Made by a program: the position numbers and the translations under genes
Notes under the pieces: model-generated
Seen by the model: the letters and a program-made list of their open reading frames with translations, nothing else
What the model was told of the DNA's origin: nothing
Databases searched by the model: none
Assembly: GCA_964517415.1 (NCBI GenBank)
Contig: CAZFCA010000002.1
Coordinates: forward strand, 47,288-111,287
Length of the DNA stretch: 64,000 nt
Reading direction: 5' to 3'
Source: an uncultured Rhodospirillaceae bacterium
GTDB taxonomy: Bacteria > Pseudomonadota > Alphaproteobacteria > UBA9219
Shown here: in pieces, positions 1 to 64,000 of the stretch
Layout: every line of letters begins with the position of its first letter
Position numbering within the stretch: position 1 is the first letter of the stretch

Positions 1-846
1 CCGGCCAAACTTAATTTGTACCTTCATATTACCGGCAGAAGGCCGGACGGCTATCACGATCTGGACAGCCTAGTCGCCTTCGCGTCCATCGGCGACGAGG
101 TCGCTTTGCGGCCGGCTAAAAAATTCCGGTTCGAGATAACCGGCGATCAGGCCGCGGCATTGGAAAACGAGGACAGCGAGACAAACCTCGTTGTGAAAGC
201 CGCGCGGTCTTTGTCAGAGCTGACGGGCAAGCCGCTTGACGTTCATATCGCGCTGGTGAAAAACCTGCCCGTTGCTTCGGGAATCGGCGGCGGGTCCAGC
301 GACGCGGCTGCGGTTTTACGCGCCTTGGCGCAGCATTGGGGTTTGGACAAAAACGATCCGCGCATCGCCCGCGCCGCCGCGCTGCATGGGCAGGATGTTC
401 CCGTTTGTCTGCGCATCGAAAACACCTATATGACGGCGACGGGCGTCTTGCCGTCGGAAAAGATGCCGTTGGCGCATATCGTGCTGGTCAATCCGGGCAA
501 GGGGTTGCCAACCCCTGCCGTTTACAAGGATTTCCGTGAAAAAGGTGACGCCTTTTCGCCGCTTCGTCGGTTTGAAAAAACGCCGGAGACTGTTGAAGAA
601 TTTATTTCGGCGTTGAAGGCCAGGCGTAACGATTTATGTGCGCCTGCGCAGCGGTTGATGCCGGAGATTGCCGAGATCATCGCGGCCTTGGAGGCGTCGG
701 ACGAATGCCTTTTGGCTCGCATGTCCGGCAGCGGTGCGACGTGTTTCGGCCTTTATGCCGATGCCACGGCGGCGAAATCTATCGCTGTTCAACTTCAGGC
801 CTATCGCCCACGATGGTGGATTAAGGCCGGGGTTATAAACGATTAG
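1..846 (+). CDS. ispE: 4-diphosphocytidyl-2-C-methyl-D-erythritol kinase IspE, 5'-truncated by the window edge. The reading frame opens at base 1.
   Basis: Translation from nt 1 reads PAKLNLYLHITGRRPDGYH, matching the IspE N-terminus. The GHMP-kinase glycine-rich motif PVASGIGGGSSDAAA is present. The track ORF 16-846 begins with TTG. Confidence 0.85.
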   Translation, partial: PAKLNLYLHITGRRPDGYHDLDSLVAFASIGDEVALRPAKKFRFEITGDQAAALENEDSETNLVVKAARSLSELTGKPLDVHIALVKNLPVASGIGGGSSDAAAVLRALAQHWGLDKNDPRIARAAALHGQDVPVCLRIENTYMTATGVLPSEKMPLAHIVLVNPGKGLPTPAVYKDFREKGDAFSPLRRFEKTPETVEEFISALKARRNDLCAPAQRLMPEIAEIIAALEASDECLLARMSGSGATCFGLYADATAAKSIAVQLQAYRPRWWIKAGVIND

Positions 847-2033
847 GATTCGAGAACGGCTATGCCCGGAAGCGTTTTGCCTTCCATCCATTCAAGGAAG
901 GCGCCGCCTGCTGTGGAAACATAGCTGAGTTTTTCTATCACTCCGGCAAGCGTCAGGGCGGCTACCGTATCGCCGCCGCCCGCGACGGATAAAACGCCTT
1001 TGCCTGTCATGTCCGCCACGATGTTTGCGATGGCGATGGTCGACCGGTCGAACGGCGGAAATTCAAATGCGCCCAAGGGGCCGTTCCAGATAATTGTTTT
1101 GCATTCTTTAATTGCGGCGGCGATTTCCTCGACGGAATTCGGGCCGATATCGAGGATCATTTGATCGGCGGGTACGGCGGTTACGGGAACGGTTTGCAAT
1201 TCGATGTTCGCCTGCAATGCCGATGCGACCGACGCATCGACGGGCAAAAGGATGCGGCATCCGCGCCGATTTGCCTTTTCAGAAATCGCCCTTGCTGTTT
1301 CAAGCATATCGGCTTCGTGCAGGGACTTTCCGATGGACGCCCCCTGCGCCGCCAAAAAAGTGTTCGCCATGCCGCCGCCAAGCACGAGGACATCGACCTT
1401 TTCGACAAGGTTTTGGAGCAGATCAAGTTTTGTTGAAATCTTTGAGCCGCCGATCAAAGCGGCTACGGGACGTTTCGGGCTGCCAAGCGCGTTTTCAAGG
1501 GCTTCAAGCTCCGCCTGCAACAGCCTTCCTGCTGCATGTGGCAAAAGTTTTGCCAATGCTTCTGTCGAAGCGTGGGCGCGATGGGAGACAGAAAACGCAT
1601 CGTTGACGTAAACGTCGCTTAAAGCCGCGAGCTTGGCGGCGAAGGCGGAGTCGTTTTTTTCTTCTTCGGGATAGAAGCGGGTGTTTTCCAAAACCAAGAT
1701 GTTTCCGGAAGGGAGAGCGGCAATTGCGGCGGCGGCTTTTGGACCGATGCAGTCTTCGCAGAAGGCGACGGCGCCTCCCCACAGGTTTTCCAATTCCTTT
1801 GCGACGGGGCGAAGCGTGTATTTAAGGTCGACCTTGCCTTTTGGCCGCCCCAAATGGGAAAGAAGAACGATTTTCGCGCCTGCGTTCGCGATTTCTTTTA
1901 AGGTGGGCAAAAGCCTCGTCAATCGGGCTTTGTCTGTGACGATGCCGTCTTTCATAGGCACGTTCAGGTCGGCGCGAAGCAAAACGGTTTTATTTTTTAA
2001 AGGAATGCGGTCAAGCGTCAAGAATGCGGGCAT
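843..2033 (-). CDS. pgk: phosphoglycerate kinase
   Basis: 396 aa. The N-terminal motif RADLNVP is present, with PGK fold motifs throughout. It is convergent with ispE and overlaps it by 4 bp. Confidence 0.95.
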   Translation of the reverse strand: MPAFLTLDRIPLKNKTVLLRADLNVPMKDGIVTDKARLTRLLPTLKEIANAGAKIVLLSHLGRPKGKVDLKYTLRPVAKELENLWGGAVAFCEDCIGPKAAAAIAALPSGNILVLENTRFYPEEEKNDSAFAAKLAALSDVYVNDAFSVSHRAHASTEALAKLLPHAAGRLLQAELEALENALGSPKRPVAALIGGSKISTKLDLLQNLVEKVDVLVLGGGMANTFLAAQGASIGKSLHEADMLETARAISEKANRRGCRILLPVDASVASALQANIELQTVPVTAVPADQMILDIGPNSVEEIAAAIKECKTIIWNGPLGAFEFPPFDRSTIAIANIVADMTGKGVLSVAGGGDTVAALTLAGVIEKLSYVSTAGGAFLEWMEGKTLPGIAVLES

Positions 2034-2083
2034 GGCTCACCAAAGATCGGGTTATAAACAACATAGAAGGGAAGCGCACAATA

Positions 2084-4195
2084 TCACCCCTGTTTGTTGT
2101 CGTGAATAATGCGCGTTGCAGTCGGAAAGGGAATTTCGATGCGGGCTTCGTCAAAAAGCTGCTTAATACGAAGCAGGAAGAGCCGCTTCACGTCCCATTG
2201 CTTGCCTGGGCGGGTTTTGATCCGCGCGCGAAGAGTTATGGAAAAATCGCCCAAGGCTTCTACGCCCAAGACTTCCGCCGGCTCAAGAACGACGCGTTTG
2301 AATAAAGGATCTTCCTGAATAAGGGCGCCGGCTTTCCGTATGGTTTCAGAGGCGAGCTCTAAATTTGTATCGTACGCAACGCCGATATCGACCTGAGCGT
2401 AGGCGAAGTCCCGAGTCATGTTGGTAATTTGCGAGACTTGCCCGAAAGGAAGGATGTGAAGCGAGCCGTCCCCGTCCCTCAGGCGAATCGTGCGGATGCT
2501 TAAGGCTTCGACGGCGCCGCTGAATCTGTCAATTTTAACGGTATCGCCAACGGCGATGGCGTTTTCGGCGACGATGAAGAGTCCCGTCAGAAAATCTTTC
2601 ACAAGCGTTTGCGAGCCAAAGCCGATGGCCACGCCGACAACGCCTGCGCCGGCGAGCAAGGGGGCGATATTGAATCCCATGGCCGAAAGGCTCATTAGTA
2701 TCGCGACGCCCGAAAACAGAATAAATATGGAATTCCGGAGCATAGGCAGCAGCGTCCGCGCGCGCGCGGACGCCACCGGCTTTTTGCTGTAGGAATCCGT
2801 TTTGTTTAGATGGCGTGCAATCCATGCGCTGAGGGCTTCGTATAAAAGGGTCAGGACAAGGAGCGTGACAGTAATCGATATAAGAGCGCTGAGAACGCGC
2901 TGTCCTAAAGGCGCCGCAAAAAAACCAGCCAGATTGAAGCCCCAGACCTCGGCCATGGCGAAAAAGGTCGCGATCCATATAATAGGCCGGAACAAAAAGG
3001 ATAAAACCTGACGATGCGTCAGCGAGGCATCGCCGCCCTGAGCCTTCCATTTTTCAAGGGCGATGAATCCGAGGCGGGCGGCGAAAAGCAAAAACACGCT
3101 GAAAATCGTTCCCCGCAGCATCAGCGCAAGCCCGTTTTCGACACGCAGGAGCGTGATGATGAAAAAGATGACGAGATAGCCGGTTGCGAAATTATGCCAG
3201 TTTCGCGCAAGCCTGTTGCGCAAGACGTGGCCGACCTTTGCTTGATCTTTTTCTTCCGGCGAGCCTTGAAGAATGGCCGCGATTTTCGCGCGCGAGCGGA
3301 AGATAACGATCACGGCCATTACCGTCAGGACCAAGGCGAAGAAATTCTGGAAGATCGCGATGGAACTCGACGGCAAGCGCAAGACGGTCGCCACATCGAT
3401 TAAAAAATAGCTATAAACGATGATGAAGCAGAACGCGCTGAGCCAACGGTACGCCGAGACCGCTTGTTTCGTGGGAAGAGGGAACAACCTGAGGTGCGCC
3501 GTCGTCGGCGCAAAAGCGAAGCGCAGCACCTGCTGGATAAGATATCCGAGAGAGACCGCGTAAATGACGTTCAGGATAACGAAGCGCGGAAGCCTGAGCA
3601 CTTCGTTCTGCTCCAACAGGAAAAGGGATCCGCCCAAGAAAATCAAAACCGGGATAAGCCGCAAAAACAGAAGGCCGATAAGAAGATTAAGCCGTCCCGC
3701 TGCCGATTTCGGTTTGTTCCGCTTGATGTTCATGCGCAACGGAATAAGGAAGAGAAGCGCGGCTAGCCCAAACAGCAGGGGTGTGCCGACGATGATGAGC
3801 AGGTCATGCCCGATGGCGTTCCATAAAGCGATGCGGTGGGAGTCCTTTTGCCGATTCACCCAATCCGTGAAGTCTTTGCCTGCCGTCGCATAATCGGCCA
3901 AGGGGGCGCCAGCTTGTTTTGTTTTTTCGATAACTTTCGCAAAGGTATTTAAGAGGCCGGTGGCGAAAGTATCCGATATCTGTTCCTCATTTTCTGCCGG
4001 AGGCGCGGCGGATTCCACAAGCGTTTGCAGCGTTTGCCCAAGCTGCGTTGCCAGCGGCGCCATGGGAATAGTCGGCGCGGGTTTGGGCTCGGCCGGCGCG
4101 GGCGTTTGCTGCGCGAGCGCGGGCAAAGAGACGGCCAGCAAAGCCGCAAGGACAAGCAACATTCGGGGCAAGCGCATATTTTTCATCGTATCCAA
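2084..4195 (-). CDS. mechanosensitive ion channel, MscS family (MscK/KefA-like), with a large N-terminal domain
   Basis: 703 aa with a signal peptide. There are multiple TM helices. The C-terminal MscS beta-domain reads LVKDFLTGLFIVAENAIAVGDTVKI...TIRLRDGDGSLHILPFGQ. Confidence 0.8.
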   Translation of the reverse strand: MDTMKNMRLPRMLLVLAALLAVSLPALAQQTPAPAEPKPAPTIPMAPLATQLGQTLQTLVESAAPPAENEEQISDTFATGLLNTFAKVIEKTKQAGAPLADYATAGKDFTDWVNRQKDSHRIALWNAIGHDLLIIVGTPLLFGLAALLFLIPLRMNIKRNKPKSAAGRLNLLIGLLFLRLIPVLIFLGGSLFLLEQNEVLRLPRFVILNVIYAVSLGYLIQQVLRFAFAPTTAHLRLFPLPTKQAVSAYRWLSAFCFIIVYSYFLIDVATVLRLPSSSIAIFQNFFALVLTVMAVIVIFRSRAKIAAILQGSPEEKDQAKVGHVLRNRLARNWHNFATGYLVIFFIITLLRVENGLALMLRGTIFSVFLLFAARLGFIALEKWKAQGGDASLTHRQVLSFLFRPIIWIATFFAMAEVWGFNLAGFFAAPLGQRVLSALISITVTLLVLTLLYEALSAWIARHLNKTDSYSKKPVASARARTLLPMLRNSIFILFSGVAILMSLSAMGFNIAPLLAGAGVVGVAIGFGSQTLVKDFLTGLFIVAENAIAVGDTVKIDRFSGAVEALSIRTIRLRDGDGSLHILPFGQVSQITNMTRDFAYAQVDIGVAYDTNLELASETIRKAGALIQEDPLFKRVVLEPAEVLGVEALGDFSITLRARIKTRPGKQWDVKRLFLLRIKQLFDEARIEIPFPTATRIIHDNKQG

Positions 4196-4201
4196 AGGCG
4201 T

Positions 4202-4996
4202 TTAGAGAAAATGATAGGACAAGCCGACACGCAAGGCGGTTTCGTTCGTGCCGCTTGATGGTTCGAAAGAGCCTTTGACAAGGCCGCTTTTTACATAGCG
4301 AAAGTGATTAAAATCCATCGACGTGAGGATTTCAAGGCGCGGCGTAATCCCAAAGCCTGCTTTGGCGCCTGCTTTATACACCGCCGCGCTGCCAAGATTA
4401 AAGGTATCGCCGTCCGTTTTCATGCGGCCGCCGAATGTGCCTCCGCTCGCGCCATAGAGCGATAGGACAAGCCGGTCGACCGGGGAGACCTGCACAAGCG
4501 CGCCGGCAAGCGCTTCAAAATGGTGGTAGCGTTCTATTTGGTCTGCCTGAAGCTCCCGCCGCCAAAAGCGGTAACCCAGGTCGACATAAGGGGTCAATAA
4601 AAGTGAATGGCTTAAGACGAAGGCTAGGCCGACCTTGCCTGCGACCGAGGCTATGGTTTGATGCGTCGTCGCCTGAATAGGAACGGAGGGGCTGCTTTGG
4701 TAGGAGCCATGATAAACATCATTGCCGTCCGAAAGGGAACCGTCGGCGGCGAGGTAGAGGCCGTTTTGCCCTATGTATCCAGCCCCTGCGCTGAAAGACG
4801 GAAGCCAGCCGTGCTGGCTGTTGGGCAGGGGCGTGACCGATTCTTTATAGTTCAGAAGCGATGCGCCTCCCGCAGCCCAAGCAGCGTTATTGGAGGCGTA
4901 AATGGATGAAATGTCGGCCGTGGCGGCGCGAGGCAGGGCAAGCAAACAGAAAACGAGGCCGACCAGCCCAAAACGGGGCTTCAGAACAGGAAGCAT
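4202..4996 (-). CDS. outer-membrane beta-barrel protein (MipA/OmpV-like?)
   Basis: 264 aa. It has an N-terminal signal peptide. Alternating amphipathic strands are Gly/Tyr rich. The C-terminus ends in the aromatic stretch SYHFL. Confidence 0.5.
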   Translation of the reverse strand: MLPVLKPRFGLVGLVFCLLALPRAATADISSIYASNNAAWAAGGASLLNYKESVTPLPNSQHGWLPSFSAGAGYIGQNGLYLAADGSLSDGNDVYHGSYQSSPSVPIQATTHQTIASVAGKVGLAFVLSHSLLLTPYVDLGYRFWRRELQADQIERYHHFEALAGALVQVSPVDRLVLSLYGASGGTFGGRMKTDGDTFNLGSAAVYKAGAKAGFGITPRLEILTSMDFNHFRYVKSGLVKGSFEPSSGTNETALRVGLSYHFL

Positions 4997-5020
4997 GCGA
5001 TTCTCCCTTTGATCGATTCT

Positions 5021-5428
5021 TTAGTTTCCGACTGTGCGCCAAGAACCGTCGGGTTGCAAGCAGGCGGTGCCGCTGAGGGGAGAGCCATTAACTGTGGCTT
5101 TAAAGGTGCGGCAGGTGCGACCCCTGCTGTCCTGAAACGGCTCTGACGCCGATGTTGCCGGAAGCGGCTGCGATGCTGGTTGACTAAGGATTACCGGCGG
5201 TAGAACGGTTGTGATCGGGGGCAGGGGAACAAGTCCGGTGTAGACAATGGTTGAGGGTGCTTCGTAAGCGCCTGCGCCAAATCCGTAAATACTGGAGCCG
5301 TAATACGGCGCGAAATAAGGGCCGCAGCAGAAACCGAAGCTAAAAAAGCCGCCATGATGATGCGCATGCGCGGGCAAAGCCGAAAGACACAAAAAAATTG
5401 CGAAAAGACCTGAAAAAATACGAGACAT
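5021..5428 (-). CDS. small secreted protein (His/Gly-rich N-terminal region, Cys-pair C-terminal domain)
   Basis: The start was re-derived to the ATG at 5428, which is preceded by AAAAGGAGG. The signal peptide is MSRIFSGLFAIFLCLSALPAHA. The C-terminal motif CRTF...G...GTACLQPDGSWR resembles alphaproteobacterial 17-kDa-antigen-like surface proteins. Confidence 0.45.
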   Translation of the reverse strand: MSRIFSGLFAIFLCLSALPAHAHHHGGFFSFGFCCGPYFAPYYGSSIYGFGAGAYEAPSTIVYTGLVPLPPITTVLPPVILSQPASQPLPATSASEPFQDSRGRTCRTFKATVNGSPLSGTACLQPDGSWRTVGN

Positions 5429-6197
5429 GGCGCGCCTCCTTTTAAGTATGCCGAAATGAAATCTAAAGCCGCCCATCGGTTAAGGCAAGTCTATGTCAAA
5501 ATCAGGGCATATGCAAAGCGCGCGCGGGGCCTATGGTTAATATTGGGGCTTATACTAACCCATGCTGCCATTTCATGCTGCCGCGGGTTTAAAGGCGCTT
5601 GCTTTATCGCTTTTCTTGCGCATACCGGAGCCTTCTGATTTTTTTTCTACAGAGAGCCGAGTTCTTTGCGAGGCTGCTATGAGGGAAGCCAAAACGTGCG
5701 GGCAGTTGTTTCGGCTTGACCATAAGAGAATGCGCACGTTGCTATCCTCCAAACTGATGTAATCGGGTAACAGAGAAAAAAAATACAAGGAAAGCAAAAA
5801 AATTTGTTGAATCTTTAGATTTTTCGATTACATCGTGCTTTTACGGAAGCGCACGTGCCACTGGCCCAAGGACGATTAGGCATACCACCTTTTTCGTTCC
5901 CCACTGGTTTATGTAACGACGCTTTGCCGCCCGCCGGACTCCTGAAGGGGAATGACGGGATTGTGGTATGCAGCAAAGAGGTTTTTTCGAATCGTACATC
6001 TTGGCATTGGGCTCTGAACAACGGTTCGATAATTTTGGTCTTGGTTGCGAGGCAAAGGGAGAAAAAGGGTCGGCGTCAACGCCTTGCGCGTTGGTGTGCA
6101 TGCGAGGCGCTGCCTTGGCATTCTTCCGTATCCTTTTTCAGCGATGATTTTAGGCCTCGTTCCATAGCCGGCTTTTTGCTGTTGGCAAAACTAACCT

Positions 6198-7511
6198 ATG
6201 GGGCTGGCTATGACTTACAAGCAAACCGTTTCCAAAACCGACCTTTTCCTTGGTGCGCCGCGTTTTTCGCAGGCGAAAGAGGCTGCGTCTTCGCCTGAAT
6301 TGCTTCAATTTGGGAGCGTTGACGCCATGATCAAAGGGCTGCGTCCCACGCAATCCATCCATTGCATGCATCCCGAAAAATTGCACGAAGCCGCGCGCCT
6401 ATTTATCGAAAATTTTCACGGGCACTCGCTTTATGCCGTTAAATCCAACCCGGACCCATACGTTCTTAAGAAGCTGAACGAAGCCGGCATCAACCACTTT
6501 GACGTGGCCTCTTTGGGCGAGATCAAGCTGGTGCGCGATCTTTTTCCGCGCGCGCATTTAGCCTTCCTTAATCCCGTCAAAAGCCGCGAAGCCATTCGCG
6601 CGGCTTACTTTGACTATGGCGTTCGCGATTTCGTCATTGATACGCAAGAGGAGCTTGAAAAAATTCTTGTCGAGACGGATTTTGCCAAGGATCTTCTCAT
6701 CCTCGTGCGCATTGCCATGCCGAAAGGCAGCGCGGCTTGCCAACTGACGGGCAAATTCGGATGTACGCCCGGCGCGGCCGTTGCGCTTTTGCGCGCGGCG
6801 GACGCCGTGGCGAAAAAGGTTGGTATTTCATTTCATGTCGGCTCCCAGACGCTTGATCCCAACTCATACAGGGACGCCATTCAGAAGTGCGCGGATGTTC
6901 TGTCGAACTCCGGCGTCAAGCTGAGTGTCTTGGACGTCGGCGGCGGTTTTCCCATTCAGGGGCTTGGCATGGATATTCTGCCCCTGACAGCTTATTTTGC
7001 CGTCATCAAAGAGGAAATCGCCCGTCTTAAGCTCCCGAAGAGTTGCGAGATTTGGGCGGAGCCCGGGCGCGCGCTGTCCGGCAATTGCTCGACGCTGGTC
7101 GTGCGGGTCGAGCTGCGCAAGGGCGATCTTCTTTATATTAACGACGGCAGCTTCGGGAATATGTTCGAAGTTTGCTCCATGGCATGGAAGAATAAAGTCA
7201 CGCTTTCGCGCCCCCCGAAAAGCCAGAAGCCGCCCAGCAAGAAACTGGTTCCTTTCCGGTTTTACGGGCCTACTTGCGATTCGGTCGATTATATGCCCGG
7301 GCCTTTTATGCTGCCTTGCGATGCTGGCGAGGGCGATTGGATCGCTTTGGAAGGCATGGGCGCCTATATGGCCGCTTCGCAATCCCGCTTTAACGGGTTT
7401 TACTCCGACATGAAGGTCGAAATCATCCCCGGGCTTTGCGCTGTGAAAGGCAGGGGATTTGGCGCGTCGAAGAAGAAAGTGGTGGAAATTGCCGACTTCT
7501 TTCGTGCGTAA
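6198..7511 (+). CDS. ornithine/lysine decarboxylase, alanine-racemase-fold (group IV) PLP-dependent decarboxylase
   Basis: 437 aa. The PLP-lysine motif YAVKSNPDP is present. Fold-type III decarboxylase motifs include GGGFP and a C-terminal beta-domain. Confidence 0.8.
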   Translation: MGLAMTYKQTVSKTDLFLGAPRFSQAKEAASSPELLQFGSVDAMIKGLRPTQSIHCMHPEKLHEAARLFIENFHGHSLYAVKSNPDPYVLKKLNEAGINHFDVASLGEIKLVRDLFPRAHLAFLNPVKSREAIRAAYFDYGVRDFVIDTQEELEKILVETDFAKDLLILVRIAMPKGSAACQLTGKFGCTPGAAVALLRAADAVAKKVGISFHVGSQTLDPNSYRDAIQKCADVLSNSGVKLSVLDVGGGFPIQGLGMDILPLTAYFAVIKEEIARLKLPKSCEIWAEPGRALSGNCSTLVVRVELRKGDLLYINDGSFGNMFEVCSMAWKNKVTLSRPPKSQKPPSKKLVPFRFYGPTCDSVDYMPGPFMLPCDAGEGDWIALEGMGAYMAASQSRFNGFYSDMKVEIIPGLCAVKGRGFGASKKKVVEIADFFRA

Positions 7512-7517
7512 TCCGGG

Positions 7518-8390
7518 TTGCGCGCGCTAAATCTTATGCACATAGAAAAAGGATATCTTCGACACTTCGTCGCGTGCAACGCGCACGATCCGAGCGGCTT
7601 TGCGCCCTTTTGCATCGACGGCAGGGTTTACGGCAGGATTAAAAAAAACATTATCGATATCCTTGCCGAGCAAACGCCGTATTATGTTCGCGAAGCCGAG
7701 GGCGTCGCGCTTAGGTGCGATATCGAAGGTTTCGAAGCTCGAAGCGAGGCGCTTCAAAACACGGCGAGGCTTCTTCAGAAGCGCTATGGCAAAACCTTCT
7801 ACAATGAAATGTACGGGATTGTTGAAAACTGGGGCGATGCTCCCCTTGCGCAGATAGATCGCGCCGCCGTTCCGTGGTTCGGCGCGCGCGCTTGGGGCGT
7901 TCACGTCAACGGCTTTGTGCGCCGAAACGGGGGGCTTTTCTTGTGGATCGGCAAGCGTTCCGCTGATCGATCCTCTTATGCTGGCCAGTTGGACAATATG
8001 ATCGGCGGCGGCCAGCCCATCAGCTTGACGCTTGAGCAAAATCTTTGCAAGGAAGCGAAGGAGGAGGCGGGAGTAGATGAGGCGCTTGCGTTGACCGCCC
8101 GCCCTGAGGGCAGCATAAGCTATACCTTCGAGCGTTCCGACGGTCTACGCGTGGATACGTTGTTCGTTTACGATCTTGAACTGCCCTCGGACTTTGTTCC
8201 GCGTAATACGGACGGCGAGGTGGAATCCTTCGTCCTGATGCCCGCGGAGGAGGTCGCCGCGCTGATAAGGGATACAAATCGTTTTAAATTCAATTGCAAT
8301 ATGGTTATTACGGATTTTATGATGCGGCATGGCTATGTGACGCCCGAGGACGGAGAATATGCCGCTCTGCGGCAATGGCTGAGAAAATGA
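7518..8390 (+). CDS. NUDIX hydrolase with an N-terminal extension
   Basis: The Nudix box reads GQLDNMIGGGQPISLTLEQNLCKEAKEEAG, matching GX5EX7REUXEEXGU. Confidence 0.75.
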   Translation: MRALNLMHIEKGYLRHFVACNAHDPSGFAPFCIDGRVYGRIKKNIIDILAEQTPYYVREAEGVALRCDIEGFEARSEALQNTARLLQKRYGKTFYNEMYGIVENWGDAPLAQIDRAAVPWFGARAWGVHVNGFVRRNGGLFLWIGKRSADRSSYAGQLDNMIGGGQPISLTLEQNLCKEAKEEAGVDEALALTARPEGSISYTFERSDGLRVDTLFVYDLELPSDFVPRNTDGEVESFVLMPAEEVAALIRDTNRFKFNCNMVITDFMMRHGYVTPEDGEYAALRQWLRK

Positions 8391-8541
8391 ATTGGTGGGC
8401 AACGGAAGGAGTTGAGGTGAGGATGCTTCCATCAATGCCAGTATGCACAGTTTCCGCCGACCTGTCCCCTAACCCCTTCCGCAGGGGCGGGGGAATAGAT
8501 CGCTTGAGTTTTGATCCCAACTCTTTATTCGCGAGGCGTAG

Positions 8542-9423
8542 ATGAAGGAAGTGGAAAGCGAGCCACGGACTTCCGAAGAAACAATCGATGATTACCTGCG
8601 GCTTCTGGAGCATCCCGTGAAGTTGCCGGATGTCGGAAGCGGAAAGGTTTCGGCCAAACTGCCTTTACGGGACTCATCGAAAAACGCTGTTCTTCTTTTT
8701 ATGCCCCATCCCGATGACGAGTGTTTGATGGGCGGCTTGGCTTTGCGGCTTTTAAGAGAAAAGAATTGGCAAGTCATCACTATTGCTTTGACCCTCGGCA
8801 GCAACGCCAAGCGGAAAGAGGCGCGCAAGGACGAGCTTTGGAGAGCGAGTAGCGCGCTCGGCTTTGACTGCGCTTTGCCGGAAGAGGACGGCTTTTCAGA
8901 TGTCGCCGTCACGTTCAGGGATTCCGAGCCCAGGGCTTGGCGAAAAAAAACGGCGCGCGTCGCTGAAATCATAGAGCGGTTACAGCCGCAAGCGGTGTTT
9001 TTGCCCCATGCCTCGGACTGGCACCAAACGCATGTCGGCGCGCATGCGCTTGTGATGGACGCGCTGAGGGAAATGCCGCGGGATTTCTTTTCATTCGTCG
9101 TGCAAACCGAATACTGGCAGCCCATGGCCGATCCAGATCTGATGGTCGGGCTTGCGCCCCGCGATGCCGCATTATTGATGGCGGCTTTGGCTTGCCATGC
9201 GGGAGAAGTCGCGCGGAATCCCTATGACCGGCGGTTTCCCGCTTATTTGATCGACAATGCAAGACGCGGCTCTGAAAAATTACAGGGACAGGGTGCCTCA
9301 TCGCAGGCGCCGCGCTTGGCCATGCTTTACAAAACGGGTGTTTGGAGGGGAGGCAAGTTTTCGGCTTCCGCGTTGAATAAGATTCTTTATGCGGAAGATT
9401 CCTTGGGGGACTTGTTGCAATAG
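8542..9423 (+). CDS. PIG-L/LmbE family N-acetylglucosaminyl deacetylase
   Basis: The PHPDDE motif (LLFMPHPDDECLMGG) and downstream His/Asp residues are typical of PIG-L/LmbE/MshB/BshB-type deacetylases. Confidence 0.75.
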   Translation: MKEVESEPRTSEETIDDYLRLLEHPVKLPDVGSGKVSAKLPLRDSSKNAVLLFMPHPDDECLMGGLALRLLREKNWQVITIALTLGSNAKRKEARKDELWRASSALGFDCALPEEDGFSDVAVTFRDSEPRAWRKKTARVAEIIERLQPQAVFLPHASDWHQTHVGAHALVMDALREMPRDFFSFVVQTEYWQPMADPDLMVGLAPRDAALLMAALACHAGEVARNPYDRRFPAYLIDNARRGSEKLQGQGASSQAPRLAMLYKTGVWRGGKFSASALNKILYAEDSLGDLLQ

Positions 9424-9490
9424 GGCCTAGAATGTCGGGCGGCGGAAAATAACCCTTGACTGCGATTCCCGCGGCTATTCATATAACGGC

Positions 9491-10828
9491 ATGACAGAGC
9501 CTCAACCTTCTTTGGGCGCAGCGGCGCCGCGCCCCTCCGGCGGGAAAGAGTCCGGTCTTCCTGTTTCTTCCTTCCCCTTCGTTATCGGGTTAGGCGGCGT
9601 CGCCGCTTTATTGATCGCTCTTTTCGTTATTCGAAGCGTTCCGTATCTGAACCTTTTCTTCCAACCGGCGCAGTTGGCTCTGGCCGTGATGATCGTCGCG
9701 GCGCTAGGCGTTTTTCTTCCCGAGTTTTTTCTAAGGAAAGCGTATCTGCGCCGCGGGACCGGCGTTTGGAAGGAGGCTTCGCCTTCATGGGAAAGGACCA
9801 TGACGAAAGCCGCAGGTTTGGCAGGCAGTCTTTTGGTTATCGGTTTTTTGTATTGGCTGTTTCCGGAATACGAGGCGCCTTTTTATAAACCCTATTTTAA
9901 AATGCTTTTGACGATTTTGCCTGTCTGGATTCTGCTTGCCGTTCCGTATATCTGGTTTGTCGACGCGCGGATGGCGAAGCCGGAAGACTCTTTATGGCAT
10001 ACCGGGCGTCTTTTTATGGGGGCGCGGAAAGACGCCGATTTGCGCCGCGTTTCCCAGTATTTGTTGGGATGGGTTTTGCGCGCTTTTTTCCTGCCGTTGA
10101 TCTTTTGTTACTTATGCCAAGGCATGACGAAATTTCTAACGGCGAATTTTGCCGAGATGTACGGATTTCGATCCTTTTACGCTTTTTTCTACGACCTGTT
10201 TTTTTTGATTGATGCTTGTTTATGCGCGGGCGGCTATCTTTTTGCGATGAGGCTGACGAACACGCATATTCGCTCGGTTGACAAGACTTTTTTGGGCTGG
10301 GGCGTGACACTTCTTTGCTTCGAGCCTTTTTGGACTCTGATCAACGGACGGTATCTGGCCTATCAGTCAGATTATTTATGGGGGAACTGGTTGCGTTCTT
10401 CGCCTGCGCTTCACACGCTTTGGGGGCTTTTGATACTGGCTTTGATGCTGGTTTATTTGTCCTCGACCGCCGCGTTTGGCATGCGATACTCTAATTTAAC
10501 GCACCGCGGCATATTGACGGGGGGGCCTTATCGGTGGAGCAAACACCCGGCCTATATATCCCAAAATATTTGTTGGTGGCTGATCTCTATTCCCTTCATT
10601 GTTCACGGCAGCGTTTTAGAGAGCCTGCGCCAGTCCGTTCTGCTTTTGGGCGTGAACGCTCTTTATTACTGGCGGGCCAAGACCGAAGAACGGCACCTTT
10701 CGCACGACCCCGTTTACGCGCAGTATGCGGCTTGGATCGACAAAAACGGCTTTTTGGCCTTGTGTCGCCGTTTTTTAGCAGGGGCTTTAAAGCCTGCTTC
10801 CGAGGCTAGTAGAAATGTAAAGCCTTGA
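9491..10828 (+). CDS. polytopic membrane protein with a C-terminal ICMT/PEMT-like methyltransferase domain
   Basis: 445 aa with about 10 predicted TM helices. The C-terminal region RWSKHPAYISQN...WRAKTEERHL matches the isoprenylcysteine carboxyl / phospholipid methyltransferase family signature (RHPxY...EE..L). Confidence 0.6.
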   Translation: MTEPQPSLGAAAPRPSGGKESGLPVSSFPFVIGLGGVAALLIALFVIRSVPYLNLFFQPAQLALAVMIVAALGVFLPEFFLRKAYLRRGTGVWKEASPSWERTMTKAAGLAGSLLVIGFLYWLFPEYEAPFYKPYFKMLLTILPVWILLAVPYIWFVDARMAKPEDSLWHTGRLFMGARKDADLRRVSQYLLGWVLRAFFLPLIFCYLCQGMTKFLTANFAEMYGFRSFYAFFYDLFFLIDACLCAGGYLFAMRLTNTHIRSVDKTFLGWGVTLLCFEPFWTLINGRYLAYQSDYLWGNWLRSSPALHTLWGLLILALMLVYLSSTAAFGMRYSNLTHRGILTGGPYRWSKHPAYISQNICWWLISIPFIVHGSVLESLRQSVLLLGVNALYYWRAKTEERHLSHDPVYAQYAAWIDKNGFLALCRRFLAGALKPASEASRNVKP

Positions 10829-10964
10829 TTATATAGGCGGATTACCAAAATTACCGCTTTGATTGAAAATTAACCTATATTGTGTTAATATGACGAAGCG
10901 TGATGGGGTAATATAGTTATATTGTGATTTTTTGTTGCCTTTTATTTATGGCTGTTGAGCGTTT

Positions 10965-11264
10965 TTGGAGAAGGATTTTTTAATGTCTAGTGCGCTTGAG
11001 ATAATTGGCTCATCTTCTATTGGAAGAACACCGAGCTCGCCTGCGCCAACTGCGCCACAGAAGGGTGCGCCTTCTGCTCCGGCAGCGTCTGTTTCCAGAA
11101 CCGTAAATATCGTTCAGGACCCCTCCGTGGGCTTTATCACCGAATATCTGAGCGCGCATAGCGGCGAGATTATCAGGCAGATCCCCTCGGCAAAGACGGT
11201 CGCATATCTGCGGCAGGGGTTATCGCCCGAAGGCTTGCCCAGCAAGGAATCCGTGATTGTCTAG
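10965..11264 (+). CDS. flaG: flagellar protein FlaG family
   Basis: About 95-99 aa. The C-terminal motif GEIIRQIPSAKTVAYL matches the FlaG signature (EVIRxIPP). An AT-rich upstream region and a strong downstream terminator flank it. Confidence 0.6.
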   Translation: MEKDFLMSSALEIIGSSSIGRTPSSPAPTAPQKGAPSAPAASVSRTVNIVQDPSVGFITEYLSAHSGEIIRQIPSAKTVAYLRQGLSPEGLPSKESVIV

Positions 11265-11281
11265 AGTTCCGCCGGTTTTCT

Positions 11282-11307
11282 CAAAGCGCCCGGATGGGCG
11301 CTTTTTT
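11282..11307 (+). terminator. rho-independent terminator downstream of flaG
   Basis: The stem AAAGCGCCC / GGGCGCTTT surrounds a GGAT loop and is followed by a T7 run. The minus-strand gene 11307-12050 ends at its edge. Confidence 0.7.
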
Positions 11308-12050
11308 TATTGAGCGGTCGGCGCTGGCGTTTGCCAAACGTTTGAGGTTTGTTCGTCGGACATGTAGCCAAGCTGTTTTGATAAGCCGAGCGAATGAATG
11401 GCGTTCTGAAGAGCCTTAAGCGTTTCCCTGTCGCTTTGAAGCGCGTCCAGCTGCTGCTTTTTATAAAGATCTAATGCCTCGCAGGCGGCGGCGACTTCTG
11501 GTGTTTTATCCGCAACATTTTTTTTCTGCGCAAGCCTTTTTCTTTGTTCCTCGTGGCCGCGTGTTCTGGCCGATTCGGAATCGGTATGGGAGGCTGGCGC
11601 GAAGCCTTGCGAGGGAAGAAAGGACATGCGCACGTTAAGGGGATTTTCTTCTTCGTTCTCTTCCTTTTTTGGAGTCATTTTTAGTGAGCTGGGAGACGCC
11701 CAGTTTTTATCGGGCAGTAGAAAATCAGGCGAGGTAGATTTTTTTGCGGAGGGAAGCGGTATTTTTTGCCTCTGTTCCGTAGACTCGATTTTAATGTCAA
11801 AGCCTTTATCAAGCCCGGGCATGGCCGGCGTTAGAAAAAGGGAAACAGCGGGGGGCGGGGGAGCGGATTCCTCGGCGGGAACATCGGGATCGGGTGCGGC
11901 CGCCTTTTTCTGGTCGGGAAACTTCGGCGCGCTATCTTTGGGGGTTTGTTTGTAATTTTCGAAAGCGGTCCAGTTTCCGGAATCGATGTCAAAAGGGTTT
12001 TCCGCCCATGACGGGAAAGCTATGGCTAGGCCAAGCATAAATGCCGCCAT
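11307..12050 (-). CDS. secreted proline-rich, low-complexity protein
   Basis: The start was re-derived to the ATG at 12050, because the track ORF starts at TTG. The signal peptide is MAAFMLGLAIAFPSWA. Pro/Lys/Glu-rich disordered segments follow. The C-terminus has coiled-coil character. I recognised no homology. Confidence 0.4.
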   Translation of the reverse strand: MAAFMLGLAIAFPSWAENPFDIDSGNWTAFENYKQTPKDSAPKFPDQKKAAAPDPDVPAEESAPPPPAVSLFLTPAMPGLDKGFDIKIESTEQRQKIPLPSAKKSTSPDFLLPDKNWASPSSLKMTPKKEENEEENPLNVRMSFLPSQGFAPASHTDSESARTRGHEEQRKRLAQKKNVADKTPEVAAACEALDLYKKQQLDALQSDRETLKALQNAIHSLGLSKQLGYMSDEQTSNVWQTPAPTAQ

Positions 12051-12270
12051 ATAGGGGCTACGCCGCGAAAACCGTCTAAGGCTTGTGGGAGACAAGGGTT
12101 ACTCTTGTTGTTGGCCGTTAATCCATCGTCCTGCCGCCTGTATAAGTCTAAAGCAATAACACTAATAATATCTGAATACTAAAAGGGGGACTAATAATTG
12201 CGCGACAGGGGCGACAATTAAACTGCCGAAAGGCCTTCAATCGGAACCTTATCTGTGCTTCACTCTCCGC

Positions 12271-12681
12271 ATGACAGATAAGGACGCGAAATATTCCGAT
12301 CTCAACGCTTTGGCAATCGAGGCGTGCAATATGTGGCAGGATCAATTATCCGCCTATTCAAAAGATCCTGCCATGCGGGCGGAATTGGCCCGCTTTCTTG
12401 AGCCGCAACGCCGACTATTTGCCGATTGGGCCGCGATGATGCGGCAAGGAGGCAGGGATGAGACACGCTCTTCTGAAACAGGACCAACAAACGCCGCCGC
12501 CCCCAACGCCGCGAGTGAGCCCGCCGCTGCGCCCGCCCCATCGAACGGTGCCGACGCATCGGCATCGGGCGTCTCTGCACATGACGACGACCCTTTCCGC
12601 ATTGCTCAGCTTGCCCTCCGTGTGGCCGAGCTTGAAAAACGCGTCGCAAAGCTCGAATCCCTCGCTCGCGCGGCTGGCTGA
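12271..12681 (+). CDS. small coiled-coil protein, possibly a PhaR (class IV PHA synthase partner)-like protein
   Basis: 136 aa. An Ala/Pro-rich disordered middle separates the N-terminus from a C-terminal heptad coiled coil (FRIAQLALRVAELEKRVAKLESLARAAG). It sits immediately upstream of the PhaC-like gene. Confidence 0.4.
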   Translation: MTDKDAKYSDLNALAIEACNMWQDQLSAYSKDPAMRAELARFLEPQRRLFADWAAMMRQGGRDETRSSETGPTNAAAPNAASEPAAAPAPSNGADASASGVSAHDDDPFRIAQLALRVAELEKRVAKLESLARAAG

Positions 12682-12727
12682 ATTAAGCGGGATTTACCCT
12701 GATCTGGCTTCTTTAGTGACGGGCGAA

Positions 12728-13726
12728 ATGGTTTTGCGCGCTCGCCATTTCATGAACGGCGTTCAGCTATACCTTGCGCATCCGGTTCGTCGCGGCCCTG
12801 AGGAGGCGCCTGTAATTTGGCGGGCGGGTTCGACCACGCTGCGTGATTTTGCGCCGCGCGCATTCGGCGCGCCCCCAGTTCTTATCCTTCCGCCGCTTTG
12901 CAGCCGATTCACCATTATGGATTTGCAGGGGCATCATTCTTTTGTTCGGTATTTGACAGAAGCGGGATTGCGGCCGCTGGTGGTTGATTGGGGCGCGCCG
13001 CAGGACGACGAGGTTTTTTTTACGCTTGACGATTACATGTCCAAGAGGCTCATCCCCGTTTTGCAAATCGTGTCGGTTGCGCAGCCCGCCCATGTCTTGG
13101 GCTATTCCTTCGGCGGCGTTTTGGCCGTTGCCTTGGCTTGCCTTTTTCCCGAGCGGGTGCGGAGCTTGGCCTTACTGGCGACGCCGTGGGATTTTCATGA
13201 CGGATACGAAGCGTTGGGGCAAGACGGCCAAAGCGTGGCGGATAGACTTGCCCCTTGGCTGGCGGAAAACGGCCTTCTTTCCGTTGAGGTCATGCAAAGC
13301 CTGAACACAGCGTTGCAGCCCTTGCATGCCTTTCGAAGGTTTTCTTCGTTCGCGTTTATGGATCAGGAAAGCGACGAAGCCGCGCGGTTCGTGCTGACTG
13401 AAGATTGGCTGAATGACGGCGTTCCTTTGACGATCCCCGTGGCTCGGGAATATTTCCGAGAATTCTCCGGACGCAATGCCCTCGCGAAAAACAAATGGCG
13501 GGTAGGCGGAAAAACAATAGATCCGGTCGGCATTTCCGTCCCTTGTTATGCTGTCGTTCCCGGGAAGGATTCCCTTATCCCGCCGCAATCGGCCATGCCG
13601 CTCGCGCAAAGGCTGCCGCGCGCGCTCCGGCACGAGCCCATGATGGGGACTATTGGCCTTATGGCAAGCCCTTACGCGCTTTATCAGGTTTGGAAGCCGC
13701 TAAGCGGTTGGATGACGGTGCATTGA
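12728..13726 (+). CDS. PhaC-like alpha/beta hydrolase (class III/IV PHA synthase homolog) with Ser in the nucleophile elbow
   Basis: It aligns with class III PhaC at VVDWGAPQDDEVFFTLDDY, VRSLALLATPWDF and the conserved Asp in KDSLIPP. The lipase box is GYSFGG rather than GxCxGG. The start was re-derived to the ATG at 12728. The track start at 12458 overlaps the upstream gene in a different frame and codes a Pro-rich, low-complexity peptide. Confidence 0.6.
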   Translation: MVLRARHFMNGVQLYLAHPVRRGPEEAPVIWRAGSTTLRDFAPRAFGAPPVLILPPLCSRFTIMDLQGHHSFVRYLTEAGLRPLVVDWGAPQDDEVFFTLDDYMSKRLIPVLQIVSVAQPAHVLGYSFGGVLAVALACLFPERVRSLALLATPWDFHDGYEALGQDGQSVADRLAPWLAENGLLSVEVMQSLNTALQPLHAFRRFSSFAFMDQESDEAARFVLTEDWLNDGVPLTIPVAREYFREFSGRNALAKNKWRVGGKTIDPVGISVPCYAVVPGKDSLIPPQSAMPLAQRLPRALRHEPMMGTIGLMASPYALYQVWKPLSGWMTVH

Positions 13727-14479
13727 TTATTTTATAACGCAAGAAACCCCTGCCGCGTCGATGATCTTATAGGCGGGAGGGTTATGGCCGTCGCCAAGGC
13801 ATTGGATCGCGAACGTGTCGGGCGCGAACGGCGCGGGCATCGAGACGGTTAAGACCTCCCCCAGCTTTGCGCCGCCTTTCACCGGTATCGCCGCGTTGCA
13901 CAGCGTCAAAGAGGCGTCCGCGCAAGGGAAAAGATTGCAGGAAACCTGAGAGGCGGATTCCAGCTGATAGACGGCTTGACCATTTTGATAAACGCATTTT
14001 TCGCGAAACGAAACATTGTGTGGAATCGATTGATCGGCAAAAAGGGAATCGGGAACCGGAACGTCCATAGCGTCGCCAAGATAGGCTCCGGCCGGAACCT
14101 TAAGTTTATAGCCGCACAGCGTTTCGCTTGATTCCGCGCATTGCAGGATTTGGCAGTTGACGTTCGATGTGTTGATAAAAAGGCGCGGCGTCGTTCCATC
14201 GCTTGGCTGCGCGCATTCGAGGATGACGGGGTCCGGCACATAAGGGGGCGGCATGGGAATGGTCGCCCTTGGAGACGAATAAAGCGTCATCGGAATGGAA
14301 AGGCGAAGATTCTTTTTGCATACATAAGCGGTAAAATCGGGCAGGGTGCACGCGGAAAGCGAGAAAAACTGCACGGGCTTGCCGGTGACAATGACGGGCG
14401 GCGTGGCGGCTGAGGCGGCTGCGGAAAGGCAGAGAGAAAGAAGCGCGAAGGCCGATTTTATCTTGGTATTGAGGCGCAT
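13727..14479 (-). CDS. secreted cysteine-rich protein of unknown function
   Basis: 250 aa. It has a signal peptide (MRLNTKIKSAFALLSLCLSAAASA) and 16 Cys residues. Its start lies 3 bp after the ftsK stop, so it is probably co-transcribed with ftsK. Confidence 0.5.
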   Translation of the reverse strand: MRLNTKIKSAFALLSLCLSAAASAATPPVIVTGKPVQFFSLSACTLPDFTAYVCKKNLRLSIPMTLYSSPRATIPMPPPYVPDPVILECAQPSDGTTPRLFINTSNVNCQILQCAESSETLCGYKLKVPAGAYLGDAMDVPVPDSLFADQSIPHNVSFREKCVYQNGQAVYQLESASQVSCNLFPCADASLTLCNAAIPVKGGAKLGEVLTVSMPAPFAPDTFAIQCLGDGHNPPAYKIIDAAGVSCVIK

Positions 14480-14482
14480 GTG

Positions 14483-16861
14483 TTACTCCTCGTTCGGATT
14501 GCGGCCGTAGATCTCGCGCTTGCCCGTCGCGGAGGCGGGGCCGATCAAGCCTTCGCGCTCCATGCGTTCCACCAAATTGGCGGCTTTGTTATATCCTATC
14601 TGCAAGTGGCGCTGGATAAAGCTGGTCGACGCTTTGCGTTCGCGCAGCACGATATCCACGGCTTTGTCATAGAGATCGTCGCCCGATCCCTCGCTGCCGA
14701 AAAGGCCGCCGCTATCGCCGACGCCGCCGCTGCCGTCGTCTTCGGTGACTTCGTCAAGGTATTCGGGTTCTCCCTGAGCCTTCAGGAATTTGACGATCTG
14801 CTCGACCTCGGAATCCCGCACGAAAGGCCCATGCACACGAGTGATGCGTCCGCCCCCCGCCATGTAGAGCATATCGCCTTGTCCCAGCAGCTGCTCGGCG
14901 CCTTGATCGCCCAAAATCGTGCGGCTATCGATTTTCGACGTGACCTGGAAACTGATGCGCGTCGGGAAGTTGGCTTTAATCGTGCCTGTGATGACATCGA
15001 CAGACGGGCGTTGCGTCGCCATAAGGATGTGAATGCCCGCAGCGCGCGCCATTTGCGCCAGCCTTTGAATGGCCGCTTCGATTTCCTTGCCGGCGACCAT
15101 CATCAGATCGGCCATTTCGTCAACGATCACGACGATAAAGGGCAGTTCGGTCAGATCAAGCGGCTGTTCTTCGTAGATGGGCTTGCCCGTTTCGCGGTCG
15201 AATCCCGTTTGAACCGTGCGCATCAGGTTTTCGCCCTTCTTGGCGGCTTCGCGCAGACGCATGTTGTAACCGTCGATATTGCGCACGCCCAGCTTTGACA
15301 TGGCGCGATAGCGTTCTTCCATCTCCCTCACTGTCCAGCGCAAAGCCATGATGGCTTTCTTCGGTTCCGTGACGACGGGGGAAAGCAAGTGGGGAATGCC
15401 TTCGTAAACGGAAAGCTCCAGCATTTTTGGGTCGATCATGATGAAGCGGCACTTTTGCGGCGATAGGCGGTACAAAAGCGACAATATCATGGTGTTGATG
15501 GCGACGGATTTGCCCGAACCCGTCGTTCCTGCGATGAGCAAGTGAGGCATTCTTGTCAGGTCGACAATAACCGGATTTCCGGCGATGTCCTTGCCAAGGA
15601 CAAGCGGCAGAGCGGCCTTAGTCGAGTGATAGGCGTCGGTGCTGAACAATTCCCGCAAATAAACGATTTCGCGGCGCATGTTCGGCATTTCGATGCCGAT
15701 GACGTTGCGCCCGGGCACGACGGCGACGCGCACCGAAACCGCGCTCATATTGCGGGCGATGTCGTCGGCAAGCGAGATGACCCTTGCCGCGCGGGTGCCC
15801 GGGGATGGCTCCAGTTCGTAAAGCGTCACGACCGGTCCCGGGCTAACTTTTAAAATCTGGCCGTTTACGCCGAAGTCGTCCAGCACGGCTTCGAGCATCT
15901 TGGCGTTTTTCTCAAGGGCTTCCTCGGAAACTGTGGACTGCTGTTTCGCTTCTTCAGGCCATTGCAGGAAGTTTATGGAAGGCAGAGGCCAGTCGCTGTC
16001 TCCGCTGAACGCGAGGCGGGATTGCCTTGCGGTCGCCGCCGCGCGTTTAATAAGCGGAGCCTTGACGGCTTTACTTTTCGTTCGCGGGGATTTCGGTTGT
16101 TTCTCTTCGCTTTCGTCTTCGTCTTCTTCGGGCTCTTTTTCTTCGGCGATTTCGTCGTCTTCGTCTTCGAAAATGTTTTCGCGCCGGCGGAAGGCGTTCC
16201 AGACACCGAGGAAAGAGTCTTTCAGGGCAGACAGAAGTTTAGGCAAGGGGGCGCGGAAGGACTTCGCAAGGGAATGCCATTCGTCCATCGTTAGCGCGCA
16301 AGAAAGATACACGCCCATGACGGCGGTAAGGGCAAACAAAAGCGCAATGAGGCCCATGCCCAAAGGCGCCGGCAAAAGCGATGCTAAAGAGCCGCCGATA
16401 ATTCTGCCGACGGCGCCGTCCAAGGGCGCACGGTCGATGGGCAGCGGCAGCCTTAGCGCGCCTAAGGCTATGCTGAGCGACGCCATGGCGCCAAGCGCGG
16501 CGACAGAGCGCCAAAGGCGCATTTCGACGCCTTTATGCGCGGCGATGCGCCAGCCCCAGGCGGCAATAACGAACGGCAAGATGAAGCAGCTGATCCCGAA
16601 AAATTGCCATAGAATATCCGCGCCGCCTGCGCCCCAAGGCCCGCCCCAATTTGCAATTGTGGGGGCGAAAAAACCGGCAAACGACGTATTCAAGGACAGG
16701 TCGCGGGGCGAATAGGAAAAAAGAGCCAAGGAGAGGGCGAGCGCGAAAATAATGATAAAGATTCCCCAGATAAGGCGCACAAGGCGCGCCAGTCCTTCGT
16801 AAAGAGACTCGGGAAGCAAGGCCGAGGATTTTCGGCGGGAGCGAATAAGAGGACGAGCCAT
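14483..16861 (-). CDS. ftsK: DNA translocase FtsK
   Basis: 792 aa. N-terminal TM helices are followed by an acidic Glu/Asp linker. The FtsK/SpoIIIE ATPase has the Walker A motif GTTGSGKSV. A gamma winged-helix lies at the C-terminus. Confidence 0.95.
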   Translation of the reverse strand: MARPLIRSRRKSSALLPESLYEGLARLVRLIWGIFIIIFALALSLALFSYSPRDLSLNTSFAGFFAPTIANWGGPWGAGGADILWQFFGISCFILPFVIAAWGWRIAAHKGVEMRLWRSVAALGAMASLSIALGALRLPLPIDRAPLDGAVGRIIGGSLASLLPAPLGMGLIALLFALTAVMGVYLSCALTMDEWHSLAKSFRAPLPKLLSALKDSFLGVWNAFRRRENIFEDEDDEIAEEKEPEEDEDESEEKQPKSPRTKSKAVKAPLIKRAAATARQSRLAFSGDSDWPLPSINFLQWPEEAKQQSTVSEEALEKNAKMLEAVLDDFGVNGQILKVSPGPVVTLYELEPSPGTRAARVISLADDIARNMSAVSVRVAVVPGRNVIGIEMPNMRREIVYLRELFSTDAYHSTKAALPLVLGKDIAGNPVIVDLTRMPHLLIAGTTGSGKSVAINTMILSLLYRLSPQKCRFIMIDPKMLELSVYEGIPHLLSPVVTEPKKAIMALRWTVREMEERYRAMSKLGVRNIDGYNMRLREAAKKGENLMRTVQTGFDRETGKPIYEEQPLDLTELPFIVVIVDEMADLMMVAGKEIEAAIQRLAQMARAAGIHILMATQRPSVDVITGTIKANFPTRISFQVTSKIDSRTILGDQGAEQLLGQGDMLYMAGGGRITRVHGPFVRDSEVEQIVKFLKAQGEPEYLDEVTEDDGSGGVGDSGGLFGSEGSGDDLYDKAVDIVLRERKASTSFIQRHLQIGYNKAANLVERMEREGLIGPASATGKREIYGRNPNEE

Positions 16862-16970
16862 TCAAAAAGACAGGCTTGAGAAGCAGTTGAGAATCACCAA
16901 TCAGGACTTTACCGAACAAGATCAAAAAGGGGTAGGGGCTATTGCTTGAGACTTTTTGCTCTTGGCTTCC

Positions 16971-19715
16971 TCAATTCCATCCGTATCTGCGGATAAACCA
17001 GTTTTTTACATAATGCGTCGCCGTCAGGTAAAGGCCGATAATGGTTATGACAACCGGCCAAAAAGCCCACGGCAAGGGCACAAAACCAAGACTTCTTGCG
17101 ACGGCCGAAAAAGGCAACGTGACGGCGATAGTGCATATGACGAGCGTCGTAAGGATCAGAAGCCAACTGGCGCGGCTTTGAAGGAAAGGGACTTTTTTCG
17201 TGCGGATTACATGGATGATGAGGGTTTGCGTTAAAATTGATTCCACAAACCATGCGGTTTGGAATAATGGCGCGGCCTCGGGCGAATTGGCGCCGAAGCC
17301 GAAATAGAGCATGGCATAGGTCAGGTAATCGAAGATTGAGCTGATGGGGCCCAGAATAAGCATAAAACGAGCGATATGGCCGATGTCCCAGCCGCGGGGC
17401 TCCGTCAGATATTCGTCGTCCACATTGTCGGTTGGAATGGCTGTTTGAGAAAAATCGTACAGAAGGCTGTTGGTCAGGACCTGAATGGGCAGCATCGGCA
17501 GGAAAGGCAGCCATGCGCTGGCGCCCAGAATACTAAACATATTGCCGAAGTTCGAACTCGCGCCCATTTTAATGTATTTTGTAATATTTCCGAAAACCTT
17601 GCGGCCTTCCAGAACCCCTTCTTCGAGAACCATCAAACTTTTTTCGAGAAGAATAATATCGGCGGATTCCTTGGCAATGTCGGCGGCGGTGTCGACGGAG
17701 ATGCCGACGTCAGCGGACTTCAGGGCGGGGCCGTCGTTGATGCCGTCGCCCAAAAAGCCGACGACATGCCCGCCGCGATGCAAGGCGGCGATAACCCGCG
17801 CTTTTTGGGCGGGAGAGACTTTGGCGAAGAGGGTCGTATGCTCCACCCGCCAATCCAATTCTTCGTCCGACATATTGGCCAGCTCGTTCCCCGTCAGAAC
17901 GCCGTCGATCTCCAAATTCACTTCCCTGCATATCCTGCGCGCGACGATGTTGTTGTCGCCGGTCAGGATTTTGACCTTGATGCCATGCCCTGCCAGAGCG
18001 GCCAGCGCGGGCGCGGCGCTTTCCTTCGGCGGGTCGAGGAATGCGACAAAACCGATAAGCGTCATGTCGTTTTCGTCGTTAACCCCATAGGTCGCCTGTT
18101 CCGGCGGCATGTCTTTGTGCGCGACGGCAATGACGCGGAATCCGTCCTCGTTCAGATCCTGCGCCAAGTGCAGCGCGGCCGCATGATCCTCGGGCGTCAT
18201 TTCGTAAGATTTGCCGTGAAGCTCCCCTTTGGTGCAGGCGTGGAGGATTTCTTCAACCGCGCCTTTGCAGATGAGGATATGCTGCTTTGCTTGATTGTTG
18301 GAAACCACCACCGACATACGTCGCCGAACGAAATCGAAGGGGATTTCGTCGATCTTGCCGTAGGCCTGCTCGTCGATGCGCAGATCCTGCCTTACTTCGA
18401 CGTGTTCGAGGACCGCGATATCCAAAAGGTTTTTCAGCCCCGACTGATAGAAACTGTTCAGGTAGGCGTAGCGCAAAACCATGTCGCTTTCTTCGCCTTC
18501 CAGATCGACATACTGTTTCATTATCACTTTGTCTTGCGTTAGCGTGCCTGTTTTGTCGGTGCAAAGCACATCCATCGCGCCGAAATTCTGGATCGAATTC
18601 AGCCGTTTGACGATGACCTTCTTGCGCGACATCGCAAGCGCGCCCTTGCTGAGATTGACCGTGACGATCATCGGCAACATTTGGGGGGTCAATCCTACGG
18701 CGACCGACATCGCGAAGATAAGGGCTTCCATCCAGTCGTGCTTCGTGAAGCCGTTGATGAGAAAAACCAAAGGCACCATCACCAGCATGAAGCGGATCAT
18801 GAGCCACGTAAAACGGTTCACGCCGCGCTCGAAACTCGTCGTGGCGCGCCGCCCGACGATGCTTTTAGCCAGCGAGCCGAAATAGGTGTGCGCGCCTGTC
18901 GCGACCACCACAGCTTTGGCGGTGCCGCTCATGACGTGGCTGCCCATGAAGGCTATGTTGCTAAGCTCCAGAAAATTCGGGCTTTCGCAGCTGCTCAGGT
19001 TTGAGAATTTTTCGACCGGCAACGACTCGCCGGTCAAAAGGGATTGGTTTAAAAACAAGTCCCTTGCGGTGAGAATGCGCAAATCGGCTGGAATGATGTC
19101 GCCCGCCGAAAGCCAGATGATGTCGCCGGGAACAAGCTCTTCAATCGGCACCTCAAGGCGCGTTGATTTGCGCAAGTCCTGCACAAGGGGTTCTTCGGTC
19201 TCTGCCGCCTCGTCGTCGAGTGTGGTTTGGCGCAGGATCGAGGCCGTCGTGCTGACCATCTCGCGCAGTTTTTCGGCCGCGTTGTTGGCGCGGTTTTCCT
19301 GAATGAAGGAAAGCGATACGCTAAGGACGACCATGACGCTGACTAGGCCGCCCGACTCGAAATCGCCCAGAAACAGGAAGTTTACGACCGCCAGAACGAG
19401 CAGCATGACGTTCAGCGGATTTAAAAGAAGATGGAGAAGCTGTTCCCAGACGCTTTTGTGCTCTTCGCTCACAACCTGATTTTTGCCGTAGATATCGGCG
19501 CGCCTTTCGGCATCCATGTCGCGCAGGCCGTCCAAAGAGGTTTCCAGCCTTGCGAGCGCGCCTTCGGGATCCATCTGGGCGATGGCGGCGAGTTGGTCGA
19601 AACTCTTTCCGCTTGGGGCCGCGGCCGTTTTTTTCGATCCTAAAAACTCTTTTGCGGCCAAGACAATTCGGTCGGCAAAAGAAGGGGTGGGGGGCATGAG
19701 TTCGGGAGTCAGCAT
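16971..19715 (-). CDS. mgtA: magnesium-translocating P-type ATPase MgtA
   Basis: Motifs present are the P-type DKTGTLT site, TGDN, GDGINDGPAL and 10 TM helices. The overall MgtA/MgtB architecture is recognisable. The start was re-derived to the ATG at 19715, which is preceded by GGAGG. Confidence 0.9.
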   Translation of the reverse strand: MLTPELMPPTPSFADRIVLAAKEFLGSKKTAAAPSGKSFDQLAAIAQMDPEGALARLETSLDGLRDMDAERRADIYGKNQVVSEEHKSVWEQLLHLLLNPLNVMLLVLAVVNFLFLGDFESGGLVSVMVVLSVSLSFIQENRANNAAEKLREMVSTTASILRQTTLDDEAAETEEPLVQDLRKSTRLEVPIEELVPGDIIWLSAGDIIPADLRILTARDLFLNQSLLTGESLPVEKFSNLSSCESPNFLELSNIAFMGSHVMSGTAKAVVVATGAHTYFGSLAKSIVGRRATTSFERGVNRFTWLMIRFMLVMVPLVFLINGFTKHDWMEALIFAMSVAVGLTPQMLPMIVTVNLSKGALAMSRKKVIVKRLNSIQNFGAMDVLCTDKTGTLTQDKVIMKQYVDLEGEESDMVLRYAYLNSFYQSGLKNLLDIAVLEHVEVRQDLRIDEQAYGKIDEIPFDFVRRRMSVVVSNNQAKQHILICKGAVEEILHACTKGELHGKSYEMTPEDHAAALHLAQDLNEDGFRVIAVAHKDMPPEQATYGVNDENDMTLIGFVAFLDPPKESAAPALAALAGHGIKVKILTGDNNIVARRICREVNLEIDGVLTGNELANMSDEELDWRVEHTTLFAKVSPAQKARVIAALHRGGHVVGFLGDGINDGPALKSADVGISVDTAADIAKESADIILLEKSLMVLEEGVLEGRKVFGNITKYIKMGASSNFGNMFSILGASAWLPFLPMLPIQVLTNSLLYDFSQTAIPTDNVDDEYLTEPRGWDIGHIARFMLILGPISSIFDYLTYAMLYFGFGANSPEAAPLFQTAWFVESILTQTLIIHVIRTKKVPFLQSRASWLLILTTLVICTIAVTLPFSAVARSLGFVPLPWAFWPVVITIIGLYLTATHYVKNWFIRRYGWN

Positions 19716-20209
19716 CGCAGACCTCCGCAAAAGCGAGCCCATAAGGAACAAAGGAAAATTCGTTGAATTGTAAAATGGACTTTTTTCATCAACACGCTCC
19801 CGCAAACAAAACAAGGCCAAGGCCGCAGTTTTATAGGTGTGGCGGCGCGGGAGGCTTGTCGGCTTTTTCCGAAATAAAATGTCTGGCCATGGCGCGGATT
19901 GCGCAGGACCGTAAATGAGGCGCGATGAATATCGTCGTCATGTTTCACCTTCCATGCTGATCCGCGCTGCGGGAAGGGAACGCGCCTTAAGGGGCGAAGG
20001 CCTTATCTGCAGGAAGCGAAAAAACTGGAGACATTATTGAAACGGTCCCAAAAAAAAGGATCGCCGCACCTGTCGCCTTCCATGTCTTTCTCTCTGTTTA
20101 GGGGGGAAGAAATCAGCCCCCGACTCTTGCCGAGGCTCTACACCTTGGGCATGCGTCGAGTCAACAAAAAGCTGGTGATTTTGGGCGATTCTGTGGGCTC
20201 TTGTATGGT

Positions 20210-20491
20210 TTATTTCTCGGCCGACACAGCCCGGATGTATTCGCATAAGGATTGATCGCATCCGATCAGAACGGCATCGACGCCTGCCTCGCCTTCACCG
20301 GCCATTTTAGGCAGATTGCAGGTGACGCGATAAACGGTCTTTCCCTGATTGCCTAGAATATTCTGGACAACCTCGACCTTTTTCGGCTGGCAATTGTTGA
20401 TACGGGCGACTTCCCGCGCGTCGAACGGACCCGCAAACGCAGAGAAGGTTAAGACAAGCGCGAAGCAAAGGATGGCAATTACGCGGGACAT
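20210..20491 (-). CDS. small secreted protein (4 Cys), hypothetical
   Basis: The 93-aa C-terminal part of track ORF 20210-20809 starts at MSRVIAILCFALVLTFSAFA, a signal peptide. The rest of the track ORF is low-complexity read-through. Confidence 0.35.
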   Translation of the reverse strand: MSRVIAILCFALVLTFSAFAGPFDAREVARINNCQPKKVEVVQNILGNQGKTVYRVTCNLPKMAGEGEAGVDAVLIGCDQSLCEYIRAVSAEK

Positions 20492-20543
20492 GAAGCAATA
20501 TAGGCAAAAATCTGTTAACGCGGTCTTACCGACAAATCGGCGC

Positions 20544-21305
20544 ATGAGCACTATTTCAACCACTATCGATGGCTTGTTGAACAGCCAAGTGCAAGTGGAA
20601 CAGCCTTCCAAGGGCTTTCGGATCGCCATTGACACGGTTCTTCTGGCGGCGGCTGTTCCGGCAAAAACGGGCGAGGACATTCTTGATTTGGGGTGCGGGG
20701 TCGGGGGCGCGATGCTTTGCGTTTCTTGCCGTGTCCGAGGCGTCAAAGGGCTTGGGCTGGAAATACAGGAGGAGCTGGTAAATCTTTGCAGGAACAATAT
20801 CTTACGCAACGCTTTTGCGAAAGAGCTTGAGGTCTGGCAGACGGATGCTACCTCTTTGCCGGACGATCTGACGGAGCGTTTCGATCAGGCATTCATGAAT
20901 CCCCCTTATCATGAAAACGCGTTGCATGAGAAATCCTCTAATGTCCTTAAGGGGCTTTCTAATACAGAAACGGGCGGCCTTGATTTATGGATATCATCGG
21001 CCGCGGCGGCGTTGAAACCGGGTGGCATGCTGACGCTTATTCATAAAGCCGACCGGCTTCAGGATGTTTTGGGGTTACTTCAAAAGCACTTTGGGGAAAT
21101 CGGGGTGTTGCCCCTGATTTCAAAAAAGGGACGTGCCCCCAAGCGCGTTATTGTCGGGGCGCGCAAGGGAGGCAATTTTTTCGTTAACGGGAGCGAGTCT
21201 TTCGTCCTTCATCAGGATACCGGCGTTTATACGCCGCAGGCGGAAGCTGTTTTGAGGCGGGGCGAAGCGTTAAGGATGGCTTATACCAAAGGCGCAATGA
21301 AATGA
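20544..21305 (+). CDS. class I SAM-dependent N6-adenine-type methyltransferase (methyltransferase small domain; tRNA m6A37 MTase-like)
   Basis: The SAM motif I is ILDLGCGVGG. The NPPY catalytic motif appears as FMNPPYHE. The start was re-derived to the ATG at 20544. Confidence 0.65.
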   Translation: MSTISTTIDGLLNSQVQVEQPSKGFRIAIDTVLLAAAVPAKTGEDILDLGCGVGGAMLCVSCRVRGVKGLGLEIQEELVNLCRNNILRNAFAKELEVWQTDATSLPDDLTERFDQAFMNPPYHENALHEKSSNVLKGLSNTETGGLDLWISSAAAALKPGGMLTLIHKADRLQDVLGLLQKHFGEIGVLPLISKKGRAPKRVIVGARKGGNFFVNGSESFVLHQDTGVYTPQAEAVLRRGEALRMAYTKGAMK

Positions 21306-21347
21306 CTTGACTCAAGCAATATGGGCACGTTCATTGATCGTTTGGCA

Positions 21348-21761
21348 TTAGTGAATGCTTGGAATTGTTTTATGGGAAAGAAAGCGTTCGATATAATCGC
21401 TGATTTCTTCCCTGTTGAACGGTTTTGTGAAATAACCGTCAGCATGGATCTGCGAAGCGGCTTCTTTTGCTTCGGTGAAGTCGTTTAAGGTTGCCATGAC
21501 GACGTAGGTCTGCGGGCTGCTTTCTTTGATTCTGCGCGCAAGCTCCAAACCGTCCCCGTCGGGAAGCCTTATGTCGAGAAAAACCAGATCGGGCTTTTTG
21601 CTTGTAAATAGATCCCAGCCGTCTTTGGCTCTTGATGCAGGATAGACGAGATACTGGTCGCGAAGGGCCAGACGGAAAAGCTCTCTTTGGATATCGTTGT
21701 CTTCAACGACGAGAATGCGTATTTTTTGAAGTTTCTGAAAAGGATGTTGCGTTGCTGTCAT
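21348..21761 (-). CDS. single-domain response regulator (CheY-like receiver only)
   Basis: 137 aa. Receiver (REC) domain residues present are the acidic pair VEDND, the phospho-acceptor Asp in VFLDIRLPDGDG, and the Thr and Lys in TKPF. It is a paralog of the receiver at 28745-29158. Confidence 0.85.
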   Translation of the reverse strand: MTATQHPFQKLQKIRILVVEDNDIQRELFRLALRDQYLVYPASRAKDGWDLFTSKKPDLVFLDIRLPDGDGLELARRIKESSPQTYVVMATLNDFTEAKEAASQIHADGYFTKPFNREEISDYIERFLSHKTIPSIH

Positions 21762-21885
21762 AGGGTCCTCGCCGCAATAAAATTACGCGCCGACCATCGC
21801 CATGAAACGCCTATCATACACAAAAAAGGTAAATAATTCTTATAGGTTAAAGAACGGTAATAATTAGGTCCTTGATATAAATGGT

Positions 21886-22632
21886 TCAGCTTGCCCAGTC
21901 TCCGCGATTAGCCTGCCAGCAGGCCAAAGCCGATATGGCGGCGGTATCCGCTCTCAGGATTCGGGGGCCAAGGCGCACGAAAAAGGCTTGGGGAACAGTG
22001 CGCAGAAGGGTTAATTCTTCGCCTGAAAAACCGCCTTCGGGACCGACCAGAACGGCCGCTTTTTTAAACATATTTAACTTTGGAGCGCAAAAGGCGGCAT
22101 GAATAGGCTCGGCGTTTCCCCATTCCGCGCAAACGATTAATGCTCTGTCTTGAGGAAAAACATCAACAAGATCGGAAAGGTAAACGGGCGATCCTACCGC
22201 CGGAATGCTTAATCGTTCCGATTGTTCGGCGGCTTCGCGGCAAAGGCAATAGAGGCGGTCTCCGTTAATATCACGCACTTGCGCGCGTTCGGTCAGTACG
22301 GGTTGAATTTCGCTAACGCCAAGTTCCGTCGCTTTTTCAAGCATGTTGTCGAAATGAATTTTCTTAATGGGGGCGCAGCACAGCCATAAATCAGGTTCCG
22401 GGGATTGAGGCCGCAGCTGCTTGCCAATAGAAATTAGGACGCCTTTTTTGCTTTCCGCGCTTATAGTTCCAAGGTATTCGCCATCGCGCCCATTGAAAAG
22501 TCGCAGGCTTTCGCCCACTTTCATGCGCAGCACATGGCGTAGATAATGAGCCTGATCGGGAGAAGCCGTCACTTCTAGCCCTGAGGTGAGATTTTCCGCG
22601 ACATGTATTCGGTGAGTGTGTCGGATGTCCAT
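21886..22632 (-). CDS. rsmE: 16S rRNA (uracil1498-N3)-methyltransferase RsmE
   Basis: It aligns with E. coli RsmE from MDIRHTHRIHV, so the start was set to the ATG at 22632. The C-terminal SPOUT domain contains GPEGGFS. Confidence 0.85.
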   Translation of the reverse strand: MDIRHTHRIHVAENLTSGLEVTASPDQAHYLRHVLRMKVGESLRLFNGRDGEYLGTISAESKKGVLISIGKQLRPQSPEPDLWLCCAPIKKIHFDNMLEKATELGVSEIQPVLTERAQVRDINGDRLYCLCREAAEQSERLSIPAVGSPVYLSDLVDVFPQDRALIVCAEWGNAEPIHAAFCAPKLNMFKKAAVLVGPEGGFSGEELTLLRTVPQAFFVRLGPRILRADTAAISALACWQANRGDWAS

Positions 22633-22774
22633 GAAAAGACCCAAGGAGAAAGATAATATCGTTTACCTCTCTTTCGGAGTTCAAGCAACGTGCTATCCAT
22701 GCGTTCATTTCCTTGTGCGGTCGACCTAAAAAAGGCTAAAAATTGGAGACGATTCTTTTTGGGACCCTTTCTTC

Positions 22775-24226
22775 ATGCTTCTTTCGCAGTTAACAGCCGG
22801 TGTTTCGGAAGGTTCCGATGTCGATGTCACGGGGATCACGGAAGATTCGCGTAAAGTCAAACCAGGATTTCTTTTCATCGCGACGCCCGGAACGAAACAG
22901 AACGGATGCGCCTTTATCGACGACGCCCTTCAAAAAGGCGCCGTCGCCATCGTTGCGCCTGAGGATTTGGAAGCGACCGCGCCAGTTCCAATAGTGAGGA
23001 CTCCCGATGTGCGCATAGCCACCGCCGGCTTGGCGGCGGCATTTTATCCCCGCCAGCCCGAGACGATAGCCGCAGTGACAGGCACGAGCGGTAAAACATC
23101 AACCGCGCAATTCGCGCGCGAAATTTGGCAGGCCTTGGGGCACGCTTCGGCAAGCATCGGGACGCTTGGCCTTGTGACGGCGCAGGGAATGCATTATGGC
23201 GCGCTCACAACGCCGGATGCGATCACGTTTCACCGCCTTCTTGACGATTGCGCGGCTCAGGGAATTACGCATGCGGCCATCGAGGCGTCTAGCCACGGCA
23301 TTGAACTTCATCGATTGGATAAGGCGCGCTTGAAGGCGGGTGCTTTTACGAACCTTTCGCGCGACCATTTGGATCGCTACGGCACAATGGATGCCTATTA
23401 CGCTGCCAAGAGGGGGCTTTTCACGTTCCTGTTGCCTTCGGGGGCCGTTGCTGTCCTAAACGCCGACGTCCCGCAGTTTTCAGAATTGTCGGGAATTGCG
23501 CGGCAACGCGGATTGAAAGTCATTTCTTTTGGCAAAAACGCCGAGGATTTGCGCCTGATCCGTTGCGAGCCAGACTCCAAAGGGCAGATTTTAAGCATCG
23601 AGAGCTTCGGAAAAAGGACCGAGCTTTTGCTTCCTGTCATCGGCGGTTTTCAGGCATGGAACGCCTTATGCGCTGCCGGGCTTGCGATTGGAAGCGGGAG
23701 CGATGCGGAAAAAACGCTCGCCGCGTTGTCGAAAGTTTCCGGCGTTCCCGGCCGTCTTCAATACATCGGCGCGTCGGCGAAGGGCGGCGAAGTATTTGTG
23801 GATTACGCGCATAAGCCTGACGCCTTGGCCAACGTGCTGCGCGCGTTGCGTCCCCATGTGAGGGTTCATGAAGGCGCGAAACTGGGAGTCGTTATCGGCT
23901 GCGGCGGGGATCGCGACAGGGGCAAAAGGCCGATCATGGGGGATATCGCCCAAAAAGAGGCGGATTGGGTGATTGTCACGGACGATAATCCGCGCTCGGA
24001 AAATCCGGCGGCTATTCGCGCCGAGATAGTGGCGGGGTGCGGCGATCTTTCGAACGTCGCCGAAATCGGCGACCGCGCGAAAGCTATTCTGGAAGGCGTG
24101 GACAAGCTGAGGGCGCATGATGTTTTGATTATTGCGGGCAAGGGGCATGAACCCGGACAGATTGTGGGCGATACCGTTTTTCCCTTTGACGATGCGGAGC
24201 AGGCAAGAAAGGCCTTGGGCTTATGA
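22775..24226 (+). CDS. murE: UDP-N-acetylmuramoyl-L-alanyl-D-glutamate--2,6-diaminopimelate ligase MurE
   Basis: 483 aa. The P-loop is VTGTSGKTST. All Mur ligase N, M and C domains are present. The DNPR motif is present. Confidence 0.95.
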   Translation: MLLSQLTAGVSEGSDVDVTGITEDSRKVKPGFLFIATPGTKQNGCAFIDDALQKGAVAIVAPEDLEATAPVPIVRTPDVRIATAGLAAAFYPRQPETIAAVTGTSGKTSTAQFAREIWQALGHASASIGTLGLVTAQGMHYGALTTPDAITFHRLLDDCAAQGITHAAIEASSHGIELHRLDKARLKAGAFTNLSRDHLDRYGTMDAYYAAKRGLFTFLLPSGAVAVLNADVPQFSELSGIARQRGLKVISFGKNAEDLRLIRCEPDSKGQILSIESFGKRTELLLPVIGGFQAWNALCAAGLAIGSGSDAEKTLAALSKVSGVPGRLQYIGASAKGGEVFVDYAHKPDALANVLRALRPHVRVHEGAKLGVVIGCGGDRDRGKRPIMGDIAQKEADWVIVTDDNPRSENPAAIRAEIVAGCGDLSNVAEIGDRAKAILEGVDKLRAHDVLIIAGKGHEPGQIVGDTVFPFDDAEQARKALGL

Positions 24227-25203
24227 CGGCGCCGTTTCTCTGGCTTGCAGATGCTGTTTTTCGCGTTGTTCGGGGCTGGAGTCTGCACGAGCAGACGTGG
24301 GCGGTTTCCGGGCTTTCCGTAGATATCGCCAAGACTAAGCCCGGGGATCTCTTTTTTGCTATCGACGATCCGTTTTTGCGCGGGCACGATTCCGTAGCCG
24401 CAGCCTTTGTTGCCGGCGCAACCGCGGCTGTCGTATCGCGCCAGCCAATGCACGTTCCGTCGACCGCGCCGCTTATCTTCGTCGAGGACACGCGCGCCGC
24501 TCTTTTGGCTTTGGCGCGGGAAGCGCGCCTCAGGACCAAGAGCAAAATATTGGCCGTTGTGGGGAACGCTGAAAGGGAAAGCGTCCGGCAGATGTTGCGT
24601 CTTGCCCTGAGCGCGATTGGAAAGACTTGCGTTTTTGATTGCGCCGAAGGCGCTTCTTTAGGCTTGTATTTGGCTTTGGCCGGCCTGCCGACAGGGGCGG
24701 ACTATGCCGTTTTGGGGCTCGATTTAAGCCATCCATCAGCCGTTATGATGGAGCTTATTCGTCCCGACATCGCTGTGGTGACCCCTGCTGAAGTCCCGCT
24801 TTTCAGAACGAAGGACTTTTTAAAAGGGATGGATCAAGGCGCCGTCGTGATTGCGAACAAAGACGCCGCTCGTCTCGTGGGTGCTGTGGCGAAAAGCCAA
24901 GGCATACGGAAAATTTTGCACTTCTCGGAAAGCGCGAAGGCGGACGCCTGTTTGATAAATTGCGCATTGGCGGGAAAAGAGTACATTGTGAACGCCGTCA
25001 TTCATGGAAAAAAAATCAACTATATGATGAACCTATCCAGCTTAAAGGAAGTGCCTTATTCTTTGGCGGCGATGCTTGCGGCGGTCGAAGCTGGCGGAAA
25101 GGGAGAAGTATGCGCTGCGGCTCTGCTGGGATATAGAGCGGCGCCGCTCAGCGGGAAGGAGGAGGCGTTTTCCGCGCCTTACGCCAATAAAAACATCACC
25201 TAA
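24223..25203 (+). pseudogene. MurF-like relic: truncated Mur ligase with a degenerate active site (intact ORF, 326 aa)
   Basis: The N-terminal MurF-like domain is present. The central domain is partial, and the P-loop GxxGKT is replaced by VVGNAERES. The C-terminal domain is absent. Only 990 bp separate the murE stop from the mraY start, where about 1.4 kb would be expected. Confidence 0.6.
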
Positions 25204-25212
25204 GGACTTTCT

Positions 25213-26298
25213 ATGCTTTTTCACGCTTTTACGCCCTTCGCTCATGATTTCATTCTGTTCAATCTGTTCAGGTACATCACGTTCCGGACGGGGTGCGCCA
25301 TGGCGACTTCTCTTCTGGTTTGTTTTATCTTTGGCCCCCGCATCATTCGCTGGCTGAAAAGCAAGCAGGGCGACGGGCAACCCATTCGCGACGATGGGCC
25401 GGAAACCCACCTCAAGAAAAAAGGCACGCCGACGATGGGCGGCCTGATGATCCTGATTTCCGTGATCGTGAGCACGCTTTTGTGGGCGGATTTGTCGAAC
25501 GTATATACATGGGCAGTCATAGCTGTGACGCTTGGGTTCGGCTCGGTCGGTTTTTTCGACGACTACAAGAAGCTGACGAAGCGTTCTTCCCACGGCGTGT
25601 CCGGCCGCGCTCGATTGGCTATTCAAGTTATCATCGCTGCCCTTGCCGTCTATTTTATTACTCAGGCGGCGCCGCCGTTGACGGCTAATGCCGTGGCTAT
25701 TCCGTTCGTCAAGGATTTCATGCTGCGGCTGGGGGTGTTTTTCGTGCCCTTCGCCGTGTTCGTCATTATCGGCGCAAGCAACGCCGTCAATTTAACCGAT
25801 GGCTTGGATGGGCTTGCCGCCGTTCCGGTTATTATCGCCGCGCTTTGCTTTATGATTATCGCTTATCTTGCGGGGAATTATACGTTCGCCAATTATTTGC
25901 AAATCCACCACGTTCAAGGGGCGGGGGAGCTGGCTGTGTTTTGCGGCGCCCTTGTAGGCGCTTGCTTGGGGTTCTTGTGGTTCAATGCCCCGCCTGCGCA
26001 GGTTTTTATGGGCGATACCGGCTCTCTTGCGCTTGGCAGCGCCCTTGGAACAATTTCCGTTATCATCAAGCATGAACTTGTGCTGGCCATCGTCGGCGGC
26101 CTTTTTGTTGTCGAGACGCTATCCGTCGTCATTCAGGTCGCTTCGTTCAAGCTGACTGGAAAGCGCGTTTTTCGCATGGCGCCCATTCATCATCATTTCG
26201 AAAAAATGGGTTGGTCCGAGTCCACGGTCGTCATACGGTTCTGGATCATTGCCTGCGTTTTAGGATTAATTGGCCTTTCCACTTTGAAATTGAGGTAA
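25213..26298 (+). CDS. mraY: phospho-N-acetylmuramoyl-pentapeptide transferase MraY
   Basis: 361 aa and polytopic. MraY motifs are [13 protein letters not shown] and the catalytic HHHF region. Confidence 0.95.
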
Positions 26299-26302
26299 TG
26301 GG

Positions 26303-27625
26303 GTGAAAACATTTGATTTTTTTAAAGATAAAACAGTGACGCTGATGGGGCTTGGTTTGCTTGGCAGGGGCGTGGGAGACGCGGCCTTTTTGGCGCGGCA
26401 GTGCAAAAAAGTTTTTGTGACGGACGCTAAAAGCAAAGAAGAGCTTCAAAAGTCGGTCGAAGCTCTTAAAGAATTCAGGAATATCGAATTTTTTCTGGGC
26501 GGCCACGATACCAAGATATTCGAGAACGTCGATTTCGTCGTCAAGGGTGCGGGCGTGCGGCTTGACAACCCTTATATCGCCCATGCGAAAGAAAAAAACG
26601 TCCCCGTATACATGAGCACGGCTTTGTTCGCACATTTGGCGCCTCTGAAGGTCGTCGGCGTGACGGGCACGCGGGGAAAGACAACGACGACCTGCATGAT
26701 CGGGGATATTCTTAAGCGCGCGGGCAAGAAGGTCATGATGGGGGGAAATCTTCGCGGCGTTTCGACCCTCGCGCTGCTGGAGGAAGCCGAAAACTTCGAC
26801 TATGCCGTGCTCGAGCTGGATTCATGGCAGTTGCAGGGCTTCGACGGCTTTGGCATAAGCCCGACGATTGGCGTCTTCACGACCTTTTACCCAGACCACA
26901 TGAATTATTATGACGGCGACATGGCTCTTTATCGGCGCGATAAAGCGGCGATATTCAGGCACCAGAAAGAAGGGGATGCGTTCGTCACAACGCCGGAAGT
27001 GGCTGAGCTTCTTAAGGCAAACGGGGAAACGGACGTCCTTCGTTCGAAAATGATTCTGGCGGAACCTCTGTCGCCTTCTTTCGTTTTAAATGTTCCAGGC
27101 AGGCATAATTTAATCAACGCTTCCTTGGCAAAGGGGGCGGCCAAGGCCTGCGGCATAGGCGACGGCATTATCGATGAGGCGCTGCGGAATTTTGATGCCA
27201 TCGAGGGAAGGCTTCAGCGCGTTGGCCAGTGGCAGGGCAGGACATTCTACAACGACTCGAACGCGACGACGCAAGAGGCGACCTTAGCCGCCTTGGCTTC
27301 CTTTCCGCCGCAGTCGATAGTTTTGATATTTGGAGGCGCCGACAAAGGGCTGCCTATCGACGGGCTGATCGATAGCCTTTCCACGAACGGCATTCGCGCT
27401 GTTTTAATCAAAGGCACGGGGACGGATCGCGTTCTGCAAAAATTGCCGCATGTCCCGGTGGCAAGCACGATGCAAGAGGCGTTTAAAACGGCCGTCGATT
27501 TATCGAAGATGGGCGATCATGTCATTTTGAGCCCTGCCTTCGCCTCCTTCGGCGTGTTCAAGAACGAATACGACAGAAGCGATCAATACATGCAGGAAGT
27601 TAGAAATCAGGAGGCGCAGAAGTAA
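26303..27625 (+). CDS. murD: UDP-N-acetylmuramoylalanine--D-glutamate ligase MurD
   Basis: 440 aa. The P-loop is GVTGTRGKTTTT. The N-terminus is Rossmann-like. Confidence 0.95.
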   Translation: MKTFDFFKDKTVTLMGLGLLGRGVGDAAFLARQCKKVFVTDAKSKEELQKSVEALKEFRNIEFFLGGHDTKIFENVDFVVKGAGVRLDNPYIAHAKEKNVPVYMSTALFAHLAPLKVVGVTGTRGKTTTTCMIGDILKRAGKKVMMGGNLRGVSTLALLEEAENFDYAVLELDSWQLQGFDGFGISPTIGVFTTFYPDHMNYYDGDMALYRRDKAAIFRHQKEGDAFVTTPEVAELLKANGETDVLRSKMILAEPLSPSFVLNVPGRHNLINASLAKGAAKACGIGDGIIDEALRNFDAIEGRLQRVGQWQGRTFYNDSNATTQEATLAALASFPPQSIVLIFGGADKGLPIDGLIDSLSTNGIRAVLIKGTGTDRVLQKLPHVPVASTMQEAFKTAVDLSKMGDHVILSPAFASFGVFKNEYDRSDQYMQEVRNQEAQK

Positions 27626-27626
27626 G

Positions 27627-28748
27627 ATGGCGACTCTGGCGCGGTCGGACAGGTCTATTTTGGGGCGATGGTGGTGGACCGTCGACCGCTGGGCGTTGGC
27701 GGCCATTGTCGTCATTATGGGTTTCGGCATTCTGCTCATTCAGGCGTCCACGCCCGCCATTGCGGCCAAACACGGGTGGAGCCATCTCTATTTCGTCGAG
27801 AGGCATTTAGCCATGCTGCTGCCCGCCGTGGCGGTGATCTTTTCCGTTTCTCTTTTGTCGCCGCAAAAGATCCGCGTTCTTTCCGCGGCGTTGCTGACTT
27901 TGTTCCTGCCGCTTTTGATGATAACGCCTTTCATCGGGGCCGAGATCAAGGGCGCCGTAAGGTGGCTTCAACTGCCCGGGTTTTCGATTCAGGCTTCCGA
28001 GTTTGTAAAACCCGTGTTCGCCGTTACTGCCGCGTGGCTTTTTACGCGCCAATGTGAGCGGCGCGGTTTTCCTGCGCTGAGCGTCAATCTAAGCCTTTAC
28101 CTTCTGATTTTAGTTTTTTTGTTGTTGCAGCCGGACATCGGCATGGCTTTTCTTGTTTCCGCCATTTGGTTCGGCCAATATTTTCTTGCCGGATTGCCGG
28201 TGGCTTTCGTCGGGATAAGCCTGTTTGGCGGAATCGCGTCGCTTGTCGCCGCTTATTACGCTTTCCCGCATTTTTCGGCGCGCATGGATAAATTCCTTAG
28301 CCATACGGGCGATACCTATCAGGTTGATCGTGCGCTCAGCGCGTTTGCGAACGGAGGCTGGCTGGGAACGGGGCCGGGCGAAGGCACGATCAAAAGGTCC
28401 ATTCCCGATGCGCACGCCGATTTTATTTTTGCGGTAGCAGGCGAAGAGCTGGGACTGCTTTGGTGCCTGCTTATTATCGGCCTGTTTGCCTTTATCGTTT
28501 TAAGAGGCCTTCTGCGCCTGAAGTCGGAAAACAGCCTTTTCATTGTTCTGGCCGTGAGCGGGCTTCTTGTCGAATTTGGGTTGCAGACCGTTATTAATCT
28601 GACTTCGACTATGCGCCTTATGCCCGCGAAGGGAATGACGCTGCCGTTCATTTCCTATGGAGGGTCGTCTCTTTTCGCCTTGGCCATCGGCATGGGGATG
28701 ATGCTCGCGCTGACAAGAAAGCGCTTTGGTTTGACGGGAAGGAATTAG
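27627..28748 (+). CDS. ftsW: peptidoglycan glycosyltransferase FtsW (SEDS family)
   Basis: 373 aa with 10 TM helices. SEDS motifs are present, including DFIF and the GxGG region. Confidence 0.9.
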   Translation: MATLARSDRSILGRWWWTVDRWALAAIVVIMGFGILLIQASTPAIAAKHGWSHLYFVERHLAMLLPAVAVIFSVSLLSPQKIRVLSAALLTLFLPLLMITPFIGAEIKGAVRWLQLPGFSIQASEFVKPVFAVTAAWLFTRQCERRGFPALSVNLSLYLLILVFLLLQPDIGMAFLVSAIWFGQYFLAGLPVAFVGISLFGGIASLVAAYYAFPHFSARMDKFLSHTGDTYQVDRALSAFANGGWLGTGPGEGTIKRSIPDAHADFIFAVAGEELGLLWCLLIIGLFAFIVLRGLLRLKSENSLFIVLAVSGLLVEFGLQTVINLTSTMRLMPAKGMTLPFISYGGSSLFALAIGMGMMLALTRKRFGLTGRN

Positions 28749-29158
28749 CAAGCGTTCTTCGTCTTGCTTTCCCAATAACGATCTATCGCCTCGCCAATTT
28801 TTGCCTTGTCGAAAGGTTTGGTGATGAATCCGTCCGTGTGGTTAAAAGCTGCTTCTTCGCGATCTGCGGAATAATCGTTGCCTGTGGCCATGATGACATA
28901 GGTGCCTTGGTTATCTTTTTTGATGCGATAGGCAAGGTCGTGTCCTGTGCCGTCCGGAAGGGAAATATCCAAAAAGGCGATATTGGGACGGACCTTTTTA
29001 TACATCTCCCATCCCTCTTTAACAGTGGCGGCCAGCGCGATGGTATGTTCGCTCTCAAAGAGATTTAGAAAAATTTTTCTAATGAAGGCGCTATCCTCGA
29101 CGACAAGAAGACGCAAGGCGGGGCGCACCGGCGTTGATTTGATTTTTTCTTCAACCAT
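28745..29158 (-). CDS. single-domain response regulator (receiver only)
   Basis: 137 aa. It is a paralog of 21348-21761, with the aligned segments LVVEDSAFIRKIF...AFLDISLPDGTG...TKPF. It is convergent with ftsW and overlaps it by 4 bp. Confidence 0.85.
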   Translation of the reverse strand: MVEEKIKSTPVRPALRLLVVEDSAFIRKIFLNLFESEHTIALAATVKEGWEMYKKVRPNIAFLDISLPDGTGHDLAYRIKKDNQGTYVIMATGNDYSADREEAAFNHTDGFITKPFDKAKIGEAIDRYWESKTKNAC

Positions 29159-29293
29159 CGGATATCTCCCTCGTATGGGGCGGCGTGAATAAACTAATGG
29201 AAAATGGTTAAAAAAGAGGATAAGTAATAAGCATGCATTATGCTTACGTTCTTGTAGGGCTTTTCTTTCCGGATTAAAAATTCGTTAATGCCC

Positions 29294-29322
29294 CTTGAAA
29301 GCATTTATAAGATGACCTATCT
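29294..29322 (+). promoter_or_regulatory. candidate RpoH (sigma-32)-type heat-shock promoter of groESL
   Basis: The sequence is CTTGAAA, an 18-nt spacer, then CCTATCT. This approximates the alphaproteobacterial sigma-32 consensus CTTG-N17-18-CYTATNT. It lies about 50 nt upstream of the groES ATG. Confidence 0.4.
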
Positions 29323-29375
29323 CCATCCTACTGAACTTTTTGGCTTTATTGCTTAACCTTTTGAGGAGAGTCCCC

Positions 29376-29696
29376 ATGAAATTCCGTCCCCTGCATGACC
29401 GCGTTGTCGTTCGCCGTTTGGAAGGCGACCAAAAGACTGCGGGAGGCATCATTATTCCCGATACCGCCAAGGAAAAGCCTCAGGAAGGCGAAGTCGTCGC
29501 TGTCGGCCCAGGCGCGCGTGATGAGGAAGGACATGTTCATCCCTTAGACGTTAAAGCTGGCGACCGCATCTTGTTTGGCAAATGGTCCGGCACGGAAGTC
29601 AAAATCGACGGCGAAGAACTGCTTATCATGAAGGAGAGTGATATTCTTGGCGTGGTCGGCTGCTGCTCGGGCGGCGCCTGCAAGCACAAGAAGTAA
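29376..29696 (+). CDS. groES: co-chaperonin GroES with a short Cys/His-rich C-terminal tail
   Basis: The start was re-derived to the ATG at 29376, which is preceded by GAGGAGAG. The protein is 106 aa. A canonical GroES core is followed by [12 protein letters not shown]. Confidence 0.95.
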
Positions 29697-31391
<1,695 letters not shown>

Positions 31392-31430
31392 CCAATCCTT
31401 TTGCCAAAATAAGCAAAAAACAAACAAAAG

Positions 31431-31459
31431 GGCTGCGGGCAATCGCAGCCCTTTTTTTG
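31431..31459 (+). terminator. rho-independent terminator after groEL
   Basis: The stem GGGCTGCG / CGCAGCCC surrounds a GGCAAT loop and is followed by a T7 run. Confidence 0.75.
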
Positions 31460-31657
31460 CCAAAAGCAATTTGCGTCTATGCTAGGCTGCGTACTTTGAT
31501 ATTTATAAAAGAGGCGACCACTTTCCGGAAAAATGGGAGGAAAACGAGGATAAATTTTATGCGCTGTCTGGCGACCTTTTCCAAGCAGTCGGTTTTCAAA
31601 ATAAAGCCAAGAGACGATAATCGCGAGAAGCCCATCCTTGCGTTGCGAGCGGCGGAA

Positions 31658-32650
31658 TCAGGTAAAGGCCATGGCCGCGCGTTCGTAAAAGCCAGCCCCT
31701 TTTTCGCTTAGATGATCGCCATAGCCGCGCATATGAATAGTCGAGGCCTTGATTTCCGGGGTCGCATCCAGCCGTTCATGCAGCTTTGATAAAGAGATGC
31801 CGTCGAATTTATCGAACAAGGCTTCCAAGATGCGGTTGAAAGCGCCCAAGGTTTCATCGGGCGCGGCGAAATAATTCCACTGGTTCTTTCCATTCAGTTC
31901 GGGAAGCTGAAGCCCAACGGCTGTATCATGCACGATGTGCTTTTGCGGCAGTTTGGAAAGGATGTCGAAAAAACGTTTCCCTTGCCTGCAATTGCGCGCT
32001 TGCGCTTTTGCCGGATTGCTCCACCGCTTGTTGCCCAGTTCATGGCCGCTATGGTCCGGCGGGGGCTGAAACAACTCGCCTGACCCCAAGACCATGCACA
32101 CATGAGGAAGCGCTTTTTGATAATTCCATTCCTGGGCGAGAAACAGGGAATCGTTCGTTGCGTTGATCTCGTCGCTTTCCTGATCCAGATAAAGCATGTG
32201 GATCATCTGGGATATGTTTTCCTGCAATCGTTTATCCAGAATTTGAAGTTCGTCGTCTTGTCTGGACTCTTCATAATGTCCTATTGTGGCCACAACCAGC
32301 CGATAGCCGCCCGCGCGCATGCTACGCGAAAGGTCGAGCGTGGAGCGAGTGAGATACCCGGGATCCAGATCGTAAATTTTGTGATTTCCGGATTCCTGCA
32401 GCAATTCAAATTGCCGTATCGCCGCCCACTGGGCCGGAAAATGCGAATCCGAAATCGGCAAACCGCATTTTTTCAAGAAATCTAATTCGTCCGTCAGCTC
32501 TCTCGGAAACCAAACATTATAGCTGGCGGATTTGGTGATGCGCTGTAGGTAGGTGAAGCCGGCGGTGATCTTGCGCCCTGCCGGATGGGGCGATTCAAAA
32601 AGGGAACGGGAAACATCGGGCAGCGTTCGCCCGAAAAGCGTGCGGTTCAT
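31658..32650 (-). CDS. hypothetical protein, possibly hydrolase/deacetylase-like. I recognised no family.
   Basis: 330 aa and cytosolic. The codon usage is good. It has several His/Asp/Glu clusters but no recognised signature. It is convergent with groEL. Confidence 0.4.
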   Translation of the reverse strand: MNRTLFGRTLPDVSRSLFESPHPAGRKITAGFTYLQRITKSASYNVWFPRELTDELDFLKKCGLPISDSHFPAQWAAIRQFELLQESGNHKIYDLDPGYLTRSTLDLSRSMRAGGYRLVVATIGHYEESRQDDELQILDKRLQENISQMIHMLYLDQESDEINATNDSLFLAQEWNYQKALPHVCMVLGSGELFQPPPDHSGHELGNKRWSNPAKAQARNCRQGKRFFDILSKLPQKHIVHDTAVGLQLPELNGKNQWNYFAAPDETLGAFNRILEALFDKFDGISLSKLHERLDATPEIKASTIHMRGYGDHLSEKGAGFYERAAMAFT

Positions 32651-32764
32651 AGGACTCTCCCTTCGCTGGCATGACCCAGATCAGGTTCAACGGGTATGAT
32701 CTCAGCCCTCATCAAAAGGGCACCCCGGATTCGGTTATCAGCTAAACAGACATTGCGCCATTTG

Positions 32765-34093
32765 TCATTTAAAAAGTTCCCTGCCGTTTTCTTCCGCTAG
32801 CACGTGTCCCGCCAGATAAAGAGAGCCGCAGATAAGGATGCGCGGGGGAACTGTGAAAGCGCGCTCGGCAAGGTCGCGCAACGCTTGCGAAACGTCCGCC
32901 GCGGGCTCTGCGCTGAGGCCGATGCTTTTGGCCTTTTCGGCAAGCGCGGGGGCTTCGAAGCTCAAGAGTTCGTTTGGAATCGGAACGGCGCGCATCCCGA
33001 TAATATGCTTGGCTAAGGGAAACAAAAATTCTTCGGGATGCTTGGTAGTCAGCATGCCCAAAATGACGAAAAGCGGCTTTGGATTCGCGCCGTCCTCCTT
33101 CCGCCAAAGGTCGATTTGCGCGGCCAGAACTTCTCCCGCCGAATCGTTGTGTCCGCCGTCAAGCCAAAGCTCGGCCTCGCGCGGTAAAAGCCCCGATAAT
33201 TTTCCAGCACTCAGGCGCTGGAGGCGGGCAGGCCATTCGACCGTATGAAGGCCGGTTTTAATCGCATTTTCGTGTAAGGGCGTTGGCAAAGAAGCCAAGG
33301 CGGCGGTGGCTAAGCCAGCGTTTTGGTGCTGATGTGCCCCAAGAAGGGACGGCTCCGGCAGGTCAAAAGTGCGCGTGGCGTCGGAAAAAAGGAATCCCGT
33401 GCCTGAAGACTCGATTTTCCATTCCGCGCCGCCCAGATAAAGCGGCGCATGAAGCATGGCCGCCGCGTCGCGCAACACTTGCGCGGCCGAGCCGAGAGGC
33501 TGCGCGGCCGCATAGCATGGGACGCCGGCGCGCATAATGCCCGCTTTTTCACCCGCGATTTCCTCGATGGTATCGCCCAGATAGTCGCGATGATCCACAG
33601 ACAGGCGCGTGATGATGGTTGCCAAGGGTTTTGAAATGACGTTGGTGGCGTCCAGTTTGCCGCCGAGGCCGGTTTCAAGAATGGTGAAGTCGGCGGGGTG
33701 CCGCGTAAAAGCGGCAAAAGCCGCCGCCGTTCCCGCCTCGAAATAAGAAAGGGTGCCTGGTTCGACGAGCTTTTCGATTCCGGCAAGAAGCGAAACCAGT
33801 TCTTCTTCACTTATCAATTTTCCCGCAAGCCTGATGCGCTCATGGCAGCGAATAAGGTGCGGGGATGTATAGACATGAACTTTGTATCCCGCCGCCTCCA
33901 GCATGGCGCGAAGAAAAGCGCAGGTGGAGCCTTTGCCATTCGTTCCGGCCACATGGAAGACGGGCGGCAAGCGGTTTTGCGGATTGTCCAGCTTTTCAAG
34001 CAAGACGCGGTAAGCCGGGCGTAGAGCCAGATCGATATCCTTTCCGAACGAGGTTCGGAAGCGTTCAAGAATGTCGTGCGAGGTGTCGGGCAT
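32765..34093 (-). CDS. folC: bifunctional folylpolyglutamate synthase / dihydrofolate synthase FolC
   Basis: The P-loop is VAGTNGKGST. The fold is Mur-ligase-like. The motif YTSPHL is present. Confidence 0.9.
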   Translation of the reverse strand: MPDTSHDILERFRTSFGKDIDLALRPAYRVLLEKLDNPQNRLPPVFHVAGTNGKGSTCAFLRAMLEAAGYKVHVYTSPHLIRCHERIRLAGKLISEEELVSLLAGIEKLVEPGTLSYFEAGTAAAFAAFTRHPADFTILETGLGGKLDATNVISKPLATIITRLSVDHRDYLGDTIEEIAGEKAGIMRAGVPCYAAAQPLGSAAQVLRDAAAMLHAPLYLGGAEWKIESSGTGFLFSDATRTFDLPEPSLLGAHQHQNAGLATAALASLPTPLHENAIKTGLHTVEWPARLQRLSAGKLSGLLPREAELWLDGGHNDSAGEVLAAQIDLWRKEDGANPKPLFVILGMLTTKHPEEFLFPLAKHIIGMRAVPIPNELLSFEAPALAEKAKSIGLSAEPAADVSQALRDLAERAFTVPPRILICGSLYLAGHVLAEENGRELFK

Positions 34094-34140
34094 GGTTATT
34101 GTAAATATGGGGCGGATATCGAGGAATTCCAGAGAGGGGG

Positions 34141-34602
34141 TTATTGTTCTTTATTCGGTGTTGCGTCGATCCATCCTTTGTCGGTCTGTTGCCAATAGCT
34201 GAGCACATGGTCAGCGTTCTTGGCTTCGGAAAAGCGAAGGCGCGCTGCGGCTACGGCCTGCTCGTTGCCGCCGTCGAATATATCGCAAACGCGCGCGTAT
34301 TCGTGAAGGCGGATGCTTACGGCGCCATCGGTTAGGAACAAAATATCGGCGTTGTTGGGGCGTTCATCTTCCGGCGTTATCCAGACGGGCTGAAGTTCCG
34401 CATGGCCGTCCTTTGCGTTGCCATGGGGAAGGAAGCCGTTGGGATTATAGGTCCAAAGCATCTGGGTCAGGGCTTCGGCGCGTTCGGGCGATCCTGCCAT
34501 GACGACGGCTTTTGATCCGCGCTCAAGGGTCTTTTCCAGAAGCTCCGGCAGCGCCTGTTCAAGCGTTTTGCGTGTGAGATGATAAAAGCGGATTTCCGTC
34601 AT
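34141..34602 (-). CDS. holC: DNA polymerase III subunit chi
   Basis: 153 aa. The N-terminus MTEIRFYHL is typical of alphaproteobacterial HolC. Confidence 0.8.
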   Translation of the reverse strand: MTEIRFYHLTRKTLEQALPELLEKTLERGSKAVVMAGSPERAEALTQMLWTYNPNGFLPHGNAKDGHAELQPVWITPEDERPNNADILFLTDGAVSIRLHEYARVCDIFDGGNEQAVAAARLRFSEAKNADHVLSYWQQTDKGWIDATPNKEQ

Positions 34603-34726
34603 GAAAGTCCTTTGCGGGAGACGCGATAATCTTTCACAACCCTAAAATAAACGCAAGGATTTGCGGGCTTGCCGCCAATAGAGGCGCATGCTAATGCCTC
34701 AAACACATTGTCATAGCGAGAAAATC

Positions 34727-35443
34727 ATGCGTCCTTCAAACCGCTCTTTCGATCAGATGCGAAACGTTTCCCTTCTTCCTGGGTTCGCAAAATATGCCGA
34801 AGGTTCCTGCCTTGTGAAAGTCGGCGATACGCACGTGCTTTGCACCGCCAGCGTCGACGAAAAAGTGCCGCCCTTCTTGCGGAATAGCGGCCTGGGATGG
34901 GTGACTGCCGAATACGGCATGTTGCCACGCGCGACCTCGGAACGCACGGAAAGGGAAGCCGCGAAAGGCAAACAGACGGGGCGCACGCAGGAAATTCAGC
35001 GCTTGATCGGCCGCAGCCTGCGCGCGGTTGTCGATAGGAAAGTGCTGGGGGAAATCCAGATCAAAGTCGATTGCGATGTTTTGCAGGCCGACGGCGGCAC
35101 GCGCACCGCCTCGATAACGGGCGGCTATGTCGCCTTGGGCCAGGCCTGCCAATTTTTGTTAAAGACGGGACGGCTGACATCCAATCCCTTGATAGATTCC
35201 GTGGCGGCCGTTTCTTGCGGAATTTATAAAGGCGAAGCTGTTCTGGATTTGGATTATGCCGAGGATTCCAGCGCGGATATCGATTCGAATTTTGTCCTGA
35301 CCGGCAAAGGCGGAATCGTCGAAATTCAGGGCACGGCAGAAAAGGGAACGTTCTCGGAAGCGCAGTTTCAATCCCTTCTTAGATTGGCTCAAAAAGGCAT
35401 TGGCGAGCTATCCGCGCTGCAAAAAGAATCATTAGGGATATAA
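34727..35443 (+). CDS. rph: ribonuclease PH
   Basis: It aligns with E. coli RNase PH from MRPSNRS. Conserved segments include [20 protein letters not shown] and [14 protein letters not shown]. The start was re-derived to the ATG at 34727. Confidence 0.9.
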
Positions 35444-35624
35444 TTAATAACCCCTTGTTTTTCTTCGTTTTGATTGCGGCATTGTAGGCGATGGGGCAGT
35501 CATCGGAAGAAAGGGTTTTTGTTCGATAATCCAGTAAATAAAGGCCTAAAGATAACCCTTGCGAAAAAGACGTTACGATGTCAGAAGGTTTCTGGTCTTG
35601 AGTTATCTCACCCGCAGGTAATAA

Positions 35625-36668
<1,044 letters not shown>

Positions 36669-36686
36669 CAAGGCGGGGAGGGACAG

Positions 36687-37337
36687 ATGGCACGGGCACA
36701 GCATTTCAGTAAGAGTTCGACGCGAGGGTTTACGCTTACCGAGGTGGCGATTGTCCTTTGCATCTTCAGCATCATCCTTGGGGGCATATGGGCTTACACA
36801 TCCTCAATGAAAAACAGCCTGAAGCATGAGCAGTTCAGCCAGCTTCTTGTCACGCTTACGAACAATATACGCGGCAGCTATGCGGGAAGGACGTCGTTTG
36901 ATCACACCAACGCGGATACAATGATGCCTCTCCTCATGCAAAAGGGCGTTTTCCCTGCTGATATGGTCAAAAGAACAGGAACCCGCTCGGTTGCCATTTC
37001 TCCTTTTGGAGAATTTACTCCAAGCCCGACCGGGAATTTGACTTATAAATCCATTTATATATGCGGATGGAAGGCGAAAGACAGCACACGCTGTGTTTTT
37101 GGAGGAGGAGAGGCAGACGTTCCCTTGTTCGCCATCGAAACGGTGATGAAGCACAGCGATTGTATTACAGCAGCCGTCAGGAATTCAAATCCGGTTCATT
37201 TTCCCGGTCTTGTGGGCGTTTATGTTAACGGGGCTCAGGTTCTGCCACTTCCTGTAACGACAGGGGCGGCTGCGGATGCGTGTCGCGGAGGCACTGGCGT
37301 TAGCTATATCGATTTTGTCTTTAAACTTGTGCCGTAA
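36687..37337 (+). CDS. type IV pilin / pseudopilin-like protein (prepilin N-terminal cleavage/methylation domain)
   Basis: The N-terminus MARAQHFSKSSTRG^FTLTEVAIVLCIFSIILGGIW is a class III signal, with Gly at -1, Phe at +1 and Glu at +5 followed by a hydrophobic helix. There are four Cys in the C-terminal half. It lies 19 bp downstream of mreB. Confidence 0.7.
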   Translation: MARAQHFSKSSTRGFTLTEVAIVLCIFSIILGGIWAYTSSMKNSLKHEQFSQLLVTLTNNIRGSYAGRTSFDHTNADTMMPLLMQKGVFPADMVKRTGTRSVAISPFGEFTPSPTGNLTYKSIYICGWKAKDSTRCVFGGGEADVPLFAIETVMKHSDCITAAVRNSNPVHFPGLVGVYVNGAQVLPLPVTTGAAADACRGGTGVSYIDFVFKLVP

Positions 37338-37468
37338 AAGCTCTCCGGTCTTGGTAGACGGTCTTCAAAAAGAAGATTCTCGCTGTTAAAGCGGGGGGAG
37401 TTTTTGCTATATAGAGAGAGCGGGCTGGGCATGGCGCGCGTTTCTTTTCTTTTTCTCGAAGCAGACAA

Positions 37469-38818
37469 ATGATCACTCCCCGCACGCCTTCCGGCACTTT
37501 GGAACTCCTTCCCCGCGAGCAAATGGTCTTTCAGCATATGCAAGACGTCATTCGCCGCGCCTATGAAAGGTTCGGCTTTGTGCAAATCGAAACGCCGATT
37601 TTTGAAGTGAAAGATGTGCTTCTGACCAAATCGGGCGGCGAGACGGAAAAGCAAGTCTATTTCGTTCAATCGACCGGTGCCGTGCAGCAGGGGCATGAAG
37701 CCGAGCTTGCGCTTCATTTTGATCTGACGGTGCCTTTGGCTCGCTACGTCGCCGAGCATGAACGGGAGTTGGCTTTTCCTTTTCGGCGCTATCAGATTCA
37801 GCGCGTTTACCGCGGCGAGAGGGCGCAAAAGGGACGCTTCCGGGAGTTTTATCAATGCGATATCGATGTCATTGGCAAGGATAAGCTGACCGCGGCTTAT
37901 GACGCCGAAATCCCCGCGATTATGGTTCAGATATTTGAGGAGTTGAAAGTCGGCGATTTCACCATTCATTTTAGCAATCGGAAAATTCTGCGCGGCCTTT
38001 TAGCGGACGTGGGAATTACGGATGAAGAAAAGCAAAAGCTGATTTTGCGCGAGATCGACAAGCTGGATAAAATCGGCAAAGAAAATATTCTTTCCTCTTT
38101 AGCGGATTTCGGCTTGGAGAAAGCGAGGGCCGACGTTTTTCTTCGCTTGATTACGCACAAAGGAAGCAAAGACGAAGTTCTGAGCGAGCTTCGGGCGTTG
38201 CCTGCGAAAGACCCCCTTTTCATTCAAGGGGTGGAAGAAACGGCGGCCATGGTGGAGACCTTGCGCGCGCTTGAGGTTCCGGAGAATAGAACCCGGCTTA
38301 ATCTTTCCATCGCGCGAGGGCTCGATTACTACACGGGCGCCGTTTATGAAACCCTGATCGACGCGCATCCCGAATTCGGCAGCGTTTGCTCCGGCGGGCG
38401 GTATGACGACCTTGCCAGCCATTATACGAAATCCAAGCTGCCTGGCGTCGGCATCTCCATCGGCTTGACCCGCCTGTTTGACCAATTGCGCGCGACGGGC
38501 GCCCTTCCGGCTGCGCCCGCGACGACGCAAGCGCTTATCCTTCAAATCGGCGGGGAGAAAAGCATTCGGCAAGCCTGTCTTAAGCTCGCCGCCGATCTGA
38601 GGGAGAAGGGATTGAATGTCGAGCTTTATCTCGAAGAGGCCAAGCTCGACAAGCAACTTAAATATGCGGACAAAGCGGGCATCCCTGCGGTTGTTCTTGT
38701 CGGAAAAAATGAAATGGCAAAGGACGCTTTCATTGTTAAAAACATGAAGGCCAAAAAGCAGGAAGAAATCGGCAGAGACGCACTGGTGGAAAAAATACGC
38801 CGCATTTTGGAGGATTAA
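37469..38818 (+). CDS. hisS: histidine--tRNA ligase
   Basis: Class II aaRS motif 2 reads YRGERAQKGRFREFYQCD. The HisRS histidine-binding region is present. The C-terminal anticodon-binding domain rules out HisZ. Confidence 0.85.
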   Translation: MITPRTPSGTLELLPREQMVFQHMQDVIRRAYERFGFVQIETPIFEVKDVLLTKSGGETEKQVYFVQSTGAVQQGHEAELALHFDLTVPLARYVAEHERELAFPFRRYQIQRVYRGERAQKGRFREFYQCDIDVIGKDKLTAAYDAEIPAIMVQIFEELKVGDFTIHFSNRKILRGLLADVGITDEEKQKLILREIDKLDKIGKENILSSLADFGLEKARADVFLRLITHKGSKDEVLSELRALPAKDPLFIQGVEETAAMVETLRALEVPENRTRLNLSIARGLDYYTGAVYETLIDAHPEFGSVCSGGRYDDLASHYTKSKLPGVGISIGLTRLFDQLRATGALPAAPATTQALILQIGGEKSIRQACLKLAADLREKGLNVELYLEEAKLDKQLKYADKAGIPAVVLVGKNEMAKDAFIVKNMKAKKQEEIGRDALVEKIRRILED

Positions 38819-38858
38819 GATTGCCATCCTTGGATTTCAACAAGCACTTGCCGCCGCT

Positions 38859-39551
38859 ATGAGTCGCCGATTTCTCATTTCTTCGATTGTGTTCTTGGGG
38901 CTCGTTATTCTTTCGGCGGAACCTTCGATGGCGGCGCCTTCCTCTAGAGAAAAGGACTTGGGCGTTTTTGGCGCTTGGCGCGCTTTGGCTTATGACGAGG
39001 GCGGCCAGACCGTATGCTACATGGTTACCACCAAAACGCTGAAATCGACAGGACCTCAAAAGCGCGGCCAGCCTTATCTGATGATTACCCATCGCCCTGT
39101 CGAGGCCAGCATCGACGTTTTTAGTTATGGAGCGGGAACTATGCTGGACGCCAAGCACGGCGTTCGGCTTAAGGCGGACCAAAAAACCTTCGATCTTTTT
39201 TCTGTTCGCGATAATGCATGGGCGCGCGATGCTTTTACGGACCACAGGATATCCGCCGCCATAAGAAAGGGCGGCACGATACAAATCGCTGGGCTTGCCG
39301 CGGAAGGCCGCATGCAGACTATTAGCGATACATTCGATTTATCCGGCGCGGCAGGCGCATACAAAGCCATCGGAAGGGCCTGCGAATTGCCGGAGGCTGA
39401 ATCGGAAAAAGCCAGCTTAAAGAAAAAGGCGAAAAAAGAATTGCCTGTTCAGAAAAAGCCGCCTAAGGCCTCAGAAAAGAAGGCGAAGAAGTTAAAGCAG
39501 CCCGCAAAAAAGACGCCTCAAAAATCCCGTCCTACACATCCAAAGATGTAA
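38859..39551 (+). CDS. invasion-associated locus B (IalB)-like periplasmic protein with a Lys-rich tail
   Basis: It has a signal peptide. The core is about 170 aa and resembles the IalB family, with a conserved Cys pair and the motif WxxxxY. The C-terminus is a KKxxKK repeat tail. Confidence 0.5.
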   Translation: MSRRFLISSIVFLGLVILSAEPSMAAPSSREKDLGVFGAWRALAYDEGGQTVCYMVTTKTLKSTGPQKRGQPYLMITHRPVEASIDVFSYGAGTMLDAKHGVRLKADQKTFDLFSVRDNAWARDAFTDHRISAAIRKGGTIQIAGLAAEGRMQTISDTFDLSGAAGAYKAIGRACELPEAESEKASLKKKAKKELPVQKKPPKASEKKAKKLKQPAKKTPQKSRPTHPKM

Positions 39552-39805
39552 GACCCATACCGAACGATTAGTGAAAATATCCATCTCTTTGATCTCAAAG
39601 GCTTATTCAGTTCGGCGAGGGGTGGGCTTCTCGTAACAGGGTCTGACCCCATAAGGAGTTACTTCATGCGCAGGTTGGCATTAAACCAACCGTTCAGGCT
39701 CTTGTGCAAAAGCGTCAGGTTTTGTAGCCTTTGTTGTCGTTCGAGCCGGATTTCAAAGCGACGAAAATCCCGCTTTCATCCAAGGCTTATCCGAGGGGCG
39801 CGCTT

Positions 39806-40174
39806 ATGAGTTATGATACAAACAATATCTTCGCCAAAATTTTGCGGGGGGAAATTCCCAGTAAAAAAATCTATGAAGACGACTATGCGCTAGCTTTTCC
39901 CGACATTAAACCGCGCGCCCCCGTTCATATTCTTGTTATTCCCAAAGGCCCTTATGCGACTTATAGCGATTTTATCGCAACGGCGACGGAAGCCGAAATC
40001 ATCGGATTCCAGCGCGCGATTGCGAATATTATCAATGGAGCCAACATCGTTGCGACGGGCTACAGGCTCATCGCGAATGCGGGCGTTCATTCCCATCAGG
40101 AAGTGCCCCATTTTCATGTTCACATTTTAGGCGGACGCGATCTTGGGCCTTTGTTGGCGGAAGAGGCAGGATAG
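39806..40174 (+). CDS. HIT family hydrolase (HINT-like)
   Basis: The histidine triad is HFHVHILGG. The start was re-derived to the ATG at 39806. Confidence 0.85.
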   Translation: MSYDTNNIFAKILRGEIPSKKIYEDDYALAFPDIKPRAPVHILVIPKGPYATYSDFIATATEAEIIGFQRAIANIINGANIVATGYRLIANAGVHSHQEVPHFHVHILGGRDLGPLLAEEAG

Positions 40175-40243
40175 CCCCTCTGCGCCCCTAGCGCGAGAGC
40201 CGGCGGACAAATGCAATCGGCGATAGATACTATTTTTATCCGG

Positions 40244-40720
40244 CTATTCCTCGTCAGCCATGGAGCGAATGAGGTCATATAGTTTCCGGCGTTGTTTTTC
40301 GTCCTGAATCCGGTAATAAGCGCGAACCAGTTCCAACGTTTCCCGCCGGCGCATAATATCATAATCGTTTTTTTGTTCTGGTGCTGCGGCACCATCAAGA
40401 GCGGCCTGCTCGCCTTCTCCGAAGCCCGGCTGCGCCGCGGTGCCGAGCATGGAGGGCATATCCTCGAAAAAATAGGCGACAGGTACCGATAATGTCTTTG
40501 AAATCTGAAATAACCGGCTTGATCCCATGCGGTTGATGCCGCGTTCGTATTTTTGAATTTGTTGAAACGTGAGCCCAAGGGATTTTCCAAGCTGTTCTTG
40601 GCTTAGCCCAATCAAATTCCTGCGCATGCGCAAACGCGCGCCGACATGGATATCGATAGGATCTGGGTTTTCAGAGCGCAGCCCTGATTTCTTAACTTTT
40701 TTTTCTGACGCAATAGCCAT
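40244..40720 (-). CDS. XRE-family helix-turn-helix transcriptional regulator
   Basis: The Cro/C1-type HTH reads LSQEQLGKSLGLTFQQIQKYERG. The start was re-derived to the ATG at 40720, which is preceded by AGGA. Confidence 0.75.
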   Translation of the reverse strand: MAIASEKKVKKSGLRSENPDPIDIHVGARLRMRRNLIGLSQEQLGKSLGLTFQQIQKYERGINRMGSSRLFQISKTLSVPVAYFFEDMPSMLGTAAQPGFGEGEQAALDGAAAPEQKNDYDIMRRRETLELVRAYYRIQDEKQRRKLYDLIRSMADEE

Positions 40721-40877
40721 TATAATAATCCTAAAAAAACAAGGCACCAGTTGTGCTTATGTACGTTTCCTGCGAACGCAAAATAGAAATTTCTAATTTG
40801 TAAATCAAGAAAAGAAGCCTGAGGCGGCGGAATTTAATTACTTTTTCTTGCGCCATCAATCATGAAAATTGCATTTC

Positions 40878-42410
40878 TTAGTCGCCATGCAACCATAGCG
40901 GGAAATTAACTGCTTTAGCGAATGTGGTTAATGGAAGGGCGACGGGAATTTCACTATCGATTATACCCTCTTTGTTTAATGCCAAACTTTTCACAACTCT
41001 TCCGAGTGGATCGATAATTGCCGATATGCCGGTATTCGCGACGCGGATCACCGGCAGACCTTCTTCTATGGCGCGCACACGCGCAATCGCCAAGTGTTGA
41101 TAGGGACCGGTCGTATTTCCATACCAGCCGTCATTCGTAATATTCAAAAGAAAGTCCGGGCGATCTTGGCGGTCGATAACGCGGCCGGAAAAAATAGCTT
41201 CATAACAAATGAGCGGGCTGAAAACAGGAAGCCCAAGCACCCGCAAAGAGCGAGCCCCGCTGCCTGCTGTGAAATCGGAATCGCTGGCGGCAAGAGCCTT
41301 AAGCGGCAACACCTTGCGGAAAGGCATGAATTCGCCGAAAGGAACCAAATGCGCCTTGTCATAGCTGCCGACAAGCCGCCCCAGACCGTCGACAACGACA
41401 AGAGAATTATAGAAAAGAAGACGATTTTTCTCGTTCATTTCGCGCTGGATAACGCCCGTTATGACGAACGCCGTGGCCGGAATGCTGTCGGCAATTTCTT
41501 TGCGACGAAAAGAATCTTCGCTCAAATAATAGGGCGAAGCCGTTTCTGGCCAAAAAACATGAGTGATCGGTTTATCCGCGGCTTGCGAGGTAAGGTCGAG
41601 TAATTTGCGGAAATGGTTTTCGCTTTCGCTTGCGCGCCATTTGTCCTCTTGGGGAATGTTGGGCTGCACGAGCCGAACACGCGCATTCGGCGCGTTTGCG
41701 ACGCTCGTCGTTTGGAGCCGGCATTCTCCCCAAACAAAAAGAACGGCGAAAGCGAGCATGCTAAAGACAAAAGCCAATCGCGCCGATTTTGCGTTCGTTT
41801 CAAGGCTTGCCGGCAGACAGGCGGCAAGAACCGTCAAAAAGCTCAGGCCGTAAATTCCTATAATGCTAGTGATTTGTAGAATGGGCAAAAAGCCTGAGAA
41901 GGCGTAACCGGGTAAATTCCAGGGGAAGCCTGTAAAAAGATGCCCACGCGCATAGTCCGCTAAAAACCAAAGGGTCGCGAAAGCAGCGGCGCCCCGCAAG
42001 CCGAAAAGGCCTATCCTGCTGGCAAACACGGCGGCAAGGCCGTAATAAACTGCGAATAGGGCGGGCAGTCCGGCAACCGCAAAAGGAACAGCCCACCAAA
42101 AACGACGAATATCCACGAACATCGACGCGGCAATCCAGTAAAGACCGAAAACGAAGAATCCGAAGGCGAAGCTCCAACCGGTGAAAAAAGCATGGGTTTT
42201 GGTCGTCGTCCCTTGCAGAAGAAAAATCAATGCCGGAAGGCAAATCATCAGCAAAGGGAACAGGTTGAAGGGCGGCATTGCAAGCGCAAGGGCGCTTCCA
42301 AAAAAAAAGGCCAACCCAAAACGCTTCCAACCAGCGGCCTGCCGCAGGCAATGGATGCCGGAAGAAAAAAATCTGAATGGCGAGACAGTCATGCGCAAGA
42401 GACTTCGCAT
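40878..42410 (-). CDS. lnt: apolipoprotein N-acyltransferase
   Basis: 510 aa. An N-terminal multi-TM domain is followed by a CN-hydrolase domain carrying the Glu/Lys/Cys catalytic triad, with Cys in PLICYE. Confidence 0.9.
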   Translation of the reverse strand: MRSLLRMTVSPFRFFSSGIHCLRQAAGWKRFGLAFFFGSALALAMPPFNLFPLLMICLPALIFLLQGTTTKTHAFFTGWSFAFGFFVFGLYWIAASMFVDIRRFWWAVPFAVAGLPALFAVYYGLAAVFASRIGLFGLRGAAAFATLWFLADYARGHLFTGFPWNLPGYAFSGFLPILQITSIIGIYGLSFLTVLAACLPASLETNAKSARLAFVFSMLAFAVLFVWGECRLQTTSVANAPNARVRLVQPNIPQEDKWRASESENHFRKLLDLTSQAADKPITHVFWPETASPYYLSEDSFRRKEIADSIPATAFVITGVIQREMNEKNRLLFYNSLVVVDGLGRLVGSYDKAHLVPFGEFMPFRKVLPLKALAASDSDFTAGSGARSLRVLGLPVFSPLICYEAIFSGRVIDRQDRPDFLLNITNDGWYGNTTGPYQHLAIARVRAIEEGLPVIRVANTGISAIIDPLGRVVKSLALNKEGIIDSEIPVALPLTTFAKAVNFPLWLHGD

Positions 42411-42453
42411 TCAGGAATGTGAAGGTCAAATAAAAAACGGAATGCTGGCCAGC

Positions 42454-44238
42454 TTATGATCCAAGGCGGGCAATAAAAGCGTCCAGTTGATTTTTCAGCC
42501 GCGGCGGCAGGCGGTCGCCAAAGCGGCTTAAGTGCGCCTGAAGGCTCGGAATTTCCTGCCGCCTTTCCTTGGTTTTTGGGTTAAGCAGTTCGTCAAGGGC
42601 AGCGACTGATAGCGAGAGGCCTTGAAGGTCAATATCCTTTGCTCTCGGCAGCAGACCGATGGGCGATCTCTCGGCCTCAACGCGGCCGGAAATCCGGTCG
42701 CAAATCCACTTAAGGACACGGCAATTCTCTCCATAGCCGGGCCACAGAAATTTTCCATTCGCATCTTTTCTGAACCAGTTCACGCAGAAGAGCGCGGGAG
42801 CATTGGCTGCCAGCTTGTCTCCCATCGCGAACCAATGCTGGAAGTAATCGCCCATGTTATAGCCGCAGAAGGGCGTCATCGCCATGGGGTCGTAACGCAA
42901 TTCGCCTACGGCGCCGATCACGGCGGCGGTTGTTTCCGAAGCCAGCGACGCGCCGAGAAACACGCCGTGATCCCAGTCGAACGCTTGGGTCACAAGGGGA
43001 ATATTCGTCGCACGCCTTCCGCCGAACAGGATGGCGTCGATAGGAACGCCTTGAGGATTGTCCAACCCGTAAATGATGGGGCACTGCTTGGCGGGCGCCG
43101 TGAAGCGGGCATTCGGATGCGCCGAAGGCTTCCCAGCGGCAGGCGTCCAATCTTTTCCCGTCCAATCGACGAGATGCGCGGGCGTGTCGCCGTCTATGCC
43201 TTCCCACCAGACATCGCCGTCGTCGGTCAGCGCGCAGTTTGTATACAGCGTGTTTTCGCGGATCGTGTCCATCGCGTTGGGATTGGTTTTGCGCGAAGTG
43301 CCGGGCGCGACGCCGAAAAAGCCGTATTCAGGATTGATCGCGTAAAGCCTTCCGTCTTCGCCCTGTTTCATCCAGGCGATGTCGTCGCCAATGCAGCTCG
43401 CTTTCCAACCCGGAAGGGTGGGGGTGATCATCGCCAAATTGGTCTTGCCGCAAGCCGAAGGAAAGGCACCGGCAATATGAAAGATGCGGCCTTCGGGGTT
43501 GGTCAGCCTTAGGATCATCATGTGTTCCGCCATCCAGCCTTCGCGGCGGGCAATGGGGGTGGCGATGCGCAGGGCGAGGCATTTTTTCCCGAGCAAGGCG
43601 TTTCCGCCATAACCGGATCCATAAGAGTCGACGCGGTTTTCATCGGGAAAATGGCAGATATATTTGTCTTCCATCGGCGCGCAAAGCCATTGCGGCGTTC
43701 CCGCCCCCCTGCCTACGGAATGCATGCAGGGAACGAATGCCTTTTCATCGCCCAGTTTTTCCAACACGGCCGTTCCGACGCGCGTCATAATATGCATGTG
43801 GACGGCGACATAGGCACTGTCGGTAATTTCGACCCCGATTTTAGAAAGGGGGGAGTCCAGAGGTCCCATGCAAAACGGAATGACGTACATGGTGCGCCCC
43901 GTCATGCAATCCTTATAGAGCTCGCGGAGCTTTTCCTTCAGAATATCAGGCGCGAGCCAATTATTAGTCGGTCCCGCGTCGGCTTCGTGCGTTGGGCTAA
44001 CAAAGGTGCGTTTCTCGACGCGCGCCACATCGCTTTCGTGCGAGCGGAAAAGATAGCTGCCCGGGCGTTTTTTCAAAGGAACGGCGGCGCCGGAATCTAC
44101 AAGCTGCTTAATGAGTTGGTCGTATTCTTCCTTGCTGCCGTTGCAGATGTAAACCTTATCAGGGCGGCAAAGATCGGTGGTTTCTTTGATCCAAGCGTTT
44201 AATTTTTCATTTTTTAAATGCATTTCCACGGGAACCAT
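42454..44238 (-). CDS. pckG: phosphoenolpyruvate carboxykinase (GTP)
   Basis: It has the GTP-PEPCK kinase-1a P-loop FPSACGKTN. It aligns to PckG from the start MVPVEMHLK, which I chose so the gene does not overlap yidD. Confidence 0.9.
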   Translation of the reverse strand: MVPVEMHLKNEKLNAWIKETTDLCRPDKVYICNGSKEEYDQLIKQLVDSGAAVPLKKRPGSYLFRSHESDVARVEKRTFVSPTHEADAGPTNNWLAPDILKEKLRELYKDCMTGRTMYVIPFCMGPLDSPLSKIGVEITDSAYVAVHMHIMTRVGTAVLEKLGDEKAFVPCMHSVGRGAGTPQWLCAPMEDKYICHFPDENRVDSYGSGYGGNALLGKKCLALRIATPIARREGWMAEHMMILRLTNPEGRIFHIAGAFPSACGKTNLAMITPTLPGWKASCIGDDIAWMKQGEDGRLYAINPEYGFFGVAPGTSRKTNPNAMDTIRENTLYTNCALTDDGDVWWEGIDGDTPAHLVDWTGKDWTPAAGKPSAHPNARFTAPAKQCPIIYGLDNPQGVPIDAILFGGRRATNIPLVTQAFDWDHGVFLGASLASETTAAVIGAVGELRYDPMAMTPFCGYNMGDYFQHWFAMGDKLAANAPALFCVNWFRKDANGKFLWPGYGENCRVLKWICDRISGRVEAERSPIGLLPRAKDIDLQGLSLSVAALDELLNPKTKERRQEIPSLQAHLSRFGDRLPPRLKNQLDAFIARLGS

Positions 44239-44287
44239 CCTTGATATGATTTTAGGAAATCTATTTATGCCACATTGCGATTGTTGT

Positions 44288-44542
44288 CTATGCGCGTTTG
44301 GGCGGCACTGGGTCATAGCCGTGCCCTCCCCCCGGGCGGCAGCGGCAAATACGTTTTAACGATAATTTTGTCCCTTCTACGAGGCCATGGATGCGCAAAG
44401 CCTCGTCAGCATATTCCGAGCAAGAGGGCAGAAAGCGGCAATGCCGTCCCAAAAGAAACGAAAAACTATGGCGATAAAGCCAAATGAGGGCGCGCAAACA
44501 AGAGACCATGAAAGGAGTATAGCGATTCCGGCTCCTCTGCAT
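44288..44542 (-). CDS. yidD: membrane protein insertion efficiency factor YidD
   Basis: The motif is [19 protein letters not shown]...[14 protein letters not shown]. Of the two in-frame ATG candidates, 44542 was chosen because it leaves an 11-residue N-terminus before LRALIWLY, matching E. coli YidD. Confidence 0.75.
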
Positions 44543-44564
44543 ATTTTTTTCGTCTATCTTGGCG

Positions 44565-45335
44565 CTACGGGAAGCGAATTGGAATATGATTATTCTTAAG
44601 ACGCGCCTTAAGTTCGCCAATGGTCAATAGCTGCTTGTGGAAAACGCTGGCGGCCAAGGCGCCGGCGACATCCGCTTGAGCGAAAACATCAACAAAGTGC
44701 ATTAATGCGCCGGCGCCGCCGGATGCAATGAGAGGAATGGCTATTCGCTTTTTAACCATGCGCAATTGGTCGATATCGTAGCCTTTGCGAACGCCGTCAT
44801 TATTCATGCAGTTCAAGACGATTTCTCCCGCGCCACGCGTTTCCGCCTCTTTCGCCCAATCCAGCGTTCGGCGCTGGGTTGCCTTCGTTTTAGAAATATC
44901 GCCTGTGTATTGGTACACCCAATAATCGTCGTTCTGCATCTTGCTGTCGATGCCGATGACAACGCACTGGCGGCCGAACTCTTTGGCCAGCGCGTCGATG
45001 AGGGCGGGATTTTCCAGTGCCGGAGAGTTTATGGAAATCTTATCCGCGCCATAGGCTAATATGGTGCGGGCGTCATCGACGCTGCGAATTCCGCCGGCTA
45101 CGCAAAAGGGGACATCAAGGATATCCGCCACGCGGGAAACCCACCGGCGGTCCACCGTGCGGCCGTCGCTGCTGGCCGTTATGTCGTAAAAAACCAGCTC
45201 GTCCGCGCCTTCCTTGCCATAGCGTTCGGCCAGCGCGATAATATCGCCGACGATTTCATGGTCGCAGAACTGTACGCCCTTGACGACCTTGCCATCCCGC
45301 ACATCAAGGCAGGGAATAATGCGCTTAGCCAGCAT
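44565..45335 (-). CDS. hisF: imidazole glycerol phosphate synthase cyclase subunit HisF
   Basis: It aligns to E. coli HisF over its full length from [12 protein letters not shown]. Confidence 0.95.
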
Positions 45336-46065
45336 GGCGCACCTGCCGGAGGGCTTCAGCAAGATCGATTTTGCCTTCATAAACTGCCTTGCCTACGATG
45401 GCGGCTTCTACGGGGGTTGCCGAAAGGCTTTTTAGGTCATTCAGGCTGCCGATGCCTCCCGAAGCGATAAGGCCGACTTTCGGGGTATGAATGTGGACGT
45501 CGCGATAAAGCCGAAGGTTAGGTCCCGCCATCATGCCGTCGCGGGCGACATCCGTGCAAAGGATGCGGCGAAGGCCGCTTTCCTCGTAGGCGTCCAGAAC
45601 GTCCCAAAGAAGCTGGTGGCTTTCGCTTCGCCAGCCGTTTGTCAAAACCTCGGGCTGGTCGTCGACATATTTAATATCGAAGGCGAGGACGATTTTGCTC
45701 GCACCGAAATGGCGCAGCCAAGCCTGCACGAGCGATCTATTCTTGATGGCAAGGCTTCCAATAATGATGCGCTCCGCGCCTGCGTCAAAAAGATTTTGAA
45801 TTGTTGCGGCATCGCGTATGCCTCCGCCTGTTTGAATTTTTAACTGGGTTTTCTTCGCGATATTTTCAATTATATCGAATTGCTTCATCTTGCCGGATTC
45901 CGCGCCGTCTAAATCGACGACGTGAGCCCATTTCGCGCCGGCGTCCGCGAATTTTTGCGCTTGCTCGACCGGATCGGCGGCGTAAATCTTTGCCGTTTTG
46001 AAATCGCCTTGCACAAGACGAACGCATTGGCCTCTTTTAATATCTATCGCGGGGAACATATCCAT
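45325..46065 (-). CDS. hisA: ProFAR isomerase HisA
   Basis: The N-terminus M(DM)[19 protein letters not shown] aligns with HisA, which is a TIM barrel. It overlaps the hisF start by 11 bp. Confidence 0.9.
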
Positions 46066-46066
46066 T

Positions 46067-46657
46067 TTACATTTCCAAAAAATTTTTCAAAAGCAGAGCC
46101 CCGGCATGGCTTGATCGCTCGGGATGGAATTGGCAACCGAAAAAGTTTTTATATTGGGCGACAGCCGTGAAAGAGTCTCCATAGGCGCAAGTTGCCAGAG
46201 CGTTGTTGCTAACATCCGCCGCAAAGCTGTGGACGAAATAAAAATAGCTTTGATCGGCAAGAGCATGGAAAAGGGGGCTGTTTTTGCGGAAATCGACTGC
46301 ATTCCATCCCATGTGCGGGATGGATAAATTCTTCGGCTTTAATAGTTTTATCTGTCCCGGAATAACGCCAAGGCATGCGCAGCCTTCGCCTTCATCGGAA
46401 AAGGAAAAAAGCATTTGCATGCCAAGGCAGATTCCTAAAACGGGCTGGGACAGACGGCGCAAAACGTCCGAAAGGTTATAAGCGTTTAAGCGATCCATGG
46501 CGGCCGGCGCGGATCCGACGCCGGGTAGAATGACATGCGAAGCTCTTCGAATAGCCTCGGCATCCTTTGTTACTTGGGCGTCGGCCTTCAGTCGCTTGAG
46601 AGCAGCAAGGACCGAAGCTAAATTTGCTACTCCGCTATCGACTATGGCTACCGTCAT
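46067..46657 (-). CDS. hisH: imidazole glycerol phosphate synthase glutamine amidotransferase subunit HisH
   Basis: It is a class I GATase. The catalytic Cys is in GICLGMQ and the His is in HPE. Confidence 0.9.
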   Translation of the reverse strand: MTVAIVDSGVANLASVLAALKRLKADAQVTKDAEAIRRASHVILPGVGSAPAAMDRLNAYNLSDVLRRLSQPVLGICLGMQMLFSFSDEGEGCACLGVIPGQIKLLKPKNLSIPHMGWNAVDFRKNSPLFHALADQSYFYFVHSFAADVSNNALATCAYGDSFTAVAQYKNFFGCQFHPERSSHAGALLLKNFLEM

Positions 46658-48315
46658 AGCGCTCCCTTTGTAGATGGAAAAGCCTTTCCTTCGCGCCGGA
46701 GGGCTTGCCTTAAGACTCGCCCTGCGGCTTTGAACAAAGCCTCGATCATGTGATGCGTGTTCGTTCCTTGCACAGACATGTGCATGGTGGCTTTTAAGGC
46801 GTTCGCGAAGGATTGGAAAAAATGCGGCACCATATCGCTGGGCATCTCACCGGCAAAGGCGGCGGGAAATTTTCCGGTCATTTTGAAAAACGGACGGCCG
46901 GACAGATCTATGACTGCTTGCGCTAAAGCCTCATCCAAGGGGGCGAAAAATCCGTAGCGGCCAAGGCCGCACTTGTCCCCCAAGGCTTTTTGAAGGGCTT
47001 TGCCAAGCGCCAAAGCGCAATCTTCTATCGTATGATGCGGGTCGACGCGCAAATCGCCTTGACAATTGAGAACGAGGCCGAAGCCGCCATGCTTGGCGAT
47101 TTGCTCCAGCATGTGGTCGAAAAAGCCGATGCCGGTTTGTATGTGAATCAAATTCGCGTTGTCGAGATTCACCGTTACGTTAACCTCGGTCTCTTTTGTC
47201 GCGCGGCGAAGGCTGTAAAGGCGTTCGTTTGGGTCGTCTTTGCCGGCAATTTCGACGCCCAAGGCGCCGAGGACAAGATCGTTTTCTTCCGGCGTTCCGA
47301 TGGAAAAGCGAACCGAATCAGCGATTTCGCCGCTTCTGTCGCGCGCCAGGATGCCGAAGCTCTTGAGGCGCTGCATCGTCTTTTTTGCGCTTGTTGTCCT
47401 AGCTAACAGAAAATTTGCTTCGCTTGGATAAACGCTTTCAATGAACAAAGACTTTGGAAGCAACCGAGCCATGCGCTTTCGTTCCGAAACGATCAGCCTT
47501 CTGCGCGCCGCGTTGTGGGCCAGGCCGTTTGCGCTTAACGCGTCCAACGCGGATTTTATGCTTGTTTGTGCAAGGGGGTAGGGGGCGATTATTTTCGCCA
47601 GCAAGCGGACGACTTGCTTTGAGGCGATAACCGCGCCGACGCGCTCGCCGGCAAGGGCGTGCGCTTTCGAGAGAGTTCGTAAAACGACAAGATTAGGCGT
47701 TTTTTTTAAATCGGGAAGCATGCCCGAAGGAGCATCGGAAAATTCAATGTAGGCTTCGTCGACGACAATAAGGCTTTTTTTTTGTCGCGCCGCGCAAAGA
47801 GCCAGAATATCCTTGCGCCGCATCAGATGCCCCATGGGCGCGTTCGGTGAGGGAATGAAGACGAGTTTTGTTTGCGGCGCGCAGTTTTTTAGAATAGAGC
47901 GGACGTTAAGCTGTCCATTTTCTTTAAGCGGCGCCTTGATGATTTTCGCGCCCTGAATCACTGCGGCGACTTGATACATGCCGTAAGTCGGCGGGCAGAT
48001 AAGAATTTGATCTTTTTCGGCGCTGCAAAGCAGACGGATCAGGACATCGATGCCTTCGTCGCTGCCGCGGCTTAAAAGGATATGTTCTGCGGGGATGTTC
48101 CAAAGGGCGGAAAGACGATCAAGCACCTTTTGGGGCTGCGCCTCGGGATAGCGGTTCAACGCGCACGCTTCGGATGCGAAACCGAACGGCGGCCAAGGAA
48201 ATTCGTTCGCATCGATGCTGATATCCGGCAAAAAACCTTCGGATTCCGAACGGGCGGAGCTATAGGCCGCGGCCTTTAAAAGATCGGGGCGAACAAGATT
48301 TTCAAGCCAGGTCAT
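46654..48315 (-). CDS. bifunctional fusion: histidinol-phosphate aminotransferase (HisC, N-terminal) fused to imidazoleglycerol-phosphate dehydratase (IGPD, C-terminal)
   Basis: It is a single 553-aa ORF. Residues 1 to about 365 are an aminotransferase class I/II domain carrying the PLP lysine in LRTLSKAHALAG. A short linker follows. Residues from about 385 to 553 are an IGPD domain (TKETEVNVTVNLD...GFFDHMLEQIAKHG...DPHHTIED). Confidence 0.85.
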   Translation of the reverse strand: MTWLENLVRPDLLKAAAYSSARSESEGFLPDISIDANEFPWPPFGFASEACALNRYPEAQPQKVLDRLSALWNIPAEHILLSRGSDEGIDVLIRLLCSAEKDQILICPPTYGMYQVAAVIQGAKIIKAPLKENGQLNVRSILKNCAPQTKLVFIPSPNAPMGHLMRRKDILALCAARQKKSLIVVDEAYIEFSDAPSGMLPDLKKTPNLVVLRTLSKAHALAGERVGAVIASKQVVRLLAKIIAPYPLAQTSIKSALDALSANGLAHNAARRRLIVSERKRMARLLPKSLFIESVYPSEANFLLARTTSAKKTMQRLKSFGILARDRSGEIADSVRFSIGTPEENDLVLGALGVEIAGKDDPNERLYSLRRATKETEVNVTVNLDNANLIHIQTGIGFFDHMLEQIAKHGGFGLVLNCQGDLRVDPHHTIEDCALALGKALQKALGDKCGLGRYGFFAPLDEALAQAVIDLSGRPFFKMTGKFPAAFAGEMPSDMVPHFFQSFANALKATMHMSVQGTNTHHMIEALFKAAGRVLRQALRREGKAFPSTKGAL

Positions 48316-49607
48316 CGGAGCCCCATGCGCACTTTCACGGCATTGGCGTGGCCCTGTAGTCCTTCGGCCTCGGCCATGGTTATGATGGCCGGCCCCAAGG
48401 CGTTCAAGCCTTTTTGCGTCAGGCTTTGGACCGTCATGCTTTTCATAAAGGAAAGGACGTTCAGCCCCCCATAGGCGCGCGCATAGCCGTAAGTCGGCAA
48501 TACCTGATTGGTTCCGCTCGCGTAATCTCCGGCGGATTCGGGCGTAAGGGGACCGACAAATACCGAACCTGCGTTTTTAACGCGCGGCAAAAGCTGCGAA
48601 GCGCGGCGGCAGTTTATAATTAAGTGCTCCGGCGCATAGAGATTAGAGATATCGATTGCCATGTCTATGGTCGGAACAACGAGAATCCGGCTTTTTAAAA
48701 GGCATTTGGCTGCGATGGTTTTGCGGGGCAAGATGGCAAGCTGTTTTTCGACTTGCTGCCGGACGATTTTCGCAAAAGCCGCGTTCGTTGTTATTAAAAG
48801 AACCTGCGACAGCGCGTCGTGCTCGGCCTGCGCCAGTAAATCGGAGGCTACCCAATCGGCACGCGCATATTTATCCGCAATGACAAGAACCTCGGATTGC
48901 CCCGCAGGGATGTCAATCGCGGCGCCGAGAGGATCTTCCGAAACAAGTTGCTTTGCCGCGGTGACGTAGGCATTCCCCGGACCGAATATCTTATCGACTT
49001 TCGGCACCGTTTCCGTGCCGTAAGCCATTGCGGCTATGGCTTGCGCGCCGCCGACCGCAAAAACGTTTTCGATGCCGCACAGTCTCGCGGCGGCCAAGAT
49101 GGCTTCATGGACTTTTCCGTTTTTTTGAGGCGGCGCGCATAAAATAATGTTTTTGCATCCCGCAATGCGCGCGGGTATGGCCTGCATAAGAAGAGCTGAG
49201 AACAAAGGCGCCGTTCCTGCGGGAATATAAAGGCCTGCTCTCTCTACGGGGCGCCATTGCATAGAACAAACGACCCCAGGCATCGTGCGCACGCTTATGC
49301 TGCGAGGGTATTCGGCCCTGTGAAATTTTTCGATATTGCGCATCGCGCGGCGCATGGCTTTGCGCAGAGCTGGATCAAGGCCGTTTGTTGCATTCTCAAT
49401 TTCTTTTGAAGAAATTTGAATTTTTTCGAGTTTAACGCCGTCGAAATCGGCGGTGAATTTACGCAACGCCGCGTCTTTGTTTGCGCGCACCTCGTTAACA
49501 ATGCCCAAGACCCTGATCTTTCGTTCGGCGCCCGCTTCAGGGCGGGGGCGCATCAAGGCGTCCTTTTGCTGTTTCGATGATGCTTTGTTCCAAATAATGA
49601 TATTCAT
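48312..49607 (-). CDS. hisD: histidinol dehydrogenase
   Basis: HisD signature regions are present. The start was re-derived to the ATG at 49607, which is preceded by GAGGA. Confidence 0.9.
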   Translation of the reverse strand: MNIIIWNKASSKQQKDALMRPRPEAGAERKIRVLGIVNEVRANKDAALRKFTADFDGVKLEKIQISSKEIENATNGLDPALRKAMRRAMRNIEKFHRAEYPRSISVRTMPGVVCSMQWRPVERAGLYIPAGTAPLFSALLMQAIPARIAGCKNIILCAPPQKNGKVHEAILAAARLCGIENVFAVGGAQAIAAMAYGTETVPKVDKIFGPGNAYVTAAKQLVSEDPLGAAIDIPAGQSEVLVIADKYARADWVASDLLAQAEHDALSQVLLITTNAAFAKIVRQQVEKQLAILPRKTIAAKCLLKSRILVVPTIDMAIDISNLYAPEHLIINCRRASQLLPRVKNAGSVFVGPLTPESAGDYASGTNQVLPTYGYARAYGGLNVLSFMKSMTVQSLTQKGLNALGPAIITMAEAEGLQGHANAVKVRMGLR

Positions 49608-49615
49608 GACGATCC

Positions 49616-50500
49616 TCAAGCCGACATTTTTTCTATCGGAACGACAAGAATGCCTGTGGCGCCCGCTTCTTGAAGTTTTTCCATGGTTTCCCAAAAAACC
49701 GCTTCTTTGCATACCGCGTGCATGGAAACCATATCCTCTTTGTTTAGATCCAGAACAGTCGGCGAAGAGCAGCCCGGTAAGAGGCGCGCAATTCGAGAGA
49801 CGGCGCGTCGCGGCGCGTTCAGCATGATGTATTTGCTGTCCTGCGCCATTAACGCGCCGCGCATGCGCGCAAGAAGCCGATGAATTGTGGCTTCTTTGCT
49901 TCTTGAAAAACGCTTGGACGATCGGATAAGCAGCGCCTCGCTTTTAAGGATAACCTTGATTTCGCGCAAGTTGTTGGCGGCCAGGGTTGCGCCGGAGGCG
50001 ACGATATCGCATACCGCATCGGCGATTCTCAGCCTGGGGGCCACCTCCACAGAACCGCGCATCAGCAAGGGGTGCGCGTCGATGTTCCTGGATCTCAAAA
50101 AATTCTTGAGGATGTTCGGATACGAAGTCGCAATGGCCTTGTTCGCAAGATCCTGAATGCCGTTGATGCCGCTGTCATCGAGAGCGGCGATGGACAGGCG
50201 GCATTGCGAGAAGCCTAATCGTTCCACGATGGTCGCCGAGAAATCCTCGTTCGTCGAGGCCTGTCTTTCGGAAAAAACATTTTCGCCCACAATGCCGAGA
50301 TCGCAAATGCCGTTATTGACGAATCCCGGAATATCGTCGTCGCGAATAAGCAAAAGGTCGATGGGCAGCTCTTTCATGCGGCAGAAAAGCTGGTCGCGGC
50401 TGCGGTCGATGTGCAAGCCGCAATCTTTCAGAAGTCCAAGGCTATCCTCGGCCAGACGGCCGGATTTTTGCAAGGCAAGGCGTATGCGATTTTGAGGCAT
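49616..50500 (-). CDS. hisG: ATP phosphoribosyltransferase (long form)
   Basis: It aligns with E. coli HisG from MPQNRIRLALQKSGRL. The C-terminal regulatory domain is present. Confidence 0.9.
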   Translation of the reverse strand: MPQNRIRLALQKSGRLAEDSLGLLKDCGLHIDRSRDQLFCRMKELPIDLLLIRDDDIPGFVNNGICDLGIVGENVFSERQASTNEDFSATIVERLGFSQCRLSIAALDDSGINGIQDLANKAIATSYPNILKNFLRSRNIDAHPLLMRGSVEVAPRLRIADAVCDIVASGATLAANNLREIKVILKSEALLIRSSKRFSRSKEATIHRLLARMRGALMAQDSKYIMLNAPRRAVSRIARLLPGCSSPTVLDLNKEDMVSMHAVCKEAVFWETMEKLQEAGATGILVVPIEKMSA

Positions 50501-50634
50501 GGGATTTCCAAATGTCACACCGTAACATCACGACACTACACTCGCGGCGTTCATCATGTCAACGGGCAAATTTAATTTTTAAAGGATTGATGCTTCCATC
50601 GCGGTTTATCGCGGCGAGAGCGGCTTAATAGGGA

Positions 50635-50874
50635 TTATCTGCGTTTTTCCATTTTGTCGACGATGTAGCCGGTGCCAGCTCCTACGGCGCCGCCTATCGC
50701 CGCGCCGCAAGCAACGCATCCGCCCGTTAATACCGTTCCGGCGGCACCAATGGCCGTGCCGGCGGCTGCGCCGGAAACCACGCGCTGTTCCTGCCTGCTC
50801 ATATCGGCGCAGCCGGCAAGAGCAGCCAGACTGATGAGGCAGAGGAAGATTGCTGGTGTTTTTGCTGCGGGCAT
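50635..50874 (-). CDS. glycine-zipper (YMGG/17-kDa-antigen-like) small lipoprotein
   Basis: The start was re-derived to the ATG at 50874, which is preceded by AGGAGAG. The lipobox is LAGC. The GxxxG-rich region reads GAAAGTAIGAAGTVLTGG. Confidence 0.6.
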   Translation of the reverse strand: MPAAKTPAIFLCLISLAALAGCADMSRQEQRVVSGAAAGTAIGAAGTVLTGGCVACGAAIGGAVGAGTGYIVDKMEKRR

Positions 50875-50929
50875 GGGCGTCTCTCCTGATAGAGGTTCAG
50901 AAAAAGGGTGACGCATGCTGCCAAGCCTG

Positions 50930-51682
50930 TCAAGGTTGACGGCAAAACTCCGAAATAATATTCCACAATAGGTCCAAATTTGCGGCCGAACTTAATCTAT
51001 GATCGCCGTCCTTTAACAAAAGAACGCAAATGTCTTCCTGCTGGATATGCTCGGCAATCCGGATAGCATGCGGCCACGGGACGGCGCGATCTTTCATCCC
51101 TTGAAGCAAGCGTAAAGGACAGGAAAGTTTAAGCGGCCGTCGCAACACCAGATGCGCACGCGCTTCTTCAATCAATTTTAATTGGATTGGACTTTCGCCG
51201 TCTTGCAGGGCGTCGCCTTCAAAAATCTGCCCGTTTCGAAGCAGGGTATCCTTTTTTTCCTGACTTAATTTTTCCCAGACAAGATCTTCAGTAAAATCGG
51301 GCGCGGCTGCAACGCCGATAAAGGCGCGCGCCCTATCGGGCCTTCGCTCGGCCAGCAGCAGGCCCAGCCACCCGCCCATCGAGGAGCCCACGATAACCTG
51401 CGGGCCTTTCGTCAGTTGATCGAATACAGTGAGCGCATCCTCCAATTTGGAGCCGATGGTGGCATTCGCGAAATCTCCGGTTGACCGCCCCTGTCCCCGG
51501 TAATCGAAGCGCACAAAGGAAAGATTCTCGGTTAACGCTTTTCGCGACAAAAAGGCGGCCTTGTTTCCCTCCATATCCGATGCAAACCCGCCTAGAAAAA
51601 AAATGCCCCCGAGACTTTCTTCGCCAACTTGCCGTTGAAAAGCGATGCTTCCTTCGGGTAGAGTGAGAAACTCGATGGTCAT
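50930..51682 (-). CDS. alpha/beta-fold hydrolase
   Basis: 250 aa. The nucleophile elbow is GSSMGG. Confidence 0.7.
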   Translation of the reverse strand: MTIEFLTLPEGSIAFQRQVGEESLGGIFFLGGFASDMEGNKAAFLSRKALTENLSFVRFDYRGQGRSTGDFANATIGSKLEDALTVFDQLTKGPQVIVGSSMGGWLGLLLAERRPDRARAFIGVAAAPDFTEDLVWEKLSQEKKDTLLRNGQIFEGDALQDGESPIQLKLIEEARAHLVLRRPLKLSCPLRLLQGMKDRAVPWPHAIRIAEHIQQEDICVLLLKDGDHRLSSAANLDLLWNIISEFCRQP

Positions 51683-51706
51683 TTTTGGCCCTTATTTTTC
51701 CCATAT

Positions 51707-52957
51707 ATGCTTTTAGGATCGGATGATAGCGCAATGAGCGATAACGCTTTTAACAGGAATGCGCCGTTTCCGAAACCTCTTTTGAAACGAAATCGGCGCG
51801 ATACGCGCGCGGGCGTATTGCATCTTTGCGCGGATCTGAACTACGGCGATCCGGCGCGTGAAACCGTTACTTTGGCGGTTTTGACTCAGCGGACAGGCTG
51901 GCGCGCCATGATCGCCTCGGGCGGCGGACACATGGTGAGCGAGGCGGAGCGCGCAGCGGTCAAACATGTGCGCGTTCCGCTTGATCGGTCGGGTATTATA
52001 GCAAGGTGGCGCAGACGCCTTCAGCTTGAAGCCATAATCCAAAAAGAACGCCCTGCGCTTATCCATGCGCATGGGGCGGGAACGATAGATATCGGCTGCC
52101 GCTTGAGTTTGCGGCAGCAGCTTCCGCTTCTTATCGATTTGACCCAGCCCTTGCCGGATACTTCCGCCATGCGCCGCATTGTCGCGTGCATGGCGCAGAC
52201 GCCGTGCTGTCTTCGGGCTCCAACACGCGCGATGATCGAGCATTTGGCCTCTGTTTTTCGGCTTAATTCCAAGACCATAAGCCATGTGCCGCCCGGAATT
52301 GATTTGCAGAGCTTTAATGCCGCAGCCATTAGCGCCGAACGCCTGTACAGCCTTAGCCGCCTATGGCGATTGCCGGAACAAGCGTTGGTCATTCTTATGC
52401 CCATGCCCATCGAGCCTAATATGGGCCATTTTACCTTTCTGGAGGCGTTGACGTCGCTGAAGGACGAAAAATTCTATGCCATCATGGTCGGCGACGATTG
52501 TCATGCGCCGGGATTGCGCGCGGAAGTTGAGAAAGAAGTTGAACGCTGCGGATTGAGCGGCAGGGTGATCATGCCCGAATCTTGCCCCGATTGGCCGGCC
52601 GCATTCTGGCTGGCGAACGTGGTTATCGCGCCGAACAGTGTTTCTCGTGGGCAGAATATGGAAATAATCGGCGCGCAGGCCTTGGGGCGGCCGGTGATTG
52701 TCACCGCAGTCGGCGCGAACGAAGAAATGGTTTTGAAAAACGAAACCGCTTGGGTTTTGCCTCCCGACAATTCCGCAGCAATGGCTAAAGCTCTGGGCGA
52801 TGCAGCGCATATGAGCACAGACCAGCAGGTGAACCTTGCCGAAAATACGCGCTATTTTATCGAGGAAAAATTTCCGCAGGCCAACTGGTTCAACGGGATG
52901 ATGGAACTGTATGAATCTCTTTTTTCTTCTCCTTCGCGCGGAGCAAAGCAAATTTAA
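51707..52957 (+). CDS. glycosyltransferase family 4 (GT-B, group 1)
   Basis: The C-terminal GT1 domain has the E-x7-E-like region, VTAVGANEEMV. The N-terminus may start at the internal ATG at 51734. Confidence 0.7.
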   Translation: MLLGSDDSAMSDNAFNRNAPFPKPLLKRNRRDTRAGVLHLCADLNYGDPARETVTLAVLTQRTGWRAMIASGGGHMVSEAERAAVKHVRVPLDRSGIIARWRRRLQLEAIIQKERPALIHAHGAGTIDIGCRLSLRQQLPLLIDLTQPLPDTSAMRRIVACMAQTPCCLRAPTRAMIEHLASVFRLNSKTISHVPPGIDLQSFNAAAISAERLYSLSRLWRLPEQALVILMPMPIEPNMGHFTFLEALTSLKDEKFYAIMVGDDCHAPGLRAEVEKEVERCGLSGRVIMPESCPDWPAAFWLANVVIAPNSVSRGQNMEIIGAQALGRPVIVTAVGANEEMVLKNETAWVLPPDNSAAMAKALGDAAHMSTDQQVNLAENTRYFIEEKFPQANWFNGMMELYESLFSSPSRGAKQI

Positions 52958-53445
52958 ACGACTGCGGCAATGCTGCGCAGTTGAAACATCAGATCGACAG
53001 CGGATCGGGGGACGCGTTGTTTGATCAGCGCGTCGACGCGATTTTGCAATGTCATAAAGCATTTGCGGTATTTCGAGTCCCGCTCGCTTATATCGACGGC
53101 GGCTAGGGGATCGTCCACCGGCCAGTGGACCCTGACGGGGTCGCCCGGCCAATCGGCGTAAAGGGCGCGGGTTTCTTCTGATAGTGTTACGATCACGTCG
53201 ACCAGAACTGAATGCGGAGATTCAAAAAAGCCTTGTATGCTTTTGGGGTAAAGCCCTGCGGCGGAAATGCCGTTTTCTTCCAACAGTTCAAGCGCGCGCG
53301 GATCGGCCTTGGGAAGGATGCGGTATCCGGCGCTGAAGGCGGAAAAACGAAAACCGCCCCTGTTTTTCAATAAACCTTCGGCTAACAGCCCTCGGGCGGC
53401 GTCCCCTGTAGATAGAAATAGCACTGTCGTAGACGCCCGATTCAT
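52954..53445 (-). CDS. ArsC/LMW-PTP-family protein lacking all catalytic cysteines (probable pseudo-phosphatase / anion-binding protein)
   Basis: It aligns with Trx-coupled ArsC over LFLSTGDAARGLLAEG, FSAG and HWPVDDP. The P-loop CX5R retains the Arg, but the nucleophile Cys is Ser. The Cys82 and Cys89 equivalents are absent. Confidence 0.7.
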   Translation of the reverse strand: MNRASTTVLFLSTGDAARGLLAEGLLKNRGGFRFSAFSAGYRILPKADPRALELLEENGISAAGLYPKSIQGFFESPHSVLVDVIVTLSEETRALYADWPGDPVRVHWPVDDPLAAVDISERDSKYRKCFMTLQNRVDALIKQRVPRSAVDLMFQLRSIAAVV

Positions 53446-53648
53446 AATTTCTTCACTTTTTACTGCTTCGGAAACGAATCAATTTCGTTTAATGTAGTTT
53501 CAGTGGATTCCGGCGGTCAATCAGGCGCCCCGCTTTTTCCCGGCGCGTTGCATGAAAGACTCACCTTTTTGGAAAGGAAGAGCTTTCTATTAAAGCCGTC
53601 ACGTATTAGAAATGAATAATCGCTTTGCTTGCAGAGGTATTCTTGATC

Positions 53649-55592
53649 ATGTCGCTTCGACTTACTTTGCCTGATGGCTCTATCAAAGAATTTTCCGGTC
53701 CCGTAACGGGCTTGGACGTAGCCGCATCTATCGGCAAGGGACTTGCGACGGCCGCAATTGCCGTCAAACTGGATGGAGAAATGCGCGATTTAATTCGGCC
53801 GATTGAAAAGGACGCAAAAATTGAAATTGTCACGCGGAAATCTTTAGAAGCGTTGGAGCTTATACGGCATAGCACAGCCCATATTCTTGCCGAGGCTGTA
53901 CAGGAGCTTTTCCCCGGTACGCAGGTCACTATAGGGCCGAGCGTCGAGAACGGCTTCTATTACGATTTTGCTCGCGAGGAGCCCTTCAGTACCGAAGATT
54001 TTCCGAAAATCGAAGCCAAGATGAAAGAGATTGTCGCGAAGGACCAGCCTTTTGTTCGCGAGGAGTGGCCGCGCAAGAAAGCTATCGAGTATTTTGAATC
54101 CAAGGGCGAAGCCTATAAGGTCGAGCTTATTCGCGATCTTCCGGAATCGGAAACCATTTCCGTTTATTCGCAAGGAGCGTGGAAAGATCTGTGCCGTGGT
54201 CCCCAGATGCCTTCGACGGGTAAAGTTGGCACAGCGTTCAAGTTGCTAAAAGTGGCGGGCGCGTATTGGCGGGGCGACAGCAAAAATGCCATGCTTCAGC
54301 GTATTTATGGCACGGCTTGGCGCGATGAAAAGGAGTTAAAAGAATATCTGACGATGATCGAGGAAGCGGAGAAACGTGATCATCGTAAAATCGGCAAAGA
54401 GTTGGGCCTCTTTCATATGCAGGACGAGGCTGCAGGCAGCGTTTTTTGGCATGCCAAGGGTTGGACGCTATATCGCGCGCTGGAAAATTATGTGCGCCGC
54501 CGCATCGCAAAGGAAGGCTATACGGAGGTGCATACGCCCCAGCTTTTCGATAGCTCGCTTTTTAAGGCCTCAGGCCATTGGGATATGTACGGCGATAATA
54601 TGTTTAAGGTTGCCGTTAAATCAGGCGAAAATGCTGATGAAGTAAAATGGCTGGGGTTGAAGCCAATGAACTGCCCGGGGCATGTTCAGATATTCAAGCA
54701 AGGCATTACCAGTTATCGCGATTTGCCAATGCGGATGGCGGAATTCGGCAACTGTCATCGCAACGAGGCGCATGGCGCGATGCACGGCTTGATCCGCGTC
54801 AGGCAAATGGTGCAAGATGACGCGCATATTTTTTGCACGGAAGAGCAGATTCAGGGCGAGAGCCTGGCTTTCTGCGAATTATTGCGCTCAATGTATGCGG
54901 AGCTTGGCTTTGAAGTGGCTCGCGTGCGCTTGGCGGATCGACCCGAAAAACGCACGGGTTCCGACGGCATTTGGGACAAAGCTGAAGGGGCGCTCCACAG
55001 GGCCTTGAAAGAAGCAGGCATTGCTTACGACCTTAACAAGGGAGACGGAGCTTTTTACGGACCGAAAATAGAATTCTATTTGAAAGACGCTATCGGGCGC
55101 GAATGGCAGTGCGGCACGCTTCAGGTCGATTTTAATATGCCCGAAAGACTTGATGCGTCTTATATAGGGGAAGACGGGCAGAAACACCGCCCCGTCATGC
55201 TACACCGCGCAATTTTAGGCTCCTTGCACCGCTTTATCGGCATTCTCATCGAGCATTATGTGGGCAAATTTCCCCTTTGGCTCGCGCCGGTTCAGGCGGT
55301 TGTTTGCACAATCACCAATGATGTGGATGCCTATGCGAATAAGGTATGCAACGTTCTTGCGCAAGCGGGAGTGCGCGTTCAGGCGGACGTTCGGCCAGAA
55401 AAAATCAATGCGAAAATTCGCGACCACAGTTTGCAAAAAGTTCCTCTTATACTCGTGGTGGGCAAAAAAGAAGCCGAGAACGAAACTGTCGCCTTAAGGC
55501 GGCTGGCGGGCGAGGCGCAGGAAGTCTTAAAGTTGGCCGATGCCGTCGCCTTAATATCCCATGAAATCATCCCTCCGGACCTGAAGGGATAG
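53649..55592 (+). CDS. thrS: threonine--tRNA ligase
   Basis: It has the TGS domain, the second additional domain (HxxxH), the class II catalytic core and the anticodon-binding domain. The start was re-derived to the ATG at 53649. Confidence 0.95.
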
Positions 55593-55595
55593 TCG

Positions 55596-56171
55596 ATGCT
55601 TCGCCCCCTGTATGACTGGATTCTGCGCCAAGCGGAGAAGCCTTACGCCGAATGGATTTTATTCGCGATGGCTTTCGCCGAGGCTTCGTTTTTTCCGATA
55701 CCCCCCGATGTTCTTTTGCTGCCCATGGCCATTGCGCGGCGGGACAGAGCATGGCGATTGGCGGCAGTATGCACTGCAGGCTCTGTGGTTGGGGGGCTTT
55801 TGGGATATGGCATCGGTTATTATGCAATGGCAACGCTTGGCCAGTGGATCGTAGAAACCTATCATTTGCAAAGCGCTTTCCAGACGTTTAGCGAAGAATT
55901 CAATAAATGGGGCGTTATCATCATTCTCGTAAAAGGCCTCACGCCGATTCCTTTCAAGCTGGTGACCATCGCTAGCGGCGTAGCGGGACTTAACATTGTC
56001 GCTTTCAGCCTTGCATGCTTTTTAACCCGCGGCGTCCGCTTTTTCATCGTTTCGGCTTTGGTGCGTAAATTCGGGGAGCCTATCAAGGTATTCATCGAAA
56101 AATATTTGACTTGGGTCGCTTTCGGCGTGCTCATTGCCATTGTTCTTGGTTTTTGGGTCGTGCTCGGATAG
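55596..56171 (+). CDS. YqaA/DedA(VTT)-like inner membrane protein
   Basis: 191 aa with 4-5 TM helices. The motif FFPIPPDVLLLPMA is typical of the YqaA / SNARE-associated family. Confidence 0.6.
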   Translation: MLRPLYDWILRQAEKPYAEWILFAMAFAEASFFPIPPDVLLLPMAIARRDRAWRLAAVCTAGSVVGGLLGYGIGYYAMATLGQWIVETYHLQSAFQTFSEEFNKWGVIIILVKGLTPIPFKLVTIASGVAGLNIVAFSLACFLTRGVRFFIVSALVRKFGEPIKVFIEKYLTWVAFGVLIAIVLGFWVVLG

Positions 56172-56234
56172 AGCCTTATAGCAAACGCTCAATGAGCACA
56201 CCCATATCGCTCGACTTCACTCGCTGTGCGTCTC

Positions 56235-56298
56235 GCTTATCGCTTGCTGGGCATCACTATGGATTCCAGTGGCTTAATAAGTCCAGCGAGCGATAAGC
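56235..56298. repeat. long imperfect inverted repeat (hairpin with a 16-bp stem and one mismatch) in the intergenic region upstream of the sensor kinase
   Basis: GCTTATCGCTTGCTGG at 56235-56250 pairs with CCAGCGAGCGATAAGC at 56283-56298, across a 32-nt loop. Confidence 0.5.
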
Positions 56299-56443
56299 TC
56301 CTCGCAACCGCTTGTGACCTAAACGAGTCAGTGCATTGTGCCGTTGTATTAATTAAATCTTATGAGCGCGCACGGTTGGTAACTTTTTAATAACCATAAT
56401 TTTCTACGATCATTTGCTTTATCTATTCTGCGATTGGCAGGCT

Positions 56444-58957
56444 ATGTCCGCAATTATCGTTCTTAACGAAAACAAGTGCGTTGGATGCAACAAATGCATC
56501 GCTCATTGCCCTGTCGAGGGGGCTAATGTCGCGTATCTGAAGGACGGCCAGAATAAAGTTCGCACGAATTCCCACAAATGCATCCTTTGCGGAAAATGCA
56601 TTGCCGTTTGCGATCATGGCGCGCGCGACTATTACGACGGAACGGACGCCTTTTTCGACGCTTTGGCGCAAGGCGAGAAGATATCGGTCATAGCCGCCCC
56701 TTCGATACGTTTTAATTTCGACAAGTATAAAAAGCTTTTCGGCTTTTTAAAAAGCCGCGGCGTCAATCATATTTATGACGCCTCCTTCGGCGCGGATATA
56801 GCGACGTGGGGTTATCTGAAGGCCATTAAGGAACAGGATTTAAAGTCCGTCATCGCTCAGCCGTGCCCGCCGATAGTCTCGTATATCGAAAAGCATTGCC
56901 CGGAACTGATCGAAAAATTATCCCCTGTGCAAAGCCCCGCGCTTTGCACGGCCATCTATATGAGGAAGCACAAAAACATTTCAGATAAACTGGCTTTTAT
57001 CTCTCCGTGCCTCAGCAAAACCCAGGAATTCGCCGACACGGACAACGTGGTTTCATATAACGTCACCTATAATAAGTTGACGCAATATATGGCCAAGCAA
57101 AAACTGCGCTGCGACATGCAGGTTGAAATGGATTTTGACAGCGAGGAATGCGGGCTGGGGTTGACTTTTTCCCGCCCGGGGGGGCTGAGCGAAAACATCC
57201 ATTATCATACGAAAGGCCAGGCATGGGTCAGACAAATCGAAGGAATTGATAAAGTTTACGATTATCTGGAGGAGTACGCGAAAAGAAAAAAAGACGGGAA
57301 GAAACTGCCGCTTATACTGGATATCCTAAACTGTTCTCACGGGTGCAACATCGGGAACGCGACGTGCCAAACCGCTTGTGTCGACGATGTCGATGAGAAA
57401 ATGCAATGGCTTAAAGAGGAAAAACTAAAAAATGCGGAAAAGGAAAAATTCGGACGCATCGTTTACAGTCTGTTCGAAAAATTCGACAAGGAATTGGATT
57501 GGAGGGATTTTGTTCGCCGTTATGAAGATAAATCCGATTCTCCCGAAGAACAGCGGTTTTTGCCGATTGAATACGATGCCGTCTATAAAACGCTTTACAA
57601 AAACGATCAGGCTAGCCGCAATGTGAACTGTATTTCCTGTGGCTATGGAAATTGCCGCGATTTCGCCACCGCCATATTGAAAGGGGACAATCACCCGGGA
57701 AACTGCATCCGCTATAACAGCGCCATGACGAATGAAGAGCGGCAAAAGAAGGAAGAGAATTTTAGAATAGCCATTGAAAACGCCAACATAGCCAATCGGG
57801 CAAAATCCGAATTTCTGGCCAATATGTCGCACGAGCTAAGAACGCCCTTAAACAGCATTTTGGGAATGAACAAGCTTTTGCAGGGCATGAATCTGTCGGA
57901 AGATCAAAAGGGCCTGATTGACGTGATGTACCGTTCGTCGGTGAATTTGCTGGATCTTGTCAACGATATTCTGGATCTTTCCAAGATCGAAGCCGGCAAG
58001 ATGAGCCTTGAGCGCATCGGGTTCGATCCGGCGTATGTTCTTGATGGCGTCATACATGCAATGAATCCTTTGGCGGACGAAAAGCTGCTGCGGATCGTGA
58101 CTCATTATAACGAAGGAGATTTTCCCTATGTGCTCGGTGATCCTGCGCGTCTTTTGCGCATTTTAATGAATTTGGTCGGGAACGCGGTAAAATACACGGA
58201 AAAGGGACGCGTAGACATCGCCGCTTCATCCAGACGGCTGGACGATATCCGGGTCGAATTGCGTTTCGAGGTCACGGATACCGGCATCGGCATATCCGAA
58301 GAAAAGCAAAAGGGCATTTTTGAAAAATTTGTCCAAGCCGATACGTCAACGACCCGCAAATACGGAGGAACAGGTTTAGGCCTTGCGATCACGAAGGAAT
58401 TGGTCGAGCTGATGGGCGGCATAATCGGGGTGCGCAGCAAAGAAGATGTCGGATCGACGTTTTGGTTTGCCATTCCTTTCGAAATAACGGACAAGCTGCA
58501 CGAGCAGAAATACATGCGTGCTCAAAAAATGCTTCTAGGAACGATTCTGCCTCAGAAGGCGAACATCCTAGTCGCCGAAGACCATCCGTTAAATCAAATC
58601 CTTGTAAGGAAATTGCTTCAAAAATTCGGCATTGGGCATTTTAAAATTGTCGAAAACGGTCAAGAAGTCGTCGATGTTTGGAAGCAGGAAAGCTGGGACG
58701 TTATTCTAATGGACTGTCATATGCCGAAGAAAAGCGGCTATGATGCGACGGAAGAAATACGGCAACTGGAAAAGGAAACAGGGGCGCATACTCCCGTCGT
58801 TGCCATGACCGCGAACGCCATGATCGGAGATCGGGAAAAATGCCTTCGGTGCGGCATGGACGAATATATCAGCAAGCCGATAAACTTTGACGAACTGCAA
58901 AAAATATTAGGCCAATGGATTCACTTGGCCAGCGCGCCGGAAGAGGCGATTAGCTGA
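56444..58957 (+). CDS. hybrid sensor histidine kinase with an N-terminal sensory [FeFe]-hydrogenase-like (HydS-type) domain: 2x[4Fe-4S] ferredoxin motifs, H-cluster domain, Cx2Cx4Cx16C motif, HisKA, HATPase_c, REC
   Basis: The two ferredoxin motifs are CVGCNKCIAHCP and CILCGKCIAVCD. The H-domain motifs read AQPCPPI for TSCCPGW, SPCLSKTQE for MPCxxKxxE, and ILNCSHGCNIG for ExMxCxxGC. A CISCGYGNC-x16-C motif follows. The H-box is MSHELRTPLN. The HATPase N and G boxes read NLVGNAVKYT, DTGIGI and GGTGLGL. The C-terminal receiver has the phospho-acceptor Asp in ILMDCHMP. The first ATG is at 56444; the track start at 56414 is TTG. Confidence 0.8.
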   Translation: MSAIIVLNENKCVGCNKCIAHCPVEGANVAYLKDGQNKVRTNSHKCILCGKCIAVCDHGARDYYDGTDAFFDALAQGEKISVIAAPSIRFNFDKYKKLFGFLKSRGVNHIYDASFGADIATWGYLKAIKEQDLKSVIAQPCPPIVSYIEKHCPELIEKLSPVQSPALCTAIYMRKHKNISDKLAFISPCLSKTQEFADTDNVVSYNVTYNKLTQYMAKQKLRCDMQVEMDFDSEECGLGLTFSRPGGLSENIHYHTKGQAWVRQIEGIDKVYDYLEEYAKRKKDGKKLPLILDILNCSHGCNIGNATCQTACVDDVDEKMQWLKEEKLKNAEKEKFGRIVYSLFEKFDKELDWRDFVRRYEDKSDSPEEQRFLPIEYDAVYKTLYKNDQASRNVNCISCGYGNCRDFATAILKGDNHPGNCIRYNSAMTNEERQKKEENFRIAIENANIANRAKSEFLANMSHELRTPLNSILGMNKLLQGMNLSEDQKGLIDVMYRSSVNLLDLVNDILDLSKIEAGKMSLERIGFDPAYVLDGVIHAMNPLADEKLLRIVTHYNEGDFPYVLGDPARLLRILMNLVGNAVKYTEKGRVDIAASSRRLDDIRVELRFEVTDTGIGISEEKQKGIFEKFVQADTSTTRKYGGTGLGLAITKELVELMGGIIGVRSKEDVGSTFWFAIPFEITDKLHEQKYMRAQKMLLGTILPQKANILVAEDHPLNQILVRKLLQKFGIGHFKIVENGQEVVDVWKQESWDVILMDCHMPKKSGYDATEEIRQLEKETGAHTPVVAMTANAMIGDREKCLRCGMDEYISKPINFDELQKILGQWIHLASAPEEAIS

Positions 58958-59708
58958 CCCTGGCGATCACCGGCATTAAGTTGAGCGCCTCGCGATTTCG
59001 CATAAAGCGCAGTTTTTCGGTTGAACCGTCTTCGTAAAGACCGACCAACGCTTCGCGTTGTGTTAAGGAAATGATGGCCGGAAAATCCGCAATGGGATCC
59101 ACTTCGTCGGCGCAAATTTCTTCGGCCAAATCGAAGCCGAACGACGGCTTTTGAAAAATAAACCTTGGGTGCTTGTCCGAAGGATCATATGCGGCGGCCA
59201 CGATACCGAAGCCTTGATGGGCGAAAACATCCCAACTGCGCTTGTTGCCGACGGAAATTTGCGCAAAGGCGTGGCGGCATATTTGAGTAAAGGGAAGTTC
59301 TAAAGCGAAGGAAACGAGGTGATGGGCGAGACTGTTTCCGCGCCAGTCGGGATGGGAGGCGAGGCTTTTGAAAACGACGACGCTGTCCGTTAAGGCGGCG
59401 TGATGAAAGGCAACGTCGTTATAAGTTATGGCATGCATCGCAAGAGCTTCGCGCAGCGTTAGCGGCCCCATCAAGGCTATATGCGCGACAAGTTTGCCGT
59501 TTGCGCGGATGCCGGCCATTTGCCCTGTCGCGTGCGCAAGAAGATGTTGGAAATAGGCAATATCCCTTTGCAAAATGAAATGCTTTTTATCCGAAGGCAG
59601 CGCGTCGCGCGCAGCGTTCTGTAGGGAGAGAACGTCCGTCAAGTCGGCTTCGCCGAGAACCAAAAGGCGGGCAGGGGTCCCGTTGATCGGAAGTAAAAAG
59701 TCTTTCAT
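58950..59708 (-). CDS. GNAT-family acetyltransferase-like protein with a C-terminal extension
   Basis: 252 aa. The putative acetyl-CoA motif is HPDWRGNSLAHHL. The assignment is weak. Confidence 0.4.
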   Translation of the reverse strand: MKDFLLPINGTPARLLVLGEADLTDVLSLQNAARDALPSDKKHFILQRDIAYFQHLLAHATGQMAGIRANGKLVAHIALMGPLTLREALAMHAITYNDVAFHHAALTDSVVVFKSLASHPDWRGNSLAHHLVSFALELPFTQICRHAFAQISVGNKRSWDVFAHQGFGIVAAAYDPSDKHPRFIFQKPSFGFDLAEEICADEVDPIADFPAIISLTQREALVGLYEDGSTEKLRFMRNREALNLMPVIARVS

Positions 59709-59794
59709 GGTTTTCCGCAGCGTTTCAAAAAGCGAACTTATGACGAGTTTTCTGAAAGTAAAACAAAAACAAGATAAAAAGCCAAAATTATGGC

Positions 59795-61135
59795 TTACAT
59801 GGCGGGCAGCAGCTCTCCCTTAAGGCTATTGGGGCTGGCTTTTGTAATTTTAACCGTAATTTCTTGTCCCAATAGATCTGAATCCGACGCTTCGACGAAG
59901 GTGGACTGCATATAAGGGCTGCGTCCGAAAAACCTTTTTTTGACCTCGTTTTTGTCATCAATCAGGATGCAAACGGCCCGGCCTACCAGTTGCTGGTTAA
60001 AGGCGGTTTGCTGTTCGCGCAACAGTCCCTGAAGCTCTGCCAGCCGTTCGTTTTTTACCTTTTCGGGCAATTGATCGGAAAGCGAGGCCGCAGGGGTTCC
60101 GGGACGGCAGCTATATTTGAACGAAAAAGCCTGGGCAAAGCCGATTTCTTTAACCAACTTCAGCGTGGCGGAAAAATCAGCCTCAGTCTCGCCCGGGAAT
60201 CCAACAATGAAGTCCGACGAAAAAGCCATGTCGGATCGGATTTTTCTGAATCCATCTATAAGGCGTCGATACTCATCCGCTCGGTAATTCCTGCTCATTG
60301 CCTTAAGAATTCTGTCCGAGCCGCTTTGGACCGGAAGATGGAGGAAAGGCATAAGGGAAGGAATGTCCCGATGCGCGGCGATCAATTCATCATCCATGTC
60401 GGTCGGGTAGGAGGTCGTGTAACGAAGGCGCTTTAATCCCGGAATTTCAGCCAGACGATGGAGAAGCCTGCCCAATCCCCATATGGCGCCCTTTGCATCC
60501 TGCCCATGAAAAGCATTGACGTTTTGGCCGAGGAGCGTGACTTCTTTGGCTCCGTTTCCGACAAGCGTCTCCGCTTCGGCGACGATGCTTTCGGGTGCGC
60601 GGGAATATTCGCTTCCGCGTGTGTAAGGAACGACGCAGTAGGTGCAGAACTTATCGCATCCTTCCTGAATGGAAAGAAAAACGCTAACGCCACTGGTCGT
60701 TTGCGCGGGCAGAAAGTCGAATTTTGGCTCGACCGGAAAGTCGGTATTTAAAACACCCCGCGAAGGGCGGTTTAATTGCGCGATCATTCGGGGCAAAAGA
60801 TGATACGTTTGCGGGCCGAAAACGATATCGACGTAAGGGGCGCGGCGCTGGATTTCAGCGCCTTCGGCTTGAGCGACGCAGCCCGCAACGGCTAAAATCA
60901 TTTTTTCGCTCTTGGATTCTTTTTCTTTTTGTATAAGCCGGAGGCGGCCTAATTCCGAAAAGAGCTTTCCGGTCGCTTTTTCGCGAATGTGGCACGTGTT
61001 TAAGATGATAAAATCCGCTTCTGCGGGAACATCGCAAAGCTCAAATCCTAATGGTGCGAGAACGTCTGCCATACGGCCGGAGTCGTAGGCGTTCATTTGG
61101 CAGCCCCATGTTTTAATGAAAAGTTTTTTGCCCAT
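59795..61135 (-). CDS. miaB: tRNA-2-methylthio-N6-dimethylallyladenosine synthase MiaB
   Basis: The UPF0004 N-domain has the Cys triad TWGCQMN...NTC...GC. The radical SAM motif is CDKFCTYC. A TRAM domain is present. The start was re-derived to the ATG at 61135. Confidence 0.9.
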   Translation of the reverse strand: MGKKLFIKTWGCQMNAYDSGRMADVLAPLGFELCDVPAEADFIILNTCHIREKATGKLFSELGRLRLIQKEKESKSEKMILAVAGCVAQAEGAEIQRRAPYVDIVFGPQTYHLLPRMIAQLNRPSRGVLNTDFPVEPKFDFLPAQTTSGVSVFLSIQEGCDKFCTYCVVPYTRGSEYSRAPESIVAEAETLVGNGAKEVTLLGQNVNAFHGQDAKGAIWGLGRLLHRLAEIPGLKRLRYTTSYPTDMDDELIAAHRDIPSLMPFLHLPVQSGSDRILKAMSRNYRADEYRRLIDGFRKIRSDMAFSSDFIVGFPGETEADFSATLKLVKEIGFAQAFSFKYSCRPGTPAASLSDQLPEKVKNERLAELQGLLREQQTAFNQQLVGRAVCILIDDKNEVKKRFFGRSPYMQSTFVEASDSDLLGQEITVKITKASPNSLKGELLPAM

Positions 61136-61194
61136 TCGGGCTGAATGCCACGAATAATGCCAACCGTCCAATGAAAATAATGCCAGAGCGTGGG

Positions 61195-61980
61195 TTACGC
61201 GCGGTTGCGAAGTCCCAAAGCCACCGCCTCCTGACACGTTGTGGCAAGGAGTTTTCGGCTTGGAAAATCCTTTATCAGAAGAGGGGGATGAAAGAGAACA
61301 TCTACAACAATGCCTTTACATTTAAAAGCGAGCCAAAGATGCTTCCATAGGGGTATATCCAGCCAAGCGTAAAGCCCGCGATCTTCCGGCACTGCAGGCC
61401 GACCGTTAATGCCAGCCAGAGCGATGGATATGGGCTGGACGGGGACCTCTTTGCCTCCGGAAAAATTTTCAACCATTCCGAAAAGGCTGCTTTTGAAGGG
61501 TAAAACAATCGAACCGTCCGTCGATGTTCCTTCTGCGAATAAAATCAGGTTTTGGGACCTGACAATAGTTTTCATTTGAAGGCACTGTTCCGCCGCCCGG
61601 CTAGGCTTCCGTTCAACAAAAATAGTATCCTGAATTTTCGCGAGAATTCCAAAGAAAGGCCAACGTGCAACTTCGGATTTGGCGACAAAGCGGCCTTCCA
61701 GAAGCGACCCTAAAACAGGAATATCGAGATAAGAGAGGTGATTGGAAACGAATAATACCGGAAAACATGTTGCGGGTTTTCCTTGACGCCTGACTGAAAT
61801 GCCTGCGATGAGAAGGAATAACCAATGAAAATATCGCGAAAATTTATAAGGTTGCCGTTTATCGGCGAGCTTCCAAAGAAAAGCGGAGGGCGCGACCGTC
61901 GACGCCATAAGCAAAAAAGCCATAACCCTAAGAATGCCGCGAGGAATAGCCAGAATATCGGTGGTCGCACGGTTGTTCAT
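61195..61980 (-). CDS. olsA: lyso-ornithine lipid O-acyltransferase OlsA (PlsC-family acyltransferase)
   Basis: The PlsC HX4D motif is VSNHLSYLD. An N-terminal TM anchor is present. It lies immediately downstream of an OlsB-like gene. Confidence 0.7.
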   Translation of the reverse strand: MNNRATTDILAIPRGILRVMAFLLMASTVAPSAFLWKLADKRQPYKFSRYFHWLFLLIAGISVRRQGKPATCFPVLFVSNHLSYLDIPVLGSLLEGRFVAKSEVARWPFFGILAKIQDTIFVERKPSRAAEQCLQMKTIVRSQNLILFAEGTSTDGSIVLPFKSSLFGMVENFSGGKEVPVQPISIALAGINGRPAVPEDRGLYAWLDIPLWKHLWLAFKCKGIVVDVLFHPPLLIKDFPSRKLLATTCQEAVALGLRNRA

Positions 61981-61994
61981 TGTATGATCATAGA

Positions 61995-62855
61995 TTATGA
62001 AACGGGCATGACGACCAAATCCCCGCCGCCAACATTGTAGTGCTTTTGATAGCGCCGCGTCATTAAATCCGTCTTAACGATAATGCATACGTCGGTGGTG
62101 TTGAATTGCTGATCGATGACTGCGCCGTCGCCGACAAAGCCGCCGACCCTGATATATCCCTTGATGAGCGGGGGCAGGCTGTTGTTGCCACTTCGCGAAT
62201 CCAGCTTCAACGATTCAAAGGCGGCATTCGGATCGAAGGCTTCGCGCGGCAGCAACTTCATATCCACATAACGTTCTGGCAATGCCTGCGTGCGCAGGGC
62301 CGGTGGGGCAAGATGGTGATGATAGAGATAGGAAAGAGGAATTTTTAATGCTTCCACGTCGGTTCCCGGCAAGCTCGCGCATCCGAACATCAGGGTGACA
62401 TTATGCCGGGCGACATAAAAGCTAAGGCCTCTCCATAGCAATTGCATGACGGTCCCTGTGCGATATTCGGAATCGATGCAGGACCTGCCAAGCTCCAAAA
62501 TTTCCCCGGGATAGGAGGTAAGCCGAGACACGTCGTATTCGGAGCTTGAATAAAACCCGCCGCACTTATCGGCGGCGCCCTTGCGGATCAGGCGATAAGT
62601 GCCAACGACGGGATTTTTGTTCACTCGGGCATGATCCAGAAGCAGAAGATGGTCGCAAACTTCATCGTATTTGTCTGAATCGCGGCGCTTTTCAGCCGCT
62701 TGCGGGCAGGGCTTTGCGCCCATTTCCTCGTAGAAAGTTTTATAGCGCAGCTCTTGCGCGCTATCGATTTCGGCGGCTGTTTGCGCCATGCGAACCTCGA
62801 GGCTGCCCAAAACGGCGCCCGAGCTGACATCAATCTTGTGTAATTTCGCTGTCAT
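61995..62855 (-). CDS. olsB: ornithine N-acyltransferase OlsB (hemolysin-like GNAT)
   Basis: The size, about 286 aa, and the N-terminal region AEIDSAQELRYKTFYEEMG match the OlsB family, as does its position in the olsB-olsA arrangement. Confidence 0.7.
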   Translation of the reverse strand: MTAKLHKIDVSSGAVLGSLEVRMAQTAAEIDSAQELRYKTFYEEMGAKPCPQAAEKRRDSDKYDEVCDHLLLLDHARVNKNPVVGTYRLIRKGAADKCGGFYSSSEYDVSRLTSYPGEILELGRSCIDSEYRTGTVMQLLWRGLSFYVARHNVTLMFGCASLPGTDVEALKIPLSYLYHHHLAPPALRTQALPERYVDMKLLPREAFDPNAAFESLKLDSRSGNNSLPPLIKGYIRVGGFVGDGAVIDQQFNTTDVCIIVKTDLMTRRYQKHYNVGGGDLVVMPVS

Positions 62856-63172
62856 AGATCTCCCTATGCTCTAGACCCATAATCCCGCGCTTAGAACGAT
62901 CATTCGACAGCATGTATAACATGAACCATAGGCTGTTTTTCAAGAGACATAAGGGAGGTAATAGTTAAAAAAACAAGCGAGCCGAGCGCGTCTACATGAA
63001 AGTATCGTTTTCTTTCAAAGCGTTAAGCGAACCCCTATGTTTTGATTGCGCATTGGAAAGGCTTGGCATAGTTAAGAAATTGTTTATTCGTCTAGACAAT
63101 GGGTAGTTTTTCCCACCGAAAAGCCTTAATTTCGTAGCCCATTGCCTATCTTTCAGTGAACCAAGAGACACC

Positions 63173-63877
63173 ATGCCCCAGCACATAGCCCTTGTTGACG
63201 ATGATCGCAACATCCTGACCTCCGTGCAGATGGCGCTTGAGGCCGAAGGCTTTAACATTCGCACTTATTCGGATGGGGACGAAGCCCTGAAAGGGTTGAC
63301 TCAACAGCCGGCCGATTTGGCCGTTTTGGATATTAAAATGCCGCGCTTGAACGGCATCGAATTGCTCCAGCGATTGCGCCAGAATAATTCGACGAGCCAC
63401 ATGCCGGTTATTTTCCTTACGTCGAAAGATGACGAGATCGACGAAATCATGGGGCTGCGCATGGGCGCGGACGATTATATCAAAAAGCCTTTTTCGCAGC
63501 GGCTGCTTGTGGAGCGCATTCGTTCGCTTTTGCGGCGGGAGCAGGCGCGCCAGCAACCGTCCATCAACGATCCAAACGCCATGCTAGTGCGCGGCGATAT
63601 GGTTTTAGACAGCGCGCGGCATGTCTGCGCTTGGAAAGGCAAGGCCGTCGAATTGACGGTGACGGAATTTCTGCTTGTGAAGGCGTTGGCTCAACGTCCG
63701 GGACACGTTAAAAACCGAGATCAATTAATGGACGCCGCCTACGGCGAAGCCATATGCGTCGATGATCGCACGATTGACAGCCATATCAAGCGGCTTCGGA
63801 AAAAGTTTAAAGATATAGATCCCGATTTTTCGCAAATCGAAACGCTGTATGGCGTTGGATATCGCTATAAGGAATAA
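63173..63877 (+). CDS. chvI: OmpR-family two-component response regulator ChvI
   Basis: The N-terminus [15 protein letters not shown] is typical of ChvI. The receiver plus winged-helix organisation matches ChvI, with the winged-helix segment [27 protein letters not shown]. Confidence 0.8.
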
Positions 63878-63910
63878 AATTGTCCGCAGGTAATTCGGAA
63901 AATACGTTTC

Positions 63911-64000
63911 ATGCCCTTCTCCCCGACGGTGCGCGCCACCATCGTGCCGTTTCGCCGCTACTTTTGCGCATTTTGGCTGTCAATGTCATGGCTTTGGCCA
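63911..64000 (+). CDS. 5' end of a downstream ORF (possibly the ChvG-type sensor kinase), truncated by the window
   Basis: An ATG at 63911 opens an ORF that runs to the window end (MPFSPTVRATIVPFRRYFCAFWLSMSWLW...). A hydrophobic stretch is consistent with a membrane anchor. Only the position downstream of chvI suggests it is chvG. Confidence 0.3.
   Translation, partial: MPFSPTVRATIVPFRRYFCAFWLSMSWLWP

What the first reader, a model, noticed from the sequence alone, without database searches (positions are those of the whole stretch)
24223..25203. Catalytically dead, truncated MurF relic retained in operon position between murE and mraY
Seen directly: the ORF in the murF slot is only 326 aa. 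Its start overlaps the murE stop (ATGA), and it ends 9 bp before mraY. It keeps a MurF-like N-terminal domain, but the Mur-ligase P-loop GxxGKT(T/S) reads VVGNAERES, with no Lys or Thr. The NxNN(D)xG and GRxE motifs and the entire C-terminal domain are missing. There is physically no room for a full-length murF. Established: MurF adds D-Ala-D-Ala and is essential wherever pentapeptide peptidoglycan is made. Inference: either a functional murF exists elsewhere and this is a decaying duplicate still carried by the operon, or the organism has modified stem-peptide synthesis.
Basis: partly seen in the sequence, partly recalled or inferred. Interest (0 to 1): 0.6.

Follow-up and report, generated by a model that had tools for sequence, protein, structure and literature searches.

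The report
Dead, shortened MurF kept under selection
The gene that should encode the last cytoplasmic cell-wall ligase (MurF) here encodes a shortened, catalytically dead protein that evolution has nevertheless preserved, probably because a second, membrane-anchored MurF-type enzyme encoded elsewhere now does the chemistry.

Summary
ORF 24223..25203 (326 aa) fills the murF slot between murE and mraY. It is homologous to the N-terminal and central domains of alphaproteobacterial MurF. It lacks the P-loop Lys/Thr, the other catalytic motifs and the whole C-terminal domain.

It is not an assembly error: four independent assemblies carry identical DNA. It is not a decaying duplicate either. It is the original murF in place, and the short form survives in three syntenic lineages (66% and 47% aa identity). 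dN/dS is 0.27 (bootstrap 0.19-0.36) at dS 0.87. None of 5000 neutral simulations kept the frame open. The predicted fold is confident (pLDDT 90).

Related uncultured Alphaproteobacteria show a graded series: canonical MurF, full-length but motif-degenerate forms, and several independent truncated dead forms.

In a relative, one 196,678-bp contig carries both a truncated dead MurF in the dcw slot and a membrane-anchored MurF-like ligase ("MurF2"). MurF2 sits in a ddl / M15-peptidase / hydrolase / MurF2 / ftsQA cluster. Every MurF2 locus that reaches the murE-mraY interval has a degenerate or relic murF there.

Best reading: a MurF-derived pseudoenzyme retained after displacement by a paralogue. 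I could not show that MurF2 is present in this genome.

The parts
22775..24226 (+). murE (UDP-MurNAc-dipeptide:meso-DAP ligase), intact; its stop overlaps the start of the MurF-derived ORF (ATGA)
   Evidence: NCBIfam PRK00139.1-2 at 590.8 bits against a cut-off of 476. All three Pfam Mur ligase domains are hit. dN/dS is 0.125 against the L005 orthologue.
24223..25203 (+). MurF-derived two-domain protein (326 aa): N-terminal and central domains only, all catalytic motifs lost
   Evidence: The AF2 model has pLDDT 90.3 and pTM 0.87. The best PDB fold matches are MurF 4CVM and 1GG4 with TM about 0.75 normalised to the query. dN/dS is 0.27.
24223..24300 (+). N-terminal 'cap' (res 1-26, ...RGWSLHEQTW), the most conserved part of the protein
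   Evidence: For residues 1-27, 59% of positions are invariant among the three short orthologues, and 12 of 15 canonically conserved residues are retained. In stand-alone MurFs this cap covers the hydrophobic patch that MurE covers in the B. pertussis MurE-MurF fusion (PMC10214165).
24553..24585 (+). Dead P-loop AVVGNAERESV (canonical AVTGSVGKTSTKE)
   Evidence: The P-loop is also dead, but with different residues, in the orthologues L005 (AVSGTAARASV) and P0163 (AVLGIEGLHSM).
24643..24867 (+). Degenerate catalytic half of the central domain (former NNHWG, E-x-G-MNHAGE, H-x-E and NRDN motifs; 8-10 residue deletion)
   Evidence: Motif table. This is the least conserved region of the protein: 29% of positions are invariant across the three orthologues, and 40 of 62 canonically conserved columns now vary.
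24970..25134 (+). Derived, strongly conserved block AGKEYI...INYMMNLSSLKEVPYSLAAMLAA...CAAALLGY (res 250-304)
   Evidence: Local dN/dS is 0.14-0.18. The block is shared by the window, L005 and P0163 but differs from the canonical G-x-P-G-x-H-x-V-x-N-S-L motif.
25135..25212 (+). Disordered tail, stop codon and the mraY ribosome-binding region (..ANKNIT* TAAGGA)
   Evidence: pLDDT is below 50 for residues 311-326. The stretch ACGCCAATAAAAAC, followed after six variable bases by TAAGG, is conserved at DNA level in L062, and the tail resembles the 3' end of full-length murF in relatives.
25213..26298 (+). mraY, intact and very strongly conserved
   Evidence: Pfam Glycos_transf_4 and the MraY signature are hit. 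dN/dS is 0.036.
26303..27625 (+). murD, intact
   Evidence: TIGR01087 at 298 bits against a cut-off of 212.
27627..28748 (+). ftsW; the cluster ends here, with no murG, murC, murB, ddl or ftsQAZ downstream
   Evidence: Pfam FTSW_RODA_SPOVE. A response regulator on the opposite strand and groES/groEL follow.

Best explanation
The ORF is an intact gene for a non-catalytic descendant of MurF (a pseudoenzyme).

Shown:
- It derives from the ancestral murF in place.
- It has lost the ATP-, Mg- and substrate-binding motifs and, apparently by an in-frame deletion, the whole D-Ala-D-Ala-binding domain 3.
- It has since been held under purifying selection as a folded module of N-terminal plus central domains. 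This holds across at least three lineages whose synonymous sites are saturated.

Inferred:
- D-Ala-D-Ala addition is now done by another enzyme.
- The most likely candidate is a membrane-anchored MurF-type ligase ('MurF2'). MurF2 has 4-5 N-terminal transmembrane helices in place of the UDP-binding domain and an intact P-loop. It is encoded beside ddl, an M15 (VanX-like) peptidase and an alpha/beta hydrolase elsewhere in the genome.

More weakly inferred, the remnant persists for one or both of two reasons:
(a) It must be translated so that mraY stays translationally coupled to murE. The ATGA overlap and the ribosome-binding site around the stop codon at its 3' end are conserved.
(b) Its cap and domain-1 surface still serve as a structural partner of MurE or MraY.

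Its UDP-binding motifs are not conserved, so substrate binding is unlikely.
For: Homology and loss of motifs.

In-place origin: 17 relatives carry a full-length (465-481 aa) murF, canonical or motif-degenerate, between murE and mraY.

Selection:
- dN/dS is 0.27 (CI 0.19-0.36) at dS 0.87, against 0.125 for murE and 0.036 for mraY.
- Canonical MurF pairs give 0.07-0.16.
- 0 of 5000 neutral simulations keep the ORF.
- There is a single one-codon indel between the window and L005.

Third orthologue: P0163 (334 aa) lies in a fully syntenic 210-kb MAG contig. MurE is 76%, MraY 89% and GroEL 94% identical to the window, but this protein only 47%. The ATGA overlap and the tail are conserved.

Fold: pLDDT 90.

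Recurrence: several further short dead forms exist. P0003 (337 aa), P0164, P0169, P0173, P0176 and P0278 are 305-338 aa, and there are also full-length degenerate forms.

Replacement enzyme:
- Contig Ga0326728_10000313 carries both truncated P0169, in ftsI-murE-X-mraY, and MurF2, in ddl / M15 / hydrolase / MurF2 / ftsQ / ftsA.
- L056, L059, L060, L070, L071, L073, L075, L076 and L150 all combine MurF2 with a degenerate or relic murF.
- MurF2 is linked to ddl, to a hydrolase or to both in most of the 80 metagenome loci.
- Its closest sequence family and closest folds are MurF.
Against: MurF2, or any other MurF, was not found for this organism. Its genome is not among the GTDB representatives that were scanned, and no candidate could be tied to its samples.

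The one direct co-occurrence is in a different subclade.

MurF2 also occurs in cultured Alphaproteobacteria. Whether their canonical MurF is intact was not checked, so MurF2 may have another role.

Other MurF2 lineages keep only a C-domain relic in the slot. That argues against a single specific protein function for what is retained, and favours the translational-coupling explanation.

No expression or interaction data exist.
Confidence: 0.6

Rival explanations
1. Neutral pseudogene: a decaying relic that merely has not yet been deleted.
For: All catalytic motifs and domain 3 are gone. The protein evolves two to four times faster than canonical MurF. The clade shows a graded series of degeneration.
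Against: dN/dS is 0.27 with a CI that excludes 1. None of 5000 neutral simulations keeps the frame. The same length, junctions and derived motifs persist in three lineages with saturated synonymous sites. The predicted fold is confident.
Confidence: 0.04
2. Translated spacer only. The ORF is kept because ribosomes must read through it to couple mraY translation to murE. The amino-acid constraint reflects only the need for a harmless, foldable product, and the protein has no role of its own.
For: The ATGA overlap, the 9-nt spacer and the TAAGG(A) ribosome-binding site around the stop codon are conserved, and the 3' tail is conserved at DNA level. In other lineages the slot keeps a different piece of MurF, the C-terminal domain of about 130-150 aa, equally tightly packed between murE and mraY.
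Against: Constraint is uneven. It is strongest in the cap and in a derived 55-residue block shared by three lineages. A short ORF would serve coupling as well as one of 326 codons. In L065 the truncated gene is separated from mraY by 248 bp.
Confidence: 0.22
3. No D-Ala-D-Ala addition at all: the organism exports tripeptide (or otherwise modified) precursors and builds an unusual or uncross-linked wall.
For: No functional murF or ddl lies in the 64-kb window, and ftsI is not upstream of murE.
Against: murE, mraY, murD, ftsW and mreB are intact and strongly constrained. The genome is not reduced: it has histidine biosynthesis, pckA and lnt. A relative with a dead truncated MurF keeps ftsI, ddl and MurF2. 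Established knowledge: DD-transpeptidation needs a D-Ala-D-Ala terminus.
Confidence: 0.1
4. Split enzyme: the remnant supplies the missing UDP-binding domain 1 in trans to MurF2, which lacks one.
For: MurF2 has no domain 1. The remnant keeps domain 1 and its cap better than its catalytic core.
Against: The D-S-R and G-H-D motifs of domain 1 are not conserved among the three orthologues. Many MurF2 lineages keep no domain 1 at all, only a C-domain relic.
Confidence: 0.04

Closest known systems
Canonical MurF (UDP-MurNAc-tripeptide:D-Ala-D-Ala ligase; E. coli 1GG4, P. aeruginosa 4CVK/4CVM; NCBIfam PRK14093 / TIGR01143)
   Same: Common ancestry, the same operon slot, and the same fold for domains 1 and 2 (TM about 0.75, 23-25% identity).
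   Different: No P-loop Lys/Thr, no NNH, E-x-G or H-x-E motifs, and no domain 3. Scores are far below the family cut-offs. It cannot bind ATP or D-Ala-D-Ala in the canonical way.
B. pertussis MurE-MurF lacking domain 6 (PDB 8F5D; PMC10214165)
   Same: A MurF lacking its last ~142 residues (its C-terminal domain) is a stable, crystallisable unit. The MurF N-terminal hydrophobic surface contacts the C-terminus of MurE.
   Different: That form is a proteolytic laboratory product of an active fused enzyme. Here the truncation is genomic, the protein is separate from MurE, and its active site is destroyed.
Plant MurE-like subunit of the plastid-encoded RNA polymerase (chains 8R6S_Q, 8XZV_J)
   Same: A Mur-ligase fold reused as a structural protein. 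These chains appear among the fold matches. That they are non-catalytic is from my own knowledge.
   Different: It descends from MurE rather than MurF, is eukaryotic, is full length, and works in an unrelated complex.
Membrane-anchored MurF-like ligase 'MurF2' (annotated in databases as MurF or 'Mur ligase family protein')
   Same: It is a paralogue, and MurF is its closest family and fold. It is the probable functional replacement.
   Different: Transmembrane helices replace domain 1, its motifs are intact, and it lies in a ddl / M15 / hydrolase module. It is not encoded in this window.

Membership tests
MurF ligase (TIGR01143 / PRK14093) | Significant homology to MurF rather than to other Mur ligases | tested here: met
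   The best NCBIfam hits are MurF models (E=4e-42), ahead of MurE models (E=8e-13). The top PDB sequence and fold matches are all MurF.
MurF ligase (TIGR01143 / PRK14093) | Score above the curated family cut-off | tested here: not met
   144 bits against 544 (PRK14093) and 83 bits against 288.6 (TIGR01143).
MurF ligase (TIGR01143 / PRK14093) | ATP-binding P-loop G-x-x-G-K-T/S | tested here: not met
   The sequence is AVVGNAERESV, with no Lys or Thr.
MurF ligase (TIGR01143 / PRK14093) | Central-domain metal and substrate motifs (NNHWG, E-x-G-MNHAGE, E-A-x-H-L-E) | tested here: not met
   All are replaced or deleted. Pfam Mur_ligase_M is not detected.
MurF ligase (TIGR01143 / PRK14093) | C-terminal domain (Pfam PF02875) that binds D-Ala-D-Ala | tested here: not met
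   The profile match stops at position 325 of 479. No remnant lies downstream or elsewhere in the window.
MurF ligase (TIGR01143 / PRK14093) | Position between murE and mraY | tested here: met
Neutral pseudogene | dN/dS near 1, frame disruptions and length variation among orthologues | tested here: not met
   dN/dS is 0.27 (CI 0.19-0.36). The frames are intact at 325, 326 and 334 aa in three lineages.
Pseudoenzyme (non-catalytic homologue kept by selection) | Catalytic residues lost, yet purifying selection acts and a stable fold is predicted | tested here: met
Pseudoenzyme (non-catalytic homologue kept by selection) | A demonstrated non-catalytic function (binding partner or regulatory role) | not testable with these tools
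   This needs interaction or genetic experiments.
Paralogue displacement by MurF2 | A MurF2-type ligase encoded in the same genome | not testable with these tools
   It is shown only for relatives: the same contig, and the same locus. The genome of the window is not held in the collections I could still search.

The most novel reading that the evidence does not exclude
In a broad set of uncultured Alphaproteobacteria, the last 'cytoplasmic' step of peptidoglycan precursor synthesis has moved to the membrane.

On this reading, a transmembrane MurF2 without a UDP-binding domain adds the dipeptide made by its co-encoded Ddl. The co-encoded VanX-like M15 peptidase edits that dipeptide pool. MurF2 may act on lipid-linked tripeptide after MraY.

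The canonical murF would then be repeatedly recycled into non-catalytic remnants. The two-domain protein in this window would be a selected structural adaptor between MurE, MraY and MurF2.
Probability: 0.15. Interest if true: 0.88.

Novelty: new variant of a known kind. Interest (0 to 1): 0.62.

Why it matters
MurF is treated as a universal, essential antibiotic target wherever pentapeptide peptidoglycan is made. Here its gene has become a selected, non-catalytic two-domain protein, and this has happened repeatedly in related lineages.

The comparison also exposes a widespread membrane-anchored MurF-type ligase. It is tightly linked to ddl, and wherever it could be checked it goes with loss of canonical MurF. 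I found nothing about it in the searched literature.

If that ligase is the replacement, three things follow:
- It is a case of displacement of an essential wall enzyme by a paralogue.
- It raises the question of which substrate, UDP-linked or lipid-linked, a MurF without a UDP-binding domain uses.
- It warns that annotation pipelines both miss dead MurFs and mislabel the replacement.

Tried and rejected
- Assembly artefact: rejected, because four independent assemblies carry identical ORF DNA.
- A hidden C-terminal domain, a frameshifted continuation or a second murF in the window: none found.
- Identifying the source genome: the one GTDB scan returned only relatives at 45% identity or less.
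- Linking MurF2 to this organism:
  - The listing of cluster members returned no accession numbers.
  - Tetranucleotide distance singled out L091 (0.0123 to the window). However, the closest relative of its MurF2 lies in a non-clade genome, so I discounted it.
  - Candidates P0313 and P0390 came from other organisms and samples.
  - Matching contig lengths worked for P0315 and P0169 but found nothing for the window lineage.
  - Window proteins have no close matches in the 80 MurF2 loci.
- A C-domain remnant after the truncated gene in L065: none, only a repeat element.
- Literature: searches for truncated, pseudoenzyme or paralogous MurF, and for dcw variation in Alphaproteobacteria, found nothing relevant.
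- The promoter and terminator scan of the operon gave no promoter-like site and no convincing terminator between murE and mraY.
Full report
**What is there**

The window carries a short cell-wall cluster on the + strand: murE (22775..24226), a 326-codon ORF (24223..25203), mraY (25213..26298), murD (26303..27625) and ftsW (27627..28748). A response regulator on the other strand and groES/groEL follow. The ORF starts in an ATGA overlap with the murE stop. It ends 9 nt before mraY, and AAGGA overlaps its stop codon and continues into the spacer.

**Homology and what has been lost**

The protein matches the alphaproteobacterial MurF model PRK14093 at E=4e-42. The score is only 144 bits against a cut-off of 544, and only profile positions 1-325 of 479 are covered. 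The Pfam central and C-terminal Mur-ligase domains are not detected. E. coli MurF (1GG4) residues 24-314 align with residues 28-308.

Alignment with full-length relatives shows these changes:
- P-loop TGSVGKTSTKE is now VGNAERESVRQ.
- NNHWG is GASLG.
- FEMGMNHAGE is LGLDLSHPS.
- The EAVHLEFF...DAKAE segment is shortened by 8-10 residues.
- Everything after the last helix of the central domain is missing.

tblastn with a full-length relative, and with its C-terminal domain alone, finds nothing else in the 64 kb.

**Not an artefact**

Exactly this protein is called on five contigs from different sequencing runs. The four I fetched have ORF DNA identical to the window.

**Not a duplicate and not neutral decay**

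In 17 related genomes a 465-481-aa murF, canonical in most and motif-degenerate in three, occupies the same slot between murE and mraY. The short gene is therefore the original murF, altered where it sits.

Two further lineages have the same short form in the same syntenic context:
- P0002 (L005/L006): 325 aa, 66% identity.
- P0163 (L062): 334 aa, 47% identity. It lies on a 210-kb contig of MAG GCA_964453225.1 that is collinear with the window from ftsK to rph. MurE is 76%, MraY 89%, FtsW 88% and GroEL 94% identical.

Selection between the window and L005:
- The gene has dS 0.87 and dN/dS 0.27 (bootstrap 0.19-0.36).
- murE gives 0.125, mraY 0.036 and rsmE 0.10.
- There is one single-codon indel.
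- None of 5000 neutral simulations at that divergence kept the frame open.

Canonical MurF pairs in the clade give 0.07-0.16. Constraint is therefore relaxed two- to four-fold but is clearly present. Against L062 the synonymous sites are saturated, yet length, the ATGA overlap and the tail are conserved. The tail reads ..ANKN(I/A)(T/N)* with TAAGG, and the 14-base stretch ACGCCAATAAAAAC just upstream of the stop is identical.

The AlphaFold model is confident: pLDDT 90.3, pTM 0.87, with only residues 311-326 disordered. Its best matches in the PDB are MurF structures, with TM about 0.75 when normalised to the query.

**Where the constraint lies**

Among the three orthologues the invariant fraction differs by region:

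| Region | Invariant positions |
|---|---|
| N-terminal cap (residues 1-27) | 59% |
| Domain 1 | 48% |
| Former catalytic half of the central domain | 29% |
| Second half of the central domain | 45% |

The second half includes a derived block (res 250-304, AGKEYI...YMMNLSSLKEVPYSLA...ALLGY). This block differs from canonical MurF but is shared by all three orthologues, with local dN/dS 0.14-0.18. The D-S-R and G-H-D motifs of domain 1 are not conserved among the three, so I do not think UDP-substrate binding is retained.

The last codons and the ribosome-binding region resemble the 3' end of full-length murF in relatives. That suggests a clean in-frame deletion of domain 3. This point is tentative.

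**The wider pattern**

An exhaustive HMMER search found more short forms of 305-338 aa with dead P-loops: P0164, P0169, P0173, P0176 and P0278. P0003 (337 aa) had already turned up. Where context was available, they are complete genes directly after murE.

In a neighbour-joining tree the short forms fall in at least three or four separate places (long-branch effects are possible). Other relatives (L007, L020, L030, P0165-P0168, P0170) are full length but have lost the central-domain motifs.

This group of uncultured Alphaproteobacteria (record titles: 'Alphaproteobacteria' or 'Rhodospirillaceae' MAGs) therefore shows a series: canonical MurF, then full-length degenerate forms, then truncated dead forms.

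**What probably replaced it**

A distant hit, P0023, is a 414-aa degenerate MurF in the dcw slot of GCA_020442385.1. It led to a second ligase between murB and ddl in the same cluster. I call this ligase MurF2. Its features are:
- about 530-555 aa;
- 4-5 N-terminal hydrophobic helices in place of domain 1;
- an intact GKT P-loop and intact central- and C-domain motifs;
- a best family match to MurF (TIGR01143, 215 bits);
- best fold matches to MurF.

The family is large. Most of the 80 metagenome loci place it next to a divergently transcribed ddl of about 400 aa, an alpha/beta hydrolase, or both, and an M15 (VanX-type) peptidase lies between ddl and the hydrolase in the three annotated module loci that carry it (L147, L150, L151).

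Every locus that also reaches the murE-mraY interval has a degenerate MurF or only a relic of about 130-150 aa there:
- L056, L059, L060, L070, L071, L073, L075 and L076;
- L150.

In those lineages the relic is a conserved remnant of the C-terminal domain.

The key case is inside the window's own wider clade. Contig Ga0326728_10000313 (196,678 bp) carries two clusters about 90 kb apart:
- mraZ-mraW-ftsL-ftsI-murE-[P0169, 312 aa, dead and truncated]-mraY-ftsW-murG-murC-murB;
- ligA / ddl / M15 / hydrolase / MurF2 / ftsQ / ftsA.

**What is not shown**

I could not find MurF2, ddl or any other murF for the organism of this window. Its genome is not among the GTDB representatives that were scanned. 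The remaining look-ups hit other organisms.

MurF2 also occurs in cultured Alphaproteobacteria. I could not examine their canonical MurF, so the replacement role is an inference from gene linkage and co-occurrence, not a demonstration. Nothing relevant was found in the literature searches.

**Mechanism**

The gene is a MurF-derived pseudoenzyme. That statement has high confidence.

D-Ala-D-Ala addition is probably done by MurF2 elsewhere in the genome. I put that at about 0.65, given that the intact and highly constrained murE, mraY, murD, ftsW and mreB indicate a working wall pathway.

Why the remnant is kept is open. Two readings remain:
- Translational coupling of mraY to murE. This is supported by the conserved junctions, and by the fact that other lineages keep a different MurF fragment in the same tight slot.
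- A structural role through the cap and domain-1 surface. In the B. pertussis fusion this surface is the MurE contact (PMC10214165). The uneven constraint and the derived conserved block support this reading.

**Verdict**

It is wrong on 'decaying duplicate'. This is a new variant within a known family, and the associated MurF2 module deserves follow-up in its own right.

Noticed in passing
L147 7139-11602; L056 18202-20606; L059, L060, L150, L151; L067-L146: A conserved module: ddl (about 400-416 aa, divergent strand), often a Peptidase_M15 (VanX-like), an alpha/beta hydrolase, and a membrane-anchored MurF-like ligase whose UDP-binding domain is replaced by transmembrane helices. It is widespread in Alphaproteobacteria (GC 25-74%) and accompanies a degenerate or relic canonical murF wherever that could be checked.
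   Followed up: partly
L060 18676-19122 (-); L070, L071, L073, L075, L076 between murE and mraY: In lineages where MurF2 lies inside the dcw cluster, the murF slot holds a conserved protein of about 130-150 aa. It is a remnant of the MurF C-terminal domain, the opposite half from the one kept in the window.
   Followed up: partly
L009 12778-16838; also L007 and L014, between mraY and ftsW: A GNAT acetyltransferase, an MR_MLE-type (Ala-Glu epimerase-like) enzyme, a 466-aa protein with no Pfam match and a divergent MurD (26-31% to the window MurD) are inserted in the cluster. This may be an L-Glu-adding MurD2 plus epimerase route.
   Followed up: no
L015 11607-13880; L065 11188-13391; L150 1360-3615: murD is absent from its usual place between mraY and ftsW in several relatives.
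   Followed up: no
window 28745-31391, compared with L010, L012, L015 and L065: In the window lineage the dcw cluster is split. There is no mraZ, mraW, ftsL or ftsI upstream of murE; rsmE and a response regulator lie there on the opposite strand instead. Nothing follows ftsW except a response regulator and groES/groEL.
   Followed up: partly
window 46654-48315 (-): A 553-aa fusion of a class I/II aminotransferase (HisC-like) with imidazoleglycerol-phosphate dehydratase (HisB), inside the his operon.
   Followed up: no
window 56414-58957 (+): An 847-aa hybrid sensor kinase. Its N-terminus carries 4Fe-4S and [FeFe]-hydrogenase large-subunit domains, followed by HisKA, HATPase and receiver domains.
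   Followed up: no
window 35625-37337 (+): mreB is followed by a 216-aa protein with a prepilin-type N-terminal motif and then by hisS, not by mreC and mreD.
   Followed up: no
L065 10939-11188: The 248-bp spacer after the independently truncated murF (P0169) contains a repeat-element-like sequence and no trace of the C-terminal domain.
   Followed up: yes

What the first reader, a model, noticed from the sequence alone, without database searches (positions are those of the whole stretch)
56444..58957. Single-polypeptide sensory [FeFe]-hydrogenase-like domain fused to a hybrid histidine kinase (HisKA-HATPase-REC)
Seen directly: the N-terminal 430 residues align motif-by-motif with the H-domain of [FeFe] hydrogenases such as CpI. 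The shared features include FGAD and two N-terminal ferredoxin CxxCxxCxxxC(P) motifs. In motif L1, TSCCPGW becomes AQPCPPI: the proton-transfer Cys is replaced by Pro, and the cubane-ligating Cys is kept. In L2, MPCxxKxxE becomes SPCLSKTQE. In L3, ExMxCxxGCxxG becomes ILNCSHGCNIG. All four Cys that bind the [4Fe-4S]H subcluster are therefore present, including the bridging Cys. A C-terminal Cx2Cx4Cx16C motif follows; the spacing is exact: CISCGYGNC, 16 residues, C. Established knowledge: a lost proton-transfer Cys plus an extra Cx2Cx4Cx16C cluster motif is the hallmark of Group C putative sensory hydrogenases such as Thermotoga maritima HydS. Those normally carry a PAS domain and signal in trans. 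Here the module is fused directly to an H-box (MSHELRTPLN), a complete HATPase_c domain and a C-terminal receiver. That would make a one-component H2- or redox-sensing phosphorelay, in an alphaproteobacterial background where [FeFe] hydrogenases are rare. No hydrogenase or maturase gene is in the window.
Basis: partly seen in the sequence, partly recalled or inferred. Interest (0 to 1): 0.85.

Follow-up and report, generated by a model that had tools for sequence, protein, structure and literature searches.

The report
Hydrogenase-like sensor fused to histidine kinase
This gene encodes a soluble signalling kinase whose input is a complete hydrogenase-like iron-sulfur module, most likely a hydrogen-gas sensor; such fusions are common in public sequence data but none has been studied, so it is an ordinary member of an interesting, untested class.

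Summary
ORF 56444-58957 (+) encodes an 837-aa protein: two ferredoxin-type clusters, an [FeFe]-hydrogenase H-domain (Pfam 2.4e-24), a Cx2Cx4Cx16C cluster domain, then HisKA, HATPase_c and a receiver. All four H-cluster cysteines, K358, E361 and the CN-binding Ala-Pro are present and nearly invariant in 179 relatives. The proton-relay Cys is Pro.

The fusion is not exceptional. The ~435-aa module is a promiscuous signalling input. Among the 150 best cluster representatives, about 46 carry a kinase, 52 an MCP domain, 24 GGDEF and 4 PP2C. HydDB already names putative sensory subgroups C1-C3. This module is only 27% identical to TamHydS (HydDB C1 / Group D) and groups with MCP-fused proteins.

New evidence favours a true H-cluster. 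In four of the eight closest genome loci, hydF (with aspA) or hydE and hydG sit beside the sensor. The sister Rhodospirillaceae MAG carrying the 86% ortholog also encodes HydF. A HydF contig co-occurs with the window's gene in three of four runs.

A predicted continuous helix links the last cluster cysteine (C421) to the phospho-accepting His463.

Verdict: a new member of a known but uncharacterised kind. H2 sensing is inferred, not shown.

The parts
56444..58957 (+). Whole gene: an 837-aa soluble hybrid sensor histidine kinase with an [FeFe]-hydrogenase-like input module
   Evidence: ORF. Domains. An identical protein is in public assemblies. An 86% ortholog sits in the same gene neighbourhood in MAG GCA_964453225.1.
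56456..56623 (+). F-domain (aa 5-60): two ferredoxin-type [4Fe-4S] motifs, using C12, C15, C18, C22 and C46, C49, C52, C56
   Evidence: Pfam Fer4_10, Fer4_7 and Fer4. All eight Cys are about 100% conserved in 179 modules.
56678..57355 (+). H-domain (aa 79-304), the [FeFe]-hydrogenase large-subunit fold
   Evidence: Pfam PF02906, 2.4e-24. PDB sequence matches. Foldseek matches to TmHydA, CbA5H, DdH and CpI.
56855..56872 (+). Motif L1, AQPCPP (aa 138-143). Pro140 replaces the proton-relay Cys (CpI C299). Cys141 is the cubane ligand (CpI C300).
   Evidence: Alignment to TmHydA. In the family, Cys141 is 179/179. Pro140 is 122/122 in non-HK (mostly MCP-type) modules and 39/57 in HK-type modules.
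57002..57028 (+). Motif L2, SPCLSKTQE (aa 187-195). Ser187 stands at CpI M353; Cys189 = C355, Lys192 = K358, Glu195 = E361.
   Evidence: S187, C189, K192 and E195 are invariant in 179 modules. The same M353-to-Ser change occurs in TamHydS.
57320..57355 (+). Motif L3, DILNCSHGCNIG (aa 293-304). Leu295 stands at CpI M497; Cys297 = C499; Cys301 = C503, the bridging Cys.
   Evidence: C297, G300, C301 and G304 are invariant, and L295 is about 98% conserved.
57623..57709 (+). C-terminal cluster domain (aa 394-422): C396-x2-C399-x4-C404-x16-C421
   Evidence: Pfam PF04060, 28.3 bits against a cut-off of 23. The four Cys are about 100% conserved. It aligns collinearly with the TamHydS C-terminal cluster motif.
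57707..57883 (+). Continuous signalling helix (aa 422-480). It starts right after Cys421, passes the module joint at about aa 431, and continues into DHp helix 1 with His463.
   Evidence: DSSP on the AlphaFold2 model gives H422-480. Similarity to Cache/MHYT hybrid kinases starts at aa 431-432.
57800..57997 (+). HisKA/DHp domain (aa 453-518), with phospho-accepting His463 in MSHELRTPLN
   Evidence: Pfam PF00512, 1.1e-21. Position.
58136..58483 (+). HATPase_c catalytic domain (aa 565-680), with N-box Asn580, G1 box DTGIGI at 612, and G2 box GGTGLGL at 641
   Evidence: Pfam PF02518, 2.5e-29. Motifs.
58565..58906 (+). Receiver domain (aa 708-821), with Glu712/Asp713, phospho-accepting Asp757, Thr789 and Lys811
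   Evidence: Pfam PF00072, 7.5e-27. Residues.

Best explanation
The gene encodes a cytoplasmic hybrid histidine kinase. No transmembrane segment is apparent: the sensor module starts at residue 1.

Its input is a complete sensory-type [FeFe]-hydrogenase module: two accessory [4Fe-4S] clusters, an H-domain with the full H-cluster binding site, and a C-terminal [4Fe-4S] domain.

Proposed mechanism:
1. (Inferred) The HydE/HydF/HydG maturases load the module with the di-iron subcluster.
2. (Inferred) H2 binding and slow heterolysis at the H-cluster change the redox or conformational state of the module. Turnover would be slow because the proton-relay Cys is Pro.
3. (Geometry predicted, function inferred) That change is passed through the single helix running from cluster ligand Cys421 to His463, and alters autophosphorylation.
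4. (Residues shown, transfer inferred) The phosphoryl group goes to the protein's own Asp757.
5. (Inferred) From there it passes to a separately encoded Hpt protein or response regulator. That partner has not been identified.

The module is a portable input domain. Relatives couple it to MCP, kinase, GGDEF/EAL and PP2C outputs. In this protein the transmitter half was taken from a Cache/MHYT-type alphaproteobacterial hybrid kinase.
For: - Architecture and fold.
- H-cluster pocket is under strong constraint: four Cys, K358, E361, Ala-Pro, Ser at 353 and Leu at 497 are about 98-100% conserved in 179 modules, whatever the output.
- Modular input: the match spans residues ~1-435 in nearly all of the top 150 representatives. 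Outputs are about 46 HK, 52 MCP, 24 GGDEF, 9 EAL and 4 SpoIIE.
- Maturase linkage, verified above NCBIfam cut-offs: sensor-HK then aspA then hydF in L009/L015, L012 and L016; hydE and hydG beside the sensor-MCP in L007/L013.
- HydF in the same MAG as the 86% ortholog.
- A HydF contig with the same synteny occurs in three of the four runs that hold the window's gene.
- Characterised relatives with the same module layout (TamHydS, TmHydS) bind an H-cluster and react with H2.
- Helix 422-480.
- Kinase and receiver catalytic residues are intact.
- Transmitter replacement: residues 431-837 are 62-68% identical to Cache/MHYT kinases, against 35-48% to the transmitters of its own sensor clade.
Against: - No experiment exists for any HK- or MCP-fused member. 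I found no paper describing one.
- hydE and hydG were not checked in this lineage. HydF was shown for the sister MAG, and for the window's species only by co-occurrence and synteny. MAG binning can err.
- No maturase lies within the 64-kb window or within 10 kb of the ortholog.
- Pro at the C299 position is not found in either characterised sensory enzyme (both have Ala). The Group D proton-path Glu (TamHydS E252) appears to be Leu here, so the proton route is unknown.
- In TamHydS the C-terminal cluster is not reduced under 1 atm H2. A simple 'cluster reduction moves the helix' model may therefore be wrong.
- No Hpt protein or cognate regulator was identified.
Confidence: 0.6

Rival explanations
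1. An Fe-S redox or O2 sensor without the di-iron subcluster (Narf/Nar1-like). The H-domain would carry only the [4Fe-4S]H cubane. The kinase would report the cellular redox state or O2 through oxidation or loss of clusters.
For: - No maturase gene in the window or within 10 kb of the ortholog.
- The proton-relay Cys is lost.
- 16 cluster cysteines make the protein intrinsically sensitive to O2 and redox state.
- hydE and hydG are unverified in this lineage.
Against: - Residues that contact only the di-iron subcluster in CpI are invariant across 179 modules: K358 and the Ala-Pro of the CN-binding loop. That these contact only the subcluster is established knowledge.
- hydF, or hydE and hydG, lie directly beside 4 of the 8 closest sensor loci.
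- HydF is in the sister MAG. HydF has no known role other than H-cluster assembly.
Confidence: 0.2
2. An H-cluster-bearing sensor whose physiological ligand is not H2. The ligand could be CO, or the protein could act as an O2-damage reporter. Both gases react with H-clusters.
For: - H-clusters bind CO and are attacked by O2. TamHydS shows unusual reactivity to CO and O2.
- Nothing in the gene neighbourhood links this gene to H2 metabolism.
Against: - The characterised sensory-type enzymes have low CO affinity but react with H2.
- Family members sit beside hyd maturation genes, not CO-metabolism genes.
Confidence: 0.1
3. A catalytically working hydrogenase that happens to be fused to a kinase. 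Electrons from H2 would be the point of the protein, and the kinase only an accessory.
For: - TamHydS and TmHydS do catalyse slow H+/H2 interconversion.
- The F-domain could exchange electrons with ferredoxin.
Against: - The proton relay Cys299 is replaced by Pro, and M353 and M497 are replaced.
- No Fe_hyd_SSU domain was found.
- Every relative carries a signalling output: MCP, HK, GGDEF or PP2C.
- No redox-partner genes lie nearby.
Confidence: 0.04

Closest known systems
MCP-fused [FeFe]-hydrogenase-like proteins, presumably HydDB '[FeFe] Group C2, chemotactic (putative)'. Examples are the Sporomusa, Rhizomicrobium and Oryzibacter proteins annotated '[Fe-Fe] hydrogenase large subunit C-terminal domain-containing protein'.
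   Same: The whole ~435-aa input module is shared at 49-63% identity. It has the same motifs (AQPCP, SPCxxKxxE, DxLNCxxGCNxG and Cx2Cx4Cx16C). The junction to the output domain lies at the same place.
   Different: The output here is HisKA-HATPase_c-REC, not an MCP signalling domain. The signal would therefore feed a phosphorelay, not the chemotaxis machinery. No HydDB C2 reference sequence could be retrieved to confirm the label.
TamHydS from Thermoanaerobacter mathranii (Group D / M2e; HydDB C1 'histidine kinase-linked')
   Same: Collinear layout: two Fer4 clusters, H-domain and Cx2Cx4Cx16C, with no PAS. M353 is Ser and M497 is Leu. The proton-relay Cys is lost. A sensory role is proposed.
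   Different: Only 27% identical. L1 reads SSACP against AQPCP here. TamHydS has E252 directly after the GG motif, where this protein has Leu248. That register is my inference from the sequence, using the residues named. TamHydS is a stand-alone 435-aa protein with a kinase-like gene as neighbour, not a fusion.
TmHydS from Thermotoga maritima (Group C, M2f, PAS-containing)
   Same: A sensory-type H-domain with two N-terminal clusters and a C-terminal Cx2Cx4Cx16C cluster. The proton-relay Cys is lost.
   Different: TmHydS has a PAS domain after the C-terminal cluster and no kinase. Its pocket residues are Ala, Gly and Ser at CpI positions 299, 353 and 497, against Pro, Ser and Leu here. No PAS domain was found here.
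HoxBC-HoxJ / HupUV-HupT regulatory [NiFe]-hydrogenase with histidine kinase (HydDB [NiFe] Group 2b)
   Same: The logic is the same: a slow hydrogenase acts as H2 receptor for a histidine kinase (established knowledge).
   Different: The metal site and fold are unrelated. There the sensor and kinase are separate polypeptides in a complex. Here they are one chain.
Alphaproteobacterial Cache/MHYT hybrid histidine kinases (for example P0148, P0150, P0179), and the ShkA, GacS and RetS structures
   Same: Residues 431-837 are 62-68% identical to these transmitters. The fold matches ShkA, GacS, RetS and HK853.
   Different: Those kinases have periplasmic or membrane sensor domains and a HAMP domain. 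Here the input is a soluble metallo-sensor.

Membership tests
[FeFe]-hydrogenase H-domain superfamily (Pfam PF02906) | Significant profile match and the same fold | tested here: met
   86.8 bits against a gathering score of 22.1. PDB phmmer 3.7e-18. Foldseek probability 1.00 over about 440 columns to TmHydA, CbA5H, DdH and CpI.
[FeFe]-hydrogenase H-domain superfamily (Pfam PF02906) | Four Cys ligands of the H-cluster (CpI C300, C355, C499, C503), plus K358 and the Ala-Pro of the CN-binding loop | tested here: met
   C141, C189, C297, C301, K192 and A85-P86 are present, and about 100% conserved in 179 modules.
[FeFe]-hydrogenase H-domain superfamily (Pfam PF02906) | Actually binds the [2Fe]H subcluster and reacts with H2 | not testable with these tools
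   Indirect evidence only: HydF in the sister MAG, and maturase genes beside relatives.
Prototypical catalytic Group A [FeFe]-hydrogenase | Proton-relay Cys (C299) in TSCCP; Met353 and Met497; a C-terminal small-subunit-like domain (PF02256) | tested here: not met
   Pro140, Ser187 and Leu295. No PF02256 hit. TIGR04105 scores 126 bits, far below its cut-off of 450.
Group D / M2e (HydDB C1), TamHydS type | Two Fer4 clusters, H-domain and Cx2Cx4Cx16C, without PAS; a hydroxyl residue at M353 | tested here: met
   Collinear alignment over TamHydS residues 7-405. Ser187. No PAS.
Group D / M2e (HydDB C1), TamHydS type | Group-specific proton path (E252 directly after GG, with E289, S249 and D265), and sequence clustering with TamHydS | tested here: not met
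   27% identity, and no collected family member is closer to TamHydS. The GG motif is followed by Leu248, a CpI-like GGxxE register. The residues are named in PMC10407848. The register itself is my inference.
Group C / M2f (TmHydS type) | PAS domain after the C-terminal cluster | tested here: not met
   No PAS family is listed at E <= 1. The helix to the DHp domain starts at residue 422.
HydDB [FeFe] Group C2 'chemotactic' | Clusters with the MCP-linked sensory hydrogenases | tested here: inconclusive
   Nearest relatives of the module are MCP-fused proteins at 49-63% identity. No HydDB C2 reference sequence was obtainable: the table is truncated and Greening 2016 is not held. The output here is a kinase, not an MCP domain.
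Hybrid histidine kinase (HisKA type) | H-box His; N, G1 and G2 boxes; a receiver with the acidic pocket, Asp, Thr and Lys | tested here: met
   Pfam HisKA, HATPase_c and Response_reg. His463, Asn580, the G1 and G2 motifs, Asp757, Thr789 and Lys811.
Hybrid histidine kinase (HisKA type) | An Hpt domain or Hpt partner to complete the phosphorelay | tested here: not met
   No Hpt domain in the protein, and none among the window genes scanned. Many relatives carry PF01627 in the same chain.
Narf/Nar1-like proteins (hydrogenase-like, no di-iron site) | Occurs without HydE/F/G; the pocket does not hold a [2Fe] subcluster | tested here: inconclusive
   HydF is present in the lineage and maturases sit beside relatives, which argues against this. 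hydE and hydG in this genome, and the pocket volume, were not tested.

The most novel reading that the evidence does not exclude
In this Rhodospirillaceae-type lineage the H-cluster may be made chiefly, or only, as a sensory cofactor.

Observations that leave this open:
- hydF sits alone among housekeeping genes.
- In relatives, aspA-hydF or hydE and hydG are coupled to sensor genes.
- No catalytic hydrogenase lies within 10 kb of any of these loci.

The ~435-aa module would then be a general H2 input domain that bacteria plug into every major signalling output: kinase, chemoreceptor, c-di-GMP enzymes and PP2C phosphatase. The kinase fusions would give the first direct biochemical read-out of [FeFe]-based H2 sensing.
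Probability: 0.15. Interest if true: 0.75.

Novelty: new member of a known kind. Interest (0 to 1): 0.45.

Why it matters
Whether Group C and D [FeFe]-hydrogenases really sense H2, and how the signal leaves the protein, is still open. [quoted passage not shown]

A single polypeptide joins the sensor through one helix to a kinase's phospho-accepting His. That gives a simple assay: autophosphorylation under N2, H2, CO or O2. The stand-alone and PAS-type enlzymes lack such a read-out.

The survey made here frames the class as a widespread and unstudied family of gas or redox receptors. It shows many output types on one conserved module, and maturase genes placed beside the sensors.

This particular gene is one ordinary representative, from an uncultured bacterium.

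Tried and rejected
1. The first word-indexed search with the module alone missed the identical protein, so it is not exhaustive. I replaced it with the full-length search and the exhaustive HMMER search.
2. I could not obtain a HydDB C2 reference. The supplementary table is truncated after Group A3 plus one C1 row, and Greening et al. 2016 is not held. The C2 label therefore stays unverified.
3. No full TmHydS sequence was available, only primers. Comparison with Group C rests on published residue identities.
4. BLAST aligned window E250 with TamHydS E252 by opening a two-residue gap. I rejected that equivalence. Anchoring on the GG motif puts Leu248 there, as with Val in CpI. This is an inference from register, not from a structure.
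5. Tetranucleotide and GC comparison of the HydF contigs with the window gives r = 0.96. Other Rhodospirillaceae contigs score the same, so this is used only as 'consistent'.
6. The promoter and terminator scan around the gene found no more than chance.
7. The 'sensor-only use of maturases' idea is weakened. Cultured Rhizomicrobium palustre has hydE-aspA-hydF directly after canonical hydA/hydB/hydC genes.
8. Literature searches for fused HK, MCP or GGDEF hydrogenase sensors returned only HydDB's table and genome notes.
Full report

Yes. An ORF runs from 56414 (TTG) or 56444 (ATG) to 58957 on the + strand. The ATG gives the N-terminus MSAIIVL, which the orthologs share.

Pfam finds six domains, all above their gathering scores:
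- Fer4 dicluster, residues 5-56
- Fe_hyd_lg_C, residues 79-304 (2.4e-24; 86.8 bits against 22.1)
- PF04060 'FeS', residues 394-422
- HisKA, residues 453-518
- HATPase_c, residues 565-680
- Response_reg, residues 708-821

phmmer against all PDB sequences returns [FeFe]-hydrogenases first. Its alignment places AQPCPP under TSCCPA, SPCLSK under MPCTAK, and ILNCSHGC under VMACNYGC. The Cx2Cx4Cx16C spacing is exact: C396, C399, C404, C421.

An AlphaFold2 model built on a 72-sequence alignment has mean pLDDT 90. In Foldseek its N-terminal half matches TmHydA, CbA5H, DdH and CpI over about 440 columns at probability 1.00. Its C-terminal half matches ShkA, GacS, RetS and HK853.

The kinase and receiver have all their catalytic residues: His463, Asn580, the G1 and G2 boxes, Asp757, Thr789 and Lys811.

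**2. What family does the input module belong to?**

An exhaustive HMMER search with residues 1-440 covered 1.84 billion cluster representatives. It gives 589 hits at E <= 1e-30. In nearly all of the best 150 the match spans about residues 1-435 and starts within the first ~30 residues of the hit. The exceptions are fragments and two N-terminally extended proteins. Hit lengths run from 227 to 1693 aa. The three-part unit (two Fer4 clusters, H-domain, C-terminal cluster) therefore behaves as one portable, mostly N-terminal module.

Classifying what follows it in those 150:

| Output | Count |
|---|---|
| Histidine kinase, most with a receiver | about 46 |
| MCP signalling domain | about 52 |
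| GGDEF | 24 |
| EAL | 9 |
| SpoIIE/PP2C | 4 |
| HD-GYP | 1 |
| STAS | 1 |
| Stand-alone or fragment | about 10 |

Across 179 aligned modules the following are essentially invariant whatever the output:
- the four H-cluster cysteines
- Lys192 (CpI K358) and Glu195 (E361)
- Ala85-Pro86 of the CN-binding loop
- Ser187 (at M353) and Leu295 (at M497)
- all eight Fer4 cysteines and all four C-terminal cysteines

Pro140, at the proton-relay Cys position, is present in 122 of 122 non-HK (mostly MCP-type) modules and in 39 of 57 HK-type modules. This is the pattern expected of a cofactor pocket under purifying selection, not of a decaying hydrogenase.

**3. Relation to the named groups**

HydDB lists [FeFe] C1 'histidine kinase-linked', C2 'chemotactic' and C3 'phosphatase-linked', all marked putative. 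HydDB's own table files the Thermoanaerobacter wiegelii ortholog of TamHydS under C1. C1 is therefore Land and Berggren's Group D (M2e), where the kinase-like gene is a neighbour and not a fusion.

I reconstructed TamHydS from a published supplement. It aligns collinearly with the window's module, TamHydS 7-405 against window 5-422, but at only 27% identity. No collected relative is closer to it. The two share Ser at M353 and Leu at M497.

The window's family differs in three ways:
- L1 reads AQPCP, against SSACP in TamHydS.
- L3 reads DxLNCxxGCNxG.
- The Group D proton-path Glu that directly follows the GG motif (E252) seems to be Leu248 here. This is an inference from register.

There is no PAS domain, unlike TmHydS.

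The nearest relatives are MCP-fused proteins at 49-63% identity, from Alphaproteobacteria, Sporomusa and Desulfotomaculum. The module therefore most probably falls in what HydDB calls C2. I could not obtain a C2 reference sequence to prove it.

**4. How this particular fusion arose**

In a neighbour-joining tree of 179 modules, the window's protein and its 86% ortholog sit in a clade of 12 sequences that are all kinase fusions. That clade is nested among MCP fusions. At least five switches between kinase and other outputs are needed across the tree.

Yet residues 431-837 are 62-68% identical to hybrid kinases of Alphaproteobacteria that have Cache or MHYT sensors. They are only 35-48% identical to the transmitters of the protein's own sensor clade. 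The transmitter was therefore replaced.

The joint lies about ten residues after the last cluster cysteine. It falls inside a predicted uninterrupted helix (residues 422-480) that carries His463.

**5. Does the lineage have the H-cluster maturases?**

The window holds only housekeeping genes, two orphan single-domain receivers and a ChvI-like regulator. It has no hydrogenase, maturase or Hpt gene. The 86% ortholog in MAG GCA_964453225.1 (uncultured Rhodospirillaceae) has the same neighbours: ThrRS, VTT/DedA, sensor, GNAT, MiaB.

Relatives tell more.
- In L009/L015, L012 and L016 the order is sensor-kinase, then aspartate ammonia-lyase, then HydF. The genes are on one strand with short gaps.
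- In L007/L013, HydE and HydG flank an MCP-fused sensor. That alphaproteobacterial MAG also has a kinase-fused paralog.
- All assignments exceed NCBIfam cut-offs: HydG 513 against 312, HydE 306 against 255, HydF 514 against 326.
- This amounts to four of the eight genome loci with at least 56% module identity. No locus has a second hydrogenase gene within 10 kb.

I then searched with the Rhodospirillaceae HydF.
- P0351 lies in GCA_964453225.1, on contig CAYVNS010000022.1. That is the same MAG that holds the sensor ortholog.
- P0353 is 84% identical to P0351 and has the same RecO-lactamase-HydF-MurB synteny. It occurs in SRR29243436, SRR29243437 and SRR8925824, three of the four runs that contain the window's exact gene.

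**6. Mechanism**

Shown:
- the architecture
- the intact cofactor ligands
- the intact phosphotransfer residues
- the modularity of the input
- the genomic linkage of the family to maturases

Predicted:
- the helix from Cys421 to His463

Inferred:
- the module carries a true H-cluster
- H2 is the signal
- the state of the module modulates autophosphorylation
- the phosphoryl group passes from Asp757 to an unidentified Hpt protein or regulator

Two cautions apply. In TamHydS the C-terminal cluster is not reduced by 1 atm H2, so the coupling may be conformational and not redox-driven. And the proton exit route here is unknown.

The main rival is an Fe-S-only redox or O2 sensor. It is disfavoured by the invariant residues that contact the di-iron site and by the maturase linkage, but it is not excluded.

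**7. Novelty and score**

The class is known by name (HydDB). Databases annotate these proteins automatically, with names such as 'iron only hydrogenase large subunit-like protein / histidine kinase'. Kinase fusions are one of the two commonest forms.

I found no paper that describes or tests a kinase- or MCP-fused member. Reviews mention only the PAS type.

The window's gene is thus a new member of a known, uncharacterised kind. Its value is as a convenient test object for an open question, not as a surprise.

Cultured Rhizomicrobium palustre has hydE-aspA-hydF directly after canonical hydA/hydB/hydC genes. Alphaproteobacteria with maturases can therefore also have catalytic enzymes, which keeps the 'sensor-only' reading at low probability.

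Noticed in passing
window 21348-21761 (-) and 28745-29158 (-): Two orphan single-domain receiver proteins (CheY-like, 137 aa each; Pfam Response_reg 7.6e-25 and 3.5e-20). Neither has an adjacent kinase. They are conceivable partners of an Hpt-less hybrid kinase, but nothing links them to it.
   Followed up: partly
window 56444-58957, compared with the whole window: The sensor-kinase gene has the lowest GC of the 49 genes of at least 150 aa in the window: 0.477 against a mean of 0.538 (sd 0.025). Both halves are low. The ortholog is also below its own background (0.459 against 0.495 in L001). This may be a trace of foreign, low-GC origin.
   Followed up: partly
window 56235-56250 and 56283-56298: A 16-nt inverted repeat, 94% complementary with 32 nt between the arms. 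It lies in the 272-bp spacer between the DedA/VTT gene and the sensor gene, and is unique in the window. The spacer in the sister MAG is only about 120 bp. It could be a terminator or a regulatory hairpin.
   Followed up: partly
L009/L015 13033-15686; L012 10204-12965; L016 2995-5660: A conserved aspartate ammonia-lyase then hydF gene pair lies directly downstream of sensor-kinase genes in three MAGs. The same aspA-hydF pair follows hydE after canonical hydA/hydB/hydC genes in Rhizomicrobium palustre (L085). The role of the lyase in H-cluster maturation clusters is not explained here.
   Followed up: partly
L079-L083 and L084 (HydF loci): In the window's lineage hydF sits alone between a metallo-beta-lactamase-fold gene and murB, next to recO. 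No other hyd gene lies within the contig, which is an unusually scattered arrangement for a maturase.
   Followed up: no
L016 16-1698 and 1661-2956: The sensor-kinase gene of this Rhodospirillaceae MAG is split into two overlapping ORFs in different frames. This is probably an assembly frameshift, or else a pseudogene.
   Followed up: no
window 58950-59708 (-): A 252-aa GNAT-family gene converges on the sensor gene and overlaps its last 8 bases. The arrangement is conserved in the sister MAG and in the Logan contigs.
   Followed up: no
window 63173-63877 (+); L002 6883-9278: A ChvI/ChvG-like OmpR-type regulator and sensor kinase pair lies about 4 kb downstream. It is typical of Alphaproteobacteria and supports the taxonomic placement. 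It is probably unrelated to the finding.
   Followed up: no
L006/L017 and L007/L013 (MAG GCA_028690155.1): One alphaproteobacterial MAG encodes both a kinase-fused and an MCP-fused paralog of the sensor module. Only the MCP-fused one sits beside hydE and hydG. One organism may therefore route the same signal to both gene regulation and chemotaxis.
   Followed up: partly
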